From: an uncultured Victivallales bacterium
GTDB lineage: Bacteria; Verrucomicrobiota; Kiritimatiellia; UBA8416
Direction of reading: 5' to 3'
Assembly: GCA_964576795.1 (NCBI GenBank)
Contig: CAZNWT010000026.1
Location: 1-46,177, forward strand
Length of the DNA: 46,177 bases
Shown: positions 1-46,177 of the stretch, piece after piece
Layout of the letters: each line of letters begins with the position of its first letter
Numbering within the stretch: the first letter of the stretch is position 1
Made by a program: the position numbers and the translations under genes
The notes under the pieces: generated by a model
What the model was told of the DNA's origin: nothing
The model's input: the letters and a program-made list of their open reading frames with translations, nothing else
Database searches by the model: none

Positions 1-30
1 AAACCACGCTGGTTTTCTGCCCCACTCCTG

Positions 31-918
31 CTATTCTACCCCGTGAACGGTTACCGCAAAGCCAACCCCCAACCAGCCGAGATCATGCACGATCCGATGC
101 AGATAGAACGTTGAAGCAGCGTTGAATCCCGTATTCTGCCCCACCGCAAAATCAACATGGCAATCGGTGGAAAACCAGCCATACCACCAAGCGCAGGACA
201 AAAGGGGCACCACGGCCAACACCACCAAGCCCTTGAAGGTCCGCGGCTGGCCAACCCCGAAGAGCCACAGCAAGGCACAGCCGCCGGCATAAAACAGGCC
301 CGTCTCCTTGGACAACATGGCCACCCCTAGGCTGAACGCCGCAAAGGGAAGCTTGCGGTGTAAGAGGAGCAGTATCGCCAGCAGACCGAATGTGGCCGCC
401 GGCAGATCGCGCTTAACCCATACATCAAAAAAGACGCTGCCGGGCATCACCGCCAGAAAGAACACCGACCACAAGGCTACGCGCTGGTTGAACACCTTCC
501 GGTTGATCGCTAGGATCAGGAGCGCATTGACCGCCGACAGCGTAATCGTGAGCAGCTCCACCCGCTCGGCAAAGCCCTGCTTCAACGGCTGCAACAACAA
601 CATCAAGCCACAAAAGAGGGGCGGATGCCGCCAGAACCAGTTTGAGAAATGGTCAGTTCCCTCGGCCAGAAACGCACGTACGGCGCACAGGTTCATCGCC
701 TCATCCCACACCAGAAGATGCCCGATCCACCGCCATCGAAGCAGAACCAGGAGCAGCAGAGAGACAATCAGCACCGCCTGATGGAGGCGCGCCGACCGTA
801 TGTGGCGAAAGTTCATCATACCTAGCTGCAGGATAGCACGATTGCCCTCGCTATGCAAGAATCGTAGTCCGCTGTTCAGGCTTGCGAGGGGCGTGGTCCG
901 CACGCCACAATGCGGCAT
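31..918 (-). CDS. Polytopic membrane protein, GT39/GT83 (PMT/ArnT-like) glycosyltransferase family; true start probably internal (MMNFRH...)
   Basis: The 295-aa ORF is highly hydrophobic with multiple TM segments. It carries a 'WDEAMN' loop motif typical of the DE motif in PMT/ArnT-type lipid-carrier glycosyltransferases, and an 'LSKETG' motif shared with the ORF at 7134-8909. It is short for this family, so it may be truncated. Confidence 0.5.
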   Translation of the reverse strand: MPHCGVRTTPLASLNSGLRFLHSEGNRAILQLGMMNFRHIRSARLHQAVLIVSLLLLVLLRWRWIGHLLVWDEAMNLCAVRAFLAEGTDHFSNWFWRHPPLFCGLMLLLQPLKQGFAERVELLTITLSAVNALLILAINRKVFNQRVALWSVFFLAVMPGSVFFDVWVKRDLPAATFGLLAILLLLHRKLPFAAFSLGVAMLSKETGLFYAGGCALLWLFGVGQPRTFKGLVVLAVVPLLSCAWWYGWFSTDCHVDFAVGQNTGFNAASTFYLHRIVHDLGWLGVGFAVTVHGVE

Positions 919-1222
919 GAGGACGAAGCATCTGCACCGCCGTTTCCGCGCCCATTTGTTTATCCTGACGGCGCCTCACCCCTCTATCCCTTTGTCAAAC
1001 GCGCTGTACTCGGTCTGGACGAAGGCAAGAACGCCTCGGAAAGCGACTACGTCTGCGTGATTACAGTGGTTCCAAATAACTCCCTACATCGAGCTGCTAG
1101 GGTGGCCATCCAGGAATCGCCGAGGGTGGGCGGGCACGAAAAGGCAGCCGATTGGGTTTGATCGGCTACAGATTCTGGTTTATGAACGGGGGGGTGCTGA
1201 AGCTGCTTCTACACGCCGGTCG

Positions 1223-2272
1223 CTATCCTGGAGCGAACCGGAGCTGACCAATGCGCGGAGGATTCAGAGAGATGGGCACATAGATCAGTGCAGCGAACAT
1301 GAGTCGCACTAAGCTGATGTCCGTCAGCTTGCGTGCGAAATGTTTGAGGCGGACCAATACACCGTCGTCAAGGATTTGCCAGATGGTATCGGCAACCAAG
1401 AGCATGATGTGGTAGTTCTTCGACGCCGTTGATGGCGTGCAGAAAGCGTGCTCCAGCCCATACCCATTGTTCTTGAGCACATTGAAATTCTCTTCTTGTC
1501 GGAAACGGGCCTGTCCTGTGGCAATGACGCTGCAAACTCTCTTGGTATCAAGCCGAAGGTTGGTGACCCACACCCAGAGCGTCACGGCATGTGGAGCGAT
1601 CTTGCCGAGAAAGATCACATTGAGAGGGGGATCGGAGACGGGGACCTGTTCCGCCCATCCGGTGGTTTGATCAACCCTTCCGTGCTCTCCCATGCGCTGG
1701 CCCTTCCAGATATGAGAAGGACTCATCAACATCGTTTGGATAGCTTCATTAAATGCAGTGGGCTGGCGGCCTTCTTTTATCGTAATGATGAACTTCCATC
1801 CGTATTGTTTACACTGATCAAGTATCGCTTCGACGGCATAGAGGCCATCGAGCAACAGGCAAATCGACAAGCGCGGAGTTTCCTCACGCAAGCGACGACT
1901 AAGCCGGTCAAAGCCTTTCAGTTCGCAGTCTTTCTTGTCGCGTACCGGATCATGAACATCAAGAAACTCGACCATCAAAGGCAGTTCGAGGCCGCAGTGG
2001 CCGATCAGGCGCGCTTCCAGTACCATGCAATAGCGCTTGTGCCCCTGTTTGTGCGTTCGCTGCTGTAGTATTCCGTCCATAGCGAGGCACCACCAGCTAC
2101 CGAAAAGTCGGCTCGCATCAAGCATTCGCATGCCCATGAGACAACGAACCATTTTCAACAGAACTTGCTCCACCTTCGAAGGCTCCACTCGTTTCGCGTG
2201 GTGAAGGCGTTTTCCGAACAGGTCACCGTGCGCCGTTCTCCCAGTCGATCTTCTTCCCATGGCTGAGCGCAT
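1223..2272 (-). pseudogene. DDE transposase C-terminal catalytic part (IS4/IS1634-like), frameshifted relative to the upstream segments
   Basis: The 349-aa ORF has IS4-family motifs ('LLLDGLY', 'GQARFRQEENFNVLKN'). An overlapping ORF at 2155-2601 in another frame supplies the N-proximal part. Confidence 0.6.
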
Positions 2273-2601
2273 ATGCGCTGGATATTTTCGGGGAAGAGGC
2301 CCGTATTGCGATCAACATCGAAAGTGTTGCGAGGGCCTCCACGAGTCAGAAAGGTCATGATCACCTCCCACCATATATGGGCACCGCTATAACGATACAT
2401 GGGGGCCAAGCGCGGATCAGGAAGATCATTGAACCGGTTCAGTTCCGGCCAGCAGTGGTGGGTAGCGCCCACCAGTATGTCGAGAATGGGCGGGATGTCC
2501 TCTACAGTTCGCGGCTTGCGGTGTGTCCGTGGATGATCGCCAGAGACTGTTTCGTTTCTTTTCGAATCAGTTGCTTGAGTCGCTTGTACTCCTGCGTCCA
2601 T
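2155..2601 (-). pseudogene. Transposase middle fragment (frameshifted)
   Basis: The 148-aa ORF overlaps both the 2502-2897 ORF and the 1223-2272 ORF in different frames, consistent with one disrupted ~550-aa transposase. Confidence 0.45.
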
Positions 2602-2897
2602 CTTCGCACCTCATCAACCATCTCGACGGGAACGTAGACCGTCTTCGTTTTGCCCGCCACCTTGTACGTCAAATGCCAGGACGAACTCTTGCGTCCTGAT
2701 CGCTTGTACTCACAGAGCGAACCCTCCACAAAGGGGCCGATTTTGGAAATCTGGTCGAGGTAACTTTTCTGCAACTTGTGATGCCGGTTCGTAGGCGCTG
2801 TGTTTTTTGTTGTCATGTCAGAAGTATATCTACTGCCGACATTTAGGCAAGAAAAAAACGTGTCGAAAAAATATTTTCCAATACGCTCAGCTTCCAT
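2502..2897 (-). pseudogene. Transposase N-terminal fragment or transposase-associated small ORF
   Basis: The 131-aa ORF is basic and Lys/Arg rich ('WHLTYKVAGKTKTVYVPVEMVDEVRRWTQEYKRLKQL'). It is contiguous with, and overlaps, the downstream transposase fragment. Confidence 0.35.
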
Positions 2898-3376
2898 CCA
2901 CGACTTCAGCTATCTACTACTGGCCTGTACACCTATTGCAACTCGAAGAATTTGTAATGTAAAACCGCTGCCAGAACTGCGATACTAACAGCCATGACGG
3001 GCGATCATGTCACGGAAAACCGGCATCTCTCTGTACGCAACCGCGTCGAGACGCCACGGTCCACCGGGTTGACGAAAACGGGCGACGAGAGTGGATAACG
3101 ATCCTTCGCCGTTCCGGCTATGGCGTGACAGAGCAGAGAGTATCCCATCGTCCACCGTTCTCGTCGCCCGCTCTCGTTGCCCAATGAGATTGTGGCGAAC
3201 ATGTGATGCGCCCGATCCCTACTCCGCAACACCTTACGAAAAACGCACACCCGTGCCCCCCCCCTCAACCAAACGCGTTGCGCCAAATACCCACCCTTGC
3301 AAACCTCGACCGACCATGATATTTATTATTGTCAAAATCAGGTATGGTATTGTGATCATAAGCATGGAGGCATAGC

Positions 3377-4024
3377 ATGACAGAGTGGTGGCACAATCTT
3401 TCGTCCATCAACAGAGGGTTCTTCTGCGCAGCTGCTTTTTTCAGTGTCTTCTTTCTCTGGCAGATGCTCGCAGCCCTGTTGGGCCTTGGCGACGATGATG
3501 GCGGCGATGACATTTCCGACAGTGGTGACGTTGACTCTGATATGGATGATTTCGATTCAGGGGCTGACACCGACTCGTCTGCAACCATCGTTGCATTTAA
3601 ACTCCTCAGCATTCGCGCGATTATCACATTTTGCACGCTTTTCTCCTGGGGAAGCGCACTCTACCTCAATCAGGGGGATGGGCTCACACGTTCAATGGGG
3701 ATCTCGGCAATTTGGGGACTAGCCGGAATGGCTAGCGTCGCCTTGGTTCTATCACTCCTTCCAAAACTGGCCCACACAGGAACCAAGCGCATCAGCTCAT
3801 CGCTCGGAGCCGAGGGCACCGTCTATCTGGACATTCCAGAGGGGGGGCTAGGCGAAATCAGAGTTTCCGTCAGCAACGTCATCTCCTACGTAAAGGCGAG
3901 AGACGTTTCCGGCAAAGCACTCAAAACAGGAACCCCCGTCGTTGTCCGCCGTATTGTCGATCAAACAACCGTTGCCGTAGAATCAATATCACGTTCTAAC
4001 ACAGAAATAGGAGGTACAGAGTGA
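3377..4024 (+). CDS. NfeD-like membrane protein (YuaF-type), partner of flotillin
   Basis: It has an N-terminal TM region, an acidic Asp/Gly-rich linker, and a C-terminal beta-rich (OB-fold-like) segment 'VSVSNVISYVKARDVSGKALKTGTPVVVRRIVDQ'. Its stop overlaps the flotillin start (ATGA at 4021), matching the classic nfeD-floT operon arrangement. Confidence 0.6.
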   Translation: MTEWWHNLSSINRGFFCAAAFFSVFFLWQMLAALLGLGDDDGGDDISDSGDVDSDMDDFDSGADTDSSATIVAFKLLSIRAIITFCTLFSWGSALYLNQGDGLTRSMGISAIWGLAGMASVALVLSLLPKLAHTGTKRISSSLGAEGTVYLDIPEGGLGEIRVSVSNVISYVKARDVSGKALKTGTPVVVRRIVDQTTVAVESISRSNTEIGGTE

Positions 4025-5508
4025 TCCATTCCATGCTACCCGTCATCATTGCACAAGCCGCGCGCACATCGCGTTCAGGGGCGCCCGTCGGCCTAATTCT
4101 ATCTATGATTCTGGCGGCAGCCGTTATCGTGCTTTTTATCAGTTTTGCCAAGCGCTACAAACGGTGTCCTTCAAATCGAATTCTCGTAATTTATGGCAAG
4201 ACCAATCAAGGTGCAGCACGCTGTATTCATGGCGGAGCCGCTTTTATATGGCCGCTGATTCAAGCCTACGATTTTCTGGATCTTGAGCCATTCGTGGTTC
4301 CGATTGATCTCAAAAATGCGCTCTCGTTTGAAAACATCCGAGTCACTGTACCCACCACGGTGACCGCCGCCGTCTCAACCACAGCAGGCATTATGCAAAA
4401 TGCCGCAATCCGCTTGCTGGGCCTCACAGCCAAAGAGATTCAGAATCAGGCGCAGGACATTATTCTCGGACAAATGCGTGCCGTGATTGCCACAATGAAA
4501 ATTGAGGAAATCAATCAAGATCGACAGGCTTTTCTGGGAAAGGTCAACGGGGCAGTCAGTGGCGAACTCGAAAAGATCGGACTATCCCTAATCAACGTCA
4601 ATATCCGTGATATTGAAGATGAGTCCGGCTACATTGTCGCCCTCGGCCGCCGCGCCGCTGCCGAAGCCATCAACCAAGCCAACATTGACGTCGCCGAGCA
4701 AGAAAAAACTGGTAAGACGGGCGTCGCAGAGCGAAATCGCGACCAGCGTGTTGCGGTCGCTGCAGCCAATGCCGATGCCGAAATTGGTGAAGCCACAGCG
4801 GACAAAGAGCGTCGCACAAAATCGGCAGCACTCGATGCAGGTGCTGTGGAAGGTGAAACTCAAGCTGATGCAGAAAAAGCGGCCTTCCGAGCCAACCAGA
4901 GCGTTGCTGAACAGAGCGCCCGTAATCGGTCCGAATCCGCCTCACGCGAAGCCGATGGTGCGATTCGCGTAGCGCAGGAAGTAGCCGAGAAGCTTGCAGA
5001 AGAAGCACGAGCAGAGCGCGAGCAGGCTCGTCTGAATGCCGAGATCGTGGTTCCCGCTAATGCTGAACGCGAAAAGGTAGTGATTGCAGCCAATGCCCAG
5101 AAGGAAAAGTCTATACGCATTGCGGAAGGTGAAGCCGCAGCAACGCTGGCACGCATGACAGCAGAGGCCAAAGGTGTTCAAGCCATTTTGGATGGAAAAG
5201 CCGAAGGCTATGAACAGCTCGTGGGTGCATGCTCATCAGCAGAACAGGCGGCCTCTCTACTGTTGATTGAGAAACTGCAAGAAATAGCCCGAATTCAGGC
5301 GCAAGCCATTCAGGATCTTCCCATTGACAAGATCTTTGTATGGGATACAGGCGGCGAGAACCAAGGCATGGCCAATCTGGGACAGCGGATGATGGGAGCG
5401 CTCCCCCCGATGCAGGAACTTGCAAAGCAAATTGGCCTTGATCTTCCCGAGTATCTCGGAAAAGCCACGGGCAAAGAGACAAAGCCAACCGAATCACCAA
5501 CGGCATAG
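4021..5508 (+). CDS. floT: Flotillin-like SPFH/band-7 domain protein (FloT/YuaG-type)
   Basis: The 495 aa comprise an N-terminal membrane anchor, an SPFH domain, and a long Ala/Glu/Arg/Lys-rich coiled-coil (EA-repeat) region, which is the typical flotillin architecture. Confidence 0.85.
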   Translation: MIHSMLPVIIAQAARTSRSGAPVGLILSMILAAAVIVLFISFAKRYKRCPSNRILVIYGKTNQGAARCIHGGAAFIWPLIQAYDFLDLEPFVVPIDLKNALSFENIRVTVPTTVTAAVSTTAGIMQNAAIRLLGLTAKEIQNQAQDIILGQMRAVIATMKIEEINQDRQAFLGKVNGAVSGELEKIGLSLINVNIRDIEDESGYIVALGRRAAAEAINQANIDVAEQEKTGKTGVAERNRDQRVAVAAANADAEIGEATADKERRTKSAALDAGAVEGETQADAEKAAFRANQSVAEQSARNRSESASREADGAIRVAQEVAEKLAEEARAEREQARLNAEIVVPANAEREKVVIAANAQKEKSIRIAEGEAAATLARMTAEAKGVQAILDGKAEGYEQLVGACSSAEQAASLLLIEKLQEIARIQAQAIQDLPIDKIFVWDTGGENQGMANLGQRMMGALPPMQELAKQIGLDLPEYLGKATGKETKPTESPTA

Positions 5509-5525
5509 ATTCACACACGGGAGTC

Positions 5526-6821
5526 ATGACTACACCTGTAGATAATGGGACTCGGGCGGCATATTTGGCCAATGTACTAAGCATTGCCAAAATAGATGAC
5601 GGCGTCGCACCCGACGAATCTCGTGTGTTGCGTTCGATCATTCATCGTATCGGCGCAACACAGCAGGATTTGGTGGCAGCAGGAAAGCTTCTATCCTCTG
5701 GCCGCTTCAATATGGACGTTCCCGATTCGCCCAGTTTGCGAATGGATAACCTGCAAGACATGGTCATGGTTGCACTCGCAGATGGCTCTGTATCGTCGCG
5801 AGAAAGTGCCCCCATTGAAGTGGTCGCAGAGGCCATGAATTATTCACAAGCCGACATTGATCTCGCGGTGAGGCGTGCCAAGCTTGCCCTACAAAAGTTG
5901 CAGAACGAACCCTCTCCCCTGCCCCTTGAAGTCAAGGCCAAGCCCACCACACAAACACCACCCCGAACTCACACCTCGGACTCAAACAGGAAGCACTCGC
6001 GGGAACAGCACGCTCGACCTCAAGAAAGACGCCAATCTTGGCGACAGGATGCCACCGACACAAAACCTGAATCACCACCAGAGATAATACAGTCCCAATC
6101 TGTGCATGCAAAAGAGCAACCGCCCACACGTCCAAAGGCGCAAACCCCCGAATCAATCACAGAACCGCCCCCCACCATACTCGTTCAGGAAACGGCACCG
6201 CCCCCACCCCCGAAAGAAGAAACCGAAAAGAGACCCAACACCTCGACTCGGGCACAAAACTGCGCGGCGGATCGCGCGAAAAGCGATACACCAGACACCT
6301 ACTGCTTCGGGGCCACCGAGGGGCCTCTGAACCCTTGGGGCTGTCGGCTAAGCAAAATGGCGTGGGTGCGCGATGCTGCATGGATGCGCTTGGGGCATTT
6401 CCGCGACGATGTCACGTTCATCTTCGATAAGCGTGCCATAGCCCAACAGCTTGCATCCAATCTTGCTGATGTTCTGGATTGTCCTTACCTGAACACCAAT
6501 TTCACTGAAGCCGCTTTTGACTGCCTTCCCACCCGAGTCAGCGTAGGTGAACGTTGGCACTACCAGTACGCAGAAACATCAGATGCCGACTCAACCACGG
6601 TGAAAGAGACTCATTACGTACACGGGTGTGCCGTTACATCAACAGCCACGGTTGAAGGTGTTGATCCTGTGGGATCGCGAGATGCCCTGAAAATTGTCCG
6701 CAAAGCTACCAAAGCAGTAAAGTATCAAGACGGCGGCATCGACAAGATCGTGAATTTCATAAATGCCTTCGACCGTCCTCGCAATGTAACGAGTCCTTAC
6801 GGGACCCCTCGTCCATTCTAA
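5526..6821 (+). CDS. Hypothetical protein with an N-terminal TerB-like domain, a Pro-rich linker and a C-terminal domain of unknown function
   Basis: The N-terminal ~130 aa ('AYLANVLSIAKIDDGVAPDESRVLRSIIHRIGATQQDL...VMVALADGSVSSRESAPIEVVAEAM') resemble a TerB/DjlA-N-type helical domain. It is followed by a proline-rich low-complexity stretch and a ~190-aa Cys-containing C-terminal domain. It lies immediately downstream of flotillin. Confidence 0.5.
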   Translation: MTTPVDNGTRAAYLANVLSIAKIDDGVAPDESRVLRSIIHRIGATQQDLVAAGKLLSSGRFNMDVPDSPSLRMDNLQDMVMVALADGSVSSRESAPIEVVAEAMNYSQADIDLAVRRAKLALQKLQNEPSPLPLEVKAKPTTQTPPRTHTSDSNRKHSREQHARPQERRQSWRQDATDTKPESPPEIIQSQSVHAKEQPPTRPKAQTPESITEPPPTILVQETAPPPPPKEETEKRPNTSTRAQNCAADRAKSDTPDTYCFGATEGPLNPWGCRLSKMAWVRDAAWMRLGHFRDDVTFIFDKRAIAQQLASNLADVLDCPYLNTNFTEAAFDCLPTRVSVGERWHYQYAETSDADSTTVKETHYVHGCAVTSTATVEGVDPVGSRDALKIVRKATKAVKYQDGGIDKIVNFINAFDRPRNVTSPYGTPRPF

Positions 6822-7133
6822 CTTTGCACACTACTACCTCGGGGCGAAATACCCGCTGCCATATCTGGATTTCTACACACGGGTCAATGCGGCACAAGAA
6901 GAACCCCTAATCGGCTACCGGGACCTGGCGCGTCCATCAACAATCCTCGGGCCCAATAGATCTACCTCGTGTCCCTGCTTCAGGAGCACACAATCCCCTT
7001 TGAAGAACAGGCATCCCTCCCCAACCTTATGGACCTCTGCCGTGAAAGCACATAAGCCGCATGCAGTCTCTCGTCGTGGCAGGCGTAGATTTGCCTGTGC
7101 TTCGGCCTATCATGGCCCTAATTATTTTTGTCC

Positions 7134-8909
7134 CTATTCTCTCGCTGTTGCCTTCGGGCAACCCACGCCGCGGCGCTTGGCAATTTCCAGGTTAAGGAGC
7201 AGGGCGGAGTTCGTGGAATGATATTTTAGCGCGGTTTTCCAGACGTTAGTGGCGGAATCCGTATCGCCTGCTTGTGCGTGCAGGACGCCAAGGGTCAACG
7301 CCGTATCGAGAGAGTAAGGATTCAAGCGGAGTGCACGAGTGTACGCGTCACGAGCGCGGGGGAGGTCGTGAAATGCTTGTTCGTAGATGAAGCCCAAGTC
7401 CTGCCAGATGTAAAAGAAATGCCGAGCATCAAATGCATCATTGGTAATGGCATCCCGATAGACCGCCAAGGCTTGCTTGTATCGCTGTTGACGGGTGAGC
7501 GACATGCCAAGGTGAAGGTGTGCCAGCGTACGTTGTGTTCCTTTGGCCTCACGCAGCGCGAGGCGGGCCGCTCGTTCCGCCGCGCGATGATCGCCGATCG
7601 CATTTTCCTGGACCGCAAGCTCTGTGAGGCAGGTTGGATTGGTTGGGGCCAGACGGTCCTCGTGCGACCACAAGGTCATATTGCTCCGCCAATCCGGCAA
7701 GCGAGCGGTGGTCCGATACGACCAGGCAAGAATGCTCAAGACAGCGGCGAATTGAAGCCAGCGTCGTGATGCTGGAAAACGGTGGCAAGTATGTCGACCG
7801 AGTTCGGCCGCAGCCATGAACAAGCCAATGGCAGGCAGGTATAGGTAACGATCGGCCTCTGGATGGAAAATCGGAATAATATTCGCGACGGGAAGGAGCG
7901 CTGCGTAGAACCAAAGAATACCGAAAGTGCAAATGGGGCGACGACGGCGCGAGCGCCAGGCCAGAGTAAGGAGTGGGACATGAATCACCAAGGCGAGTAG
8001 CAGTCGTGGATCCGTTAGTGTAACCACAGGCGTACTACGCAACACAGACAGTGACAGAGGGTAGACCAATCGTCCGATATACGAAACTACAATGACCGAA
8101 AACGTGAGGATGGATTGGACAACACTAGATCCAAGGCGTTCTGCTTCACCGCCATGACCAGGAAATATGACAAAGCGCATTATCAAATAGACGAAAGCGG
8201 CAGGCAGCATCATCAGGGATACAGATAGCACCGTACGACGGGGCACGCGATGCCTAGGCGACAGGAGCACAGCCAGCGGGGCCAGTACAACAACAAGCAA
8301 GCCGCTTTCTTTAGAAAGCGAGGCGAGCAGGACCAGAATATTCACAAGTATCAGCGCCACGATCCGCGAGCGCCACTGTGTTTTCCGGGCTGCATACAGA
8401 AAGATATGTGTGCCGATCAGAAGAAGTGTTGTAGCCCAAACATCTTCGGAAAATCCAATGCCACAAACGGGTTCGGTAAGGATGGGGTGGATTACAAACG
8501 CCACCCCGGCCCAGAGGGCCACATAGTTTGCACCAAGGCGTCGCATCAGGAGTAGGATCAACAAGGCTGATAACACATGCAAAGCCAAAGCCACACTATG
8601 AAACACAAGTGCATTCTTGCCAAATGCGCCGACGATTGAGTAGTAGATAGCTGTGATAAACGGGCGGTACGACCCTTCGCCGGAGAAGACGAAGTAGTCC
8701 TGTGTGAAACAGGCCTTCAGAAAGCCGGGCCGTGTGATATGTGGGTTGTCGACAATGACCAGATAGTCATCGTAAGTGAAACCATTGCTAAGCATGCTGC
8801 CATAGATCAACGCGCCGAGGATTCCAACAATGATGAGCTGTACAGCAGGTCTGGCAAGCAGTCGTATCAGTAGTGATTCTGAGGTGCTGGCATAACGTTG
8901 GGCATCCAT
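7134..8909 (-). CDS. Polytopic membrane protein of the PMT/GT39-like family with C-terminal TPR repeats
   Basis: The 591 aa have more than 10 predicted TM helices, an 'LSKESG' motif and a 'YDDY' loop. The ~170-aa C-terminus has TPR-like repeats (AL..Y..A......A.....LG). It resembles TMTC/PMT_2-type protein-O-mannosyltransferase-like proteins. Confidence 0.6.
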   Translation of the reverse strand: MDAQRYASTSESLLIRLLARPAVQLIIVGILGALIYGSMLSNGFTYDDYLVIVDNPHITRPGFLKACFTQDYFVFSGEGSYRPFITAIYYSIVGAFGKNALVFHSVALALHVLSALLILLLMRRLGANYVALWAGVAFVIHPILTEPVCGIGFSEDVWATTLLLIGTHIFLYAARKTQWRSRIVALILVNILVLLASLSKESGLLVVVLAPLAVLLSPRHRVPRRTVLSVSLMMLPAAFVYLIMRFVIFPGHGGEAERLGSSVVQSILTFSVIVVSYIGRLVYPLSLSVLRSTPVVTLTDPRLLLALVIHVPLLTLAWRSRRRRPICTFGILWFYAALLPVANIIPIFHPEADRYLYLPAIGLFMAAAELGRHTCHRFPASRRWLQFAAVLSILAWSYRTTARLPDWRSNMTLWSHEDRLAPTNPTCLTELAVQENAIGDHRAAERAARLALREAKGTQRTLAHLHLGMSLTRQQRYKQALAVYRDAITNDAFDARHFFYIWQDLGFIYEQAFHDLPRARDAYTRALRLNPYSLDTALTLGVLHAQAGDTDSATNVWKTALKYHSTNSALLLNLEIAKRRGVGCPKATARE

Positions 8910-9006
8910 CCAGAAAGATTAGACCTTTAAGTATCAAAAGATCAAGCGTATGGTCAGAGTTACGAACAGTTGATAAGAGGCGAGTGCCTATGGATTTCAA
9001 CAGGAG

Positions 9007-10227
9007 TTGGCTGTGAGGATTGAAGTTCAGCGCTGGGTTGATCGAGTTATTGGGCGTGGACTGTGTCGAGTGCTGGGGCTATTTGTTCGAGACAATGGGG
9101 ATATGCAAACGCGCCCCGAGAAAATCCTGGTGATCCTGCTGTCGGAAATGGGAAGCCTAATATTGGCCCGCCCGATGTTTGACAGGCTTTGGAAATTGTA
9201 TCCAAACGCAGCGGTGCACGTACTGCTGTTCGAGCGGAATCAGGAAATCCTGGAGGTCGCGGGTGACGTTTCTCCGGACAGGATCGTCACGGTCAGTGAT
9301 CGTGGTTTGATATCATTTACGATCGATAGTCTGCGTGCCATTCGCAAGATACGAGCCATGAAGATGGATGTGGTGATTGACTGTGAGCTTTTTGCACGGG
9401 CAAGCAGTGTGTTTTCGGCGATGAGCGGCGCGGCGATCAGAGTAGGATTCCATCCGCACACGCAAGAGGGGTTGTACCGCGGAAGTTTCATAAATCGACC
9501 GGTCTTGTACAATCCACACGTCCACATCTCCGAGCAGTTCGTGACATTAGCAGAAGCGATTGGGTCACGGGCTAAGCCGGCGGCCAAACGGCCCCTACGC
9601 GAGGAACCTTATGACATAAGGCAAATGACAGTGTCAGATGTAGAGCGTGATACTGCTAGGGACAGGTTCCATGAGCGGTTTCCAGATGTGGATATCGACA
9701 AGCTGGTACTGTTAGCGCCGAGCGGTGGGCAGCTACCGATCCGGGCATGGGATGTAGACCGGTATGCGGAAGTCGCTGATACGTTGTGCAAAGAAGGGTA
9801 TAGCATTGGGATTATTGGATTGCCCGAGGATCAGAATCTAGCCGCGAGAATTCTAACGCGCTGTCAAAGTGACCGTTGTGTAGATCTGACAAGCTATACC
9901 AAGGGCATCCGAGATCTCATGTTGGTCTTTCAGTTTGCATCGCTGTTGATTGCGAACGACGGTGGGCCAGGGCATTTTGCATCTTTAACGCCATTACCCG
10001 CAATTGTTCTGTTTGGCCCCGAGACTCCCCAGTTGTATGGATCACTGAGCCCACGTGCCCGTAATCTCTTTGCTGGGATATCATGCTCGCCCTGTTTGAC
10101 CGCGTACAACCATCGAAACAGCCCTTGCGATGGGGACAACCTGTGCTTGAAGCTAATCACCACGGAACAAGTAATAACCGCAGCACATGAAGCGCTGGGA
10201 AAAGCCAGCAAACCCAAATGGCGATGA
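9007..10227 (+). CDS. ADP-heptose:LPS heptosyltransferase (glycosyltransferase family 9); start possibly at MQTRPEK (about 9103)
   Basis: It shows GT9 hallmarks: 'KILVIL' N-terminus, 'GDV..SLPA...LR', and central 'LLAPSGG....RAWD...YAEV...L...G..I.IIG.P.D' like RfaF/WaaC/WaaQ. Confidence 0.8.
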   Translation: MAVRIEVQRWVDRVIGRGLCRVLGLFVRDNGDMQTRPEKILVILLSEMGSLILARPMFDRLWKLYPNAAVHVLLFERNQEILEVAGDVSPDRIVTVSDRGLISFTIDSLRAIRKIRAMKMDVVIDCELFARASSVFSAMSGAAIRVGFHPHTQEGLYRGSFINRPVLYNPHVHISEQFVTLAEAIGSRAKPAAKRPLREEPYDIRQMTVSDVERDTARDRFHERFPDVDIDKLVLLAPSGGQLPIRAWDVDRYAEVADTLCKEGYSIGIIGLPEDQNLAARILTRCQSDRCVDLTSYTKGIRDLMLVFQFASLLIANDGGPGHFASLTPLPAIVLFGPETPQLYGSLSPRARNLFAGISCSPCLTAYNHRNSPCDGDNLCLKLITTEQVITAAHEALGKASKPKWR

Positions 10228-10278
10228 AGGGCATTAACCCGCGTTACTCCTTCACCACAAGCTGTAAATCTTTGACCG

Positions 10279-11100
10279 TCACCTTGCATTTAAATGTTCC
10301 CAGCAGGACGCAGGCGAAGGGCTGTCGTATCGGCAGGCGTGCAATTCGCCCACTCCGGCTACACAGAAGACGCAATAGCCAGGCGCCGCCAAGCACGGAG
10401 ACGCAAGACACAGCAACCAGAGGCAAATATATCCGATAAAAACAGGCCGGATCCGGGTGAGGAACAACACTCGAACTCGGGGCCAGAATACCGACCAGAG
10501 TCCAATGAACCCCACTGGGGACGACAGAAAAGCAAGACCACCGAGCCAACCCCCAACGCCAGAATCACAAAACCGCCCACGCCCAGGTTTGCAACAGATG
10601 AAGCGAGAGGCCACCCAAGATCCAAAGGCAGAGAGCAGGGAACAAACACGCGTCGCAGATAATGAAAAATAACCCCCGCTTCCGTCACGGCATAATATAG
10701 CGGCGACGTCTCACTCTGCATGATAGATTGAGCAGAGCCCTCTCCCCACAGTTTCATGACCACATCCGCTAACCAGCCCCCCCCCCCCCCATGTCAACGC
10801 CATCCCGAGGTGGAGGCCCCAGCGCTCCTTAAACTGCACCTTCAGAGACCCCAATATAAAAAACCGGTTATAGAAAAAGCAATACGGGGGCCGTGATCAT
10901 GACTTCCTTGGTACCCATCCCAACCCCACACGCCAGCCCCCCTCCCCCCATACCATGCTATGCACCGCCAGCGCGACCGCGCGACAGAGCCACGAATGAG
11001 GCACCATACTCTGAGCAGATACAACATCCCCATGAGCAGCTCGCCGTGTTGCCATATATACGTGACTAATGCAGTCTACATGGGATGAACCGCCCAAAGC
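10279..11100 (-). pseudogene. Probable degraded membrane-protein gene (or low-quality sequence) with long poly-C tracts
   Basis: Several overlapping hydrophobic minus-strand ORFs (10244-10549, 10279-10614, 10359-10763, 10842-11033, 10897-11097) are broken across all three frames. There is a C14 run at 10777-10790 and C6TC6 at 10937-10949. The plus strand has strong A/C skew. Confidence 0.35.
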
Positions 11101-11202
11101 GATGCGATCACAAAAGCAAAACTGCCACCAAAGCTATTGGCAAACACCAAGCCAGTCAACGCAGCAAGGAACTTATCTTCTTTCCATAAAGAGGAAACTC
11201 CC

Positions 11203-11259
11203 GCGCATAGCGCGATAGCTACTAACTCTCATCCCGTACGTCTCGCGCTATGCGCAGGA
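11203..11259 (-). terminator. Long inverted repeat (13-bp perfect stem, 27-nt loop) ~90 nt downstream of the rapA stop; putative terminator
   Basis: gcgcatagcgcga (11203-11215) and tcgcgctatgcgc (11247-11259) are exact reverse complements. A U-rich stretch follows on the minus strand. Confidence 0.35.
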
Positions 11260-11347
11260 CACGCCCCCCTGAAATAGCCAAACGCAAACTTTCCGCGAAG
11301 CGGAAACCTGCCAGCGAAGCCACGTCAAACAGCCATCCCCGCTCTAC

Positions 11348-13960
11348 TCACCCACGCATGCGACTTGTGCCAACGACAAGCCGAATAGCATCCAATCGCA
11401 AGCGGGCTCCACTAATGGCATCCGCAAGCGCTGAAACCTGCGTTTCGAGTGCCATAACTTCCTCCGGGCGAACATGGTCATTCACCAACTGTAGGTCGCG
11501 CAAACGCGCAATTTCTGCACCAAGAGCAGTCTGCATATTCTCCAACGCCCCATTCTGAATAACAGAAAGTCGCGATTCGGCTTCAACACGAGAGGCAGAC
11601 ACCATTGGAGGTAGAATATCGAGCCGCAGCCGGTCGTTATCACTCACCCACCAAGACTCACCATCACCATCCGTATTCCACTCTGCCGCGACGCTTTCGC
11701 ACCTGTCATTCACCTGCACCAATAGCGGAGTCGCTGGCAAAAAACGCTCAATCTCAATTTGCTGCGCAGAAACGGCTTCAAGGACATAGACCGCCTGAAG
11801 CAATACGCCAGTGTTGGTTGTCGATTTCGCAATAGCACACACACCCCGGTCAGATCCCAAAATCAAATCCATTGCCCCTTGAACCATAGGATGATCCCAA
11901 CTCAACAATGTTATCGTTGGCCGACTTAGCGCATGCGCACGATCATAGGTCACCCGCATCGCATCGCCTTTTCGAGGAAGGGGAAACTCATCACTGAAGA
12001 GGAGATCTGCACTCAGGAGATAATCACGCTCTTCAAGCGGTTCGGCATCCACCCCGAACTGCTCAAAAACATCGCACATATAGGTCTCTAGCGTCCGATC
12101 CGCTTCCGCCGCCTGAATAGCTGTCACCAATGATGCTGCCACAGCAGGACGGCATGAGTTCATCTCAAGAAGCAAGTTACGTCCCGCCTCAACGCGTTGA
12201 CACAACGCGCGATGCGCGGACCGCGTCTCTGTAATGAGGGCTTCGTCAACATTTGACAGACGCTCAGCAAACTGAAGCCACATGGCATACCCCCCAACAA
12301 GCGGACGAGAAAAGGCACCCAACCCCTCATGCATCCACTGCACACGCCCCGCTTCAGGCGTTCCACGCAAATAGGGAATATGGATATGAATGTCATGCTT
12401 CTGGCCAATGCGATCCAACCGGCCAATACGCTGCTCAACGAGCTCAGGATCTTCAGGAACATCCATTAACACCAGATGACTGGCGAACTGGTAATTTCGC
12501 CCCTCTCCCCCCACCCCTGAGGTAATGAGAATACGCGCGCCCTCCAGCTCCGCAAACCAAGCCGCCTGACGATCGCACTGTATCAGGGGTAGATTTTCAT
12601 GGAAACAGGCAATATCAATGCCGGTGAGTACACGAAGCTTCGCTTCTAAAGCGAGCACATCTTCGGCACTCTCACAAATCACAAGAAACTTCGTTTTAGG
12701 CCGCCGTCGCAGCAATCCAGCCAACCAGGCAACCCGAGGATCAGAATCGTCCCCGGCGCTCGGATCCAACGGAACAAGGTGGGGCTTACGATTGGGAAAC
12801 CCTGCAATAGCCATGCGTGAATTACGAAACATCACACGTCCCGGGCCATGGCGATCCAACATTTTTTCGAGTTCTGCTTCCCGCCCTTGCGCAATCACGG
12901 AAACGGCACGCTTTGCCACTTCAGTATAGGTTTCGTGTTCTGCAACAAACTGATCAAAGCTCGGGTAGCGATGGGGATCAAGCAATCTCAACCGTGCAAA
13001 ATGACTTTCCAGGCCAGTCTGCTCTGGACTCGCTGTCAAAAGAAGGAGACTGGGGGTGCAAGTGGAAAACTGCTCTACCAGACAATACTCTGGACTAGCC
13101 CCCTCTGCGGACCATCGTAGATGATGCGCTTCATCAACAATAAGGATGTCCCAACCTGCAGATAGAGCCTGCTGCATGCGAACCGTGTCGGAAACCAAAA
13201 ACTCTAAACTGCATAGGACAAATTGCTCTTCAAGAAATGGATTTTGCGACCCCGATTCTGTCTCCGCATCACAGCGCTGCTTGTCAAATACGCGAAATGA
13301 GAGATTAAATCGACGCAGCAACTCAACAAACCACTGATGCACCAAAGGTTCAGGAAGCAAGATTAACACGCGATCTGCTTTTTCACATACGACGAGTTGA
13401 TGCAAAATCAAGCAGGCTTCAATTGTTTTTCCTAGCCCCACCTCATCTGCCAGCAGAATCCGGGGAATCTGTCGTCGGCTGACCTCGTGAGCAATGTAGA
13501 GCTGATGCGGCAGGAGCTCAATCCGGGCACCTGTAAAGCCCCGGACGGGTGACAGACGATTTGCGTGGCGATGCTGAAGCGTAGCAAGTCGAAGTGTGAA
13601 AAGTGCCGACGGGTCGACGTGTCCAGCCAACAGACGCGCCTCTGGATCTTCAACGCTCAGATTGTCTGCCAAAGCCGACTCGGGGAGATGCTGGGCATCT
13701 TCTCCCTCATAAGAGAGTAAGCCACCCGATTCATGCACATGAAGCACAATAAACGCGTTCCCCTCACACCCTCGAACGGAATCACCGGGTGCAAACCGAG
13801 CTCGCTTCAGGGGGGCGCTCTCAATGGCATACGTACGCGTCTCTCCGCTGCAGGGAAAGAGCACCTGAACGTGATATCGGTCAACTTGAACGACAAGTCC
13901 AAGCCCTAGGCTGGGTTCGGCCAAACTCACCCAACGCTGCCCTGATACCAGTGACTTCAT
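11348..13960 (-). CDS. rapA: RNA polymerase-associated SNF2-family ATPase RapA (HepA)
   Basis: It is collinear with E. coli RapA. The N-terminal 'GQRWVS..E..LGLG.VV.VD' matches, as do the SNF2 motifs ('LLPHQL.IAHEV', 'LLADEVGLGKTIEA', 'DILIVDEAHHLRW') and the C-terminal helicase motifs ('LITSGVGGEGRNYQFASH', 'QRIGRLDRIGQKHDIHIHIPY'). Confidence 0.9.
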   Translation of the reverse strand: MKSLVSGQRWVSLAEPSLGLGLVVQVDRYHVQVLFPCSGETRTYAIESAPLKRARFAPGDSVRGCEGNAFIVLHVHESGGLLSYEGEDAQHLPESALADNLSVEDPEARLLAGHVDPSALFTLRLATLQHRHANRLSPVRGFTGARIELLPHQLYIAHEVSRRQIPRILLADEVGLGKTIEACLILHQLVVCEKADRVLILLPEPLVHQWFVELLRRFNLSFRVFDKQRCDAETESGSQNPFLEEQFVLCSLEFLVSDTVRMQQALSAGWDILIVDEAHHLRWSAEGASPEYCLVEQFSTCTPSLLLLTASPEQTGLESHFARLRLLDPHRYPSFDQFVAEHETYTEVAKRAVSVIAQGREAELEKMLDRHGPGRVMFRNSRMAIAGFPNRKPHLVPLDPSAGDDSDPRVAWLAGLLRRRPKTKFLVICESAEDVLALEAKLRVLTGIDIACFHENLPLIQCDRQAAWFAELEGARILITSGVGGEGRNYQFASHLVLMDVPEDPELVEQRIGRLDRIGQKHDIHIHIPYLRGTPEAGRVQWMHEGLGAFSRPLVGGYAMWLQFAERLSNVDEALITETRSAHRALCQRVEAGRNLLLEMNSCRPAVAASLVTAIQAAEADRTLETYMCDVFEQFGVDAEPLEERDYLLSADLLFSDEFPLPRKGDAMRVTYDRAHALSRPTITLLSWDHPMVQGAMDLILGSDRGVCAIAKSTTNTGVLLQAVYVLEAVSAQQIEIERFLPATPLLVQVNDRCESVAAEWNTDGDGESWWVSDNDRLRLDILPPMVSASRVEAESRLSVIQNGALENMQTALGAEIARLRDLQLVNDHVRPEEVMALETQVSALADAISGARLRLDAIRLVVGTSRMRG

Positions 13961-13963
13961 TCG

Positions 13964-14245
13964 CTAAGCCGTGCGCATCGTTACTTCGAGGACGTGATAG
14001 CCAAATTGCGTCTTAATGGGCCCTTGAACAGCTCCTACATCCCCCTGAAAAACGGCTTGGTCAAATTCAGGAACCATCTGCCCGGGGCCAAACTCGCCCA
14101 AAGCCCCACCGGACTTTCCAGAGGGACAGCGTGAATGCTCAGCAGCGAGAGCTGCAAACTCAGCGCCACCCTTAATTTTGTCAACGAGATCCTGACACTC
14201 CATTTCGGTCTGAACAAGAATGTGACGTGCGGCGGCTCTTGGCAT
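13964..14245 (-). CDS. ppiC: Parvulin-type peptidyl-prolyl cis-trans isomerase (Par10/PpiC); ORF in the track extends to 14275
   Basis: There is a near-collinear match to E. coli PpiC: 'AARHILV', 'CPSGKSGGALGEFGPGQMVPEFDQAVF', 'TQFGYHVLEV'. Its stop lies 3 nt from the rapA start. Confidence 0.85.
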   Translation of the reverse strand: MPRAAARHILVQTEMECQDLVDKIKGGAEFAALAAEHSRCPSGKSGGALGEFGPGQMVPEFDQAVFQGDVGAVQGPIKTQFGYHVLEVTMRTA

Positions 14246-14386
14246 GGCTGGCTCCTCATAAGTAATGGATATCAACGGATCCAGAGACTATTGTGGATGG
14301 ATGAAATGGTCAAACAAAACCCATGCAGACTTGCCTTCCCAGCAATGCTCAAGTAAGAATATATCTACGGCGTGTTGCCCCAATAG

Positions 14387-14478
14387 AGATTCCTCGACTT
14401 CGCTCGGAATGACAGACTCTAGATACTTAAATTTTATAGAGAAATATCATGCTGAGCTTGCCGAAGCATCTCGCCGAC
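14387..14478. repeat. Intergenic repeat copy A (upstream of purB)
   Basis: It shares the blocks 'gagattcctcg', 'cttcgctcggaatg', 'tcatgct' and 'gaagcatctcgccga', in the same order, with the element at 21862-21991. Confidence 0.55.
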
Positions 14479-14592
14479 TTGTCCGCCGTAGCACGAAGTG
14501 CGAAGGAGGAAGTGCGAAGGAGAAAGGCGCTTTTTGATTTAAGAAACACGCCGGCCATATAAGAATCAACCGCGATCAACTTTGGAGTCACC

Positions 14593-15954
14593 ATGTCTGA
14601 ACTCACCGCTTTGAGCCCTCTTGACGGGCGCTACGCATCAAAAACAGCTGCACTTTCCGAAATTTTCTCTGAATACGGGCTAATCCGATATCGTGTCACC
14701 ATAGAGGTGCGGTGGCTGATGGCGCTATGCGCCGAACCGGGCATACCGGAAGCACGCACGCTAACGGCTGTAGAAACAAGCCTGCTTGAACAGGTGATAT
14801 CCGACTTCTCACAAAAAGATGCCCAACGCGTCAAAGATATTGAGCGCAAAACCAACCATGACGTGAAGGCCGTTGAGTACTTTCTTAAAGAAACCATCGA
14901 AAACACCTCACTGGAGCCTCTCTCGGAGTTCTTACATTTTGCCTGTACGTCCGAGGACATCAACAACATGTCGCATGCCCTACAGCTTCGCGATGGCATG
15001 CAAGTGATCACCACCACCCAGTCAGAGTTGATCACCGCACTGACGACTTTGGCACAGCAGACACGAAAGGTGGCCATGCTGGCTCGCACGCATGGGCAGA
15101 CGGCTTCCCCCACAACAGTGGGCAAAGAAATTGCCGTTTTTGCCAACCGACTCCAAACGCAATCCATGCGCCTATCCGCTATTGAAATCAAAGGCAAACT
15201 CAACGGAGCCGTCGGCAATTTCAATGCCCACGTTGCAGCATATCCGGATGTAGATTGGCCCGAACTTACACGGCGTATCATTGAAGACGAATTGGGGCTG
15301 AAGCAGAATGCCTTCACAATTCAAATCGAGCCGCATGATTATATGGCTGAACTCTTTCATGCCATGATGCGGTGGAATACCATTCTGCTGGATCTGGATC
15401 GTGACCTTTGGACCTACATTTCAATGGCCTACTTTGGTCAGCTAACCGTTGAGGGTGAAGTCGGATCATCAACGATGCCGCACAAGGTCAACCCTATTGA
15501 TTTCGAAAACAGCGAAGGCAACATTGGTATCGCAAATGCAATCTTCGACCACTTGGCCTCTAAGCTGCCAGTCTCCCGTCTGCAACGCGATCTTACGGAT
15601 TCCACGGTTATTCGCAATATGGGCACCGCGTTTGGCTATTCAATGATTGCCTACGCATCAACACTTAAGGGGCTATCGAAGCTCAAACTTAATCCGGAGC
15701 GCATTGCTGCAGATCTCAATAATGCATGGGAAGTGCTCGCAGAACCCATTCAAACCGTAATGCGCAAGGCAAACATCGAGAAGCCCTACGAGAAGCTGAA
15801 GGCCCTCACGCGCGGCCAGACCGTCACACAAAAAAGCCTCCGGGCTTTTGTGGAAACGCTGAAGCTTTCAGAAGCAGACAAGGCGCGCCTCATGGCCATG
15901 ACTCCTGCAAGCTACATCGGGATTGCTGATAAGATTGTGGATCTACTCGATTAG
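14593..15954 (+). CDS. purB: Adenylosuccinate lyase
   Basis: At 453 aa it is highly similar to E. coli PurB along the full length ('SPLDGRY', 'HFACTSEDINN', 'SSTMPHKVNPIDFENSEGN', 'TRGQ'). Confidence 0.95.
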   Translation: MSELTALSPLDGRYASKTAALSEIFSEYGLIRYRVTIEVRWLMALCAEPGIPEARTLTAVETSLLEQVISDFSQKDAQRVKDIERKTNHDVKAVEYFLKETIENTSLEPLSEFLHFACTSEDINNMSHALQLRDGMQVITTTQSELITALTTLAQQTRKVAMLARTHGQTASPTTVGKEIAVFANRLQTQSMRLSAIEIKGKLNGAVGNFNAHVAAYPDVDWPELTRRIIEDELGLKQNAFTIQIEPHDYMAELFHAMMRWNTILLDLDRDLWTYISMAYFGQLTVEGEVGSSTMPHKVNPIDFENSEGNIGIANAIFDHLASKLPVSRLQRDLTDSTVIRNMGTAFGYSMIAYASTLKGLSKLKLNPERIAADLNNAWEVLAEPIQTVMRKANIEKPYEKLKALTRGQTVTQKSLRAFVETLKLSEADKARLMAMTPASYIGIADKIVDLLD

Positions 15955-16479
15955 GTCAGCAACGACGTTATCCTTTGCTCTGATCTCTTCAGGGGACAAG
16001 TCCATCAGTTCATGCGGAAAAACAATCCAGCGGTCAGTTTGGCGGCCATAATAATCTGGAGTAATCTCGGTCGTGTTGGCATCGGGCTTATAGTAGAGCG
16101 TTGCAATCTTGATTTCCGCTACAGAGGGTGCCAAAAGCTTGGTCACCATTTTCATGGTACTCCCAGAATCAAAAATATCATCCACCACCAGGACACGGCT
16201 CTCCGGAGTCACTCGCTCAAGTAATGTATCCATATATTCGATTGACGGTTCAGCCCTTTCTCCAATACCAACGTAGGACGCCGCCTTTAGGACGGTATGG
16301 TAGGTGTTAATTCCCTTATAGAGCAAAAACTCGTGAATCACAATACCCACAGGCGTTCCCCCTCGCCAAAGGACAAGCAATACATCGGGAACATAACCAG
16401 AATCAAAAATCTGCTTCGCTAGGGAGAACGAATCTCTAACCAAATCATCTGCCCGAATAAATGCTTTCTCGGCCATCAT
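15943..16479 (-). CDS. Purine phosphoribosyltransferase (hypoxanthine/xanthine-guanine PRTase family)
   Basis: It has the PRPP-binding motif 'VLVVDDIFDSGSTM' and the type-I PRTase fold pattern. Its 3' end overlaps the purB 3' end by 12 bp (convergent). Confidence 0.75.
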   Translation of the reverse strand: MMAEKAFIRADDLVRDSFSLAKQIFDSGYVPDVLLVLWRGGTPVGIVIHEFLLYKGINTYHTVLKAASYVGIGERAEPSIEYMDTLLERVTPESRVLVVDDIFDSGSTMKMVTKLLAPSVAEIKIATLYYKPDANTTEITPDYYGRQTDRWIVFPHELMDLSPEEIRAKDNVVADLIE

Positions 16480-16497
16480 TTACCTCCACTTCATGGG

Positions 16498-17784
16498 TTA
16501 GTTACCAGCCGCTTGTTTCGAAATTTCTTCAACATAAGTTGCAAGTTTCACAACCGTTGGCCCATATCCCTGACCATACATATTCTCTTCAAGCGCATGC
16601 GACAGAGCACCTGCCGCTTGGAAGCGATCAGCAGGAACATGTGCCAACATCGCCATTACAATCTTCACAACATCCTCCGGGATATCGGGACGATAGCGGC
16701 GGGGATCCGAAACAACAATTGGGGCAGAGAGAATATCAAGTGCCTTCTCAACATCGCCATCTAAACATCGAAAAAGGCGTATGTCTGTCAGCAGCTCATA
16801 ATAGACCAACCCCAGGGAGAACAGATCGCTACGACCATCAACCGAATCGCATCGGGCTTGCTCGGGTGACATAAACTCAACACAGCCTACCAATGCCTCT
16901 GCATCCTCCTCCATAAACTGAGCAGCCTTGGCGACTCCAAAGTCGGTCAACTTCACCTCCCCCTCGGTATCAATCATAATATTATTTGGCGACACATCAC
17001 GATGAACGAGATTCAGAGGCTTACCATCTGTGTCGAGCTTGCTATGCGCATACTCAAGCCCGCGTGCGATACGACTCACAATAAACGTTGCCAGGTCGAC
17101 AGGAAATTGACGGGTGAGCATGGCATGCATCGTCATCAAATGGGTCAATGGGATGCCATCTATATACTCCATGGCAATGTAGTAGCCTCCCTCATGGCGA
17201 CCAAGATGCTGAATTTGTACAATATTCTGGTGCACCAGATTCGCCACAAGTCTGGCCTCACCCACAAACGACGCAATCAAATTCTCCTGATTTGCATACT
17301 TTGGAAGAATTGTTTTGATCGCAACCTTCTTAATGAATCCCTCTGCACCAATCTGCTGTGCCTCATAGATCGCGCCCATTCCTCCACTGGCAATCTTTCG
17401 GTTCAGCGAATACATTACAGAACCGAAGATATCACCTGACAACTCCTCAGTTCCCACAGTGGCATTAGCGTGTCGGGTTATGATCGTTCCCGAAGGTGCT
17501 CTAAACGGGATCTGCACACGCGCATTGGTGGTACCAATAAGCACCCGATCTCCGTCATCAAGTGGAGCGCTGACAATGCGCTCATCATTGACCCACGTGC
17601 CATTTGTGGATCCTAAATCGGTAATAATAACCGTCTTAGCACTAACGTGAATCCGACAATGTATCAGCGATAAAGCATCATCGTGGAGAACAAGATCATT
17701 AGTGGGAGCACGACCAACCGAGACGACCCCCTCGAGATCAAACTTTGATCCCTTCATCGGTCCAGATTCAAATACAAGCTTCAT
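16498..17784 (-). CDS. Ser/Thr protein kinase with an N-terminal FHA domain
   Basis: The FHA-like N-terminus reads 'VSVGRAPTNDLVLHDDALSLIHCRI...ITDLGSTNGTWVN'. The Hanks kinase motifs include 'VAIKTILPKY', 'HRDVSPNNIMID', 'DFGVAKA' and 'SPEQ'. Confidence 0.85.
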   Translation of the reverse strand: MKLVFESGPMKGSKFDLEGVVSVGRAPTNDLVLHDDALSLIHCRIHVSAKTVIITDLGSTNGTWVNDERIVSAPLDDGDRVLIGTTNARVQIPFRAPSGTIITRHANATVGTEELSGDIFGSVMYSLNRKIASGGMGAIYEAQQIGAEGFIKKVAIKTILPKYANQENLIASFVGEARLVANLVHQNIVQIQHLGRHEGGYYIAMEYIDGIPLTHLMTMHAMLTRQFPVDLATFIVSRIARGLEYAHSKLDTDGKPLNLVHRDVSPNNIMIDTEGEVKLTDFGVAKAAQFMEEDAEALVGCVEFMSPEQARCDSVDGRSDLFSLGLVYYELLTDIRLFRCLDGDVEKALDILSAPIVVSDPRRYRPDIPEDVVKIVMAMLAHVPADRFQAAGALSHALEENMYGQGYGPTVVKLATYVEEISKQAAGN

Positions 17785-17786
17785 GG

Positions 17787-19592
17787 CTACTTCGCATCCG
17801 CCAGACTCTCGTCAGGCACATCCTTAAAGCGCAACGACCTGACAATGGAATCTGACGTTTCTAACAATGCGGGAGTTGATTCAGTAGCCACCGCAGACAG
17901 AATGGCCAAATTCGTGCCATGAGTGAAAAAATACTTGATGCGTATCGCATCGCCCTTTCGCGTTGCATAGCGATATCCAGATAAGCCTGAAGTCGTCTCC
18001 CAAGGTTTAACGTCCTCGATTTCAGCACCAAGATGCCCTTCAGCCCAATCCGTACGCTCTTTCTGCGCATACACGATCAAGCTAAATTTCGCATACGCAT
18101 TGATTGGCTTGGTTTCAATCGAAATATTAAGTTTGTCCTCTTCTGAATTCACGATTCTCACAAACTCGCTACCTTCGGTGGGGATATAATGCGCGGGCAC
18201 GATTAAAGACCAACCACTACTAGCCTTCTGGGTCTTTGCAGCCAACAACACCTTGTGCTCACCCGTTACAACATCAACACTGTAGCCGTCTTCTTTGGCC
18301 AGAACCATCAAGGGTTCACTTTCTGGAAAGATCGCACGGAGCGAGGATTCATGCTTCCGCAAGAGCCGTTTCTGGTCAATGTTTACACAGCGACCTTCTC
18401 GCCCACCTCTATTCACACCCGTTTGAAGCTTCTCATTAATGCGCATGATGACGGCCTCTCGAAACTGAAAGAATACCGAAATTTTATCGGAACCTTCGGA
18501 CAAGGAATCCTCTCGGATGATGATAGGCACTTCCTGATCATCCGACAAAACGGCATCCGCCTGACGATAGGATTCATCAATCTTATCTCCCAATGTCACG
18601 TCAGCACACGTGCTATCACTGGAGGGATCGAAACGTTTCCAAAGAGCAGTAGCCTGTGGAATCGCTTTCGCCCGAATATGAGACTCAGGCACCAGATGAC
18701 AATCCACATCCACTTTTCTCACTTTCGCCTGATACGAAAGTTTCAGTTTTGTATTGAAAACAACATCCCCCACATAAATTCCCAGCTTTGGTGTATCCTT
18801 AACCTTCAGCGGTTCCATCTCTAGGCTCATGAGATGAGGATATTGCTCTATACACGTGTTGAGAGCCTTTTTCACGTAAGGTTGAACGAGCTCACGCTGA
18901 AGAGCCTTCATCCGACTATCATAAAGAAGCGACGCCTTATACAGCGCAACTTCCCCTGCCAACAAATGAGTTTCCCCTCCCTTGAGAAGCGTATCAAAGG
19001 TGTATGCACCCGATTCCATCGGTTCTGGAATAGACACAGAAAGACATGTCGCCGTCCCTTCTGGAAGACTCGGTGGCTGAAGCACTTTGTTGACATCCAC
19101 AATTAACGCACGGCGAACCTTGAGGTTATACTTGTTTTTCGTAATCACAATAGGAATCATAGAAACTACGATTGCCATGACCAACGCCAGAGGAGTTGCC
19201 CACTTTGGAATATCGACATTGCTACTCTTGGTGGCAAGGTTGAACAAATTGAGACCCACAACGGTACCCACCAAAGCAGGAAGCCAGAACACAACAATGA
19301 GTGGCAACGGTTTGAGATTCATATAAACGGCAACCATAAGCACATGGACAAGTGCAGTCACCACCAGAGCACTGAGAGGAAGCAGCCACACCACCGGACT
19401 GAGTTTATGTGCAACGTTTTCCGCTTCCATGCGTTGCGTGTACTCACGCGCCATCGCCGCGGCACCACTCTCCTGAGGAACCGGAGTACTGGTTGTCTCC
19501 TCATTGCAGTGAGGACACACCACGGTTGAACCCACATCTTCTTCGGCGAGTTCATAACTGCCACCACAGTGTTCACAAGGAAAAATTGGCAT
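17787..19592 (-). CDS. Hypothetical membrane protein with an N-terminal double Zn-ribbon, a TM block and a large C-terminal domain; translationally coupled to the FHA-kinase
   Basis: 'CEHCGGSYELAEEDVGSTVVCPHCNEE' is a CxxC...CxxC motif. It is followed by ~4 TM helices and a 430-aa soluble domain with no family I can recognise. A 2-nt gap separates it from the kinase start. Confidence 0.5.
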   Translation of the reverse strand: MPIFPCEHCGGSYELAEEDVGSTVVCPHCNEETTSTPVPQESGAAAMAREYTQRMEAENVAHKLSPVVWLLPLSALVVTALVHVLMVAVYMNLKPLPLIVVFWLPALVGTVVGLNLFNLATKSSNVDIPKWATPLALVMAIVVSMIPIVITKNKYNLKVRRALIVDVNKVLQPPSLPEGTATCLSVSIPEPMESGAYTFDTLLKGGETHLLAGEVALYKASLLYDSRMKALQRELVQPYVKKALNTCIEQYPHLMSLEMEPLKVKDTPKLGIYVGDVVFNTKLKLSYQAKVRKVDVDCHLVPESHIRAKAIPQATALWKRFDPSSDSTCADVTLGDKIDESYRQADAVLSDDQEVPIIIREDSLSEGSDKISVFFQFREAVIMRINEKLQTGVNRGGREGRCVNIDQKRLLRKHESSLRAIFPESEPLMVLAKEDGYSVDVVTGEHKVLLAAKTQKASSGWSLIVPAHYIPTEGSEFVRIVNSEEDKLNISIETKPINAYAKFSLIVYAQKERTDWAEGHLGAEIEDVKPWETTSGLSGYRYATRKGDAIRIKYFFTHGTNLAILSAVATESTPALLETSDSIVRSLRFKDVPDESLADAK

Positions 19593-19757
19593 ATGGATAC
19601 CTCCTGATGTTCGACTTAAACAAATGACGGCAACCCTTCGAATTCCTAATGATCAGGGTTGCGTACGACGCTGTGAATCTATCTGCGAAGCAAGGGAGGT
19701 GTAAAGCTGAAAAGGTTTTCCGACTAGCACATTCAGGGCGCTGAGTACAGCATACGC

Positions 19758-20198
19758 CTATGATGGGGTGCTTACGTGTTCCCAGTCTTGAATGCCTCCT
19801 GTAGCAATACAAAACAGGGGATGAGCCTCAGGGATCTCGATATTACGAAGCGTCAAAAACCACTCCGAACTGCGTACCTTCACTTTGGCCAGGAGGTGAC
19901 TCCATTCATAAAGCAACTGACCTCGCGTCTCCGGGATCTTCTTTCGCATACGGTTGGGTTCAATCTTCGTGTGATCAAATGTGTATCCCCGCACAGTCGC
20001 CTCGGCGTGAATTGCCGTCAGGTACGTCGCAACGCCAGCAATGGGTGACCCCAATGCTTGAAAGCGTCGAAGCTGGGGATGATGACGATATCCTTTAGTC
20101 TTCCCTAACAACACCGCTTGCGCCAGCAGAGCCTCACGCCACACGGCAACAAGGGCTTGTCGGTCAAGGTGCTTGGGATGAACCGTCCATAGCCTCAT
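19758..20198 (-). CDS. Pyrimidine-dimer DNA glycosylase (T4 endonuclease V-like, Pdg family)
   Basis: 'MRLWTVHPKHLD...LVAVWREALLAQAVL..KTKGYRHHPQLRRF' matches the conserved N-terminus of the endonuclease V/pdg family. Its start overlaps the upstream gene's stop (ATGA). Confidence 0.7.
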   Translation of the reverse strand: MRLWTVHPKHLDRQALVAVWREALLAQAVLLGKTKGYRHHPQLRRFQALGSPIAGVATYLTAIHAEATVRGYTFDHTKIEPNRMRKKIPETRGQLLYEWSHLLAKVKVRSSEWFLTLRNIEIPEAHPLFCIATGGIQDWEHVSTPS

Positions 20199-21838
20199 GT
20201 CCCCACAACTCCTTGAACCAACATTTCCGCCGCTTTAAGACCGTCTATAGCTGAACTCACGATTCCCCCCGCGTAGCCAGATCCCTCTCCTGCTGGATAG
20301 ATTCCGGGATGACTGACCGATCTTCCCTGCGCATCACGTAGTATACGAACCGGACTAGAGCTGCGGGTTTCCGCTGCATAGAGAAGGATATCCTCAAACT
20401 TACAGCCATTAAGATACCGCAACATCCGCGGAATCGCCACCCGCAGTGTGTCCAGAACAAAAGCGGGTAGGATCTTAGTGAAATCGGCAGGGACAGAATT
20501 TGAACAGGAACGATTCTCAGGAAGATCGACCGAAACCTGATCAACCAAAAAATCAGTCAACCGTACAGCGGGAACGGAAAATGTAGAGCCTCCCTCTTGA
20601 AAAGCCGCTTTTTCTATGGCCTCTTGAAACCGAATTCCGGATAGCGCTTCGTGCTCGCCTGCATGGGCCGTTGTTGAAAATGAATCCGATTGCACGGGCA
20701 CGATAAAGGCCGCATTGCCCCAGAATCCATTGCGGGCAGAGTAACTCATGCCATTGGTCGTCATCATGCCAGGCTCACTGGCGCACGCAATCACAAGCCC
20801 CCCGGGACACATACAAAAACTATAACATGCGGAAACACCATCCTCAGGCTTACGCGTTAACTTAAAACTGGCCGCACACAGTTCCGCGTGTTCAGCAAAA
20901 CGCCCATACTGGGCCTGATCAATCTGTGACTGTGGCAACTCAAGACGTACACCAACAGCAAACGGCTTTGACTCTATTGCAACATCGTTCTTCGCCAACA
21001 GGCGGTAGACGTCCCTAGCGCTGTGTCCCACACAAAGGATGAGATGGCCTGTTTCAATCAGAGTGCCCCCTGCAACCACCCCAATCAAACGACCGCCATC
21101 AAGGCGAAAATCATCAAAACGAGTATTGAATTGAAACGCACCACCATGCGCTTCAATTAATGCCCGCAATCTCGGAACAATCTCCAGGAGTTTATCACTC
21201 CCAACATGCGGCTCAGCATCTATCAGGATGTCCGGCGATGCACCGCACGCAACTAACGTTTCACAAAACCGGCGAACACGAGGGCGATCCTTGCTCCTTG
21301 CTGTCAACTTACCATCCGAAAACAACCCCGCCCCGCCTTCACCATAGAGCGTGTTACTCTCGGGATTCAGTTTTCCAGATCGCCAGAAGGCATCAACATC
21401 CAGCGCTCTTTCCTCAGCATCCCCCCCCCGCTCAATCACAAGGGGGTTGAGTCCAGACAATGCCAAATGATAAGCCGCCATCAATCCAGCCGGACCAGCC
21501 CCAACAACAACAGGACGATGATCAAGATCTCTGACGCACAATCTTTGAGGCTTAACCACAACGGTTGCATCGCGCTTTTCAACATTCGAGAGACGCTTGA
21601 GCGCAGATCGGAGCCGCCCCGAAACATCGGCCTCAACCTGAAAAACGATCACAGGAGCAGCGCGACGCGGACGGGCATCAAGGGATCGCCTTAAAACACA
21701 AAAAGATAGCAAATCATGCGACTTGCACTGTAACCGCTTGATGATGGCATTCCTGACTTGCATATCCGTATAGCCAAGCGGAACTTCAAGCTGCCGTATC
21801 ACCAATTTAAGTAAATCATTTTTCATAATAAACCGCAT
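20195..21838 (-). CDS. FAD-dependent oxidoreductase (COG2509-like); ORF in the track extends to 21901 but the likely start is 21838 or 21826
   Basis: It has the Rossmann motif 'VVVGAGPAGLMAAYHLALSGLNPLVIERG' and a C-terminal 'GIYPAGEGSGYAGGIVSSAIDG' typical of the NAD(FAD)-utilising dehydrogenase family. Confidence 0.7.
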   Translation of the reverse strand: MRFIMKNDLLKLVIRQLEVPLGYTDMQVRNAIIKRLQCKSHDLLSFCVLRRSLDARPRRAAPVIVFQVEADVSGRLRSALKRLSNVEKRDATVVVKPQRLCVRDLDHRPVVVGAGPAGLMAAYHLALSGLNPLVIERGGDAEERALDVDAFWRSGKLNPESNTLYGEGGAGLFSDGKLTARSKDRPRVRRFCETLVACGASPDILIDAEPHVGSDKLLEIVPRLRALIEAHGGAFQFNTRFDDFRLDGGRLIGVVAGGTLIETGHLILCVGHSARDVYRLLAKNDVAIESKPFAVGVRLELPQSQIDQAQYGRFAEHAELCAASFKLTRKPEDGVSACYSFCMCPGGLVIACASEPGMMTTNGMSYSARNGFWGNAAFIVPVQSDSFSTTAHAGEHEALSGIRFQEAIEKAAFQEGGSTFSVPAVRLTDFLVDQVSVDLPENRSCSNSVPADFTKILPAFVLDTLRVAIPRMLRYLNGCKFEDILLYAAETRSSSPVRILRDAQGRSVSHPGIYPAGEGSGYAGGIVSSAIDGLKAAEMLVQGVVGT

Positions 21839-21861
21839 ATCGACTTCGCGCTGCCCAAATC

Positions 21862-21991
21862 GAGATTCCTCGGCTCCGAAGCAAGTCTGGGATGCAGGCA
21901 CTTCGCTCGGAATGGCACCTACAAAGTAGTCAGCTTTCAGAAAATTGTCATGCTAATCCCGACGGTACGTCGGGACGAAGCATCTCGCCGA
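21862..21991. repeat. Intergenic repeat copy B (between the divergent FAD-oxidoreductase and cNMP-binding genes)
   Basis: It has the same ordered blocks as copy A, with a 28-nt insertion and an internal perfect hairpin cccgacggtacgtcggg. Confidence 0.55.
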
Positions 21992-22136
21992 AGCGCTCTT
22001 ACAATTTGGGCAACACGCCGTTAAATTTAATCACATGTCTCAGTATGCACATATCTCCGAGATGTGCCAGAGGAGAGCATCCCATTTGACAGTGGATTTT
22101 AAACTCTCCATTTGCAATGATCACCGCAGTGACAAC

Positions 22137-22712
22137 ATGAAACAAAATCCAATAGAAGCTCTACTTGAGGTACAGGACATTCTCCCAATCCTCAACGACA
22201 TATCACTCTTTGGCGGACTAACCAAAGACCAGCTCAATACCGTATTCCGCCACCTCGGGAGGGCCCATTTTGAAAAAAATGAGTTTATCTTTGAGCGGGG
22301 TGACCCTCCAAGCCATATCTACATTGTCTGGAAAGGCCGAATTGAGCTCCTCCTCGATATCGAAGGAAGCTATCTTGCGCAAACCGTCTTTGCTGTTGGG
22401 CAGTGTTTTGGAGAGACCTCTGCCATCGGCATTGAACCCCACACGGCAAGCGCAATGGCCACCGAATCCACGGATCTCATTGTTCTCTCCACACATTCCC
22501 TGTTTGAGATTTGGGAAATTGATAAAGCTCTGTTTGGGATGCTGATCCTCAACATTGCCAGAGAAGCATGTCGTCGCCTTAGCACATCAGACGAAACGCT
22601 ACTCCACTACTTTGCACACCACGAACACCGTTCTGTACTGCCGGAACCTCTCCCCATTCAAAACACAGGACCTACGGGGAAAGCACCTTCAATCGAGCGC
22701 CATTCGGATTGA
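22137..22712 (+). CDS. Cyclic-nucleotide-binding domain protein; ORF in the track starts at 22035
   Basis: 'FEKNEFIFERGDPPSHIYIVWKGRIEL.......GQCFGETSAIG' is a cNMP-binding beta-barrel with the phosphate-binding cassette (FGE). No clear C-terminal HTH is present. Confidence 0.7.
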   Translation: MKQNPIEALLEVQDILPILNDISLFGGLTKDQLNTVFRHLGRAHFEKNEFIFERGDPPSHIYIVWKGRIELLLDIEGSYLAQTVFAVGQCFGETSAIGIEPHTASAMATESTDLIVLSTHSLFEIWEIDKALFGMLILNIAREACRRLSTSDETLLHYFAHHEHRSVLPEPLPIQNTGPTGKAPSIERHSD

Positions 22713-23340
22713 AGTTGGCCTGTGTGGCAATCTGTTGGGGTAGAACCTTTACGGCGCCACCATACGTCACAATCACACCAAGGTGATCTCCAAACGGCTT
22801 TGCTTTTCGAATTAGACCTGTCATATCAGCAAGGGTAGCTCCTTCCCATGGAGGGCCGGGAGGATCACCAAACCCAATGTTCTTTGAGAACAGAAACGGT
22901 GATTTCATCTCCACAAACTCATTCCAAGATCGTTTGTCATCTGCCGAATGCATCACAACACACCATCCATTGTGCATCGCAGTGAATTGATCTGGATCCA
23001 TGGAATCCTTCATACTTGGCAATTCTGGTGCAGAGAAGAACGAATAGTCTACCCCTTGAATCCACTTCTTCGAAACTAGCATTTTGAAGAAGTCAGTCGA
23101 TGATGCAAACTGCCCCTCAGCAGGCCAGACCGATAATCCAAAAGGCATATTTTCTTCAGCGGCAGAGGTCACCATCCTATCGAACAATGCTAAATGAATC
23201 TGACGACCATTAGCCCCCATACGCAAGCAGTAGCCATGATGCGATCCGCAAAACCCATGGAATACAGGCACCAGCAGCAAAACAACCATCACACTCAACA
23301 GGATCAACAAAACAACACTTAACAACTTCGGACGTTTCAT
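22672..23340 (-). CDS. Hypothetical signal-anchored or exported protein; start probably MKRPKLL
   Basis: It has an N-terminal hydrophobic helix followed by a soluble ~190-aa domain with no recognisable family. Confidence 0.4.
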   Translation of the reverse strand: MKRPKLLSVVLLILLSVMVVLLLVPVFHGFCGSHHGYCLRMGANGRQIHLALFDRMVTSAAEENMPFGLSVWPAEGQFASSTDFFKMLVSKKWIQGVDYSFFSAPELPSMKDSMDPDQFTAMHNGWCVVMHSADDKRSWNEFVEMKSPFLFSKNIGFGDPPGPPWEGATLADMTGLIRKAKPFGDHLGVIVTYGGAVKVLPQQIATQANFNPNGARLKVLSP

Positions 23341-23403
23341 TTTCAACTGACTCCCTGTAGTGTCGACTCTGGATTCACAAACCACTCATGAAGGACCTCT
23401 TCA

Positions 23404-23898
23404 GTGCTACACATATTCATAGATGCCGATGCGTGCCCGGTCAAACAAGAAGTGTATCGCGTTGCAGACCGCTACGGCCTCAATGTCACATTGGTGGCCA
23501 ACTCGTGGCTGCGGATTCCCAGCGACGAAACCGTAACACTGAAAGTCGTAAATTCAGACTTTGATGCCGCAGATGACTGGATCGTCAAGCAGGTTCAATG
23601 TGACGATATTGTCATCACCGCAGACATTCCACTGGCGAACCGTTGCATGACACTAGGGGCTCGCGCTATCCGGCCTACAGGAAAACCATTTACCGAAGAC
23701 AATATTGGCGAGACCGTTGCCATTCGCGATCTGATGTCTGAGCTCCGTAGCTCAGGCATAATCACAGGGGGACCTCCACCCATACAGAAACTGGATCGAT
23801 CTTTGTTCGCCCAACAACTCGACATCGTGATTCAGTCCATCTTACGCCGACAACGTTCTGCAGAAAATCATCGACCCAACGGGCCTCTTTCAACGTAG
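23404..23898 (+). CDS. yaiI: UPF0178/YaiI family protein (DUF188)
   Basis: 'IFIDADACPVKQEVYRVADRYGLNVTLVAN' and 'VITADIPLA......GARAIRPTGKPFTEDNIGE....RDLMSELRSSGIITGGP' are collinear with E. coli YaiI. Confidence 0.8.
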   Translation: MLHIFIDADACPVKQEVYRVADRYGLNVTLVANSWLRIPSDETVTLKVVNSDFDAADDWIVKQVQCDDIVITADIPLANRCMTLGARAIRPTGKPFTEDNIGETVAIRDLMSELRSSGIITGGPPPIQKLDRSLFAQQLDIVIQSILRRQRSAENHRPNGPLST

Positions 23899-24068
23899 CG
23901 CGGCCCCGTCCCGGAGGTGCGATCAGGACCAGTAGGCACACATCTCCGAGGTGTAGCCCCACCCAGATTGTATCTGGGCTCAGCTCGCCCAACGGGCGGG
24001 AATACGTCATCCAATGACGCACAACAACTGACATCCCAGTTCCTTTTTCCTATTACGAACCATAGCGA

Positions 24069-25568
24069 TTGGCCTACAATCACACCATGGAACTACCCGA
24101 GAAACTGAAAGCAAAGCTTAAGGCCCTACCCGACAAGCCTGGCTGCTATCTCATGCGAGATCAAAACGGGAAGATCATCTACGTGGGTAAGGCTCTGTCG
24201 CTACGAAAACGGGTTCAATCCTACTTTCAGGACGCATCACTTCGCAGCGCAAGCCCAAAGTTGCGAGGACTCGTCAAAAGCGTCCGCGACCTTGACATCA
24301 TTGTTGTGCACAACGAAGCCGCGGCCCTACTCACAGAGGGCCAACTCATCAAAACCTATCGCCCTCGCTACAACGTTTCCTTCAAAGATGACAAGCGCTT
24401 CCTACTGCTTCGCGCAAACCCAAATGATCCATTTCCACGTTTTGCCCTTGTCCGCCTACGGCGCGATGACGGCGCACGCTATTTTGGCCCCTACGCCTCA
24501 TCGCCTGCCGCACGCACCGCACTCGACTTTATTGAAAAGCAATTTGGAATCCGCAAGTGCACCCCTCGAATTCCAGACGCAGAAACCTATAAGCACTGCA
24601 TCAACGATATCATTCGCTTTTGCAGTGCCCCTTGCGTGAAGAAGATAACAAGTGAGGACTATCACGCACAATTTGACGAAGCTTGTGCGTTTCTCAGAGG
24701 GCATCGCCCAGACTTGCTAAAGAAGCTTCGAGAACAAATGGAGGAAGCATCCCAGTCACGCGACTTTGAACGGGCTGCGGGCCTTCGCGACACACTGTTC
24801 TTACTTCAAAAGGCTGTTAAACAGCATGCTCGGGTTGCCCCCACAAAACAGATGCAAGAGGCGGATGCCGCACTCGGTCTATCAGAACTGCAAACTGCAA
24901 TGGGCCTAAAAGCTCCCCCCCGTGTAATCGAAGCCTTCGACATCTCCAACATCTCAGGAACCTATGCCGTTGCAAGTATGGTTTGTGCCGTAGATGGTAT
25001 TCCAAAAAACAATCGATATCGTCGTTTCCGGATCAAAACCGTAGAAGGAAGCAATGATCCCGCCATGATTGCAGAAGTTGTGAGACGACGTGTAGAAGGA
25101 CTTTTGGCCAAACAATCTCCTCTCCCAGATCTACTTCTTGTCGATGGTGGAATCACACAGCTTAGGGCCGCACGTGACGTTCTCACCTCACTCGATTGCA
25201 CCTCGCTACCAACCGCAGGACTCGCAAAACGCTACGAAGAACTCTATTGGGACGAAGATGGCCCCCCGCTTCGGCTGCCAGTAAATTCCAATGGGCTCAA
25301 AATTCTGCAACGCTTACGAGACGAAGCCCACCGTTTTGCGATCACATATCACCGACAGCTCCGCAGTAAACGCATACGGGAATCGGCGCTTGATGAAATT
25401 CCCGGCATTGGCCCCATACGCAAGCAACATATCCTTGCTCACTTTGGCTCCGTCCGAAGACTGATGAGCGCGGGACAAGATAGTCTTTCTGCGGTTCCCG
25501 GTATTGGTCCAGACATGGCAAAGAGCATATGGGAAGCGCTGCATGCTTCTGCACGCTCGCCAGAGTGA
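24069..25568 (+). CDS. uvrC: Excinuclease ABC subunit C (compact 499-aa form)
   Basis: It has an N-terminal GIY-YIG nuclease ('PGCYLMRDQNGKIIYVGKALSLRKRVQSYF'), a UVR motif ('SRDFERAAGLRDTLFLL'), an endonuclease domain ('DISNISGTYAVASMVCAVDG...YRRFRI') and a C-terminal (HhH)2 ('IPGIGPIRKQHILAHFGSVRRLMSA...VPGIGPDMAKSI'). Confidence 0.85.
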   Translation: MAYNHTMELPEKLKAKLKALPDKPGCYLMRDQNGKIIYVGKALSLRKRVQSYFQDASLRSASPKLRGLVKSVRDLDIIVVHNEAAALLTEGQLIKTYRPRYNVSFKDDKRFLLLRANPNDPFPRFALVRLRRDDGARYFGPYASSPAARTALDFIEKQFGIRKCTPRIPDAETYKHCINDIIRFCSAPCVKKITSEDYHAQFDEACAFLRGHRPDLLKKLREQMEEASQSRDFERAAGLRDTLFLLQKAVKQHARVAPTKQMQEADAALGLSELQTAMGLKAPPRVIEAFDISNISGTYAVASMVCAVDGIPKNNRYRRFRIKTVEGSNDPAMIAEVVRRRVEGLLAKQSPLPDLLLVDGGITQLRAARDVLTSLDCTSLPTAGLAKRYEELYWDEDGPPLRLPVNSNGLKILQRLRDEAHRFAITYHRQLRSKRIRESALDEIPGIGPIRKQHILAHFGSVRRLMSAGQDSLSAVPGIGPDMAKSIWEALHASARSPE

Positions 25569-25608
25569 GGAGACATTCCCTACTTCAAGAGAGGTAGCAA
25601 CACTATCG

Positions 25609-26907
25609 CTATCGCGTCAGTGCGGCGATCGCAGCACCAACAACAGGGGCATCATCCACATGGACGCATCGATAATGAATCCCACGTGCACCCAAGATCG
25701 AGGTCAAACCCGTCTGCACCTTGGCAGACATTCCTGTGGTTTTGTAATAGGTTGATCCATCAATATTGATGCAGACTGGGGCCGCCGGATCAAAACCACC
25801 ACCCCCCTTGATAACCGCCACGCTGATATTCACTGCGGCCAAAAGGGCCGCACGATCAACCACGGCCTCAAAGATAGACCGCATCAGATCGCGATCACCA
25901 TCCGTAAATACCTCAGTTCGCAAAATCCCAGTGTCGCGCCCCTCATCAGCCAAGAGATTGTCGATGTGAATGGTTGAGAGTTCAGCAAGACTCTCAATGG
26001 TCACCGTCCCAATTTCTGAGAAAGCCCCCTGCCCCGCTGCCGCCTTAAACAGCTCCAATGCGAGCGGCCCCATGTAGACGCCCGATATCATCTTCTCAAA
26101 CTGCTGCTTGTTCGGATTGCCGCTTTCAAGGTCACGCTTCACATCCAGTGGCCCACGAGAAAACCGATTGAATCCACCCGACTCCACATTAATGACTTGA
26201 GACCCTTCACAACTCAGGTTCGGAACCTTTAGAATATTTGCGTTTTGCTCAACATAAGCTGTATTCGTACCCGTCCCGAGGATATAACCAACGTAATTCG
26301 ACGCCCCAAAGTTTTGTCCCTGAGCCATCCCAGCCAGCAAGGCCGCCACGGTGTCATTGAGAACAATTACCCGCTTTCCCTCATAACCAAGTTTTGCCAG
26401 TGCACATAGCAACCCCGCCCCAACGCACTCTCCCACAACATCAGGAATCTTGATCTCCTTTGTCCAGTGGAGCAGACGCCCATCACAATCAGGCGTGATC
26501 TCTGCCGGATAGGAGAAGCAAAATCCGATCACATCGGTGTGTCCCATTAGAGGTGCTACCGCGGCGGCCAACCCGTCAAAGAAAACATCACCACTCAACT
26601 CTTTCTTAATTCCAAACATCGGCTGTTTGTTAAAAGAAGAGAGTGTAATCGTCCCCGCATCATCGAACTCAGCCAAACCTATCCGCAGATTCGTCCCCCC
26701 GGCATCAATAACGACTACCGGCTGACCATGCGGTATCAGATGATCTGTGCCAATATAGGCAGGGATCATGGGTAGCGTCCCTGCTCCTGCCTCATTCAAT
26801 CCTATTGTCATCTCATCGATAAATGCATCGATGAGCTCATCTGCCACATAAAGACCCGCATCCACATGCTGCGCACGCAACCACGCCTTCAGTTCAAAAT
26901 CCATCAT
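25609..26907 (-). CDS. Eukaryotic-type hexokinase family protein
   Basis: The hexokinase_1/2 motifs are present: 'VVVIDAGGTNLRIGL', 'IGFCFSYP', 'LLHWTKEIKI', 'IVLNDTVAALLAG', 'ILGTGTNTAY' and C-terminal 'INIDGSTY'. Confidence 0.8.
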   Translation of the reverse strand: MMDFELKAWLRAQHVDAGLYVADELIDAFIDEMTIGLNEAGAGTLPMIPAYIGTDHLIPHGQPVVVIDAGGTNLRIGLAEFDDAGTITLSSFNKQPMFGIKKELSGDVFFDGLAAAVAPLMGHTDVIGFCFSYPAEITPDCDGRLLHWTKEIKIPDVVGECVGAGLLCALAKLGYEGKRVIVLNDTVAALLAGMAQGQNFGASNYVGYILGTGTNTAYVEQNANILKVPNLSCEGSQVINVESGGFNRFSRGPLDVKRDLESGNPNKQQFEKMISGVYMGPLALELFKAAAGQGAFSEIGTVTIESLAELSTIHIDNLLADEGRDTGILRTEVFTDGDRDLMRSIFEAVVDRAALLAAVNISVAVIKGGGGFDPAAPVCINIDGSTYYKTTGMSAKVQTGLTSILGARGIHYRCVHVDDAPVVGAAIAALTR

Positions 26908-27100
26908 TTCATGATTCCTTCGATTTGTGGTAATGCCCGCTGCCGTTTGAAATTAAAACGGTTCCAGAAACCACGCCTAAACGAGAAGCTCCATAAGCCT
27001 GAGTTGTCCGTACTTTTTTGTTTCAGAAGACTCAAAAAGTCAAGCCACGAAGCATCACAAACGTTCTGTCATGTAGCATTGAAACCCCCGTAAGTCGGAG

Positions 27101-27134
27101 CCCAAAAAAAAGTCAAAAGCGGCGTGCCTCCGCC
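27101..27134 (-). terminator. Putative Rho-independent terminator downstream of galK
   Basis: On the minus strand: ccggCGGCGgaggcaCGCCGcttttgacttttttttgg. This is a 5-6 bp GC stem followed by a T-rich tail, ~55 nt after the galK stop. Confidence 0.35.
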
Positions 27135-27189
27135 GGATCATACCAGGTTAGAAACTCAAGAATGAACATCCAACATCGAACGGTTCAGG

Positions 27190-28356
27190 TCAATGGACAG
27201 CAGCGCCTGCAGAGGGTTCGATCACATTGATGTCGCAGACATGACCGTAAGCCTTCTCGAACACCACTTTGATCGCGTGGGCAATGGTAGCCGCATCCCG
27301 CGGATGTACCAGAGCCACCACGCTGCCGCCAAACCCGCCACCCGAAAGCCGAGCGCCCAACACGCCGGGAATCCTGCGAGCTGCATTGACGATGGTATCG
27401 AGCTCTTCGCAAGAGTTCTCAAAATACGTTACGGAACTTTCATGTGAATCAAACATCAGCTTGCCAAATGCCTCAATATCGCCGGTGGCCAGCAGCTGGC
27501 GACCAGCAATTACGCGCTCGTTTTCACCAATCGGATGGGCCGCGCGGCGTGCGGTAGTATCATCCATTTCCCTCTGCCACTGCTCCCATTCCGCCCAACT
27601 CACATCGCGCAGGGCGGTGACAGAGTGATCAAGCTTGGCCTTAAAGAATTCCGCAGCGGCTTCACACTTCTCGCGGCGCTCGTTGTACTCACCATCAACC
27701 AGCGCATGCTTGGCGTGGGTGTTGCACATCAGGAAGCAGGCGTCTGTGCCGACGGGGACGGTTTCCACTTCCAGGGACCGGAAGTCACTCATCACCAGCG
27801 AATTCTCCTTTCCGAAGATGCTGGAGATCTGATCCATCAGCCCGCACTTCACACCAGCGTAAGTGTGTTCCGCCTTCTGACCGATCTTGGCCATATCCAG
27901 TGAACTCACTGTGATATCGTACAGTTTTGCCAGAGCTAATCCTGAAGCGACTTCCAGCGCTGCAGAGCTGGAGAGTCCAGCGCCAAGCGGGATATTGCCC
28001 AACAGCACGCCGTTAAAACCGTGGCTGATTGAACCGCGCTCCTTCAGACTGGCAAAGACACCAATAACATAGTTGGCCCAAGTGCCTTCAATGACTGCAG
28101 CAGGTGAGGCGGCGTCAAAGAATACCATTTCATCAAGATCGCCAGCCACAAGACGGCATGTGCTGTCCGATGATGGCGATACCAGAAAGAAGGTCCCGTA
28201 GTCAATCGCAGCAGAAAGCACATAGCCTTCATTGTAGTCCGTATGATTACCCAGCACCTCGACGCGGCCTGGCGCGTAAGCGGACGCTGTGTGTTCACAG
28301 TTGAAATGGCGCTTGAATATCTGCTTTGCTGTATTGAAAACGTCTTCGTTTATCAT
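27190..28356 (-). CDS. galK: Galactokinase
   Basis: The GHMP kinase motifs are 'APGRVEVLGNHTDYNEGYVL' and 'PLGAGLSSSAALEVA', plus 'GEYNERREKCE' and 'SGGGFGGSVVAL'. It is collinear with E. coli GalK. Confidence 0.9.
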   Translation of the reverse strand: MINEDVFNTAKQIFKRHFNCEHTASAYAPGRVEVLGNHTDYNEGYVLSAAIDYGTFFLVSPSSDSTCRLVAGDLDEMVFFDAASPAAVIEGTWANYVIGVFASLKERGSISHGFNGVLLGNIPLGAGLSSSAALEVASGLALAKLYDITVSSLDMAKIGQKAEHTYAGVKCGLMDQISSIFGKENSLVMSDFRSLEVETVPVGTDACFLMCNTHAKHALVDGEYNERREKCEAAAEFFKAKLDHSVTALRDVSWAEWEQWQREMDDTTARRAAHPIGENERVIAGRQLLATGDIEAFGKLMFDSHESSVTYFENSCEELDTIVNAARRIPGVLGARLSGGGFGGSVVALVHPRDAATIAHAIKVVFEKAYGHVCDINVIEPSAGAAVH

Positions 28357-28606
28357 AATGTTTTCCTAACCGATAACAGAACCGTCCCGATCAACTACAG
28401 TCAGGTAGCCGACCTGTTCGGAATCCAAGCCGTAACGTAACCAGAACGACACAACATCATCAAGAAGTGACGACTTGTAAAACGCCGCCAACGCCGAAAG
28501 AGCAAGAGACCCATTGACCATCACCCCATCTATTTATGCCCGTTCCTGTCAGCCCTGACCGTCAGACATGCTGGGTACAGAGCTCATACCGGCATATCAC
28601 CAAAAA

Positions 28607-30184
28607 CTATGCTGACTTCCCGCGGGCACCTTCGCTTTGGCGCTTGCGCTTATCTGCTGCCTTGTCGGCGGCTTGGGCGTTGCGGCGCGCTGCGGAGGCG
28701 TTTTTCTTCATTTCCTTGACAGTCTTGGTTTTGATGCGGGCTGCGCCCTTGGTGGTACGGGTTCCAAGTGACTTTTCAGCGGCGAGACGCTTGCGCGCCT
28801 TGGGGATCTCACGCTTGTATTGCGGGAGCCACTTCGCCTGTGCGACCAGCATCTCATCGACCATCTGGCTAATTTCATTCGGGTCGCAGACGGCACCGGT
28901 CAGCGGGTCCATCATGGCCGCTTGCTTGAGCAGGTCGACATCGGCATGCACCGCGGCTTCAACGGCCAAGCGTTGTACACTAATTGAGGCATTGCAGATG
29001 GCCGCGCACCCCAGGGGCAGGTCGCCGACTTGGGGGACATTGATGCCGTTGCGATCGACATAGCAGGGGGTCTCAATGATGGCATCGTCGGGAAGGTTCG
29101 TAATGCAGCCCAGGTTCGGAACGTTGAAATGACCACGATAGGGGCGGCCGGTCACGAGTGACTCCACAATGTAGCTGCCGTGCTCTTTGCCACGCTTCGC
29201 GGGGGTGATCTCCCATGGAGCTTCTTTCATCCACTGCGGGAAGTCTTCTCTGAACCAGTTTCTGCCCTCGGTAGTGACGCGCAGATAGCCGCCGGTTTCG
29301 CCGTTGATCCAGGAGTCGAGCGAGATCCATTTTCGGATATCACGGAGACGCTTGCGGTACCAGGGGACGTACTCGGACACATGTCCATTGGACTCGGTGG
29401 TGTAGTAGCCGAAACGACGCAACAGGTCGATGCGTATCTTTTCGGTCTTGCTGTAGACCGGGTGTTTCTCAAATCCGGCAAGCAGCCGATCGGTCCATTC
29501 TTCACCCTTGTAGAGCACCTGAATATACCACGTCTGATGATTGATGCCGGCGCAGATGATATCAACATCTTTCAGGTCCACGGCGCGGTAGCCTTTGCTG
29601 CCCGGCTTGCGGGTCTTGTTGAGCATGGACTCGATGACGGTTCGGATCTGCTGATGTCCACCCATGACGCCGTGGCAGAGTCCGATGGTTTGAACGCCGC
29701 CATAGAGATTGGCCGCCCAGGTGTTCATGGCGTTGGGGTTGGCATAGCTCAAGAAGATGGCGTTGGGCTTGGCGACTTCGCGGATATCCTTGCAGAAGTC
29801 GAGGATGGCTGGGATGTTGCGCTGACCATACATGATGCCGCCAATACAGAGGGTGTCACCGACGCACTGGTCGACACCATACTTGAGTGGAATGTCAATG
29901 TCGGTGGCGAAGGCCTCCAAACCGCCGATTCGGGTCACGTTGTAGACAAAGTCGGCATCCTTCAGGGCGTCGCGGCGATTGGTTGTTCCGATCACCTTCG
30001 TGCTGAGGCCATTGTGCACAATGTCGCGCTGCACCAATTGCAACACCATGTCCAGATTGGCTTTGCTGATGTCCATGAAGGCGTATTCGGCCTTTTGTAG
30101 TTCGGGGACCGTGAGCATGTCCCGCATCAAGGTCCGTGTGAATCCCACGCTACCCGCTCCAATAATCGCGATTTTGAGTGTCAT
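28607..30184 (-). CDS. Glycoside hydrolase family 4 (NAD+/Mn2+-dependent alpha-galactosidase/alpha-glucosidase, MelA-like) with a Lys/Ala-rich C-terminal tail
   Basis: The N-terminal Rossmann 'KIAIIGAGSVGFTR' and 'LCHGVMGG' are typical of GH4. The extra ~60-aa basic tail is low-complexity. Confidence 0.8.
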   Translation of the reverse strand: MTLKIAIIGAGSVGFTRTLMRDMLTVPELQKAEYAFMDISKANLDMVLQLVQRDIVHNGLSTKVIGTTNRRDALKDADFVYNVTRIGGLEAFATDIDIPLKYGVDQCVGDTLCIGGIMYGQRNIPAILDFCKDIREVAKPNAIFLSYANPNAMNTWAANLYGGVQTIGLCHGVMGGHQQIRTVIESMLNKTRKPGSKGYRAVDLKDVDIICAGINHQTWYIQVLYKGEEWTDRLLAGFEKHPVYSKTEKIRIDLLRRFGYYTTESNGHVSEYVPWYRKRLRDIRKWISLDSWINGETGGYLRVTTEGRNWFREDFPQWMKEAPWEITPAKRGKEHGSYIVESLVTGRPYRGHFNVPNLGCITNLPDDAIIETPCYVDRNGINVPQVGDLPLGCAAICNASISVQRLAVEAAVHADVDLLKQAAMMDPLTGAVCDPNEISQMVDEMLVAQAKWLPQYKREIPKARKRLAAEKSLGTRTTKGAARIKTKTVKEMKKNASAARRNAQAADKAADKRKRQSEGARGKSA

Positions 30185-30386
30185 GTTCTTTTCCCTTTGT
30201 GTTCTGTGTTATCGATGGACGATTAGGGAGATTTCTCCCCTGTCCCGCTGCAACCCGAAGGGCGGAGGCGGATCGTAATCCGTAATCATCGCCGTAATTG
30301 TCAACCGATCCCCGCTCGGTGTGTACGCATCACTTCCCAATTCATGCTCACAGTATCACCTTGTATTTACTTGCTCTATATGAAAT

Positions 30387-30406
30387 TTGTGCCATTAATA
30401 GCACAA
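30387..30406. promoter_or_regulatory. Palindrome TTGTGC-N8-GCACAA immediately upstream of the probable araC-family start; candidate operator
   Basis: ttgtgccattaatagcacaa (6-bp perfect arms) ends 2 nt before the ATG at 30409. A second palindrome, gggagatttctccc, lies at ~30226-30240 in the divergent promoter region. Confidence 0.3.
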
Positions 30407-30408
30407 TT

Positions 30409-31281
30409 ATGCGGTTAAATGGGAAAGAGGTGCCATTGGGTGAGGGGTCGTTGCTGTTTCCGCAACGGGACCTACCGCTGCATGCCATGGTTGGGGCGTA
30501 TGGACATTCGAGGCAGACGTCACCGGCGTATGACTGGTATGGGGTGAAGCGGGGGCGTGCAGAGTGGGCTCTGCTCCAGTATACGACTGCCGGCAGGGGG
30601 GCACTTAGCTACGAAGATCATCGCTACGAGGTCGTGCCAGGACAGGCCATGCTCCTGCATTTTCCGCATGAGAACCACTACTGGTTGCCGGCAGATTCGG
30701 ATGCATGGCAATTTCTCTATGTCTGCCTACATGGCAGCGAGGTGGTGCGGATCTGGCGGGAACTGGTAACCCAGAACGGTCCCCTGGTGACAGTGTCACC
30801 TGAGAGCTGCGCTATGACGCTCCTGCGCGAGTTTGTCCATAGCGCGCTAGACGGTCGTATCACCTCACAGTTCGACGCGTCATCACTCGCCTACGGGTTG
30901 GTCATGCGTCTGGCACAGACGCTATTGGAACAATCGGTGCCGGAGAAGGCACCGGATGCGGTCCGACGGGCCATCGCCTTCTGCGAGCAGCATGTGGCCG
31001 ATGATATCGGGGTCGAGGACATTGCCCGAGCAGCCGGACTCAGCCGGTATCACTTCTCGCGGCTGTTCAAGACCTCGGTGGGCGTGGCGCCGGGCGAATT
31101 TGTGAAGGAACTGCGACTAGAGCGCGCCGCGCATCTTCTGACAGACTCGAGGCTAAGCATCAACGCCGTTGCGCTCCAGTGTGGATTTCGGGACCAAAAC
31201 TACTTCTGCCGAGCTTTCCGTAAGGCCATCGGACTCTCGCCAGGGCAATACCGCCGGAGCGGGCTATTTGGGAACGCATAA
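30409..31281 (+). CDS. AraC-family transcriptional regulator (cupin N-domain + HTH); ORF in the track starts at 30298
   Basis: The C-terminal dual HTH 'IARAAGLSRYHFSRLFKTSVGVAPGEFVKELRLERAAHLL......NAVALQCGFRDQNYFCRAFRKAIGLSPGQYRR' is a canonical AraC signature. Confidence 0.85.
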   Translation: MRLNGKEVPLGEGSLLFPQRDLPLHAMVGAYGHSRQTSPAYDWYGVKRGRAEWALLQYTTAGRGALSYEDHRYEVVPGQAMLLHFPHENHYWLPADSDAWQFLYVCLHGSEVVRIWRELVTQNGPLVTVSPESCAMTLLREFVHSALDGRITSQFDASSLAYGLVMRLAQTLLEQSVPEKAPDAVRRAIAFCEQHVADDIGVEDIARAAGLSRYHFSRLFKTSVGVAPGEFVKELRLERAAHLLTDSRLSINAVALQCGFRDQNYFCRAFRKAIGLSPGQYRRSGLFGNA

Positions 31282-31504
31282 CATGAAATGCTGTTGACAA
31301 CGGATCAGGTCTTCATCTCTTCTAGACTCTGTGGAATATCATGCATCGGTGATGGTGTCAGTTCGAATTAAGCAGTTCGGTTAACAGCCTCATTTCATCA
31401 GGGCATTCTTGCCCTTGATCGTGGCGAACGTCGCCGTGCAAGGCGTAATCCCACTCCACTGGGTTCTCCGTACGGACGGACGACAGGGAAGCGCGGCGGC
31501 ACTT

Positions 31505-34049
31505 TTAGTACGTGTCCACCAAACTCCGTACCTGCAGTTTCTTTTTGAACTGCGCTGCGGTCAGCTTGCGTGCCGGTGTCATTGTCACCTGCACGCTCCG
31601 TCCCGGACGTAGGTTGATGAAGTTGTCAGAGCAGCGCGCGTCAACACCATTGAGCTCGAGCCAGGTCCACATTGCCGGATGCTTTGTTTTAAGCGAGACG
31701 CCGAAGGAACCGTTCTTGTTCGCGCTCACCTGCGCGCTGATCCCGGGTTTTTCCGCCAACTCCAGATGCTTCGGTCGCGCAAACGTCACAAGGTTGGTCG
31801 ATTTGGGTTGCCCCTTTACCGACAACTCCAACCAGACGAGGAGATCACGCTCACCACAAGCAAGGCCGAGATGTTTGCTCAACTTTAATGTCGTCACCTT
31901 ACGGTCGCCGTTCACCGGTGTGTAGACGCTTTTTGCGCCGCTCTCGAGCTTACGCCCAGCCGCGTCGGTCACCACCCAGCTCAGCTTGCCGTCGGCAACC
32001 TTGAGCAGGTCGCTGGTGACGTGAACGTCAATCGTGCCCTTCTTCACATCCTCCACCCCACTCACCAATACCGGCGCAAAGAAATGGCGAGCCATATAGT
32101 GCAGCGCCTTCCAGCGACCGTAGTAGTCGATCGAAGACCAACTCGCCACGGGCCAAACGTCATTAAGCTGCCAATACAGGGTACCCATACCGCGCGGCAT
32201 GCTGCGACGCCAGTGTTCGCAAGCGTACTTGATCGCCATGCCCTGCAGGATCTGCGAAGCCCAAAGCGTCATCTCGAACCCGCTCGGCAGTCGGAACCAG
32301 TCCAGCATGTACTGCATAATCGTCATGTTGCCGATGCCCGAGCGCTGGTGATGCTCCATTACCGCTGTTGTGATGTTTCGATCCTGCTTCTCGGTATAAC
32401 CGCAAGCGGTCCTCGGCTCGGGGAATGACTGGAACCCGAACTCGCTGTTGAAGCGGTGGTCGCAAGTGCGGTACCACTCAAACGGCTTCTTGCCATGCCA
32501 CACCTCCCACAGATGCGCGTCGCCACACTCGGGGTTGTTGGAATTATTCCGGTCCCCATTCGGAGAATGCGGGCTGCTAGGCCAATAATCGGTGTGAGGG
32601 GCCTCCTCTCGAACCACCTTCGCCAACAGTATGTCGAAAAGCAACTCGTATTCCATCAAGCTCATCACCTGGTTACTGCCGCGGTTCATACCAGTCGCCA
32701 CCATTTGTTCCATCTCGTTATTGCCACACCAAAGCGCCATGCAGGGATGATGCCGCAGCCTCCGGACGTTGTCGCACGCCTCGGCTTCAACATTCCTCAC
32801 GAACGCCTTGTCCCCTATTGGATAGGCCATGCAGGCGAACATGAAGTCCTGCCAGACGCAGATGCCCAGTTCGTCGCAACGATCATAGAAGCAGTCATCC
32901 TCGTAGATTCCTCCTCCCCACACGCGCAACATGTTCATGTTGACCGCCGCGGCGTCTTCGATCAGGCCACGGTACATTTCCGGTGTCCGGCGCCCCAGCA
33001 CGGCGTCGACAGGAATCCAGTTGGCACCCTTGGCAAAGAACGGCACGCCGTTGACCACAAACTGAAATGATTCGCCCCACTCGTCTTTGTGACGGTCCAG
33101 CCGCAGCGTGCGCAGGCCAATGCGTTTGGCCACACTGTCAAGCACCCCCCCCATCGCCATCCGACAGCTCCACCTGCAAGTCGTACAATGCCTGCTTGCC
33201 CATCCCATTCGGCCACCAGAGCTGCGGATCGGAAACCCTTAAGTCCAGCCGTCCGCTGCGTCCGCGCAAGGTCACGCATTCCTCGGCCACGACCTTGCCC
33301 TTGTGGCACAGTGTGGCGCGTAGGGAAACCGCATTGCGGGTGGTCTTCCCCAGGTCCACCTCAACGCCAAGGAACACCGAATCCGCGCTCTGGTGAGCGA
33401 GGCCACGTTTACCCGTAGCGCCCCCTGTTGCCTCGACTGCCAGCCCGTGGGTCTGCTCAATTTTGACATCCTCAATCCGTCCCACCGAATACCCCAGAAG
33501 CCGAATCCCACGCCAGATGCCAGCCGTCACCAGGATCGGCCCCCAGTCCCAGCCAAAGTTGCTCTGTTCTTTGCGTACCCAAGCCGGGTAAGCCGAGTCA
33601 TGCGTCCCACTGAGACGCGAGCGAATCGGGCGTTCGTGGAAGCGCTTGCGAGTGTAGTCGTTCACGGAGCATAGCGTGATTCTGATCGTGTTATTCCCCT
33701 GCGTCAACAACGCCTTCACGTCCCACTCGTAGGACCGAAACATGTTGTCGGTCGACGCCACCTTCTTCCCATTGACCTCCACGGTCGCGAAGGTGTCGAG
33801 CCCGTCGCACTGTAGAAGCATACACTCCTCTTTGAACAGAGCGGCGGACACCTTGAACGTGCGCTCATACACCCAATCGCTCTCGCCAACCCACTGCACT
33901 TCCCGCTCGTTCTCGCGGTAAAACGGATCCGGAATCCGCTTCGCGTGCAAAAGGTCATTCATCACGTCACCCGGCACATTGGCCGCCAGCGACAGATCGC
34001 CGCTCTTCTTAGCAAGCGTCCATTTTCCATTAAGATTGCATATCTTCAT
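31505..34049 (-). pseudogene. Glycoside hydrolase family 2 beta-mannosidase, interrupted by a +/-1 frameshift at a C9 homopolymer (33145-33153)
   Basis: The N-terminal ORF (33138-34049, start MKICNLNGKWTL) and the C-terminal ORF (31505-33208) overlap at the homopolymer. Conserved GH2 segments are present ('WWPNG', 'YDLQVEL' then 'RIGLRTLRLDR...FQFVVNGVPFFAKGANWIP', 'WGGGIYE', 'CGNNE'). This is probably a sequencing error rather than real inactivation. Confidence 0.75.
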
Positions 34050-34353
34050 CAGTACATCTCCCCTGTCTCTATTACCTAATCTCACTAATAATAAGTAAGC
34101 AATCGCGTTTCGATAAAGCTGGACGATCCGCCCCTGACAACCAGCCAGAAGCGGCGTCATCACGGGAACATGCCGAAATAGCGATACACAGTCAAGCGAC
34201 AGGGCACCCAGTCCCGGCTGACCGGCTACGAAGTGGATGAGCTTATAACTCACATCAAGCGCAGTGCAGACACAGGCACTGCCGTTGAGGTGGAATGGCG
34301 CCTCTAGAAAATCTTTGCTTTCGCGGGGAGAAATTACTTGGTATTGATTTCGC

Positions 34354-36834
34354 ATGAACACTACTTTTCATTTGGTATGCAATGCCCACCTCGATCCGGT
34401 CTGGTTGTGGGAGTGGGAAGAGGGGGCGGCCGAAGCGGTCAGCACATTTCGTGTTGCCGCAGACATGTGCGAGCAATTTGATTCGTTCATCTTCAATCAC
34501 AATGAAGTCATTCTGTACAAATGGGTAGAGGAGTATGAACCGGAACTCTTTCGCCGAATTCAACGACTGGTGAAGGAGGGCCGCTGGCATATCATGGGCG
34601 GCTGGTATCTACAGCCGGACTGCAACATGCCCAGCGGTGAGTCATTCGTCCGGCAAATGCTGTTGGGGCGCCAATATTTTGATGAGAAGTTCGGCGTGCG
34701 GCCAACGACTGCCATCAATTTCGACCCCTTCGGGCATACGCGTGGACTCGTACAGATCATGCGCAAGAGTGGGTATGACAGCTACCTCTTCTGTCGTCCC
34801 GATCCCAACTCCTTTGACTTGCCACAAAACCAGATGATGTGGGAGGGGTATGATGGATCAAAGCTCGCGATCACGCGTAGCGCGGATATGTACCTCTCCG
34901 CGCGAGGACAGGCACGGAAGAAGGTCGAGAAGGCAATAGCTTCCGCGCCCGCGGGATCATGCAATGTCGTGTTGTGGGGCGTCGGCAATCACGGCGGCGG
35001 TCCCTCGCACCAGGATCTACAGGCACTGACCGAGCTGATTGCCGAATGCCCGGATGTTGACATCAAGCACTCGACTCCGGAGGCTTATTTTTCCGAGCTT
35101 TCGACTCACAATAAGCTCCCCGTTCTCAAGCGTGACCTCAACCCCTGGGGCGTGGGTTGCTATACGTCTCAGGTTCGCATTAAGCAGCAGCACCGCCTTT
35201 TGGAAAACGAACTGTTTTCCGCGGAAAAAATGGCTTCAGCAGCCTGGGTCCAAGGGGGCATGGCGTATCCTGCGGCCGCGCTGCGAGTGGTCAGCGAAGA
35301 CCTGGCGACAGCGCAGTTCCATGACATCCTGCCGGGATCATCGATACAGCCTGTGGAGGAGTCATCGTTGCGCGGCATGAACCACGGTCTGGAGGAAGCA
35401 TCACGAATCAAGACACGTGCCTTCTTCGCCCTGTCGGTCGGACAACCCGTCGCCAAAGCAGGAGAAATTCCCGTGCTGGTGTACAACCCGCATCCTTTCC
35501 CGGTGCAGACGACCGTGGAATGTGAATTCCAAATTGCTGATCAAAACCATAGCGGCACATTCACCAATATCGAGGTCTATCAGGGCAACCGTCTTCTGCC
35601 TTCGCAGGTTGAGCAGGAGGCCAGCAACATCAAATTGGACTGGCGCAAGCGGGTTGCATTCATCGCAGAGCTGGCACCATCGCAGATGAACCGGTTCGAC
35701 TGTCATCTCGTCAAACTCAAGCGGAGCCCCCATCTGCGCGCCATGCGCAAAACGTCATCGATCCGGTTCCGTACAGATGAACTTCAGGTGACGATCAACA
35801 AGCGAACGGGGCTGATTGACCGGTTCGTCGTAGCGGGAACTCCCATTCTAGCCCCCGAAGCTTGTCGTCCGCTGGTGATGAAAGATAATGCAGACCCTTG
35901 GGGGACGAACGTTAAGCGATTCCGCACGCTTGCCGGACGATTTCGTCTGCTGTCGCGCAAGGCAGCGGGAGCGTTCGCCGGACTGAGTGAAACCCTTGAT
36001 CCGGTTCGGGTGATTGAAGACGGCTCCGCCCGTGTGGTGGTGGAGGCCCTATTCGGCTATAATGACTCGTTTATCTGTCAGCGTTACCTGTTACCCAAGC
36101 GGGGCAGCGAGGTGGGGATCGAAACCCGTGTGCTGTGGAATGAAAAGGACCGGATGCTCAAGCTTTCTCTACCCACACTTCTGGATGATAGTCTGCTCGA
36201 GGGACAGGTGGCCTATGGCAGGGATAGGTTGCCAGACAATGGCGACGAAACAGTAGCTCAAAAATGGTTGGCGGTCACCTCGAAAGAGGGTAACACTGCA
36301 TTCACCTGCATCAACGACGGATCATATGGTTGTGACTTCTCCAAGGGGGAGTTGCGTCTCTCACTACTTCGCTCATCAGGCTATTCTGCACTCCCCATCG
36401 GAACACAAAAACTGATGCCTGAGAACCGCTTTGCACCCCGCATCGATCAGGGCGAACGTCTATTCCATTTTTGGATCAACGGGGGCGATCTCCCGGAGCG
36501 ACGGGCCGCGGTGGATCGCGAAGCCCTCGTGCACAACGAAAAACCAATGGCACTCTCCTTCTTCCCGTGTGGATCCGGCCAGAAACTGAAGCCATTGGTC
36601 GTTCTTGATGATAATGTCGTACAGGTAGCAGCTATCAAAAAGGCGGAAACAGGTGACACACTCATCGTACGACTGTTTGAGCCCACGGGAAAAGCACGCA
36701 CCACAACGGTGTCATTGCCATTCGCGCATATGCAGAAGACATTCCGCCTAAAGAAATTTGAAATTCGAACGGTCAGAATCGACATCAAGCACGGTACATG
36801 GCACGAAACCGATTTGATGGAAAGCAAAGTCTGA
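34354..36834 (+). CDS. Glycoside hydrolase family 38 alpha-mannosidase
   Basis: It has the N-terminal GH38 metal-binding motif 'HLVCNAHLDPVWLWEWEEG', plus 'GGWYLQPDCNMPSGES' and 'FDPFGH'. The 826-aa length is typical. Confidence 0.85.
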   Translation: MNTTFHLVCNAHLDPVWLWEWEEGAAEAVSTFRVAADMCEQFDSFIFNHNEVILYKWVEEYEPELFRRIQRLVKEGRWHIMGGWYLQPDCNMPSGESFVRQMLLGRQYFDEKFGVRPTTAINFDPFGHTRGLVQIMRKSGYDSYLFCRPDPNSFDLPQNQMMWEGYDGSKLAITRSADMYLSARGQARKKVEKAIASAPAGSCNVVLWGVGNHGGGPSHQDLQALTELIAECPDVDIKHSTPEAYFSELSTHNKLPVLKRDLNPWGVGCYTSQVRIKQQHRLLENELFSAEKMASAAWVQGGMAYPAAALRVVSEDLATAQFHDILPGSSIQPVEESSLRGMNHGLEEASRIKTRAFFALSVGQPVAKAGEIPVLVYNPHPFPVQTTVECEFQIADQNHSGTFTNIEVYQGNRLLPSQVEQEASNIKLDWRKRVAFIAELAPSQMNRFDCHLVKLKRSPHLRAMRKTSSIRFRTDELQVTINKRTGLIDRFVVAGTPILAPEACRPLVMKDNADPWGTNVKRFRTLAGRFRLLSRKAAGAFAGLSETLDPVRVIEDGSARVVVEALFGYNDSFICQRYLLPKRGSEVGIETRVLWNEKDRMLKLSLPTLLDDSLLEGQVAYGRDRLPDNGDETVAQKWLAVTSKEGNTAFTCINDGSYGCDFSKGELRLSLLRSSGYSALPIGTQKLMPENRFAPRIDQGERLFHFWINGGDLPERRAAVDREALVHNEKPMALSFFPCGSGQKLKPLVVLDDNVVQVAAIKKAETGDTLIVRLFEPTGKARTTTVSLPFAHMQKTFRLKKFEIRTVRIDIKHGTWHETDLMESKV

Positions 36835-36948
36835 CGACCATTCAAGCACCACTAGACCTCAGCCAGAAGTTCAGCTCATAAGATACGAGGATACCTCTAT
36901 GGGAAAAACCGTGACTCGTGATTCTGGAATTGTCAATGTAGTGCCTTA

Positions 36949-38346
36949 CTATGTGTTTGCGTAGGGACGTTTGTTTATGACAAACCACTCTCGCCACCGT
37001 AGCCATCGTGCGTCAAGGCGCTGATGCTGATTCGCGTCCGGGCTAAAACGGGGTCCGTGTCCCTGGGGGGCGGCACATCCTGCGGCCATGGCGGCGGCAC
37101 CTAGCAGACTATCCCCAGAGCCCTGAACCACCTCGCAGTCAAGGGCATCGGCAATCAGTTGCAGCCAGACCATACTATGACTCCCTCCCCCGATCACCCG
37201 CAGTGCTTTTTTTCTGCCCCACTCAAATTCCTCTTCCAGCAGCCGACGCAAGGCAAAGGTTAATCCCTCCAGTACAGCGTAGGCTTTCTCTTCGGCGTTC
37301 TTGAACGCACCCTGCCACGCATGTGACGAGCGCATCTGGGAGGGATAGAAAAAACCCATTTGCTTCGTAACACCAGCACGCGAGCGTGCCACCACTTCGT
37401 CGAAGGCCTTGAGTGTCTGACCGGGCGCCAACGTCTCGCGCGCCCAATCGAGAGCCAGACAACCCTCGCTATCCACAGCCAGCTCGTAATACCCGCCCCC
37501 CGGATAGGGGCCCCAGAAGCAACCGGTATGATAGGGCCCGATGGTTTGTCCGGCAAATTGATAGGCTACGAGCGCAGTACCCAGTGTGACGACAACCTGC
37601 GCGTTCCCGCAACCGTTGCCATAGGCACCAGCGGTCTGATCGTTCCCCGCCGCAACTAAGTCAATTTCGTTGGCAAGCGCCAACTCGGAGCAGCGGCTTT
37701 TAATCTGCACATGAGAACCCACCGGCACAATCCGTGGCAGAGCCGATACATCAACACCGCAGCGTTCCAGTATATCTGCTCGCCAGTCGCGCTGTTTCAG
37801 AGAGTAGCAGCCACTCATGGCGGCCAGATTGTCATCCGTAAGATTGACGCCGGCAAGCAGATGAAAAATGAGGCCCGGAAGCGACACAATCCGGATGTCG
37901 CCTTCGAGCGATTCCGGCTGGTGACGGTGAAACCACAGCAGGTGAGAGAGTTGCATCTGGGCGGAAAGACTCCCCATGCTGGCGTGTGTGTGCCAATCCT
38001 CTCCAAAGTCGGCCATGAGCGCTTCGGCCTCACGCGTGGCGCGGGTGTCCAACCAGCTTGTCACGTGCGTTCTGGCGCGACCTGCACCATCCAAAACCAC
38101 AACATTCTGCGCCTGGCTGGTGATGGCAATGGTGCCAAGGTCGGTCGTGCGACACCCGGCGTCTCGGCATGCAGATTGGATAAGCGCCAGCGTCTCCCGT
38201 CTCACATCAGCGGCGTTCATCTCGACCCGCTCGCCGTCCCGGTGATGATACGGAGTGGCAACGGAGGCCCCGCCCAATCGCTCAAGCTCGGCCGTAAACG
38301 CCGCCGCTTTGAAATTGGTCGAACCAAGGTCAATCGCCAGGATCAT
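36949..38346 (-). CDS. FGGY-family carbohydrate kinase (xylulokinase/ribulokinase-like)
   Basis: 'ILAIDLGSTNFKAAAF' is the N-terminal actin-fold phosphate-1 motif and 'LRVIGGGSHSMVWLQLIADAL' the C-terminal FGGY motif. Confidence 0.8.
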   Translation of the reverse strand: MILAIDLGSTNFKAAAFTAELERLGGASVATPYHHRDGERVEMNAADVRRETLALIQSACRDAGCRTTDLGTIAITSQAQNVVVLDGAGRARTHVTSWLDTRATREAEALMADFGEDWHTHASMGSLSAQMQLSHLLWFHRHQPESLEGDIRIVSLPGLIFHLLAGVNLTDDNLAAMSGCYSLKQRDWRADILERCGVDVSALPRIVPVGSHVQIKSRCSELALANEIDLVAAGNDQTAGAYGNGCGNAQVVVTLGTALVAYQFAGQTIGPYHTGCFWGPYPGGGYYELAVDSEGCLALDWARETLAPGQTLKAFDEVVARSRAGVTKQMGFFYPSQMRSSHAWQGAFKNAEEKAYAVLEGLTFALRRLLEEEFEWGRKKALRVIGGGSHSMVWLQLIADALDCEVVQGSGDSLLGAAAMAAGCAAPQGHGPRFSPDANQHQRLDARWLRWREWFVINKRPYANT

Positions 38347-38491
38347 CAGTACTCCTTCTGCGAGTCCACTGCGATCAGCGCAGCGGGGCCTTCTTCGTCG
38401 AAAATGCGACTCTTCCAGAGATTGACAGGCGTGTGCGCATCAATCACAACCGATTGGCTGCGCAGCTTGCGGATGATCCCGTTGTGTGTCT

Positions 38492-39820
38492 TCATGCCAA
38501 GAGTTCTTTCGCCAAGTTCAGAGCGGCCTCCACCATGCAGGCCCCACTTTCGGGTTTGAACATGGAAAGGTTTGCCTCGTATCCCGTGGCCTCTGGCGTT
38601 GTTATATAGCCCTGAAGGTGTCCGTTGGACATGCTGATCACAAACACACGCGCCGGAGCATCCTGTTTAATCTGTAGGGCATACTCCACGAAACATTCAC
38701 CGGAGAGTCCCACTAGGACTGTATCACCAATGCGCAGCACCTGAACTTCTGCTTTCGCGTGTGCCTGCTGCACAGGTGTCAGCGTGCCATCGGCCTGAGC
38801 CGTGGCCATGGTGACAACTTCTTCTGCTCCGAAGACGGTACATTCAGCCGTTCGGATCATACCGTGTCCGGCATCCTCACGCTTCAAGTGCTCGTAATTC
38901 TCCGTCGCTTCCCGCAATCCCTCCTCGGCTTCGCCAAGTGACGGGAAGGTGCGCGGGGAGAGCTGCACATAAAACTGCGCGCTGCCCACCGTCAGATCGT
39001 CCCTGAAGTCGGTGTCGGAGAGTGCTTCGAGCACATCAACGGCAAAGCCGCCCAACCGACACCCTAACCGCTCGGCCTCGTCAAACGTCTGCCCCTTGAC
39101 ATGGTAGCGCGGACTCAGATTGCCACAGGGGCCATTGTGATAAACAACCTGTGCCCGAGGGAAGGCGTCTTGGATCTGAAGTCGTGTGTAGCCGGGGAAG
39201 TCGGACGATACAAGTGTTGTATCCTCGTGCAGCACTGTTGGGTGCATCGAGTAGAAAAGCTGCACTGCCATCAGAGATTTATCGCTCACCCGACGTACGG
39301 CCACGATGCCGGCTTCTGGATCACGCACAGCATCGGGAGCAAGACGATTACCCCCCACCCCATCAACTCGCACCGACGTGATCGCCACCGCCGCTGGCTC
39401 AAGCGTCCCCGCCGCTTGACAGGCCGCATCCAAAATGCCCTCAATGAGTTGCATCCGGTATGCAGGATCGGCTTTCGGTACAACGGGGTCACCGCCCATT
39501 GCAAAGACGTCGCACGTCACCGGCCCCGAATGCGTGTGTGTTGCACTGATCAACACATTGGTCGACGGAATGCCTGTGTGCGCCTCGATCTGCTGACGGC
39601 ATGCGGCTACCAGGGTAGCATCAACGTACAGGACATCCACGCTGATCGAGACAACCCGGCACTCGCCATCGTCGATACAGAGTGCAGTCGCATATAGTGC
39701 ATCATGAATTCCCGTCGACATCCGTTCAACATGCGGGTATCCCCACAGAAACATCGGCTCCCGCGGCGAGACATCCACCTTCACGATTCCTGCCTTTAAC
39801 ATTTGCATCCCATTCCGCAA
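38492..39820 (-). CDS. Neutral/alkaline ceramidase-like hydrolase (N-terminal ceramidase domain family)
   Basis: 'KVDVSP...WGY.....STGIHDALYATALCIDDG..RVVSISVD.........IPSTNVLISATHTHSGP' follows the conserved pattern of the neutral ceramidase N-terminal domain. Confidence 0.5.
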   Translation of the reverse strand: MRNGMQMLKAGIVKVDVSPREPMFLWGYPHVERMSTGIHDALYATALCIDDGECRVVSISVDVLYVDATLVAACRQQIEAHTGIPSTNVLISATHTHSGPVTCDVFAMGGDPVVPKADPAYRMQLIEGILDAACQAAGTLEPAAVAITSVRVDGVGGNRLAPDAVRDPEAGIVAVRRVSDKSLMAVQLFYSMHPTVLHEDTTLVSSDFPGYTRLQIQDAFPRAQVVYHNGPCGNLSPRYHVKGQTFDEAERLGCRLGGFAVDVLEALSDTDFRDDLTVGSAQFYVQLSPRTFPSLGEAEEGLREATENYEHLKREDAGHGMIRTAECTVFGAEEVVTMATAQADGTLTPVQQAHAKAEVQVLRIGDTVLVGLSGECFVEYALQIKQDAPARVFVISMSNGHLQGYITTPEATGYEANLSMFKPESGACMVEAALNLAKELLA

Positions 39821-41046
39821 TCATGTTCTCTGCATGCTTCTGCAATCCTGCCAATCACGGCTTCCGCCTCGTCGGCGTCCATGTGTGCACTGCCCCATAA
39901 GTCACGCAGCAGATCACCCACGCCATCCGGCAGAACCAATGGATCCACAAGCCGTAGGGCAGCTTCGGCCGCTTGGGTGAAACGCACGGGTTCTACCCCC
40001 GCACCGATGGCCAGACGGATCGTTCCGATCAGGCGGTCGTCCCATCCTAGCTTCCGCTGAGGATCACGGATAATCCGTTCTACGCGATCTTCGAGGTAAG
40101 GGTTTGCCATTCGCTCGATGAGATCATCAACAAAGGCAGCATAGCCAACGGGCGTAAAGAGAGGGTCAAGTCCTGCATACTTCGCGATAATCGCACCACC
40201 CGATTCACCTAAGAATGCATCACGGGCAAAGGCCCTAAGATCAGGATCTGCCAGCGCTTCCGACATCGTCTCAGCCCCCTTGCGAGCCGCTAGGTACCCC
40301 ACAAGCGCGTGCGTTGCGTTATGCCCATACAACTTCGCTTCCTCAAAGGGCAATAAATCCTGTTTCTCAACGAAAACATCTATCGTAGCCGGGGGGGGAA
40401 CCAAATCGCATTTCGTCACTAGGATGCGGTTGAATGCTTCCACGAGGAAAGCACGATCCAAACCCGGTGCGACGCGTGCAAGTCCCAGCGCATCAATCCG
40501 CGCCGCATCTGCAAGCACTTGGCTCATCTTGCCAATGACGGTATTGAGAAATCGCCCGTGCGCTTTCAGTGTTGCAGCAGGTCCTTCGGTTAGGCGCTGG
40601 TTAACGGCCGAATCCAATAGCTCGGCAGCGTGGTTGTTGTTTTCTGCTGCGTAGATAACGAACGATCCGACGGCCGACCGCTGAGCTCGACGCCGGCAGC
40701 CTTCGGCCAACAAGTCTGCAACGCAGGGATCTCCTTTTTCATAGAAATCCACACTTGGCAACGCCGTGGCCATGGCCGACGCTTCCGCGATCGCATCGAC
40801 CAATACACGGTAGTCATCGGGGTCAGATGGATTCAGAATTTCAACCCCTTCGATCGTTTCCTGCTCAACACCGGACGCCGTCGCAATATTAACTTGGAAC
40901 GCGCCACTGGCCTTGACTGCCGACACGACATCAGGAATCACTTCGGCGACGACAAGCCGATCGAAGGTTCCTGAACGAAAAGCCTCGTAGAGGAACAGTC
41001 CCCCCTGTATGGCCCCAAAACCAATACCAACAAAGGTATTACCCAT
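39796..41046 (-). CDS. Mannitol dehydrogenase-family protein (MtlD-like polyol-phosphate dehydrogenase)
   Basis: It is collinear with E. coli MtlD: 'IYAAENNNH' (cf. IIACENMVRG), 'LYGHNATHALVGYLAARKG', 'ERMANPYLEDRVERIIRDPQRKLGWDDRLIGTI' (cf. [33 protein letters not shown]). Confidence 0.65.
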   Translation of the reverse strand: MGNTFVGIGFGAIQGGLFLYEAFRSGTFDRLVVAEVIPDVVSAVKASGAFQVNIATASGVEQETIEGVEILNPSDPDDYRVLVDAIAEASAMATALPSVDFYEKGDPCVADLLAEGCRRRAQRSAVGSFVIYAAENNNHAAELLDSAVNQRLTEGPAATLKAHGRFLNTVIGKMSQVLADAARIDALGLARVAPGLDRAFLVEAFNRILVTKCDLVPPPATIDVFVEKQDLLPFEEAKLYGHNATHALVGYLAARKGAETMSEALADPDLRAFARDAFLGESGGAIIAKYAGLDPLFTPVGYAAFVDDLIERMANPYLEDRVERIIRDPQRKLGWDDRLIGTIRLAIGAGVEPVRFTQAAEAALRLVDPLVLPDGVGDLLRDLWGSAHMDADEAEAVIGRIAEACREHDCGMGCKC

Positions 41047-41256
41047 AACTATATAACCTCAGTGCTGTTGTGTTTTCGAATGCCAGCGTATCAAGGTCCA
41101 GATGAATCGTCATCTCACTGACCCAGAACCTGGCGGCGAGCTCGGAGACCGCACATTCCTTCCCCTCACGCACCAACTCAAGAACCACCGGTGCAAGCGA
41201 AGTGGAACCGGCCGCTTTTGGTATTCTATGTTATGGTATGTTCGTTTTGAACAGTC

Positions 41257-41279
41257 AACAGCATTAACACATTGCTGTT
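41257..41279. promoter_or_regulatory. Perfect 7-bp inverted repeat AACAGCA-N9-TGCTGTT in the divergent intergenic region upstream of the URO-D-like/sulfatase genes; candidate operator
   Basis: aacagcattaacacattgctgtt. It is flanked by AT-rich promoter-like sequence (ttgaca at ~41369). Confidence 0.3.
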
Positions 41280-41387
41280 ATCATATGTCGTAATACACTT
41301 CGTCGTTGCTCTCGAACTAGCCCTTTAATAGTATCCAATTATGGTTTATGGCGGCAATCACATTTTGACAACTTACAGGAGACAGTT

Positions 41388-42467
41388 ATGACCAAGCGCG
41401 AGCGATTTCTTGCCTTTGCACGTTTCGAAGAGGTCGACCGGATCCCAAGGCGGGCGGACTACATTGAGAGCCTTCGGAGGAAAATGGTCGAGTTCCTGGG
41501 AGCGGATCCACTGACATTTTTTGATATAGATGGCGGCAAAGGAGCTGGCCTGCGGAAACCGGACGGGATCCTGTCGCCGGACTTCACCGGCTACTTCCCC
41601 GAATATGAAGTTGGGAAAGATGGCTTCACCATCGACGGCAACGGCTGTGGACACCGGGCCTCAGGATTTGAACATTTCACTGAGTACATCAGTCCACTAC
41701 GAAACGCATCGTCGTTCGCAGAGCTGGAGGCATACCCGTTTGTTTCTAACGCGACTTTTCTTGACGACAAAATGCTAGCCACCTGCGAAGCGGCGCATGC
41801 GACGGGCGATTATGCCTCCATCTTCGTCGGCCACATGTATGAGAACGCCTGGCAGGTCAGGGGGTACGAGCCGTTCCTGATGGACCTGCTGACCCAGCCT
41901 GATTGGGCCGAATTTATTTTGGACAAGTTTTGCGAGAACAACTTGCGAAGCGCAGAAGCCGCTGCACGGGCCGGGTATGACTGCATTATGACGGGGGATG
42001 ATATTGCAAATCAGAATACCATGATGTTTCATCCGGACCTCTGGCGCGAGGTGATGAAACCGCGTTGGGCCAAGGTGAATGCCGCCGCGCGCGCGATCAA
42101 CCCCGACATTCAAATCTGGTACCACACGGACGGAAACGCGTGGGATGTTCTGGATGACTTGGTGGAGATCGGAGTTAATATCCTTAATCCCGTGCAGCCC
42201 GAATGCATGGATCCGCTGGCGGTGCGAAAACGCTTTGGCAAGCGGCTGGCCTTCGACGGATGCATTGGCACGCAAACCACATTTCCCTTCGGGACCCCGG
42301 AGAGTATGCATAAAACGGTTACCGAACTCGCCGATGCGCTCGATGCCCGTCACGGCGGGCTCATGCTCTCGCCAACCCATGTACTGGAACCTGAAGTACC
42401 CCCCGAGAACATCAGAGCCTTCTTCCAGGCGTGCGACGACGCATCCAATGTTGAGCCTCATGTGTAG
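41388..42467 (+). CDS. Uroporphyrinogen decarboxylase (URO-D) family protein (MtaA/CmuA-like fold)
   Basis: The 359 aa carry conserved URO-D family segments ('RRADYIES', 'FVGHMYENAWQVRGYEPFLMDL', 'IWYHTDGNAWDVLDDLVEIGVNILNPVQPECMDP'). Its position in a sugar locus suggests a non-heme role. Confidence 0.7.
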   Translation: MTKRERFLAFARFEEVDRIPRRADYIESLRRKMVEFLGADPLTFFDIDGGKGAGLRKPDGILSPDFTGYFPEYEVGKDGFTIDGNGCGHRASGFEHFTEYISPLRNASSFAELEAYPFVSNATFLDDKMLATCEAAHATGDYASIFVGHMYENAWQVRGYEPFLMDLLTQPDWAEFILDKFCENNLRSAEAAARAGYDCIMTGDDIANQNTMMFHPDLWREVMKPRWAKVNAAARAINPDIQIWYHTDGNAWDVLDDLVEIGVNILNPVQPECMDPLAVRKRFGKRLAFDGCIGTQTTFPFGTPESMHKTVTELADALDARHGGLMLSPTHVLEPEVPPENIRAFFQACDDASNVEPHV

Positions 42468-42496
42468 CATTCGGTTTAAAGAATGGAGACTGAAGT

Positions 42497-43984
42497 ATGA
42501 CGACTCAGACGAAGAGACCCAATATCATCATCATGTACGCAGATGACCTTGGTTTCGGTGATGTAGGGTGTTACGGAGCGACAAGCATCTCTACCCCTAA
42601 CATCGATCGACTTGCCGCCGAGGGGGTGACGTTTCATCGGGGTTATGCCACTGCGGCGACATGCACTCCCTCACGCTATAGCTTGCTCACTGGCTCCTAT
42701 CCATGGCGGAACCCATGCGCTACCATTCTTCCGGGGGACGCACCTCTGATCATTGATTCACAAATGCCAACACTGCCTGGCATGCTTCAGCATGCCGGTT
42801 ATAGAACAGGCGTTGTTGGCAAATGGCACCTGGGCCTTGGACAAAACGATCTCAATTGGAATCAAGAGATAAGCGCCACACCTAATGACGTGGGCTTCGA
42901 TTATTCCTATATTATGGCGGCGACTAATGACCGCGTACCGTGTGTATACGTGGAAAACCGCAAGGTTGTTGGGCTTGATCCAGAAGATCCCATTGAGGTG
43001 ACGTACGATTGGGATAAGGCAGATCCGAGTCAGCCCACAGGAAGACACAACCCGGAACTGCTGAAGATGAAGTATAGCCACGGTCATGATGCATCAATTG
43101 TTAATGGTGTCAGTCGTATCGGCCATATGCGCGGAGGTCGGGCCGCTCTCTGGGATGACGAATCCATGGCTGAAGTCTTTGCCGAAAAAGCAGTTGGCTT
43201 TGTTACCGAGAACAAGGACCAGCCATTCTTCCTTTATTATGCCTTCCACCAACCCCACGTCCCCCGTATACCGGGGCCACGCTTCAAAGGTGTCACCCCC
43301 CATGGGCCACGCGGCGATGTAATTGTCGAAATGGACTGGTGTGTTGGCGAAATGTTGGATGCACTGGAGCGATTAGGAATCAAGGAAAATACAATCGTCA
43401 TTTTCTCCAGCGACAACGGCCCCGTGCTTGATGATGGGTATGACGATAAGGCAGAAGCATTGAATGACTCTCACCATGCAGCGGGGCCGCTACGTGGTGG
43501 AAAATACAGCATGTTCGATGGGGGAACCCGCGTCCCATTCCTTGTCAGCTGGCCCGGAACGGTCACTCCAGGGGAGTCGAATGCACTTGTTAGTCATGTT
43601 GACTTTTATGCATCCTTTGCGGCCATGACGAGTGAAGAAATACACGACAATATAGCTCCAGATAGCATAAACATTCTTGATGCATTACTCGGCAGGAGCA
43701 GCAAGGGACGGGACGAATTGGTCGTAGAAGGCACCCGGGGAAAGACCGTCCTACAAAAGAACGAGTGGGTCTTTATCCCGCCGCATGATGGTCCCGCTTT
43801 GAATGTGGACACGAATATAGAGCTGGGCAACTCCACGAAGCCTCAGCTTTATGATCTCTCGCAAGATATCGGGCAGATCAGCAACCTTGCAGCAGAGAAT
43901 GTGGATATTGCCAGCAAGATGTCTGCTCGACTCAATGACATTTCTCAATCACAGCGATCTGCTGGTGGACCGGATCCAGTGTAA
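42497..43984 (+). CDS. Sulfatase (arylsulfatase family, formylglycine-dependent)
   Basis: 'IIIMYADDLGFGDVGCYG' and the fGly signature 'CTPSRYSLLTG', plus 'GKWHLG' and 'SDNGP'. Confidence 0.9.
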   Translation: MTTQTKRPNIIIMYADDLGFGDVGCYGATSISTPNIDRLAAEGVTFHRGYATAATCTPSRYSLLTGSYPWRNPCATILPGDAPLIIDSQMPTLPGMLQHAGYRTGVVGKWHLGLGQNDLNWNQEISATPNDVGFDYSYIMAATNDRVPCVYVENRKVVGLDPEDPIEVTYDWDKADPSQPTGRHNPELLKMKYSHGHDASIVNGVSRIGHMRGGRAALWDDESMAEVFAEKAVGFVTENKDQPFFLYYAFHQPHVPRIPGPRFKGVTPHGPRGDVIVEMDWCVGEMLDALERLGIKENTIVIFSSDNGPVLDDGYDDKAEALNDSHHAAGPLRGGKYSMFDGGTRVPFLVSWPGTVTPGESNALVSHVDFYASFAAMTSEEIHDNIAPDSINILDALLGRSSKGRDELVVEGTRGKTVLQKNEWVFIPPHDGPALNVDTNIELGNSTKPQLYDLSQDIGQISNLAAENVDIASKMSARLNDISQSQRSAGGPDPV

Positions 43985-44164
43985 TTTCCAGGGGAGCATC
44001 ACCCGTAATGTGCTTGTGTAACGTAGCCGGAACCTAATGATGTATCCCGCATTTACGCCGACAGGGCAAAGCCCGCACTTTCGAATGCACGGCAAAGCCT
44101 AATGGATGACCCCCAAAGCTTTCTGAACACTCTCTCCTCTCTCCCTCTCTACCCTCTCACTCAA

Positions 44165-44313
44165 AGTCCCACCCCGGACGGCGCCGACCGCACGGCGCGA
44201 CCGCCGTTGTTGTTGTTCCGATCCGCGTTCACGTTGGCAGCGTTGTTGCGGTCCGATGCGCGCGCGTACACGCTCGCATTGTTCCAATTGCCGCCGCGAA
44301 ACCCGGCGCCGTC
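44165..44313 (-). repeat. DGR template repeat (TR); boundaries approximate because no VR copy is available
   Basis: The minus-strand reading frame encodes '...GFRGGNWNNASVYARASDRNNAANVNADRNNNNGGRAV...', which is the CLec-type DGR template signature. There are 11 Asn codons in 28 codons, including AAC AAC AAC AAC at 44206-44217 (minus strand). It lies immediately 3' of avd on the same strand. Confidence 0.75.
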
Positions 44314-44504
44314 TTGCGCCTGTGTCCCGACCCCCGGCCTCCGCCGGGGGCGCATTGCCGCGCCCCGGAATGGCCCGAAGGCCGTACCGAGCCGCCGCTT
44401 CCGTATTCTCTCGTCCAACCGGACGAGACGGACCACAGGCCGGGTGGGTACACCCGCGCCTCGGCGGCCGAACCTTGATCCGACCGCAGCGAAAACACGG
44501 GCTT

Positions 44505-44849
44505 CTACTGCTCCACACTCTTCTGCCAACCGCCCAGCATCTTGCCGATTTCCGTCAGACTCTTCGCGCAGAAGCACCACGATCCCCGGCTCATGCACCG
44601 CGCGTCGCGCGCGAGCCGAAGCAGATACCGCAACTGGTCCAGCGTCAGACTCACGCGGCTGAGCGTCAACGCTTTCGCTTCGCCCTTCGCCATCAGGGCC
44701 GCGGCCACCAGATCGTCCTGAACATCCAGACTCTTGCCCATCAGACGTTCTCCCAGCAGAAACCGTTGGTCGCGCGGGAACTTCCCGACCTTATGCAACA
44801 GCCACACGTTGACCTCGTACATCTTCTCCACGATCGGCGGCATGTCCAT
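44505..44849 (-). CDS. avd: DGR accessory variability determinant (Avd), a four-helix-bundle protein; start may be MYEVN at 44822
   Basis: The 114-aa basic helical protein 'KFPRDQRFLLGERLMGKSLDV...LDQLRYLLRLARD' matches the four-helix-bundle Avd/TIGR02436-like family. Its 5' end overlaps the RT 3' end. Confidence 0.7.
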   Translation of the reverse strand: MDMPPIVEKMYEVNVWLLHKVGKFPRDQRFLLGERLMGKSLDVQDDLVAAALMAKGEAKALTLSRVSLTLDQLRYLLRLARDARCMSRGSWCFCAKSLTEIGKMLGGWQKSVEQ

Positions 44850-46059
44850 CCGAGCGCCCTCCCTTCTCCGATACGCGGCTCGCGGCCCGACGCCCCTTCA
44901 TCCCCGGCAGACCGTACTGGTTGATGATGGGGAAGCGATCATACAGGCATTTCCGTATCCGATACGTATCCCCGTTCAGCGCGTGTGCGTGGAAGCTCTG
45001 CGTGGACTGCCTGATCTCCCGCAGTAAAGTCGCCTGACCTTCCAGATCCGGCCACAGCGCATGATACTCCCTCGTGTAGCGGTTCATCCGGCGAATGAAC
45101 CGCGTCACGCTCATCTTCTTGAGCTTCCGGCGCTCCGGGAACAGGCGAAACCCGAGAAAGCCGATGCCGCGTCGCACGGGCACCGGTCCGCCATCAGGGT
45201 GCAACTCCAGCCGCAACCTGCCTCTCGCAAATTCGCGAATACCCCTCTCCCACTCGCGCACGGGTTCCTTTTCGTCCGCAAACAGCAGCATGTCGTCCAT
45301 GTAGCGCACATAGTACCGGACCTTCAGTGTGTGCTTCACGTACTGGTCCAGTTCGTTCAGATACAGGTTCGCGAAAAACTGGCTCGTCAGGTTCCCCAAT
45401 GGCAATCCCCGTATCCGCCCGCCGCATGCGACGTCCGGAGCCAGATCCAACCCCCCCAGCGCCATCTCCAACTGCATTTGCTCCGTGGGCCCCATGCTCG
45501 TCACGCTCGCCCCCGCGCCGGCCTTGCGTGCCAGATAGTCGCTCGAGTCCACGATCCGTTCCAGCAGCCCCAGCGCCCGTTCGTCAGCCACGTACCGGCG
45601 GATCAACCCCTTCAATATCTCGTGATCGATCGTCGAGAAGTAGCTCTTAACATCCAGATGCAACCCGTAGCGGCAAGCCCTCAAGAACCCGTGCGCCCGG
45701 TCCAGCGCCCGGTGCGTGCCCTTCCCAAGTCTGCACGCATAACTGTCGTGAATGAACATGCGGTCCAGCCGCGGCGCAACCACGTCATGCACCGCATGGT
45801 GGAGCACGCGATCCCTGACCGTCCCCGCCGCGATCACCCGCACCTTCGGGTCCCACACCGTGAACAGCCGATATTTCCCATGCCGATAGCGCCCCGCCGC
45901 CAACTGCTCATGAAGCTTGAAGACCTCCTTCTCAAGATCGAACTTGAACCGGGCCCCCTCGCCACGAAAACGCCGACCATGAGCCAACGTCGCCTCCGCC
46001 GCGCGGAACAGGTTCTCCACGCTCACAATCTCGTCATACACATGGCACAGCGGCTTCAT
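44791..46059 (-). CDS. Diversity-generating retroelement reverse transcriptase
   Basis: The RT motifs are in order: 'RLFTVWDPKVRVIAA' (motifs 1-2), 'SYACRLGKGTHRAL', 'LHLDVKSYFSTIDH', the DGR-specific motif 4 'GLPLGNLTSQFFANLYLNELD' (SQ rather than the QG..SP of retron/group II RTs), 'YVRYMDDMLLF' (YMDD) and 'GIGFLGFRL'. It is collinear with Bordetella phage BPP-1 bRT. Confidence 0.88.
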   Translation of the reverse strand: MKPLCHVYDEIVSVENLFRAAEATLAHGRRFRGEGARFKFDLEKEVFKLHEQLAAGRYRHGKYRLFTVWDPKVRVIAAGTVRDRVLHHAVHDVVAPRLDRMFIHDSYACRLGKGTHRALDRAHGFLRACRYGLHLDVKSYFSTIDHEILKGLIRRYVADERALGLLERIVDSSDYLARKAGAGASVTSMGPTEQMQLEMALGGLDLAPDVACGGRIRGLPLGNLTSQFFANLYLNELDQYVKHTLKVRYYVRYMDDMLLFADEKEPVREWERGIREFARGRLRLELHPDGGPVPVRRGIGFLGFRLFPERRKLKKMSVTRFIRRMNRYTREYHALWPDLEGQATLLREIRQSTQSFHAHALNGDTYRIRKCLYDRFPIINQYGLPGMKGRRAASRVSEKGGRSDGHAADRGEDVRGQRVAVA

Positions 46060-46072
46060 CCAAAAATCGCCT

Positions 46073-46177
<105 letters not shown>

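Follow-up and report, generated by a model that had tools for sequence, protein, structure and literature searches.

The DNA analysed here is a contig of 46,177 nucleotides from an uncultured Victivallales bacterium (the window). Two of its intergenic regions, one upstream of purB and the other between a FAD-oxidoreductase gene and a cNMP-binding gene, resemble each other. Is the resemblance real, and does it reflect a shared switch for the adjacent genes or a repeat that happens to lie beside them? The first-pass annotation had described an element of about 90 nt at 14387-14478 that recurs at 21862-21991. The repeat itself is real, but its true length is about twice that figure. All four of the ordered blocks said to be conserved are kept in both copies, hereafter copy A (upstream of purB) and copy B, and their order is identical. 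Within the window CTTCGCTCGGAATG occurs exactly twice, at 14398 and 21901, and so does GAAGCATCTCGCCGA, at 14463 and 21977; the chance expectations at two or fewer mismatches are 0.63 and 0.27, respectively. When copy A was compared with the rest of the window by blastn, four collinear pieces fell at copy B (E-values of 1.7e-4, 0.007, 0.025 and 0.025) and the matches outside copy B were noise only.

That two intergenic regions are alike by chance would fit with the presence of only two copies in the window and with the modest E-values of the single blastn pieces. However, an exact 14-mer and an exact 15-mer are common to both copies in the same order, and full-length relatives occur elsewhere: among the loci outside the window (L numbers), L169 matches 21846-22023 of copy B at 82% identity (E = 6e-44) and L192 matches 14370-14541 of copy A at 80% identity (E = 1e-41). 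Judged by these alignments, the relatives outside the window already refute a chance resemblance, which we regard as vanishingly improbable. The first-pass annotation had left the matter to a proper alignment and to copy number, and both the collinear blastn matches and the further full-length copies speak for the repeat. Its term "two-copy family" is true within the window, whereas elsewhere the family is large. Copies A and B are 75% identical to each other; the window copies are 82-84% identical to copies from other samples.

Because an inverted repeat of about 20 nt (ACGGCGTGTTGCCC... / ...GGGCAACACGCCGT) brackets both copies, copy A was taken to span 14367-14554 and copy B approximately 21847-22021. 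Each copy consists of this outer inverted repeat around two inverted hairpin units of about 29 nt, which are separated by a 30-nt spacer and accompanied by optional stem-loops. The paired units are non-identical and their TGTC tags face the spacer of about 30 nt, and the optional stem-loops either interrupt the loop of a unit or come behind unit 2. The features are as follows.

14367..14554 (188 nt), no strand: copy A, whole compound element, from the outer inverted repeat and alignment to 18 relatives
14367..14386, no strand: copy A, 5' arm of the outer inverted repeat, ACGGCGTGTTGCCCCAATAG, pairing with 14535-14554
14386..14414, minus strand: copy A, unit 1, TGTC-tagged REP unit, TGTC-ATTCC-GA-GCGAAGTC-GA-GGAAT-CTC
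14415..14444, no strand: copy A, spacer with complementary ends CTCTA...TAGAG
14445..14472, plus strand: copy A, unit 2, TATC-ATGCT-GA-GCTTGCC-GA-AGCAT-CTC, with a degenerate tag (TATC for TGTC)
14478..14522, plus strand: copy A, optional module Y, GAA-loop stem-loop CTTGTCCGCCGTAGCACGAAGTGCGAAGGAGG and a 14-nt tandem duplication
14535..14554, no strand: copy A, 3' arm of the outer inverted repeat, TGATTTAAGAAACACGCCGG, partly decayed
21847..22021 (~175 nt), no strand: copy B, whole compound element
21847..21862, no strand: copy B, 5' arm of the outer inverted repeat, CGCGCTGCCCAAATCG, partly decayed
21862..21917, minus strand: copy B, unit 1, with a degenerate tag (TGCC) and a loop that holds module Z (27-nt stem-loop, 21873-21899)
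21918..21945, no strand: copy B, spacer
21946..21986, plus strand: copy B, unit 2, TGTC-ATGCT...AGCAT-CTC, with a loop that holds module X
21957..21975: module X, hairpin TCCCGAC-GGTAC-GTCGGGA in the loop of copy B unit 2
22002..22021, no strand: copy B, 3' arm of the outer inverted repeat, CAATTTGGGCAACACGCCGT

Most of the finer details reported earlier find their place in this architecture. The insertion in copy B is real, although it measures 27 nt (21873-21899) and not 28 nt; it is module Z, which recurs with changed bases in L169. The cccgac/gtcggg hairpin of copy B is also real and lies within 21957-21975 as module X, which is common to L155, L169, L192, L195, L199, L202, L210 and L215. 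As single-stranded DNA, copy B unit 2 with module X folds at -12 kcal/mol (z = -3.3). The tandem duplication of gaagtgcgaaggag in copy A was confirmed at 14495-14508 and 14509-14522. It is common to L192, and module Y is also found in L136, L168, L176, L182, L192, L199, L202 and L210. In contrast, what had been read as a GC hairpin and T-tract after copy A (aaaggcgcttttt) is a conserved part of the element itself, its 3' arm, which reads AAGGCGCTCTTTCGATTTGGGCAACACGCC in relatives; the terminator scan was negative. The spacers of the relatives vary in sequence; by eye, several have complementary ends, but only 57% of the spacer ends are paired when the register of the alignment is kept fixed, with the window's copy A displaced by one column.

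As far as alignment can tell, the two copies belong to a dispersed repeat family, whose members are compound palindromes of 135-210 bp in Kiritimatiellota/Lentisphaerota-like bacteria. One Victivallales MAG (L082) carries the composite element, as do about 25 metagenome loci, the flanks of which are unrelated. None of the copies is near-identical to another, the highest identity being 91%. No "empty" outer palindrome without units was seen in about 1.6 Mb of sequence, and no pair of empty and filled sites at high identity was found. A search for a recurrent neighbour protein family among 1,425 ORFs yielded no transposase family. The same ORFs include one of about 900 aa, without a Pfam match, that is common to six related viral contigs.

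The unit itself is far more widely distributed than the compound element. Its consensus is YGTC-AT-NNN-GA-(short stem, GNA-type loop)-GA-N'N'N'-AT-CTC, in which five Watson-Crick pairs are followed by a conserved GA/GA (TC/TC) internal loop, about two further pairs and a 3-nt loop; nine stem positions were counted per unit, two of them non-canonical. The exact 25-nt core is found at at least 120 genome loci in about 12 phyla, and the core of copy A unit 1 is identical to it over all 25 nt. Among 348 instances with conserved flanks, 325 show perfect complementarity across the 3-bp variable stem, with 10 different triplets in use. The stem variants ATTCC, ATGTC, ATCCT, ATCCC, ATTCT, ATTTC and ATGCT all begin with AT, and in all 20 aligned sequences the corresponding column pairs are A-U (25/73) and U-A (26/72) without exception. 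When tag and tail were left free (n = 269), the tag was TGTC in 208 units and CGTC in 41, nGTC making up about 95%, and the tail was CTC in 236 and CCC in 13, with C as its first base in 263. Unit pairs in the genome loci have their tails facing in 54 cases and their tags facing in 9, and 4 are direct, with median spacers of 29-49 nt.

Pairing in the composite alignment extends to 85% of cells, as compared with 35-40% when the partner was slid; 18 pairs vary on both sides, and the covariation score was reached by none of 500 shuffles. The outer helix (helix 1 of A2) is 84% paired family-wide, with both sides changed in 10 of its 20 pairs. By nearest-neighbour DNA folding, a plain unit gives only -1.4 to -1.6 kcal/mol, which is not above shuffles, so that the case for unit pairing rests on covariation and not on predicted stability. 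A blastn search of plasmids with a 32-nt unit gave no match; in the literature, nucleotide strings of the repeat and its would-be peptides brought up irrelevant primer matches or nothing. Integron attC sites, CRISPR repeats, hammerhead-type ribozymes and k-turns were considered by eye and dropped, their consensus features being absent.

A covarying sequence ahead of two genes could be a structured RNA that controls purB and the cNMP-binding gene, be it as a 5'-leader common to both, as an attenuator or as a small RNA. Each copy is located in a divergent promoter region, the end of copy A lies 39 nt upstream of the purB ATG (14593), folding of the minus strand of copy B yields -80 kcal/mol (z = -6.2), and the helices contain compensatory changes. 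A palindrome at the DNA level, however, yields an identical compensatory signature, and mismatches of the G.T and A.C kinds favour neither strand (14 vs 26 in the outer helix). Nor does the unit prefer an orientation relative to neighbouring genes (35, 24, 16 and 13 across the four classes). Rfam 15 gave no match at the gathering threshold for the window or at E<=10 for either region, and the promoter and terminator scans were negative. Related copies adjoin unrelated genes and have no conserved gene context.

Comparison with relatives of the two loci points the same way. Three distinct purB relatives (78-79% identity) that were read as DNA are without the element, and the 9 kb covered in each contain no unit; L238, one oxidoreductase/cNMP relative read as DNA, is likewise without it. 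A second oxidoreductase/cNMP relative, compared by gene order, has its genes in the order seen in the window. The purB relatives reach 78-83% protein identity at most and differ in their upstream genes, whereas relatives of the oxidoreductase (71%) have an HTH_3 gene in place of copy B. The element is thus absent from these relatives, yet an exact empty site is not available, because the genes upstream of purB differ and the HTH_3 gene replaces copy B. Taken together, a structured regulatory RNA is very unlikely, and the earlier suggestions of a cis-regulatory module, a small RNA or an attenuator gained no support. The element is not a regulator of purB or of the cNMP-binding gene, and a false annotation lead is removed.

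Of the three options first proposed, a small mobile element such as a MITE comes closest: the repeat is dispersed, non-coding, palindromic and found in unrelated contexts. It is no classical MITE, however. Such an element would be a deletion derivative of an IS, moved in trans by a DDE transposase through its terminal inverted repeats of about 20 nt. The inverted repeats of that length at the ends of the element, its size of 135-210 bp and the unrelated contexts would agree with this origin, as would the two types of outer repeat, GGCGTGTTGCCCAAA and GTGGCTGTTGAAAAAC, each of which is matched at both ends. Bacterial MITEs such as Correia elements and RUP are likewise small, non-coding and multi-copy, have terminal inverted repeats and often lie near gene starts. 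But no consistent target-site duplication was seen at 20 inspected copies, no transposase-like ORF recurs beside the units, and no related IS in the form of a longer element with the same arms was found in 1.6 Mb of sequence. Moreover, the best conservation is in the internal units and not at the ends, and the core, a REP unit pair, is common across phyla with wholly different flanks. We consider the MITE origin unlikely.

The layout of an inverted doublet of hairpin units and a spacer also recalls REPINs (Bertels & Rainey 2011), which are non-coding and dispersed, can fold as one long hairpin, and, as the GTAG-tagged REPs of Pseudomonas and E. coli, are mobilised by RAYT, an HUH Y1 tyrosine transposase. 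The copies here look old and diverged, in line with long persistence, and a Y1_Tnp ORF (PF01797, 28.2 bits) is present in a unit-bearing viral contig, L225. That gene, however, is about 4 kb from the nearest unit and unflanked. With E. coli YafM as the query, a search of about 240 loci found Y1 ORFs only in viral contigs L225 and L226, and neither ORF is flanked by units. The tag is YGTC and not GTAG (GT[AG]G), and the genes that units do flank encode GIY-YIG nucleases. Mobilisation by a RAYT is highly improbable on these grounds, the more so since Di Nocera et al. report no tyrosine transposase flanked by CGTC repeats (PMC3733652).

It is with these CGTC repeats that the unit agrees in form. 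The superfamily was described by Di Nocera, De Gregorio & Rocco (2013, BMC Genomics 14:522, PMC3733652) and includes dRS3 of Neisseria and RPE-4/RPE-6 of Rickettsia. Its members have a CGTC or TGTC tag (CCTC is allowed), A-T pairs at the first two stem positions, a stem of 8-9 bp, a loop of 4-5 nt and a 3-nt tail that is mostly CCA. They occur as inverted dimers with spacers of 20-100 bp, some of them inside longer palindromes, direct (head-to-tail) pairs are rare, and no transposase was found for them (PMC3733652). Our units share the unpaired CGTC/TGTC tag at one end, the A-T pairs at the first two stem positions in every variant and, in length though not in sequence, the 3-nt unpaired tail. 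They too are mostly intergenic, multi-copy and arranged as inverted dimers of non-identical units with spacers of 20-100 bp, the spacer ends are often complementary, and some dimers lie within longer palindromes. The first five stem bases, ATTCC, would also be those of the Rickettsia CGTC-1 peptides SFPRKRES and VIPAKAGI in our back-translation.

Several features set the variant apart. Whereas the known members have 8-9 contiguous pairs, the unit has 5 bp, the conserved GAxGA (TCxTC) internal loop and about 2 bp; its loop is 3 nt long (GAA, GGA, GCA or GTA on the tag strand) in place of 4-5 nt, and its tail is CTC (236/269) or CCC (13) in place of CCA. It occurs in phyla that are not in that paper, namely Kiritimatiellota, Lentisphaerota, Verrucomicrobiota, Acidobacteriota, Chloroflexota, Nitrospirota and others, and the window elements add the 20-nt outer inverted repeat and the optional stem-loop modules. 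In form, the unit belongs to the CGTC/TGTC-tagged REP superfamily.

What, then, is the partner of the unit? In Neisseria, the NTS repeat (CGTCATTCCCGCGMAVGCGGGAATCYRG) is the target of SsnA, a 94-aa GIY-YIG nuclease that binds NTS/dRS3 hairpins and cuts single-stranded DNA only (Chenal et al. 2025, Nat Commun 16:2388, PMC11893778). Cleavage depends most on the three bases 5' of the palindrome and binding on the C 3' of it, loop extensions are tolerated, the genes are laid out as NTS-ssnA-NTS, and natural transformation is the process affected (PMC11893778). The loci that we fetched contain six single-domain GIY-YIG ORFs (PF01541). At five of the six, units lie 0-25 nt upstream and/or overlap or follow the 3' end, in inverted orientation (L004 and L071, both on one Kiritimatiellae MAG contig, L040, L091 and L130). 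This Ssn-type nuclease, and no transposase, is the only gene that recurrently adjoins units. At L130 the unit beside the ssn homologue is of the ATGCT type, as is unit 2 in the window.

The homology extends to the gonococcal protein. The SsnA-like gonococcal ORF of 94 aa, which carries Y6, Y17 and E64 and has 12 NTS copies around it, is 43% identical to each of the ORFs of L091 and L004 (E = 6e-29 and 3e-24, respectively), and the tblastn match to L130 is at 47% (E = 1e-16). In the L004 homologue, V replaces the catalytic E. Like NTS, the unit has the CGTC-AT...AT-C frame and keeps the GTC before and the C after the palindrome, the key positions in Neisseria; the window units bear loop insertions, of the kind tolerated in Neisseria, and the unit-ssn-unit layout around single-domain GIY-YIG genes is seen in relatives outside the window. 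On the other hand, the window is without an ssn gene, and the variant misses the published pattern for Ssn-related motifs (SRM). The pattern HGTCWYN(0-2)YYVSBRHN(0-5)WNVSBRGN(0-2)RNCYNB had no match among 291 units or anywhere in the window, while the gonococcal ssnA locus, as a positive control, gave 7 matches. The units fail because the tandem GA violates the pattern, and the published search thus overlooks an abundant variant.

The explanation that we favour, with a probability of about 0.7, is that the two copies are dispersed compound repeats of the REP type which are likely Ssn targets, and not a switch for purB or its neighbours. Where the sites turn single-stranded, in replication, in repair or in incoming DNA, each strand would show a single unit in the correct orientation. 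This unit would be recognised, through the GTC that precedes the stem and the C that follows it, by a cognate Ssn nuclease whose gene would lie at another place in the genome; the enzyme would nick a few bases upstream of the tag, within the spacer. No GIY-YIG ORF was found in the 46-kb window, so that a cognate nuclease is assumed for the window organism. The partnership of nuclease and hairpin would be the most likely driver of the spread and maintenance of the family, although the manner in which copies spread is, like the cutting, something that we infer. The location in the purB and oxidoreductase/cNMP promoter regions would be incidental, and any effect on the genes a side effect of a structured insert. 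The tags in the window are TGTC in unit 1 of copy A and unit 2 of copy B, TATC in unit 2 of copy A and TGCC in unit 1 of copy B. Since each copy has one mutated tag, for which the Neisseria mutagenesis predicts impaired cutting, the window copies may be decaying relics.

With these results, the known range of CGTC/TGTC-tagged REPs with Ssn partners comes to include Kiritimatiellota and Dehalococcoidia, in which unit-flanked ssn genes were seen, and the units are also present in many further uncultured lineages from soil and water. If the link to Ssn holds biochemically, the hairpins would mark cut sites in single-stranded DNA, with a bearing on recombination, the uptake of foreign DNA and the spread of repeats. 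A broader proposal, possible but rather doubtful, starts from the identity of the 25-nt core across a dozen phyla: the GA-bulged unit (YGTC-AT-NNN-GA...GA-NNN-AT-CTC) might represent an unrecognised pan-bacterial Ssn/hairpin branch with lineage-specific compounds, in which the elements are replicators spread by a nuclease of 90-100 aa of the GIY-YIG type and not by a transposase. Were this so, it would be a new way of mobilising non-autonomous DNA.

Copy B also affects gene calling at its own locus. It causes errors in gene starts: the oxidoreductase ORF runs on through the repeat to an excessive 568 aa, and the true start of the cNMP ORF is 22137.

The four sequence blocks that the first-pass annotation had seen upstream of purB, and again between the oxidoreductase and cNMP-binding genes, do lie in the same order at both sites. 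Within the 46-kb window CTTCGCTCGGAATG and GAAGCATCTCGCCGA each occur exactly twice, with chance expectations at up to two mismatches of 0.63 and 0.27, respectively, and blastn of the purB copy (copy A) against the remaining window returned four collinear pieces at the second site (copy B) and only noise elsewhere. The insertion in copy B, the cccgac/gtcggg hairpin and a 14-nt tandem duplication in copy A are likewise real, the insertion being 27 nt long. The element had been drawn too short. An inverted repeat of about 20 nt (ACGGCGTGTTGCCC... / ...GGGCAACACGCCGT) encloses both copies, which therefore span 14367-14554 (copy A) and about 21847-22021 (copy B), and the supposed GC hairpin and T-tract in front of purB is the element's conserved 3' arm.

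The second half repeats the first in inverted, diverged form. Unit 1 reads GAG-ATTCC-TCG(A)CTTCGCTC-GGAAT-GACA on the + strand, and the reverse complement of 'tcatgct...gaagcatctc', unit 2, reads GAG-ATGCT-TCGGCAAGCTC-AGCAT-GATA. The order is therefore outer arm, unit 1, a spacer of about 30 nt, inverted unit 2, optional modules and outer arm. On the tag-carrying strand a unit consists of the tag YGTC, the hairpin AT-NNN-GA-(short stem and 3-nt loop)-GA-N'N'N'-AT and the tail CTC. The element is a dispersed compound palindrome of two unlike TGTC-tagged hairpin units. Each window copy has one mutated tag, TATC in copy A and TGCC in copy B, and so may be decaying. Three optional modules are present.

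Optional modules of the two window copies
Module Z: extra stem-loop of 27 nt, inserted into the unit 1 loop of copy B
Module X: extra stem-loop, the CCCGAC hairpin within the unit 2 loop of copy B
Module Y: GAA-loop hairpin 3' of unit 2, copy A; holds the tandem duplication

ORF calls extend into copy B (window 21827-21901 and 22035-22136). The FAD-dependent oxidoreductase P0121 is recorded as 568 aa from GTG 21901, and its homologues favour ATG 21826 (543 aa). Relatives align with the cNMP-binding ORF called from 22035 only from M35 onward, so its true start is ATG 22137.

That the repeat forms a family held true beyond the window. Scanning metagenome contigs for unit 2 and genome contigs for unit 1 detected this composite in one Victivallales MAG (L082) and at about 25 metagenome loci, all with unrelated flanking genes. 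Modules X, Y and Z occur across separate samples; locus L169 combines Z and X as copy B does (82% identity over 181 nt, E 6e-44), and L192 combines X and Y and shares the tandem duplication of copy A (E 1e-41). The outer arms are of two types, GGCGTGTTGCCCAAA... and GTGGCTGTTGAAAAAC..., each matched at both ends, and neither type was ever seen without units. In a 20-sequence alignment of the composite (A2) the specified helices were paired at 85%, as compared with 35-40% when the partner was slid; two-sided changes were found at 18 pairs, and the observed covariation score was reached by none of 500 shuffles. Most outer-arm changes represent the split between two subfamilies, so the independent events are few. 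Copies A and B share 75% identity, the median of the family, and each has nearer copies in other samples (82-84%). The window copies are old and do not stem from a recent burst. Two composites from one metagenome (L182:4868-5040 and L202:13495-13680), 91% identical, differ in the presence of the module X hairpin, which points to gain or loss of loop modules between close copies. An independent assembly of the purB locus (L002, Logan contig SRR8526173_50551) breaks within copy A, 100 nt 5' of purB, which is the expected effect of a dispersed repeat on short-read assembly.

A shared cis-regulatory module, a small RNA or attenuator, and a small mobile element such as a MITE had all been proposed. 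Rfam gave no match to the repeat at E<=10, neither copy showed a terminator-like or promoter-like site, and G.T versus A.C mismatches favoured neither strand. The window is itself a metagenome contig. The nearest proteins to its purB come from Kiritimatiellae and Verrucomicrobia MAGs at 78-79% identity; the element is absent upstream of purB in the three distinct relatives of that identity read at the DNA level (L233/L234, L235 and L236/L237), and about 9 kb of each contains no unit. At the other locus, the oxidoreductase and cNMP-binding genes of two relatives (71-74% protein identity) are separated by a 146-aa HTH_3 gene (L238:2427-2867, against window 21827-22136). That gene is missing from the window, where copy B takes the position. 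The element is absent from the 133-nt intergenic region of L238 at this locus, and the second relative has the same gene order, compared at the gene level only. As to mobility, no target-site duplication is visible and no Y1 transposase gene is flanked by units. L225:1167-1817 encodes a Y1_Tnp protein (PF01797, 28.2 bits), and its nearest unit is about 4 kb away. Six unit-bearing IMG/VR contigs (L223, L225, L226, L227, L229 and L230) share an ORF of about 900 aa without a Pfam match, and their units have longer inner stems (GGGC...GCCC).

The unit itself is pan-bacterial. Exact matches to the 25 bases specified for unit 1 lie at no fewer than 120 genome loci, with the same core set in lineage-specific flanks.

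Hosts of the unit 1 core among the matches listed
Verrucomicrobiota, Kiritimatiellota, Lentisphaerota
Acidobacteriota, Chloroflexota, Nitrospirota, Gemmatimonadota
Bacteroidota, Hymenobacter isolates included
Armatimonadota, Cyanobacteria
Firmicutes-like MAGs, Proteobacteria, one CPR MAG

When only the flanks were fixed, the 3-bp variable stem was perfectly complementary in 325 of 348 distinct instances, with ten triplets, where chance would give 1 in 64; covariation thus backs the stem pairing. When tag and tail were left free, the tag was TGTC in 208 and CGTC in 41 of 269 units, and the tail was CTC in 236. Units are mainly intergenic, show no orientation preference and are commonly paired in inverted arrangement. 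The predicted stability of the bare unit is low (-1.4 to -1.6 kcal/mol) and does not exceed that of shuffles, under an energy model that gives no credit for G.A pairs. In a C-GA-G context, tandem sheared G.A pairs give DNA unusual stability, as do GNA triloops closed by G-C pairs, d(GCGAAGC). Direct tandem arrays of unit 2 also occur, with three copies in L149 (about 4248-4425, - strand) and two in L130:501-591; local head-to-tail amplification is therefore also possible.

The literature yielded no match to the sequence strings of the repeat. Its class is known: these are CGTC-REP/Ssn hairpins, and the element is new as a variant. The CGTC-tagged REP superfamily, defined by Di Nocera et al. 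2013 and including Neisseria dRS3 and Rickettsia RPE-4/-6, has an unpaired CGTC tag (often TGTC), A-T at stem positions one and two, stems of 8-9 bp, loops of 4-5 nt and a 3-nt tail; its inverted dimers, often of unlike units, have spacers of 20-100 bp and in some cases lie inside longer palindromes, without a dedicated transposase (PMC3733652). Chenal et al. 2025 showed that SsnA, a 94-aa single-domain GIY-YIG nuclease, binds and cuts the Neisseria NTS hairpin, CGTCATTCCCGCGMAVGCGGGAATCYRG. Cleavage is confined to single-stranded DNA and to the strand bearing the tag, and falls a few bases 5' of that tag; the three bases 5' of the palindrome weigh most for cutting and the C 3' of it for binding, loop extensions are tolerated, and ssn genes typically carry the motif on both flanks (PMC11893778). 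Our unit shares the tag, the A-T start, the C after the stem and the tolerance of loop insertions, whereas the conserved GA x GA stem interruption, the 3-nt loop and the CTC tail set it apart. Its tag and tail are conserved where SsnA needs them in Neisseria.

All ORFs of the fetched loci were searched without a profile, using an approximate consensus as query, and matches were checked with Pfam. This gave six single-domain GIY-YIG ORFs (PF01541), five of which have units immediately beside them. In L004 and L071, on one Kiritimatiellae MAG contig, CGTCATTCCGAGCGAAGTCGAGGAATCTC ends one base 5' of the ATG, and L004 has an inverted unit as well, overlapping its gene at the 3' end. The ORF of L040 (Dehalococcoidia) has the same upstream arrangement, that of L091 is flanked by two identical unit dimers, and around the L130 gene lie one unit on the 5' side and four on the 3' side, among them the window's ATGCT-type unit 2. 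Searched against a gonococcal chromosome, the L130 protein matched (47% identity, E 1e-16) a 94-aa ORF that lies among 12 NTS copies in 1.4 kb and carries Y6, Y17 and E64, the residues mutated in the SsnA study (PMC11893778). The L091 and L004 proteins match this ORF over its whole length at 43% identity (E 6e-29 and 3e-24, respectively). Ssn homologues are thus unit-flanked in related and unrelated lineages; the window has no ssn gene. The L004 and L071 genes (L004:4732-5124 and L071:3021-3251) are 95% identical to each other; one has V for the catalytic Glu, the other is cut short after about 77 aa, and both may be decaying copies.

In the working that we propose, the host would encode an Ssn that binds each unit exposed as single-stranded DNA and cuts immediately 5' of the tag. 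A tag-inward dimer would then receive one nick per strand, within the spacer, and this partnership would be the cause of the family's spread or retention. The published search pattern for Ssn-related motifs matched none of 291 units and gave 7 matches in the gonococcal control locus; it does not cover this unit form. The unit holds more interest than the two copies, as an abundant, cross-phylum form of the CGTC-REP/Ssn hairpin.

A second repeat family lies at window 3038-3261 (intergenic 2898-3376) with a 31-nt inverted repeat (arms 3072-3102 and 3147-3177). Rfam gave it only a chance-level miRNA match (E 0.91). Copies 76-84% identical occur at L125:10055-10176, L134:187-320 and L207:6072-6199, none adjoining a REP-dimer element. 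A long poly-C tract, CCAGCCCCCCCCCCCCC, occurs twice, 160 nt apart (10773-10789 and 10933-10949), and the window end (46068-46164) holds a G-run/C-run inverted repeat with arms of about 24 nt; these may be assembly artefacts or homopolymer features.

Follow-up and report, generated by a model that had tools for sequence, protein, structure and literature searches.

A Conserved RNA Upstream of the Template Repeat as Candidate Sp Equivalent in a Diversity-Generating Retroelement of an Uncultured Victivallales Bacterium

Introduction

Does the purine-rich tract that adjoins the 3' end of a template repeat (TR) carry the signals for cDNA initiation in a diversity-generating retroelement (DGR), or should these be sought elsewhere? 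The question is raised by contig CAZNWT010000026.1 of an uncultured Victivallales bacterium (assembly GCA_964576795.1), from which a stretch of 46,177 nt, here called the window, was analysed. An initial annotation, made from the sequence alone, had recognised a TR near one end and proposed that the neighbouring tract takes the part of the Sp region of the BPP-1 DGR. The DGR RNA of BPP-1, consisting of the avd 3' end, the TR and Sp, has been characterised through biochemical work and cryo-EM (Handa et al. 2018, PMC6182149; bioRxiv 10.1101/2023.10.23.563531), and copying starts there at G117 of the 134 TR nucleotides, 17 nt from the TR end (Handa et al.). In the cryo-EM model, RNA elements surrounding the template position the template:primer duplex. 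For the comparisons made below, the order of the BPP-1 elements was taken from Handa et al. and from the BPP-1 sequence.

The explanation that we consider probable, taken as a whole, is that the locus carries a complete DGR in the order target gene (with its variable region, VR), reverse transcriptase (RT), avd, 193-nt spacer and TR, and that the RNA elements acting in cis lie in the spacer, upstream of the TR. It is an ordinary DGR whose RNA layout is probably undescribed. In the literature on DGR RNAs that was consulted, where the BPP-1 structural work was covered in its preprint form, no upstream Sp or permuted DGR RNA was found.

The DGR Cassette and Its Template Repeat

All features given below lie on the minus strand, unless stated otherwise, and the whole stretch is probably transcribed from that strand. 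The RT gene (44791..46059) encodes 422 aa with a match to Pfam RVT_1 (E = 3.4e-13) and the motif LPLGNLTSQFFANLYLNE, which served as the search pattern for DGR-RTs. Searches of metagenome and genome collections with it yielded 591 and 595 relatives, respectively, that tblastn confirmed. Among these relatives, the loci with a findable TR/VR pair are DGR cassettes, the RT type being assigned by motif and RVT_1 match, and RT homologues of 57-82% identity are all located within target-RT-avd-TR cassettes. The avd accessory gene (44505..44849, 114 aa) overlaps the 3' end of the RT gene; its product matches Pfam bAvd (PF22296) with 51.4 bits, against a cut-off of 40, and NCBIfam DivGenRetAVD with 78.3 bits, slightly below the cut-off of 80.

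The region 44311..44158 is a genuine TR of a DGR. It extends over 154 nt with 29 adenines and, when translated in the frame of the target gene, reads ...GGNWNNASVYARASDRNNAANVNADRNNNNGGRAVRSAPSGVGL* with 11 Asn codons, comprising the run AAC AAC AAC AAC and the seven more that the initial annotation had counted; the TR call made there was right, although the limits then given, 44313..44161, do not coincide with those of the TR/VR homology. Neither an exact and extended repeat search nor an adenine-masked scan detected a VR in the window, where homopolymer blocks of junk sequence (46070..46177, no strand assigned) occupy its end, at the expected place of the VR and target gene. The VR was located on a sister contig, L001, which represents the same locus and matches the window identically from L001 2111 onward. 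At the position of the homopolymer blocks L001 carries a target gene for a 494-aa protein with an FGE-sulfatase domain (PF03781, precomputed annotation), and the VR (L001 1924-2077, 90% identical to the TR) constitutes the last 50 codons of that gene, stop codon included, and thus the C-terminus of the protein.

Of the 15 TR/VR mismatches, 14 are at adenines of the TR (A>C 5, A>G 5, A>T 4), and nine of the 11 Asn codons are changed in the VR of L001. The adenine-directed mutagenesis of a minus-strand TR that had been postulated is therefore borne out, and so is the TR call itself, for which a comparison of TR adenines with VR substitutions had been named as a check. The same adenine-specific pattern recurs in the relatives L167, L169, L173 and L175. 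The sole non-adenine difference (44165, TR U and VR C; L001 4018), of IMH*/IMH type, lies within the last 17 nt of the TR, and in L001 and L167 the non-A differences are located 3' of the helix-2 duplex described below. A hairpin, GCAGGGGGC-GTA-GCCCCCTGC, that adjoins the 3' end of the VR, is kept in relatives and is not present after the TR, is a candidate target-site marker. Population variants of the target protein were sought as a sign of activity, and its protein cluster proved to have a single member. The locus thus combines a DGR-type RT, Avd, adenine-specific TR/VR differences and a VR at the 3' end of a target gene with an FGE-sulfatase fold.

The Purine-Rich Tract 3' of the TR

The tract (44130..44162) carries 31 purines in 33 positions on the minus strand. 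Its core is a run of 21 unbroken plus-strand pyrimidines (44130-44150), with plus-strand A at 44151 and 44159, and its first five nucleotides (44158-44162) fall inside the end of the TR/VR homology. The initial annotation had described a 30-nt GA-only tract at 44131-44160; the string that it quoted exists, but the tract starts at 44130 and does not consist of G and A alone. No purine/pyrimidine run in the window is longer, and when the window was simulated with a first-order Markov model, runs of at least 21 arose in 1% of the simulations and a density of at least 31/33 in 0.3%. The tract is, then, real low-complexity sequence, modestly beyond chance.

Its suggested role was that of an Sp equivalent, supplying a priming adenosine, or a structure or triplex, for cDNA initiation. 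In favour of such a role, the region 3' of the TR performs it in BPP-1, and the tract is rich in adenosine, rarer than expected by chance in the window and matched in a few relatives by purine-rich sequence at the same place. Conservation argues otherwise. In nine relatives that retain RT, Avd, spacer and TR at 70-85% identity, similarity ends right after the TR and, in the alignment of all ten loci, directly after the GGGUGGG motif near its end. The 70-nt flank has a pairwise identity of 0.55, where shuffled flanks have 0.58, the spacer 0.69 and the TR 0.81, and the mean folding z of the same flank among the relatives is -0.48.

Structure prediction on the avd-TR-flank region, recommended at the outset as a check, revealed neither a hairpin within the GA tract nor a consistent flank structure among relatives, and no pairing partner; the conserved structure lies on the other side of the TR. 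Pairing of the tract with the upstream RNA is worse than that of shuffled tracts (-21.8 versus -26.8 +/- 2.5 kcal/mol), and pairing with the DGR RNA was rejected as a function on these duplex energies; complementarity to the TR likewise does not rise above shuffles. Comparison with a characterised Sp gave the same answer, since the first 30 nt of the BPP-1 Sp contain 14 purines and are not purine-rich. Moreover, the elements of the BPP-1 Sp, namely a stem-loop, a primer strand complementary to the TR 3' end and a stop strand, are missing from the flank and present upstream, and in a more distant group of DGRs, clade B, the RT gene begins 25-100 nt after the TR, and a distance as short as 25 nt leaves no room for a downstream Sp. 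We regard the proposed Sp role of the tract as highly unlikely.

Two other ideas concerning the flank were rejected. Purine richness or C poverty of the flank is too weak a signal to count as a family feature, the relatives having 17.7-18.1 purines in the first 30 nt and 16.4-16.6 in the next 30 nt (59-60% versus 55%). Derivation of the tract as a decayed copy of the post-VR hairpin found no backing in local alignments of the flank, which were no better than shuffles (p = 0.86 for L001). Separately, fairly purine-rich stretches follow the TR in L167, L171, L088 and L089, and a weak compositional preference is possible; in L086 alone there is a hint of a decayed post-VR hairpin after the TR (p = 0.03).

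The tract could instead act as DNA, either as a mirror-like (CT)n tract forming H-DNA or a triplex, or as an insertion scar at the cassette boundary, with effects on recombination, replication or convergent transcription. Its setting is suggestive, given that the window's longest homopurine/homopyrimidine run coincides with a rise in G+C from about 52% to about 63% and sits between convergent transcription units, the DGR and a sulfatase gene, and that no intrinsic terminator was found after the TR on the minus strand. Relatives with other neighbours have no equivalent, however, and a role at the DNA level is very unlikely. The second cassette boundary, needed for a comparison of flanking repeats, lies off the contig. 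Most likely, the tract is a low-complexity trailer of the slippage type, neutral in effect, where a cassette of foreign composition ends. The TR itself is routine and the tract is probably without meaning; checking the tract, nevertheless, exposed the conserved RNA on the opposite side of the template.

A Conserved Structured RNA between avd and the TR

The 193-nt spacer between avd and the TR (44312..44504), a candidate equivalent of Sp, is 70-85% identical in the nine relatives and has a conserved secondary structure. RNAalifold gave 95 pairs, 40 of them with compensatory changes. In the 10-locus alignment 94.4% of the cells of this structure are paired, compared with 40-47% when the structure is slid along the alignment, and pairs with double changes number 35 as opposed to 9-14; the observed values were reached in none of 500 shuffles. 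A covariance model (R1) scores the window at 179.8 bits, the spacer together with the TR through the helix-2 strand (44504..44166) has a folding z of -4.75, and the MFE structure of the window sequence alone gives the same helices as the consensus. No Rfam family matched when 43900-46177 was searched by cmscan at E <= 1, the only hits being spurious ones on the homopolymer end. The spacer covariance model, run against about 1.07 Mb of collected loci, recovered known family members only and did not reach clade B, and of 106 matches to the spacer motif in viral contigs none was genuine by nhmmer.

Several elements can be distinguished within the structure. Hairpin P1 (44452..44502), directly after the avd stop codon, has 21 pairs, ten of them changed on both sides, and its position suggests that it may be the counterpart of the Avd-binding stem-loop. 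Helix 3 joins GCCUGUGGUCCG (44429..44440) to CGGGACACAGGC (44318..44329), the latter about 6 nt upstream of the TR and directly 5' of the start of the TR/VR homology; its 11 pairs include four with double changes and 99% of the cells are paired, and the two strands are candidates for strands a and b of a stop duplex. Between them lie hairpin H4, with 8 bp and a tetraloop (44428..44409), followed by a conserved unpaired GA(G/A)AAUA (44399..44428 in all), and then the interrupted stem-loop H5/H6 (44398..44357) and hairpin H7 (44351..44330), which together occupy 44330..44398. Double changes occur in four of the eight pairs of H4 and in 8/10, 2/3 and 3/4 pairs of helices 5 to 7, and in the segment after H4 the nucleotides G, A, A, A, U and A are invariant in the alignment. 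H4 and the A-rich segment resemble the BPP-1 stem-loop followed by GAA (Sp71-81), and the region of H5/H6 and H7 would correspond in position to the bRT-binding stem-loop of BPP-1. Covariation inside the TR, in helices 8 and 9, is confounded by the constraint that VR coding also places on the TR ends.

The conservation might in principle be that of a protein, given that a 145-aa ORF (44598..44161) exists and that the region is conserved. Yet relatives carry spacer indels of 1, 2, 4 and 29 nt, the substitutions are paired compensatory changes, the ORF has no family match, and the frame within the TR is merely inherited from the target gene; a coding explanation can be practically discounted. 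Frame-breaking indels, compensatory changes and the lack of Pfam and NCBIfam matches also uphold the earlier opinion that this ORF and an overlapping one of 139 aa are by-products.

Helix 2 and the Predicted Start Site

The spacer is linked to the far end of the TR by helix 2, in which CCCACCC (44442..44448), the candidate primer strand, pairs with GGGUGGG (44174..44168), 275 nt downstream. This pairing is found in both the single-sequence MFE structure and the consensus. The 5' strand is followed by GG (44441-44440) in all ten family members, and all ten likewise have a G directly 5' of the duplex on the TR side; in the window this is G 44175, the predicted first template nucleotide (44168..44175 with the helix strand), which is located 17 nt from the TR 3' end. 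Complementarity is kept in at least five variants of the helix sequence: ACCCACCC:GGGUGGG, CUCACCC:GGGUGAG, AGAGGUU:AACCUCU, AGGGGUC:GACCCCU, GGGGAAGUC:GACUUYYCC and AAGGAGU:ACUCCUU. In L173 the template strand of helix 2 lies outside the VR-homologous part and is conserved nonetheless.

Over 24 loci from two clades, cognate strands form duplexes of -12.5 kcal/mol and non-cognate strands of -8.2 kcal/mol, a difference reached in none of 5000 permutations; this wider support depends on family A and clade B having been matched by hand, as the two are not linked by the covariance model. The helix is present in the predicted MFE structure of 19 of the 24 RNAs. Within the ten-member family, helix 2 shows only one covarying pair, in three sequences that may be related. 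As a positive control, RNAfold was applied to the BPP-1 avd-TR-Sp RNA and missed the experimentally known duplexes, the template:primer duplex among them, and because thermodynamic prediction by itself is thus weak evidence we have relied on covariation rather than on folding energies.

The nucleotide adjoining the duplex is informative in a second way. In every locus with an available VR, the position directly 5' of the duplex is G in the VR, and in clade B the TR has A and the VR G there in nine of nine loci. Such a pattern fits an obligatory dC start of the kind that occurs at TR G117 in BPP-1.

A Model for Copying

Together, these features suggest the following course of events. The spacer RNA folds into P1, a three-way junction formed by helices 2 and 3 and the TR stem, H4 with its A-rich single strand, and the long interrupted stem-loop. 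The CCCACCC:GGGUGGG pairing (44448..44442 with 44174..44168) would constitute the template:primer duplex, and RT and Avd, bound to the spacer, could start cDNA in cis from the spacer nucleotide that ends the duplex, at about 44442/44441, with G 44175 as the first template nucleotide; both the site and the chemistry of priming are inferred. The RT would then copy about 137 nt of the TR, misincorporating at adenines, until it is halted at helix 3, just upstream of the TR, and the cDNA would then replace the VR. The last 17 nt of the TR would stay uncopied, and the sole non-adenine difference, the U/C at 44165, falls among them; it would be spared by retrohoming because it is 3' of the predicted start. 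The purine-rich tract, also 3' of the predicted start site, lies outside both the predicted copied region and the conserved RNA.

An alternative interpretation would accept the spacer RNA as real and deny that it donates the primer, treating it as a scaffold for protein binding, an element for RNA stability or processing, or a regulator of avd and TR expression. The primer might then be the 3'-OH of RNA nicked elsewhere, target DNA, or a short segment downstream that is not conserved. For BPP-1, Naorem et al. 2017 argued for priming from a nicked RNA 3'-OH. It can also be said for this interpretation that structure and complementarity are what is observed, while the chemistry is deduced from them, and that helix 2 could be a mere closing helix. 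Against it, the elements appear to correspond to those of the BPP-1 Sp one by one after rotation, an invariant G follows the helix-2 strand as the required G57 follows Sp A56, the VR has its G exactly beside the duplex even where the TR has A, and the duplex is situated 17 nt from the TR end as in BPP-1. We consider a spacer RNA that does not prime unlikely and prefer the model in which it provides the primer.

Implications

We lean towards the view that a sizeable group of environmental DGRs, comprising the family of the window and the clade from Omnitrophota, Elusimicrobia, Planctomycetia and Chloroflexi, uses a circularly permuted RNA with the whole Sp machinery, including the primer donor, upstream of the TR. 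If so, the topology would be retron-like: the priming nucleotide would precede the template, whose 3' end it would reach through a long-range duplex. A published DGR survey considered only the 40 nt before and the 100 nt after the TR, and would therefore have missed an upstream layout; it detected no downstream elements in 71 of 278 DGRs, some of which may be explained in this way. A permuted layout would, moreover, provide a natural test of the cryo-EM model, the same parts being connected differently, and would link the priming topologies of DGRs and retrons. For annotation and engineering of DGRs, it would follow that a downstream position of the cis-acting RNA should not be taken for granted; minimal mutagenesis constructs derived from such elements would need the avd-TR spacer and not the 3' flank.

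Comparison with Known Systems

The polypurine tracts of retroviruses and LTR retrotransposons also consist of a purine-only run beside the end of the reverse-transcribed region. The tract in the window, in contrast, is outside the predicted copied region and absent from relatives, and the RT has no match to an RNase H domain.

Retrons offer a parallel in topology, the comparison drawing on established knowledge of these elements and on the summary in PMC8867640. In the retron ncRNA (msr-msd), the priming nucleotide precedes the template and terminates a duplex, like a1/a2, in which a 5' strand pairs with the end of the template region on its 3' side; a G follows the 5' strand. The locus differs in that its RT belongs to the DGR group, scoring 33 bits with the NCBIfam retron RT model against a cut-off of 235, and in having Avd and a TR/VR pair with adenine mutagenesis and no sign of msDNA; no retron match in Rfam was obtained for 43900-46177 by cmscan.

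Clade B (L005-L012 and L087-L093, from MAGs of Omnitrophota, Planctomycetia, Elusimicrobia and Chloroflexi, with RTs of 37-47% identity) shares a long avd-TR spacer (165-530 nt) with a hairpin at its start and an A-rich segment. After the hairpin, this spacer has a strand that complements the final 7-10 nt of the TR, and the strand directly adjoining it pairs with sequence just 5' of the TR. It differs in its order, VR-avd-spacer-TR-RT with the RT start 25-100 nt past the TR, in having TR A and VR G beside the duplex, and in being too diverged for the family covariance model.

Two further loci, L094 (a Chloroflexia MAG) and L020, have the order RT-avd-TR, an Avd and RTs about 39% identical to that of the window, together with a primer strand complementary to the TR 3' end, a stop duplex, a hairpin, an A-rich strand and a long stem-loop. 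Their avd-TR spacer is, however, only about 50 nt long and, as in BPP-1, all of these elements are found downstream of the TR, in an Sp that is conserved between the two loci; its primer strand follows the TR at a distance of about 50 nt and its stop duplex covaries. A downstream Sp in the DGR of the window would therefore have been visible if present and, since the gene order is the same and the RNA placement is not, gene order does not dictate the position of the RNA elements.

With BPP-1 itself, the DGR of the window has in common an RT and Avd and adenine-specific transfer from TR to VR; a GC-rich 3' end of the TR, paired with a short strand of RNA; a predicted start at a G 17 nt from the TR end; a guanosine as the next nucleotide after the primer strand; a duplex closing off the TR on its 5' side; and a small tetraloop hairpin followed by a GAA or A-rich single strand and a long interrupted stem-loop. 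It differs from BPP-1 in gene order (target-RT-avd-TR versus mtd-avd-TR-brt), and the spacer has no detectable sequence similarity to Sp. In BPP-1 all elements except the avd strand are located in the 140-nt Sp downstream of the TR, whereas here they occupy 193 nt upstream in rotated order and the downstream flank, which is not conserved, has neither a conserved Avd-stem-loop RNA nor a primer strand about 50 nt 3' of the TR. Candidates for all the elements are present in rotated order, with covariation, the correspondence to BPP-1 being one of position and shape only. Read from the 5' end, the order of stem-loop, primer strand, stop strand a, stem-loop, A-rich strand, long stem-loop, stop strand b, TR and template strand would be a circular permutation of the BPP-1 DGR RNA, so that the functional equivalent of Sp would lie upstream of the TR.

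Template repeat, variable region and target gene

At its right end the window carries on the minus strand, in order, a reverse transcriptase (RT) gene (46059..44791; Pfam RVT_1), an overlapping avd accessory gene (44849..44505; Pfam bAvd above the cut-off, NCBIfam DivGenRetAVD just short of its cut-off of 80 bits, at 78.3) and a G+C-rich non-coding stretch ending in an Asn-codon-rich segment, which translates in the frame of a 145-aa ORF as ...GGNWNNASVYARASDRNNAANVNADRNNNNGGRAVRSAPSGVGL*. The initial annotation regarded this segment as the template repeat (TR) of a diversity-generating retroelement (DGR), with 11 Asn codons including four consecutive AAC, and the translation confirms these codons. 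The plus strand, antisense to the TR, has a terminator-like hairpin (44192-44207) with TGTTGTTGTT, complementary to the AAC codons, after it. The hairpin points toward the convergent sulfatase gene and is at chance level, three terminator-like hairpins being found against 1.6 expected.

A repeat search and a scan ignoring TR adenines detected no second TR copy within the window. Its last 108 bases are homopolymer blocks (46070-46177; G16, C15, A15 and a long C run in place of real sequence) that look like an assembly or processing artefact. The sister contig L001, a 48,269-bp ENA contig retrieved by exact RT-protein look-up, matches the window without a difference from L001 position 2111 on (window = 48183 - L001) and carries, at the corresponding place, the variable region (VR) and target gene. 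The latter, upstream of the RT, encodes 494 aa that include an FGE-sulfatase (C-type-lectin fold) domain, and the VR (L001 1924-2077) comprises the last 154 nt of the gene plus the stop region. It matches L001 3872-4025 (window 44311..44158, the TR) at 90%, and 14 of the 15 differences fall at TR adenines (five A>C, five A>G and four A>T). They affect nine of the 11 Asn codons, an Asp codon and, silently, an Ala position. The one other difference, U/C, lies 8 nt from the TR end at window 44165. The TR call and adenine-specific substitution, both predicted earlier, therefore stand now that the VR is known, and the TR is an ordinary representative of known DGR template repeats.

A conserved hairpin, CTTGGGGGTGCAGGGGGC-nn-GCCCCCTGC, follows the VR (L001 2078-2108; same place in L086, L167, L169, L171 and L175) and has no counterpart behind the TR; target recognition is its probable role. 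Proteins beside several of these DGRs carry GG[SG]YDG[YW]D repeats (L001 285-560, L050 about 1330-1400, L086 about 6650-6700), that of L001 being encoded by a 91-aa ORF and predicted to have a signal peptide. We found no sign of current DGR activity, and the target protein cluster has a single member. The relative L086 appears decayed, with an in-frame TAG at RT codon 9 and many non-adenine TR/VR differences (L086 4001-4030 and its TR/VR pair), and has retained the spacer RNA described below.

The purine tract downstream of the template repeat

From the last few nucleotides of the TR onward, the minus strand is rich in purines (44130-44162), and this tract had been proposed as the equivalent of Sp, the BPP-1 RNA region downstream of the TR that includes the priming site. 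The plus-strand string quoted for it is present, although it starts at 44130 and the minus strand is not GA-only (plus-strand A at 44151 and 44159). Plus-strand pyrimidines are unbroken over 21 positions (44130-44150) and occupy 31 of 33 up to 44162. No purine/pyrimidine run in the window is longer, and in first-order Markov simulations of the window runs of at least 21 and at least 31/33 occurred in 1% and 0.3%, respectively. Other C-rich runs in the window include a C14 and two 13-nt C/T runs (10777-10790, 10937-10949 and 12500-12512), and between the tract and the sulfatase stop codon lie two adjoining 26-nt imperfect direct repeats, GGCTTTGCC...GCG, that are 73% identical (window 44048-44099; L001 4084-4135).

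Relatives with RTs 57-82% identical (L086, L050, L166-L169, L171-L175) show the order target(VR)-RT-avd-spacer-TR where the contig is long enough. In an alignment that starts at the avd stop and extends 150 nt beyond the TR, their spacer and TR are conserved (mean pairwise identities 0.69 and 0.81) and conservation ends abruptly after ...GCGCCGUCCGGGGUGGG, the next 70 nt showing 0.55 against 0.58 for the same 70 nt shuffled. The family flanks do not fold more strongly than shuffles (mean z = -0.48) and the tract occurs in none of the relatives, the flanks of which average 17.7-18.1 purines per 30 nt versus 16.4-16.6 in the next 30 nt, a scant excess, with some stretches fairly purine-rich. Predicted folding of the window RNA leaves roughly half of the tract unpaired, and shuffled tracts form stronger duplexes with upstream RNA (-26.8 +/- 2.5 kcal/mol) than the best that the tract itself can form (-21.8). 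Given a flank that is neither conserved nor better folded than shuffles, and pairing that does not exceed theirs, a role of the tract as Sp or priming equivalent is not supported. No terminator was found 3' of it on the minus strand, and its derivation by decay from the hairpin downstream of the VR was also rejected (p = 0.86). In L175, tandem 9-nt repeats, (GGCTGTRAG)n, lie right behind a strong post-TR hairpin (about 4070-4180).

We take the tract to be low-complexity sequence particular to this locus, real and most likely functionless, at the edge of a compositionally foreign cassette; it is located where G+C climbs from about 52% to about 63% (window about 44000-44130). In composition the DGR cassette looks foreign beside its sulfatase and glycosidase gene neighbours, and the RTs closest to its own come from Lentisphaerae and Elusimicrobia MAGs.

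A conserved RNA between avd and the template repeat

A cis-acting RNA is probably located upstream of the TR. The avd-TR spacer (193 nt, window 44504..44312) is 70-85% identical among relatives, and its helices were predicted with RNAalifold on ten sequences, window coordinates being taken from the single-sequence MFE, which contains the same helices. All elements are on the minus strand. P1, a long hairpin (44502..44452), directly follows the avd stop, and helix 2 is a long-range pairing of spacer CCCACCC (44448..44442) with GGGUGGG (44174..44168) near the TR 3' end. Helix 3 (44440..44429 with 44329..44318) encloses a tetraloop hairpin, H4 (44428..44409); a long interrupted stem-loop (44398..44357) and a further hairpin (44351..44330) are also predicted, and RNAalifold leaves an invariant GA(G/A)AAUA unpaired. 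A stem joining the two TR ends is predicted to form a three-way junction with helices 2 and 3.

Over the 81 tested pairs, 94.4% of cells were paired, compared with 40-47% when partners were slid by 1-3 columns; both sides had changed in 35 pairs versus 9-14 when slid, and none of 500 shuffles reached the observed pairing values. The window RNA has a folding z-score of -4.75, although folding energies alone weigh little because RNAfold did not recover the known BPP-1 duplexes in a control. Frame-breaking indels and paired substitutions in the relatives leave no coding explanation for the 145-aa ORF, which the initial annotation had likewise considered not to be a gene. Position, shape and covariation are the basis on which putative roles are assigned to the helices and on which a priming nucleotide and protein contacts are proposed.

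The spacer covariance model scores the window at 179.8 bits, and no Rfam match was found in the spacer region. An unrelated DGR, L099, also matches the model weakly between its TR and RT (3829-4019; 17.8 bits, E = 0.0065), probably by chance.

Helix 2 in other DGRs

Within the family helix 2 shows only one covarying pair (CUCACCC:GGGUGAG, three loci). The next-closest DGRs (clade B; L005-L012 and L087-L093), with RTs 37-47% identical, have the order VR-avd-spacer-TR-RT, an avd-TR spacer of 165-530 nt and just 25-100 nt from TR to RT start. Their spacer layout is as in the window family, the link being a manual alignment of short motifs that the covariance model does not join. A hairpin comes first, then a primer-like strand with complementarity to the final 7-10 nt of the TR (AGAGGUU:AACCUCU, AGGGGUC:GACCCCU, GGGGAAGUC:GACUUYYCC and AAGGAGU:ACUCCUU), and directly after it a second strand whose partner lies just 5' of the TR; the spacers also contain an A-rich segment. 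Over 24 loci, cognate duplexes averaged -12.5 kcal/mol versus -8.2 for non-cognate ones, with none of 5000 permutations as good, and the long-range helix was present in the MFE of 19 of the 24 RNAs (270-400 nt, folded singly). The helix-2 strand of L173 is conserved although VR homology has ended before it, so that coding constraint does not explain it.

The clade-B nucleotide 5' of the template strand, beside the duplex, is A in the TR and G in the VR at all nine loci with a VR (L007, L009, L012, L087-L090, L092 and L093), which is what would result from an obligatory dC start. In the family it is G in 10 of 10 (window 44175, 17 nt from the TR end), and the non-A TR/VR differences in L001 and L167 fall 3' of the duplex, in the part predicted not to be copied. 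In L007, L009 and L093 at least, the VR is followed by a hairpin that carries the primer-like strand of the spacer again in its 3' arm (AACCTCT-CCATA-AGAGGTT in L007).

Comparison with BPP-1 and other DGRs

A published survey, limited to the 40 nt before and the 100 nt after the TR, found RNA elements in 207 of 278 DGRs. Full-text literature searches and selective reading, with the survey work covered in its preprint form, turned up neither an upstream nor a permuted Sp, and the upstream arrangement appears to be a new form of DGR RNA. L094 (a Chloroflexia MAG) and L020, DGRs with RTs about 39% identical to that of the window, share its gene order RT-avd-TR, yet their upstream spacer is 50 nt long and their Sp, conserved and of the BPP-1 type, is downstream, where the primer strand follows the TR at a distance of about 50 nt and the stop duplex covaries. 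Since their downstream Sp was detectable, one in the window family would have been recognisable had it existed.

In BPP-1, Sp extends over 140 nt downstream of the TR and begins with an Avd-binding stem-loop, followed by a primer strand (Sp47-56) pairing with TR117-129, with the priming A56 and then a required G57, a strand pairing with the avd end ('cPRT Stop'), a small tetraloop hairpin, adenosines, a single-stranded 'thumb ring' and a long bRT-binding stem-loop, and the first template nucleotide is G117 of 134 (PMC6182149; bioRxiv 10.1101/2023.10.23.563531). The window RNA runs from P1 through a primer-like strand, an invariant GG, helix-3 strand a, the tetraloop hairpin, an A-rich strand, the long stem-loop and helix-3 strand b to the TR and template strand. 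Judged by position and shape, this would be the BPP-1 order in rotated form, with the Sp-like part preceding the TR, and its candidate G start (44175) shares the 17-nt distance from the TR end found in BPP-1.
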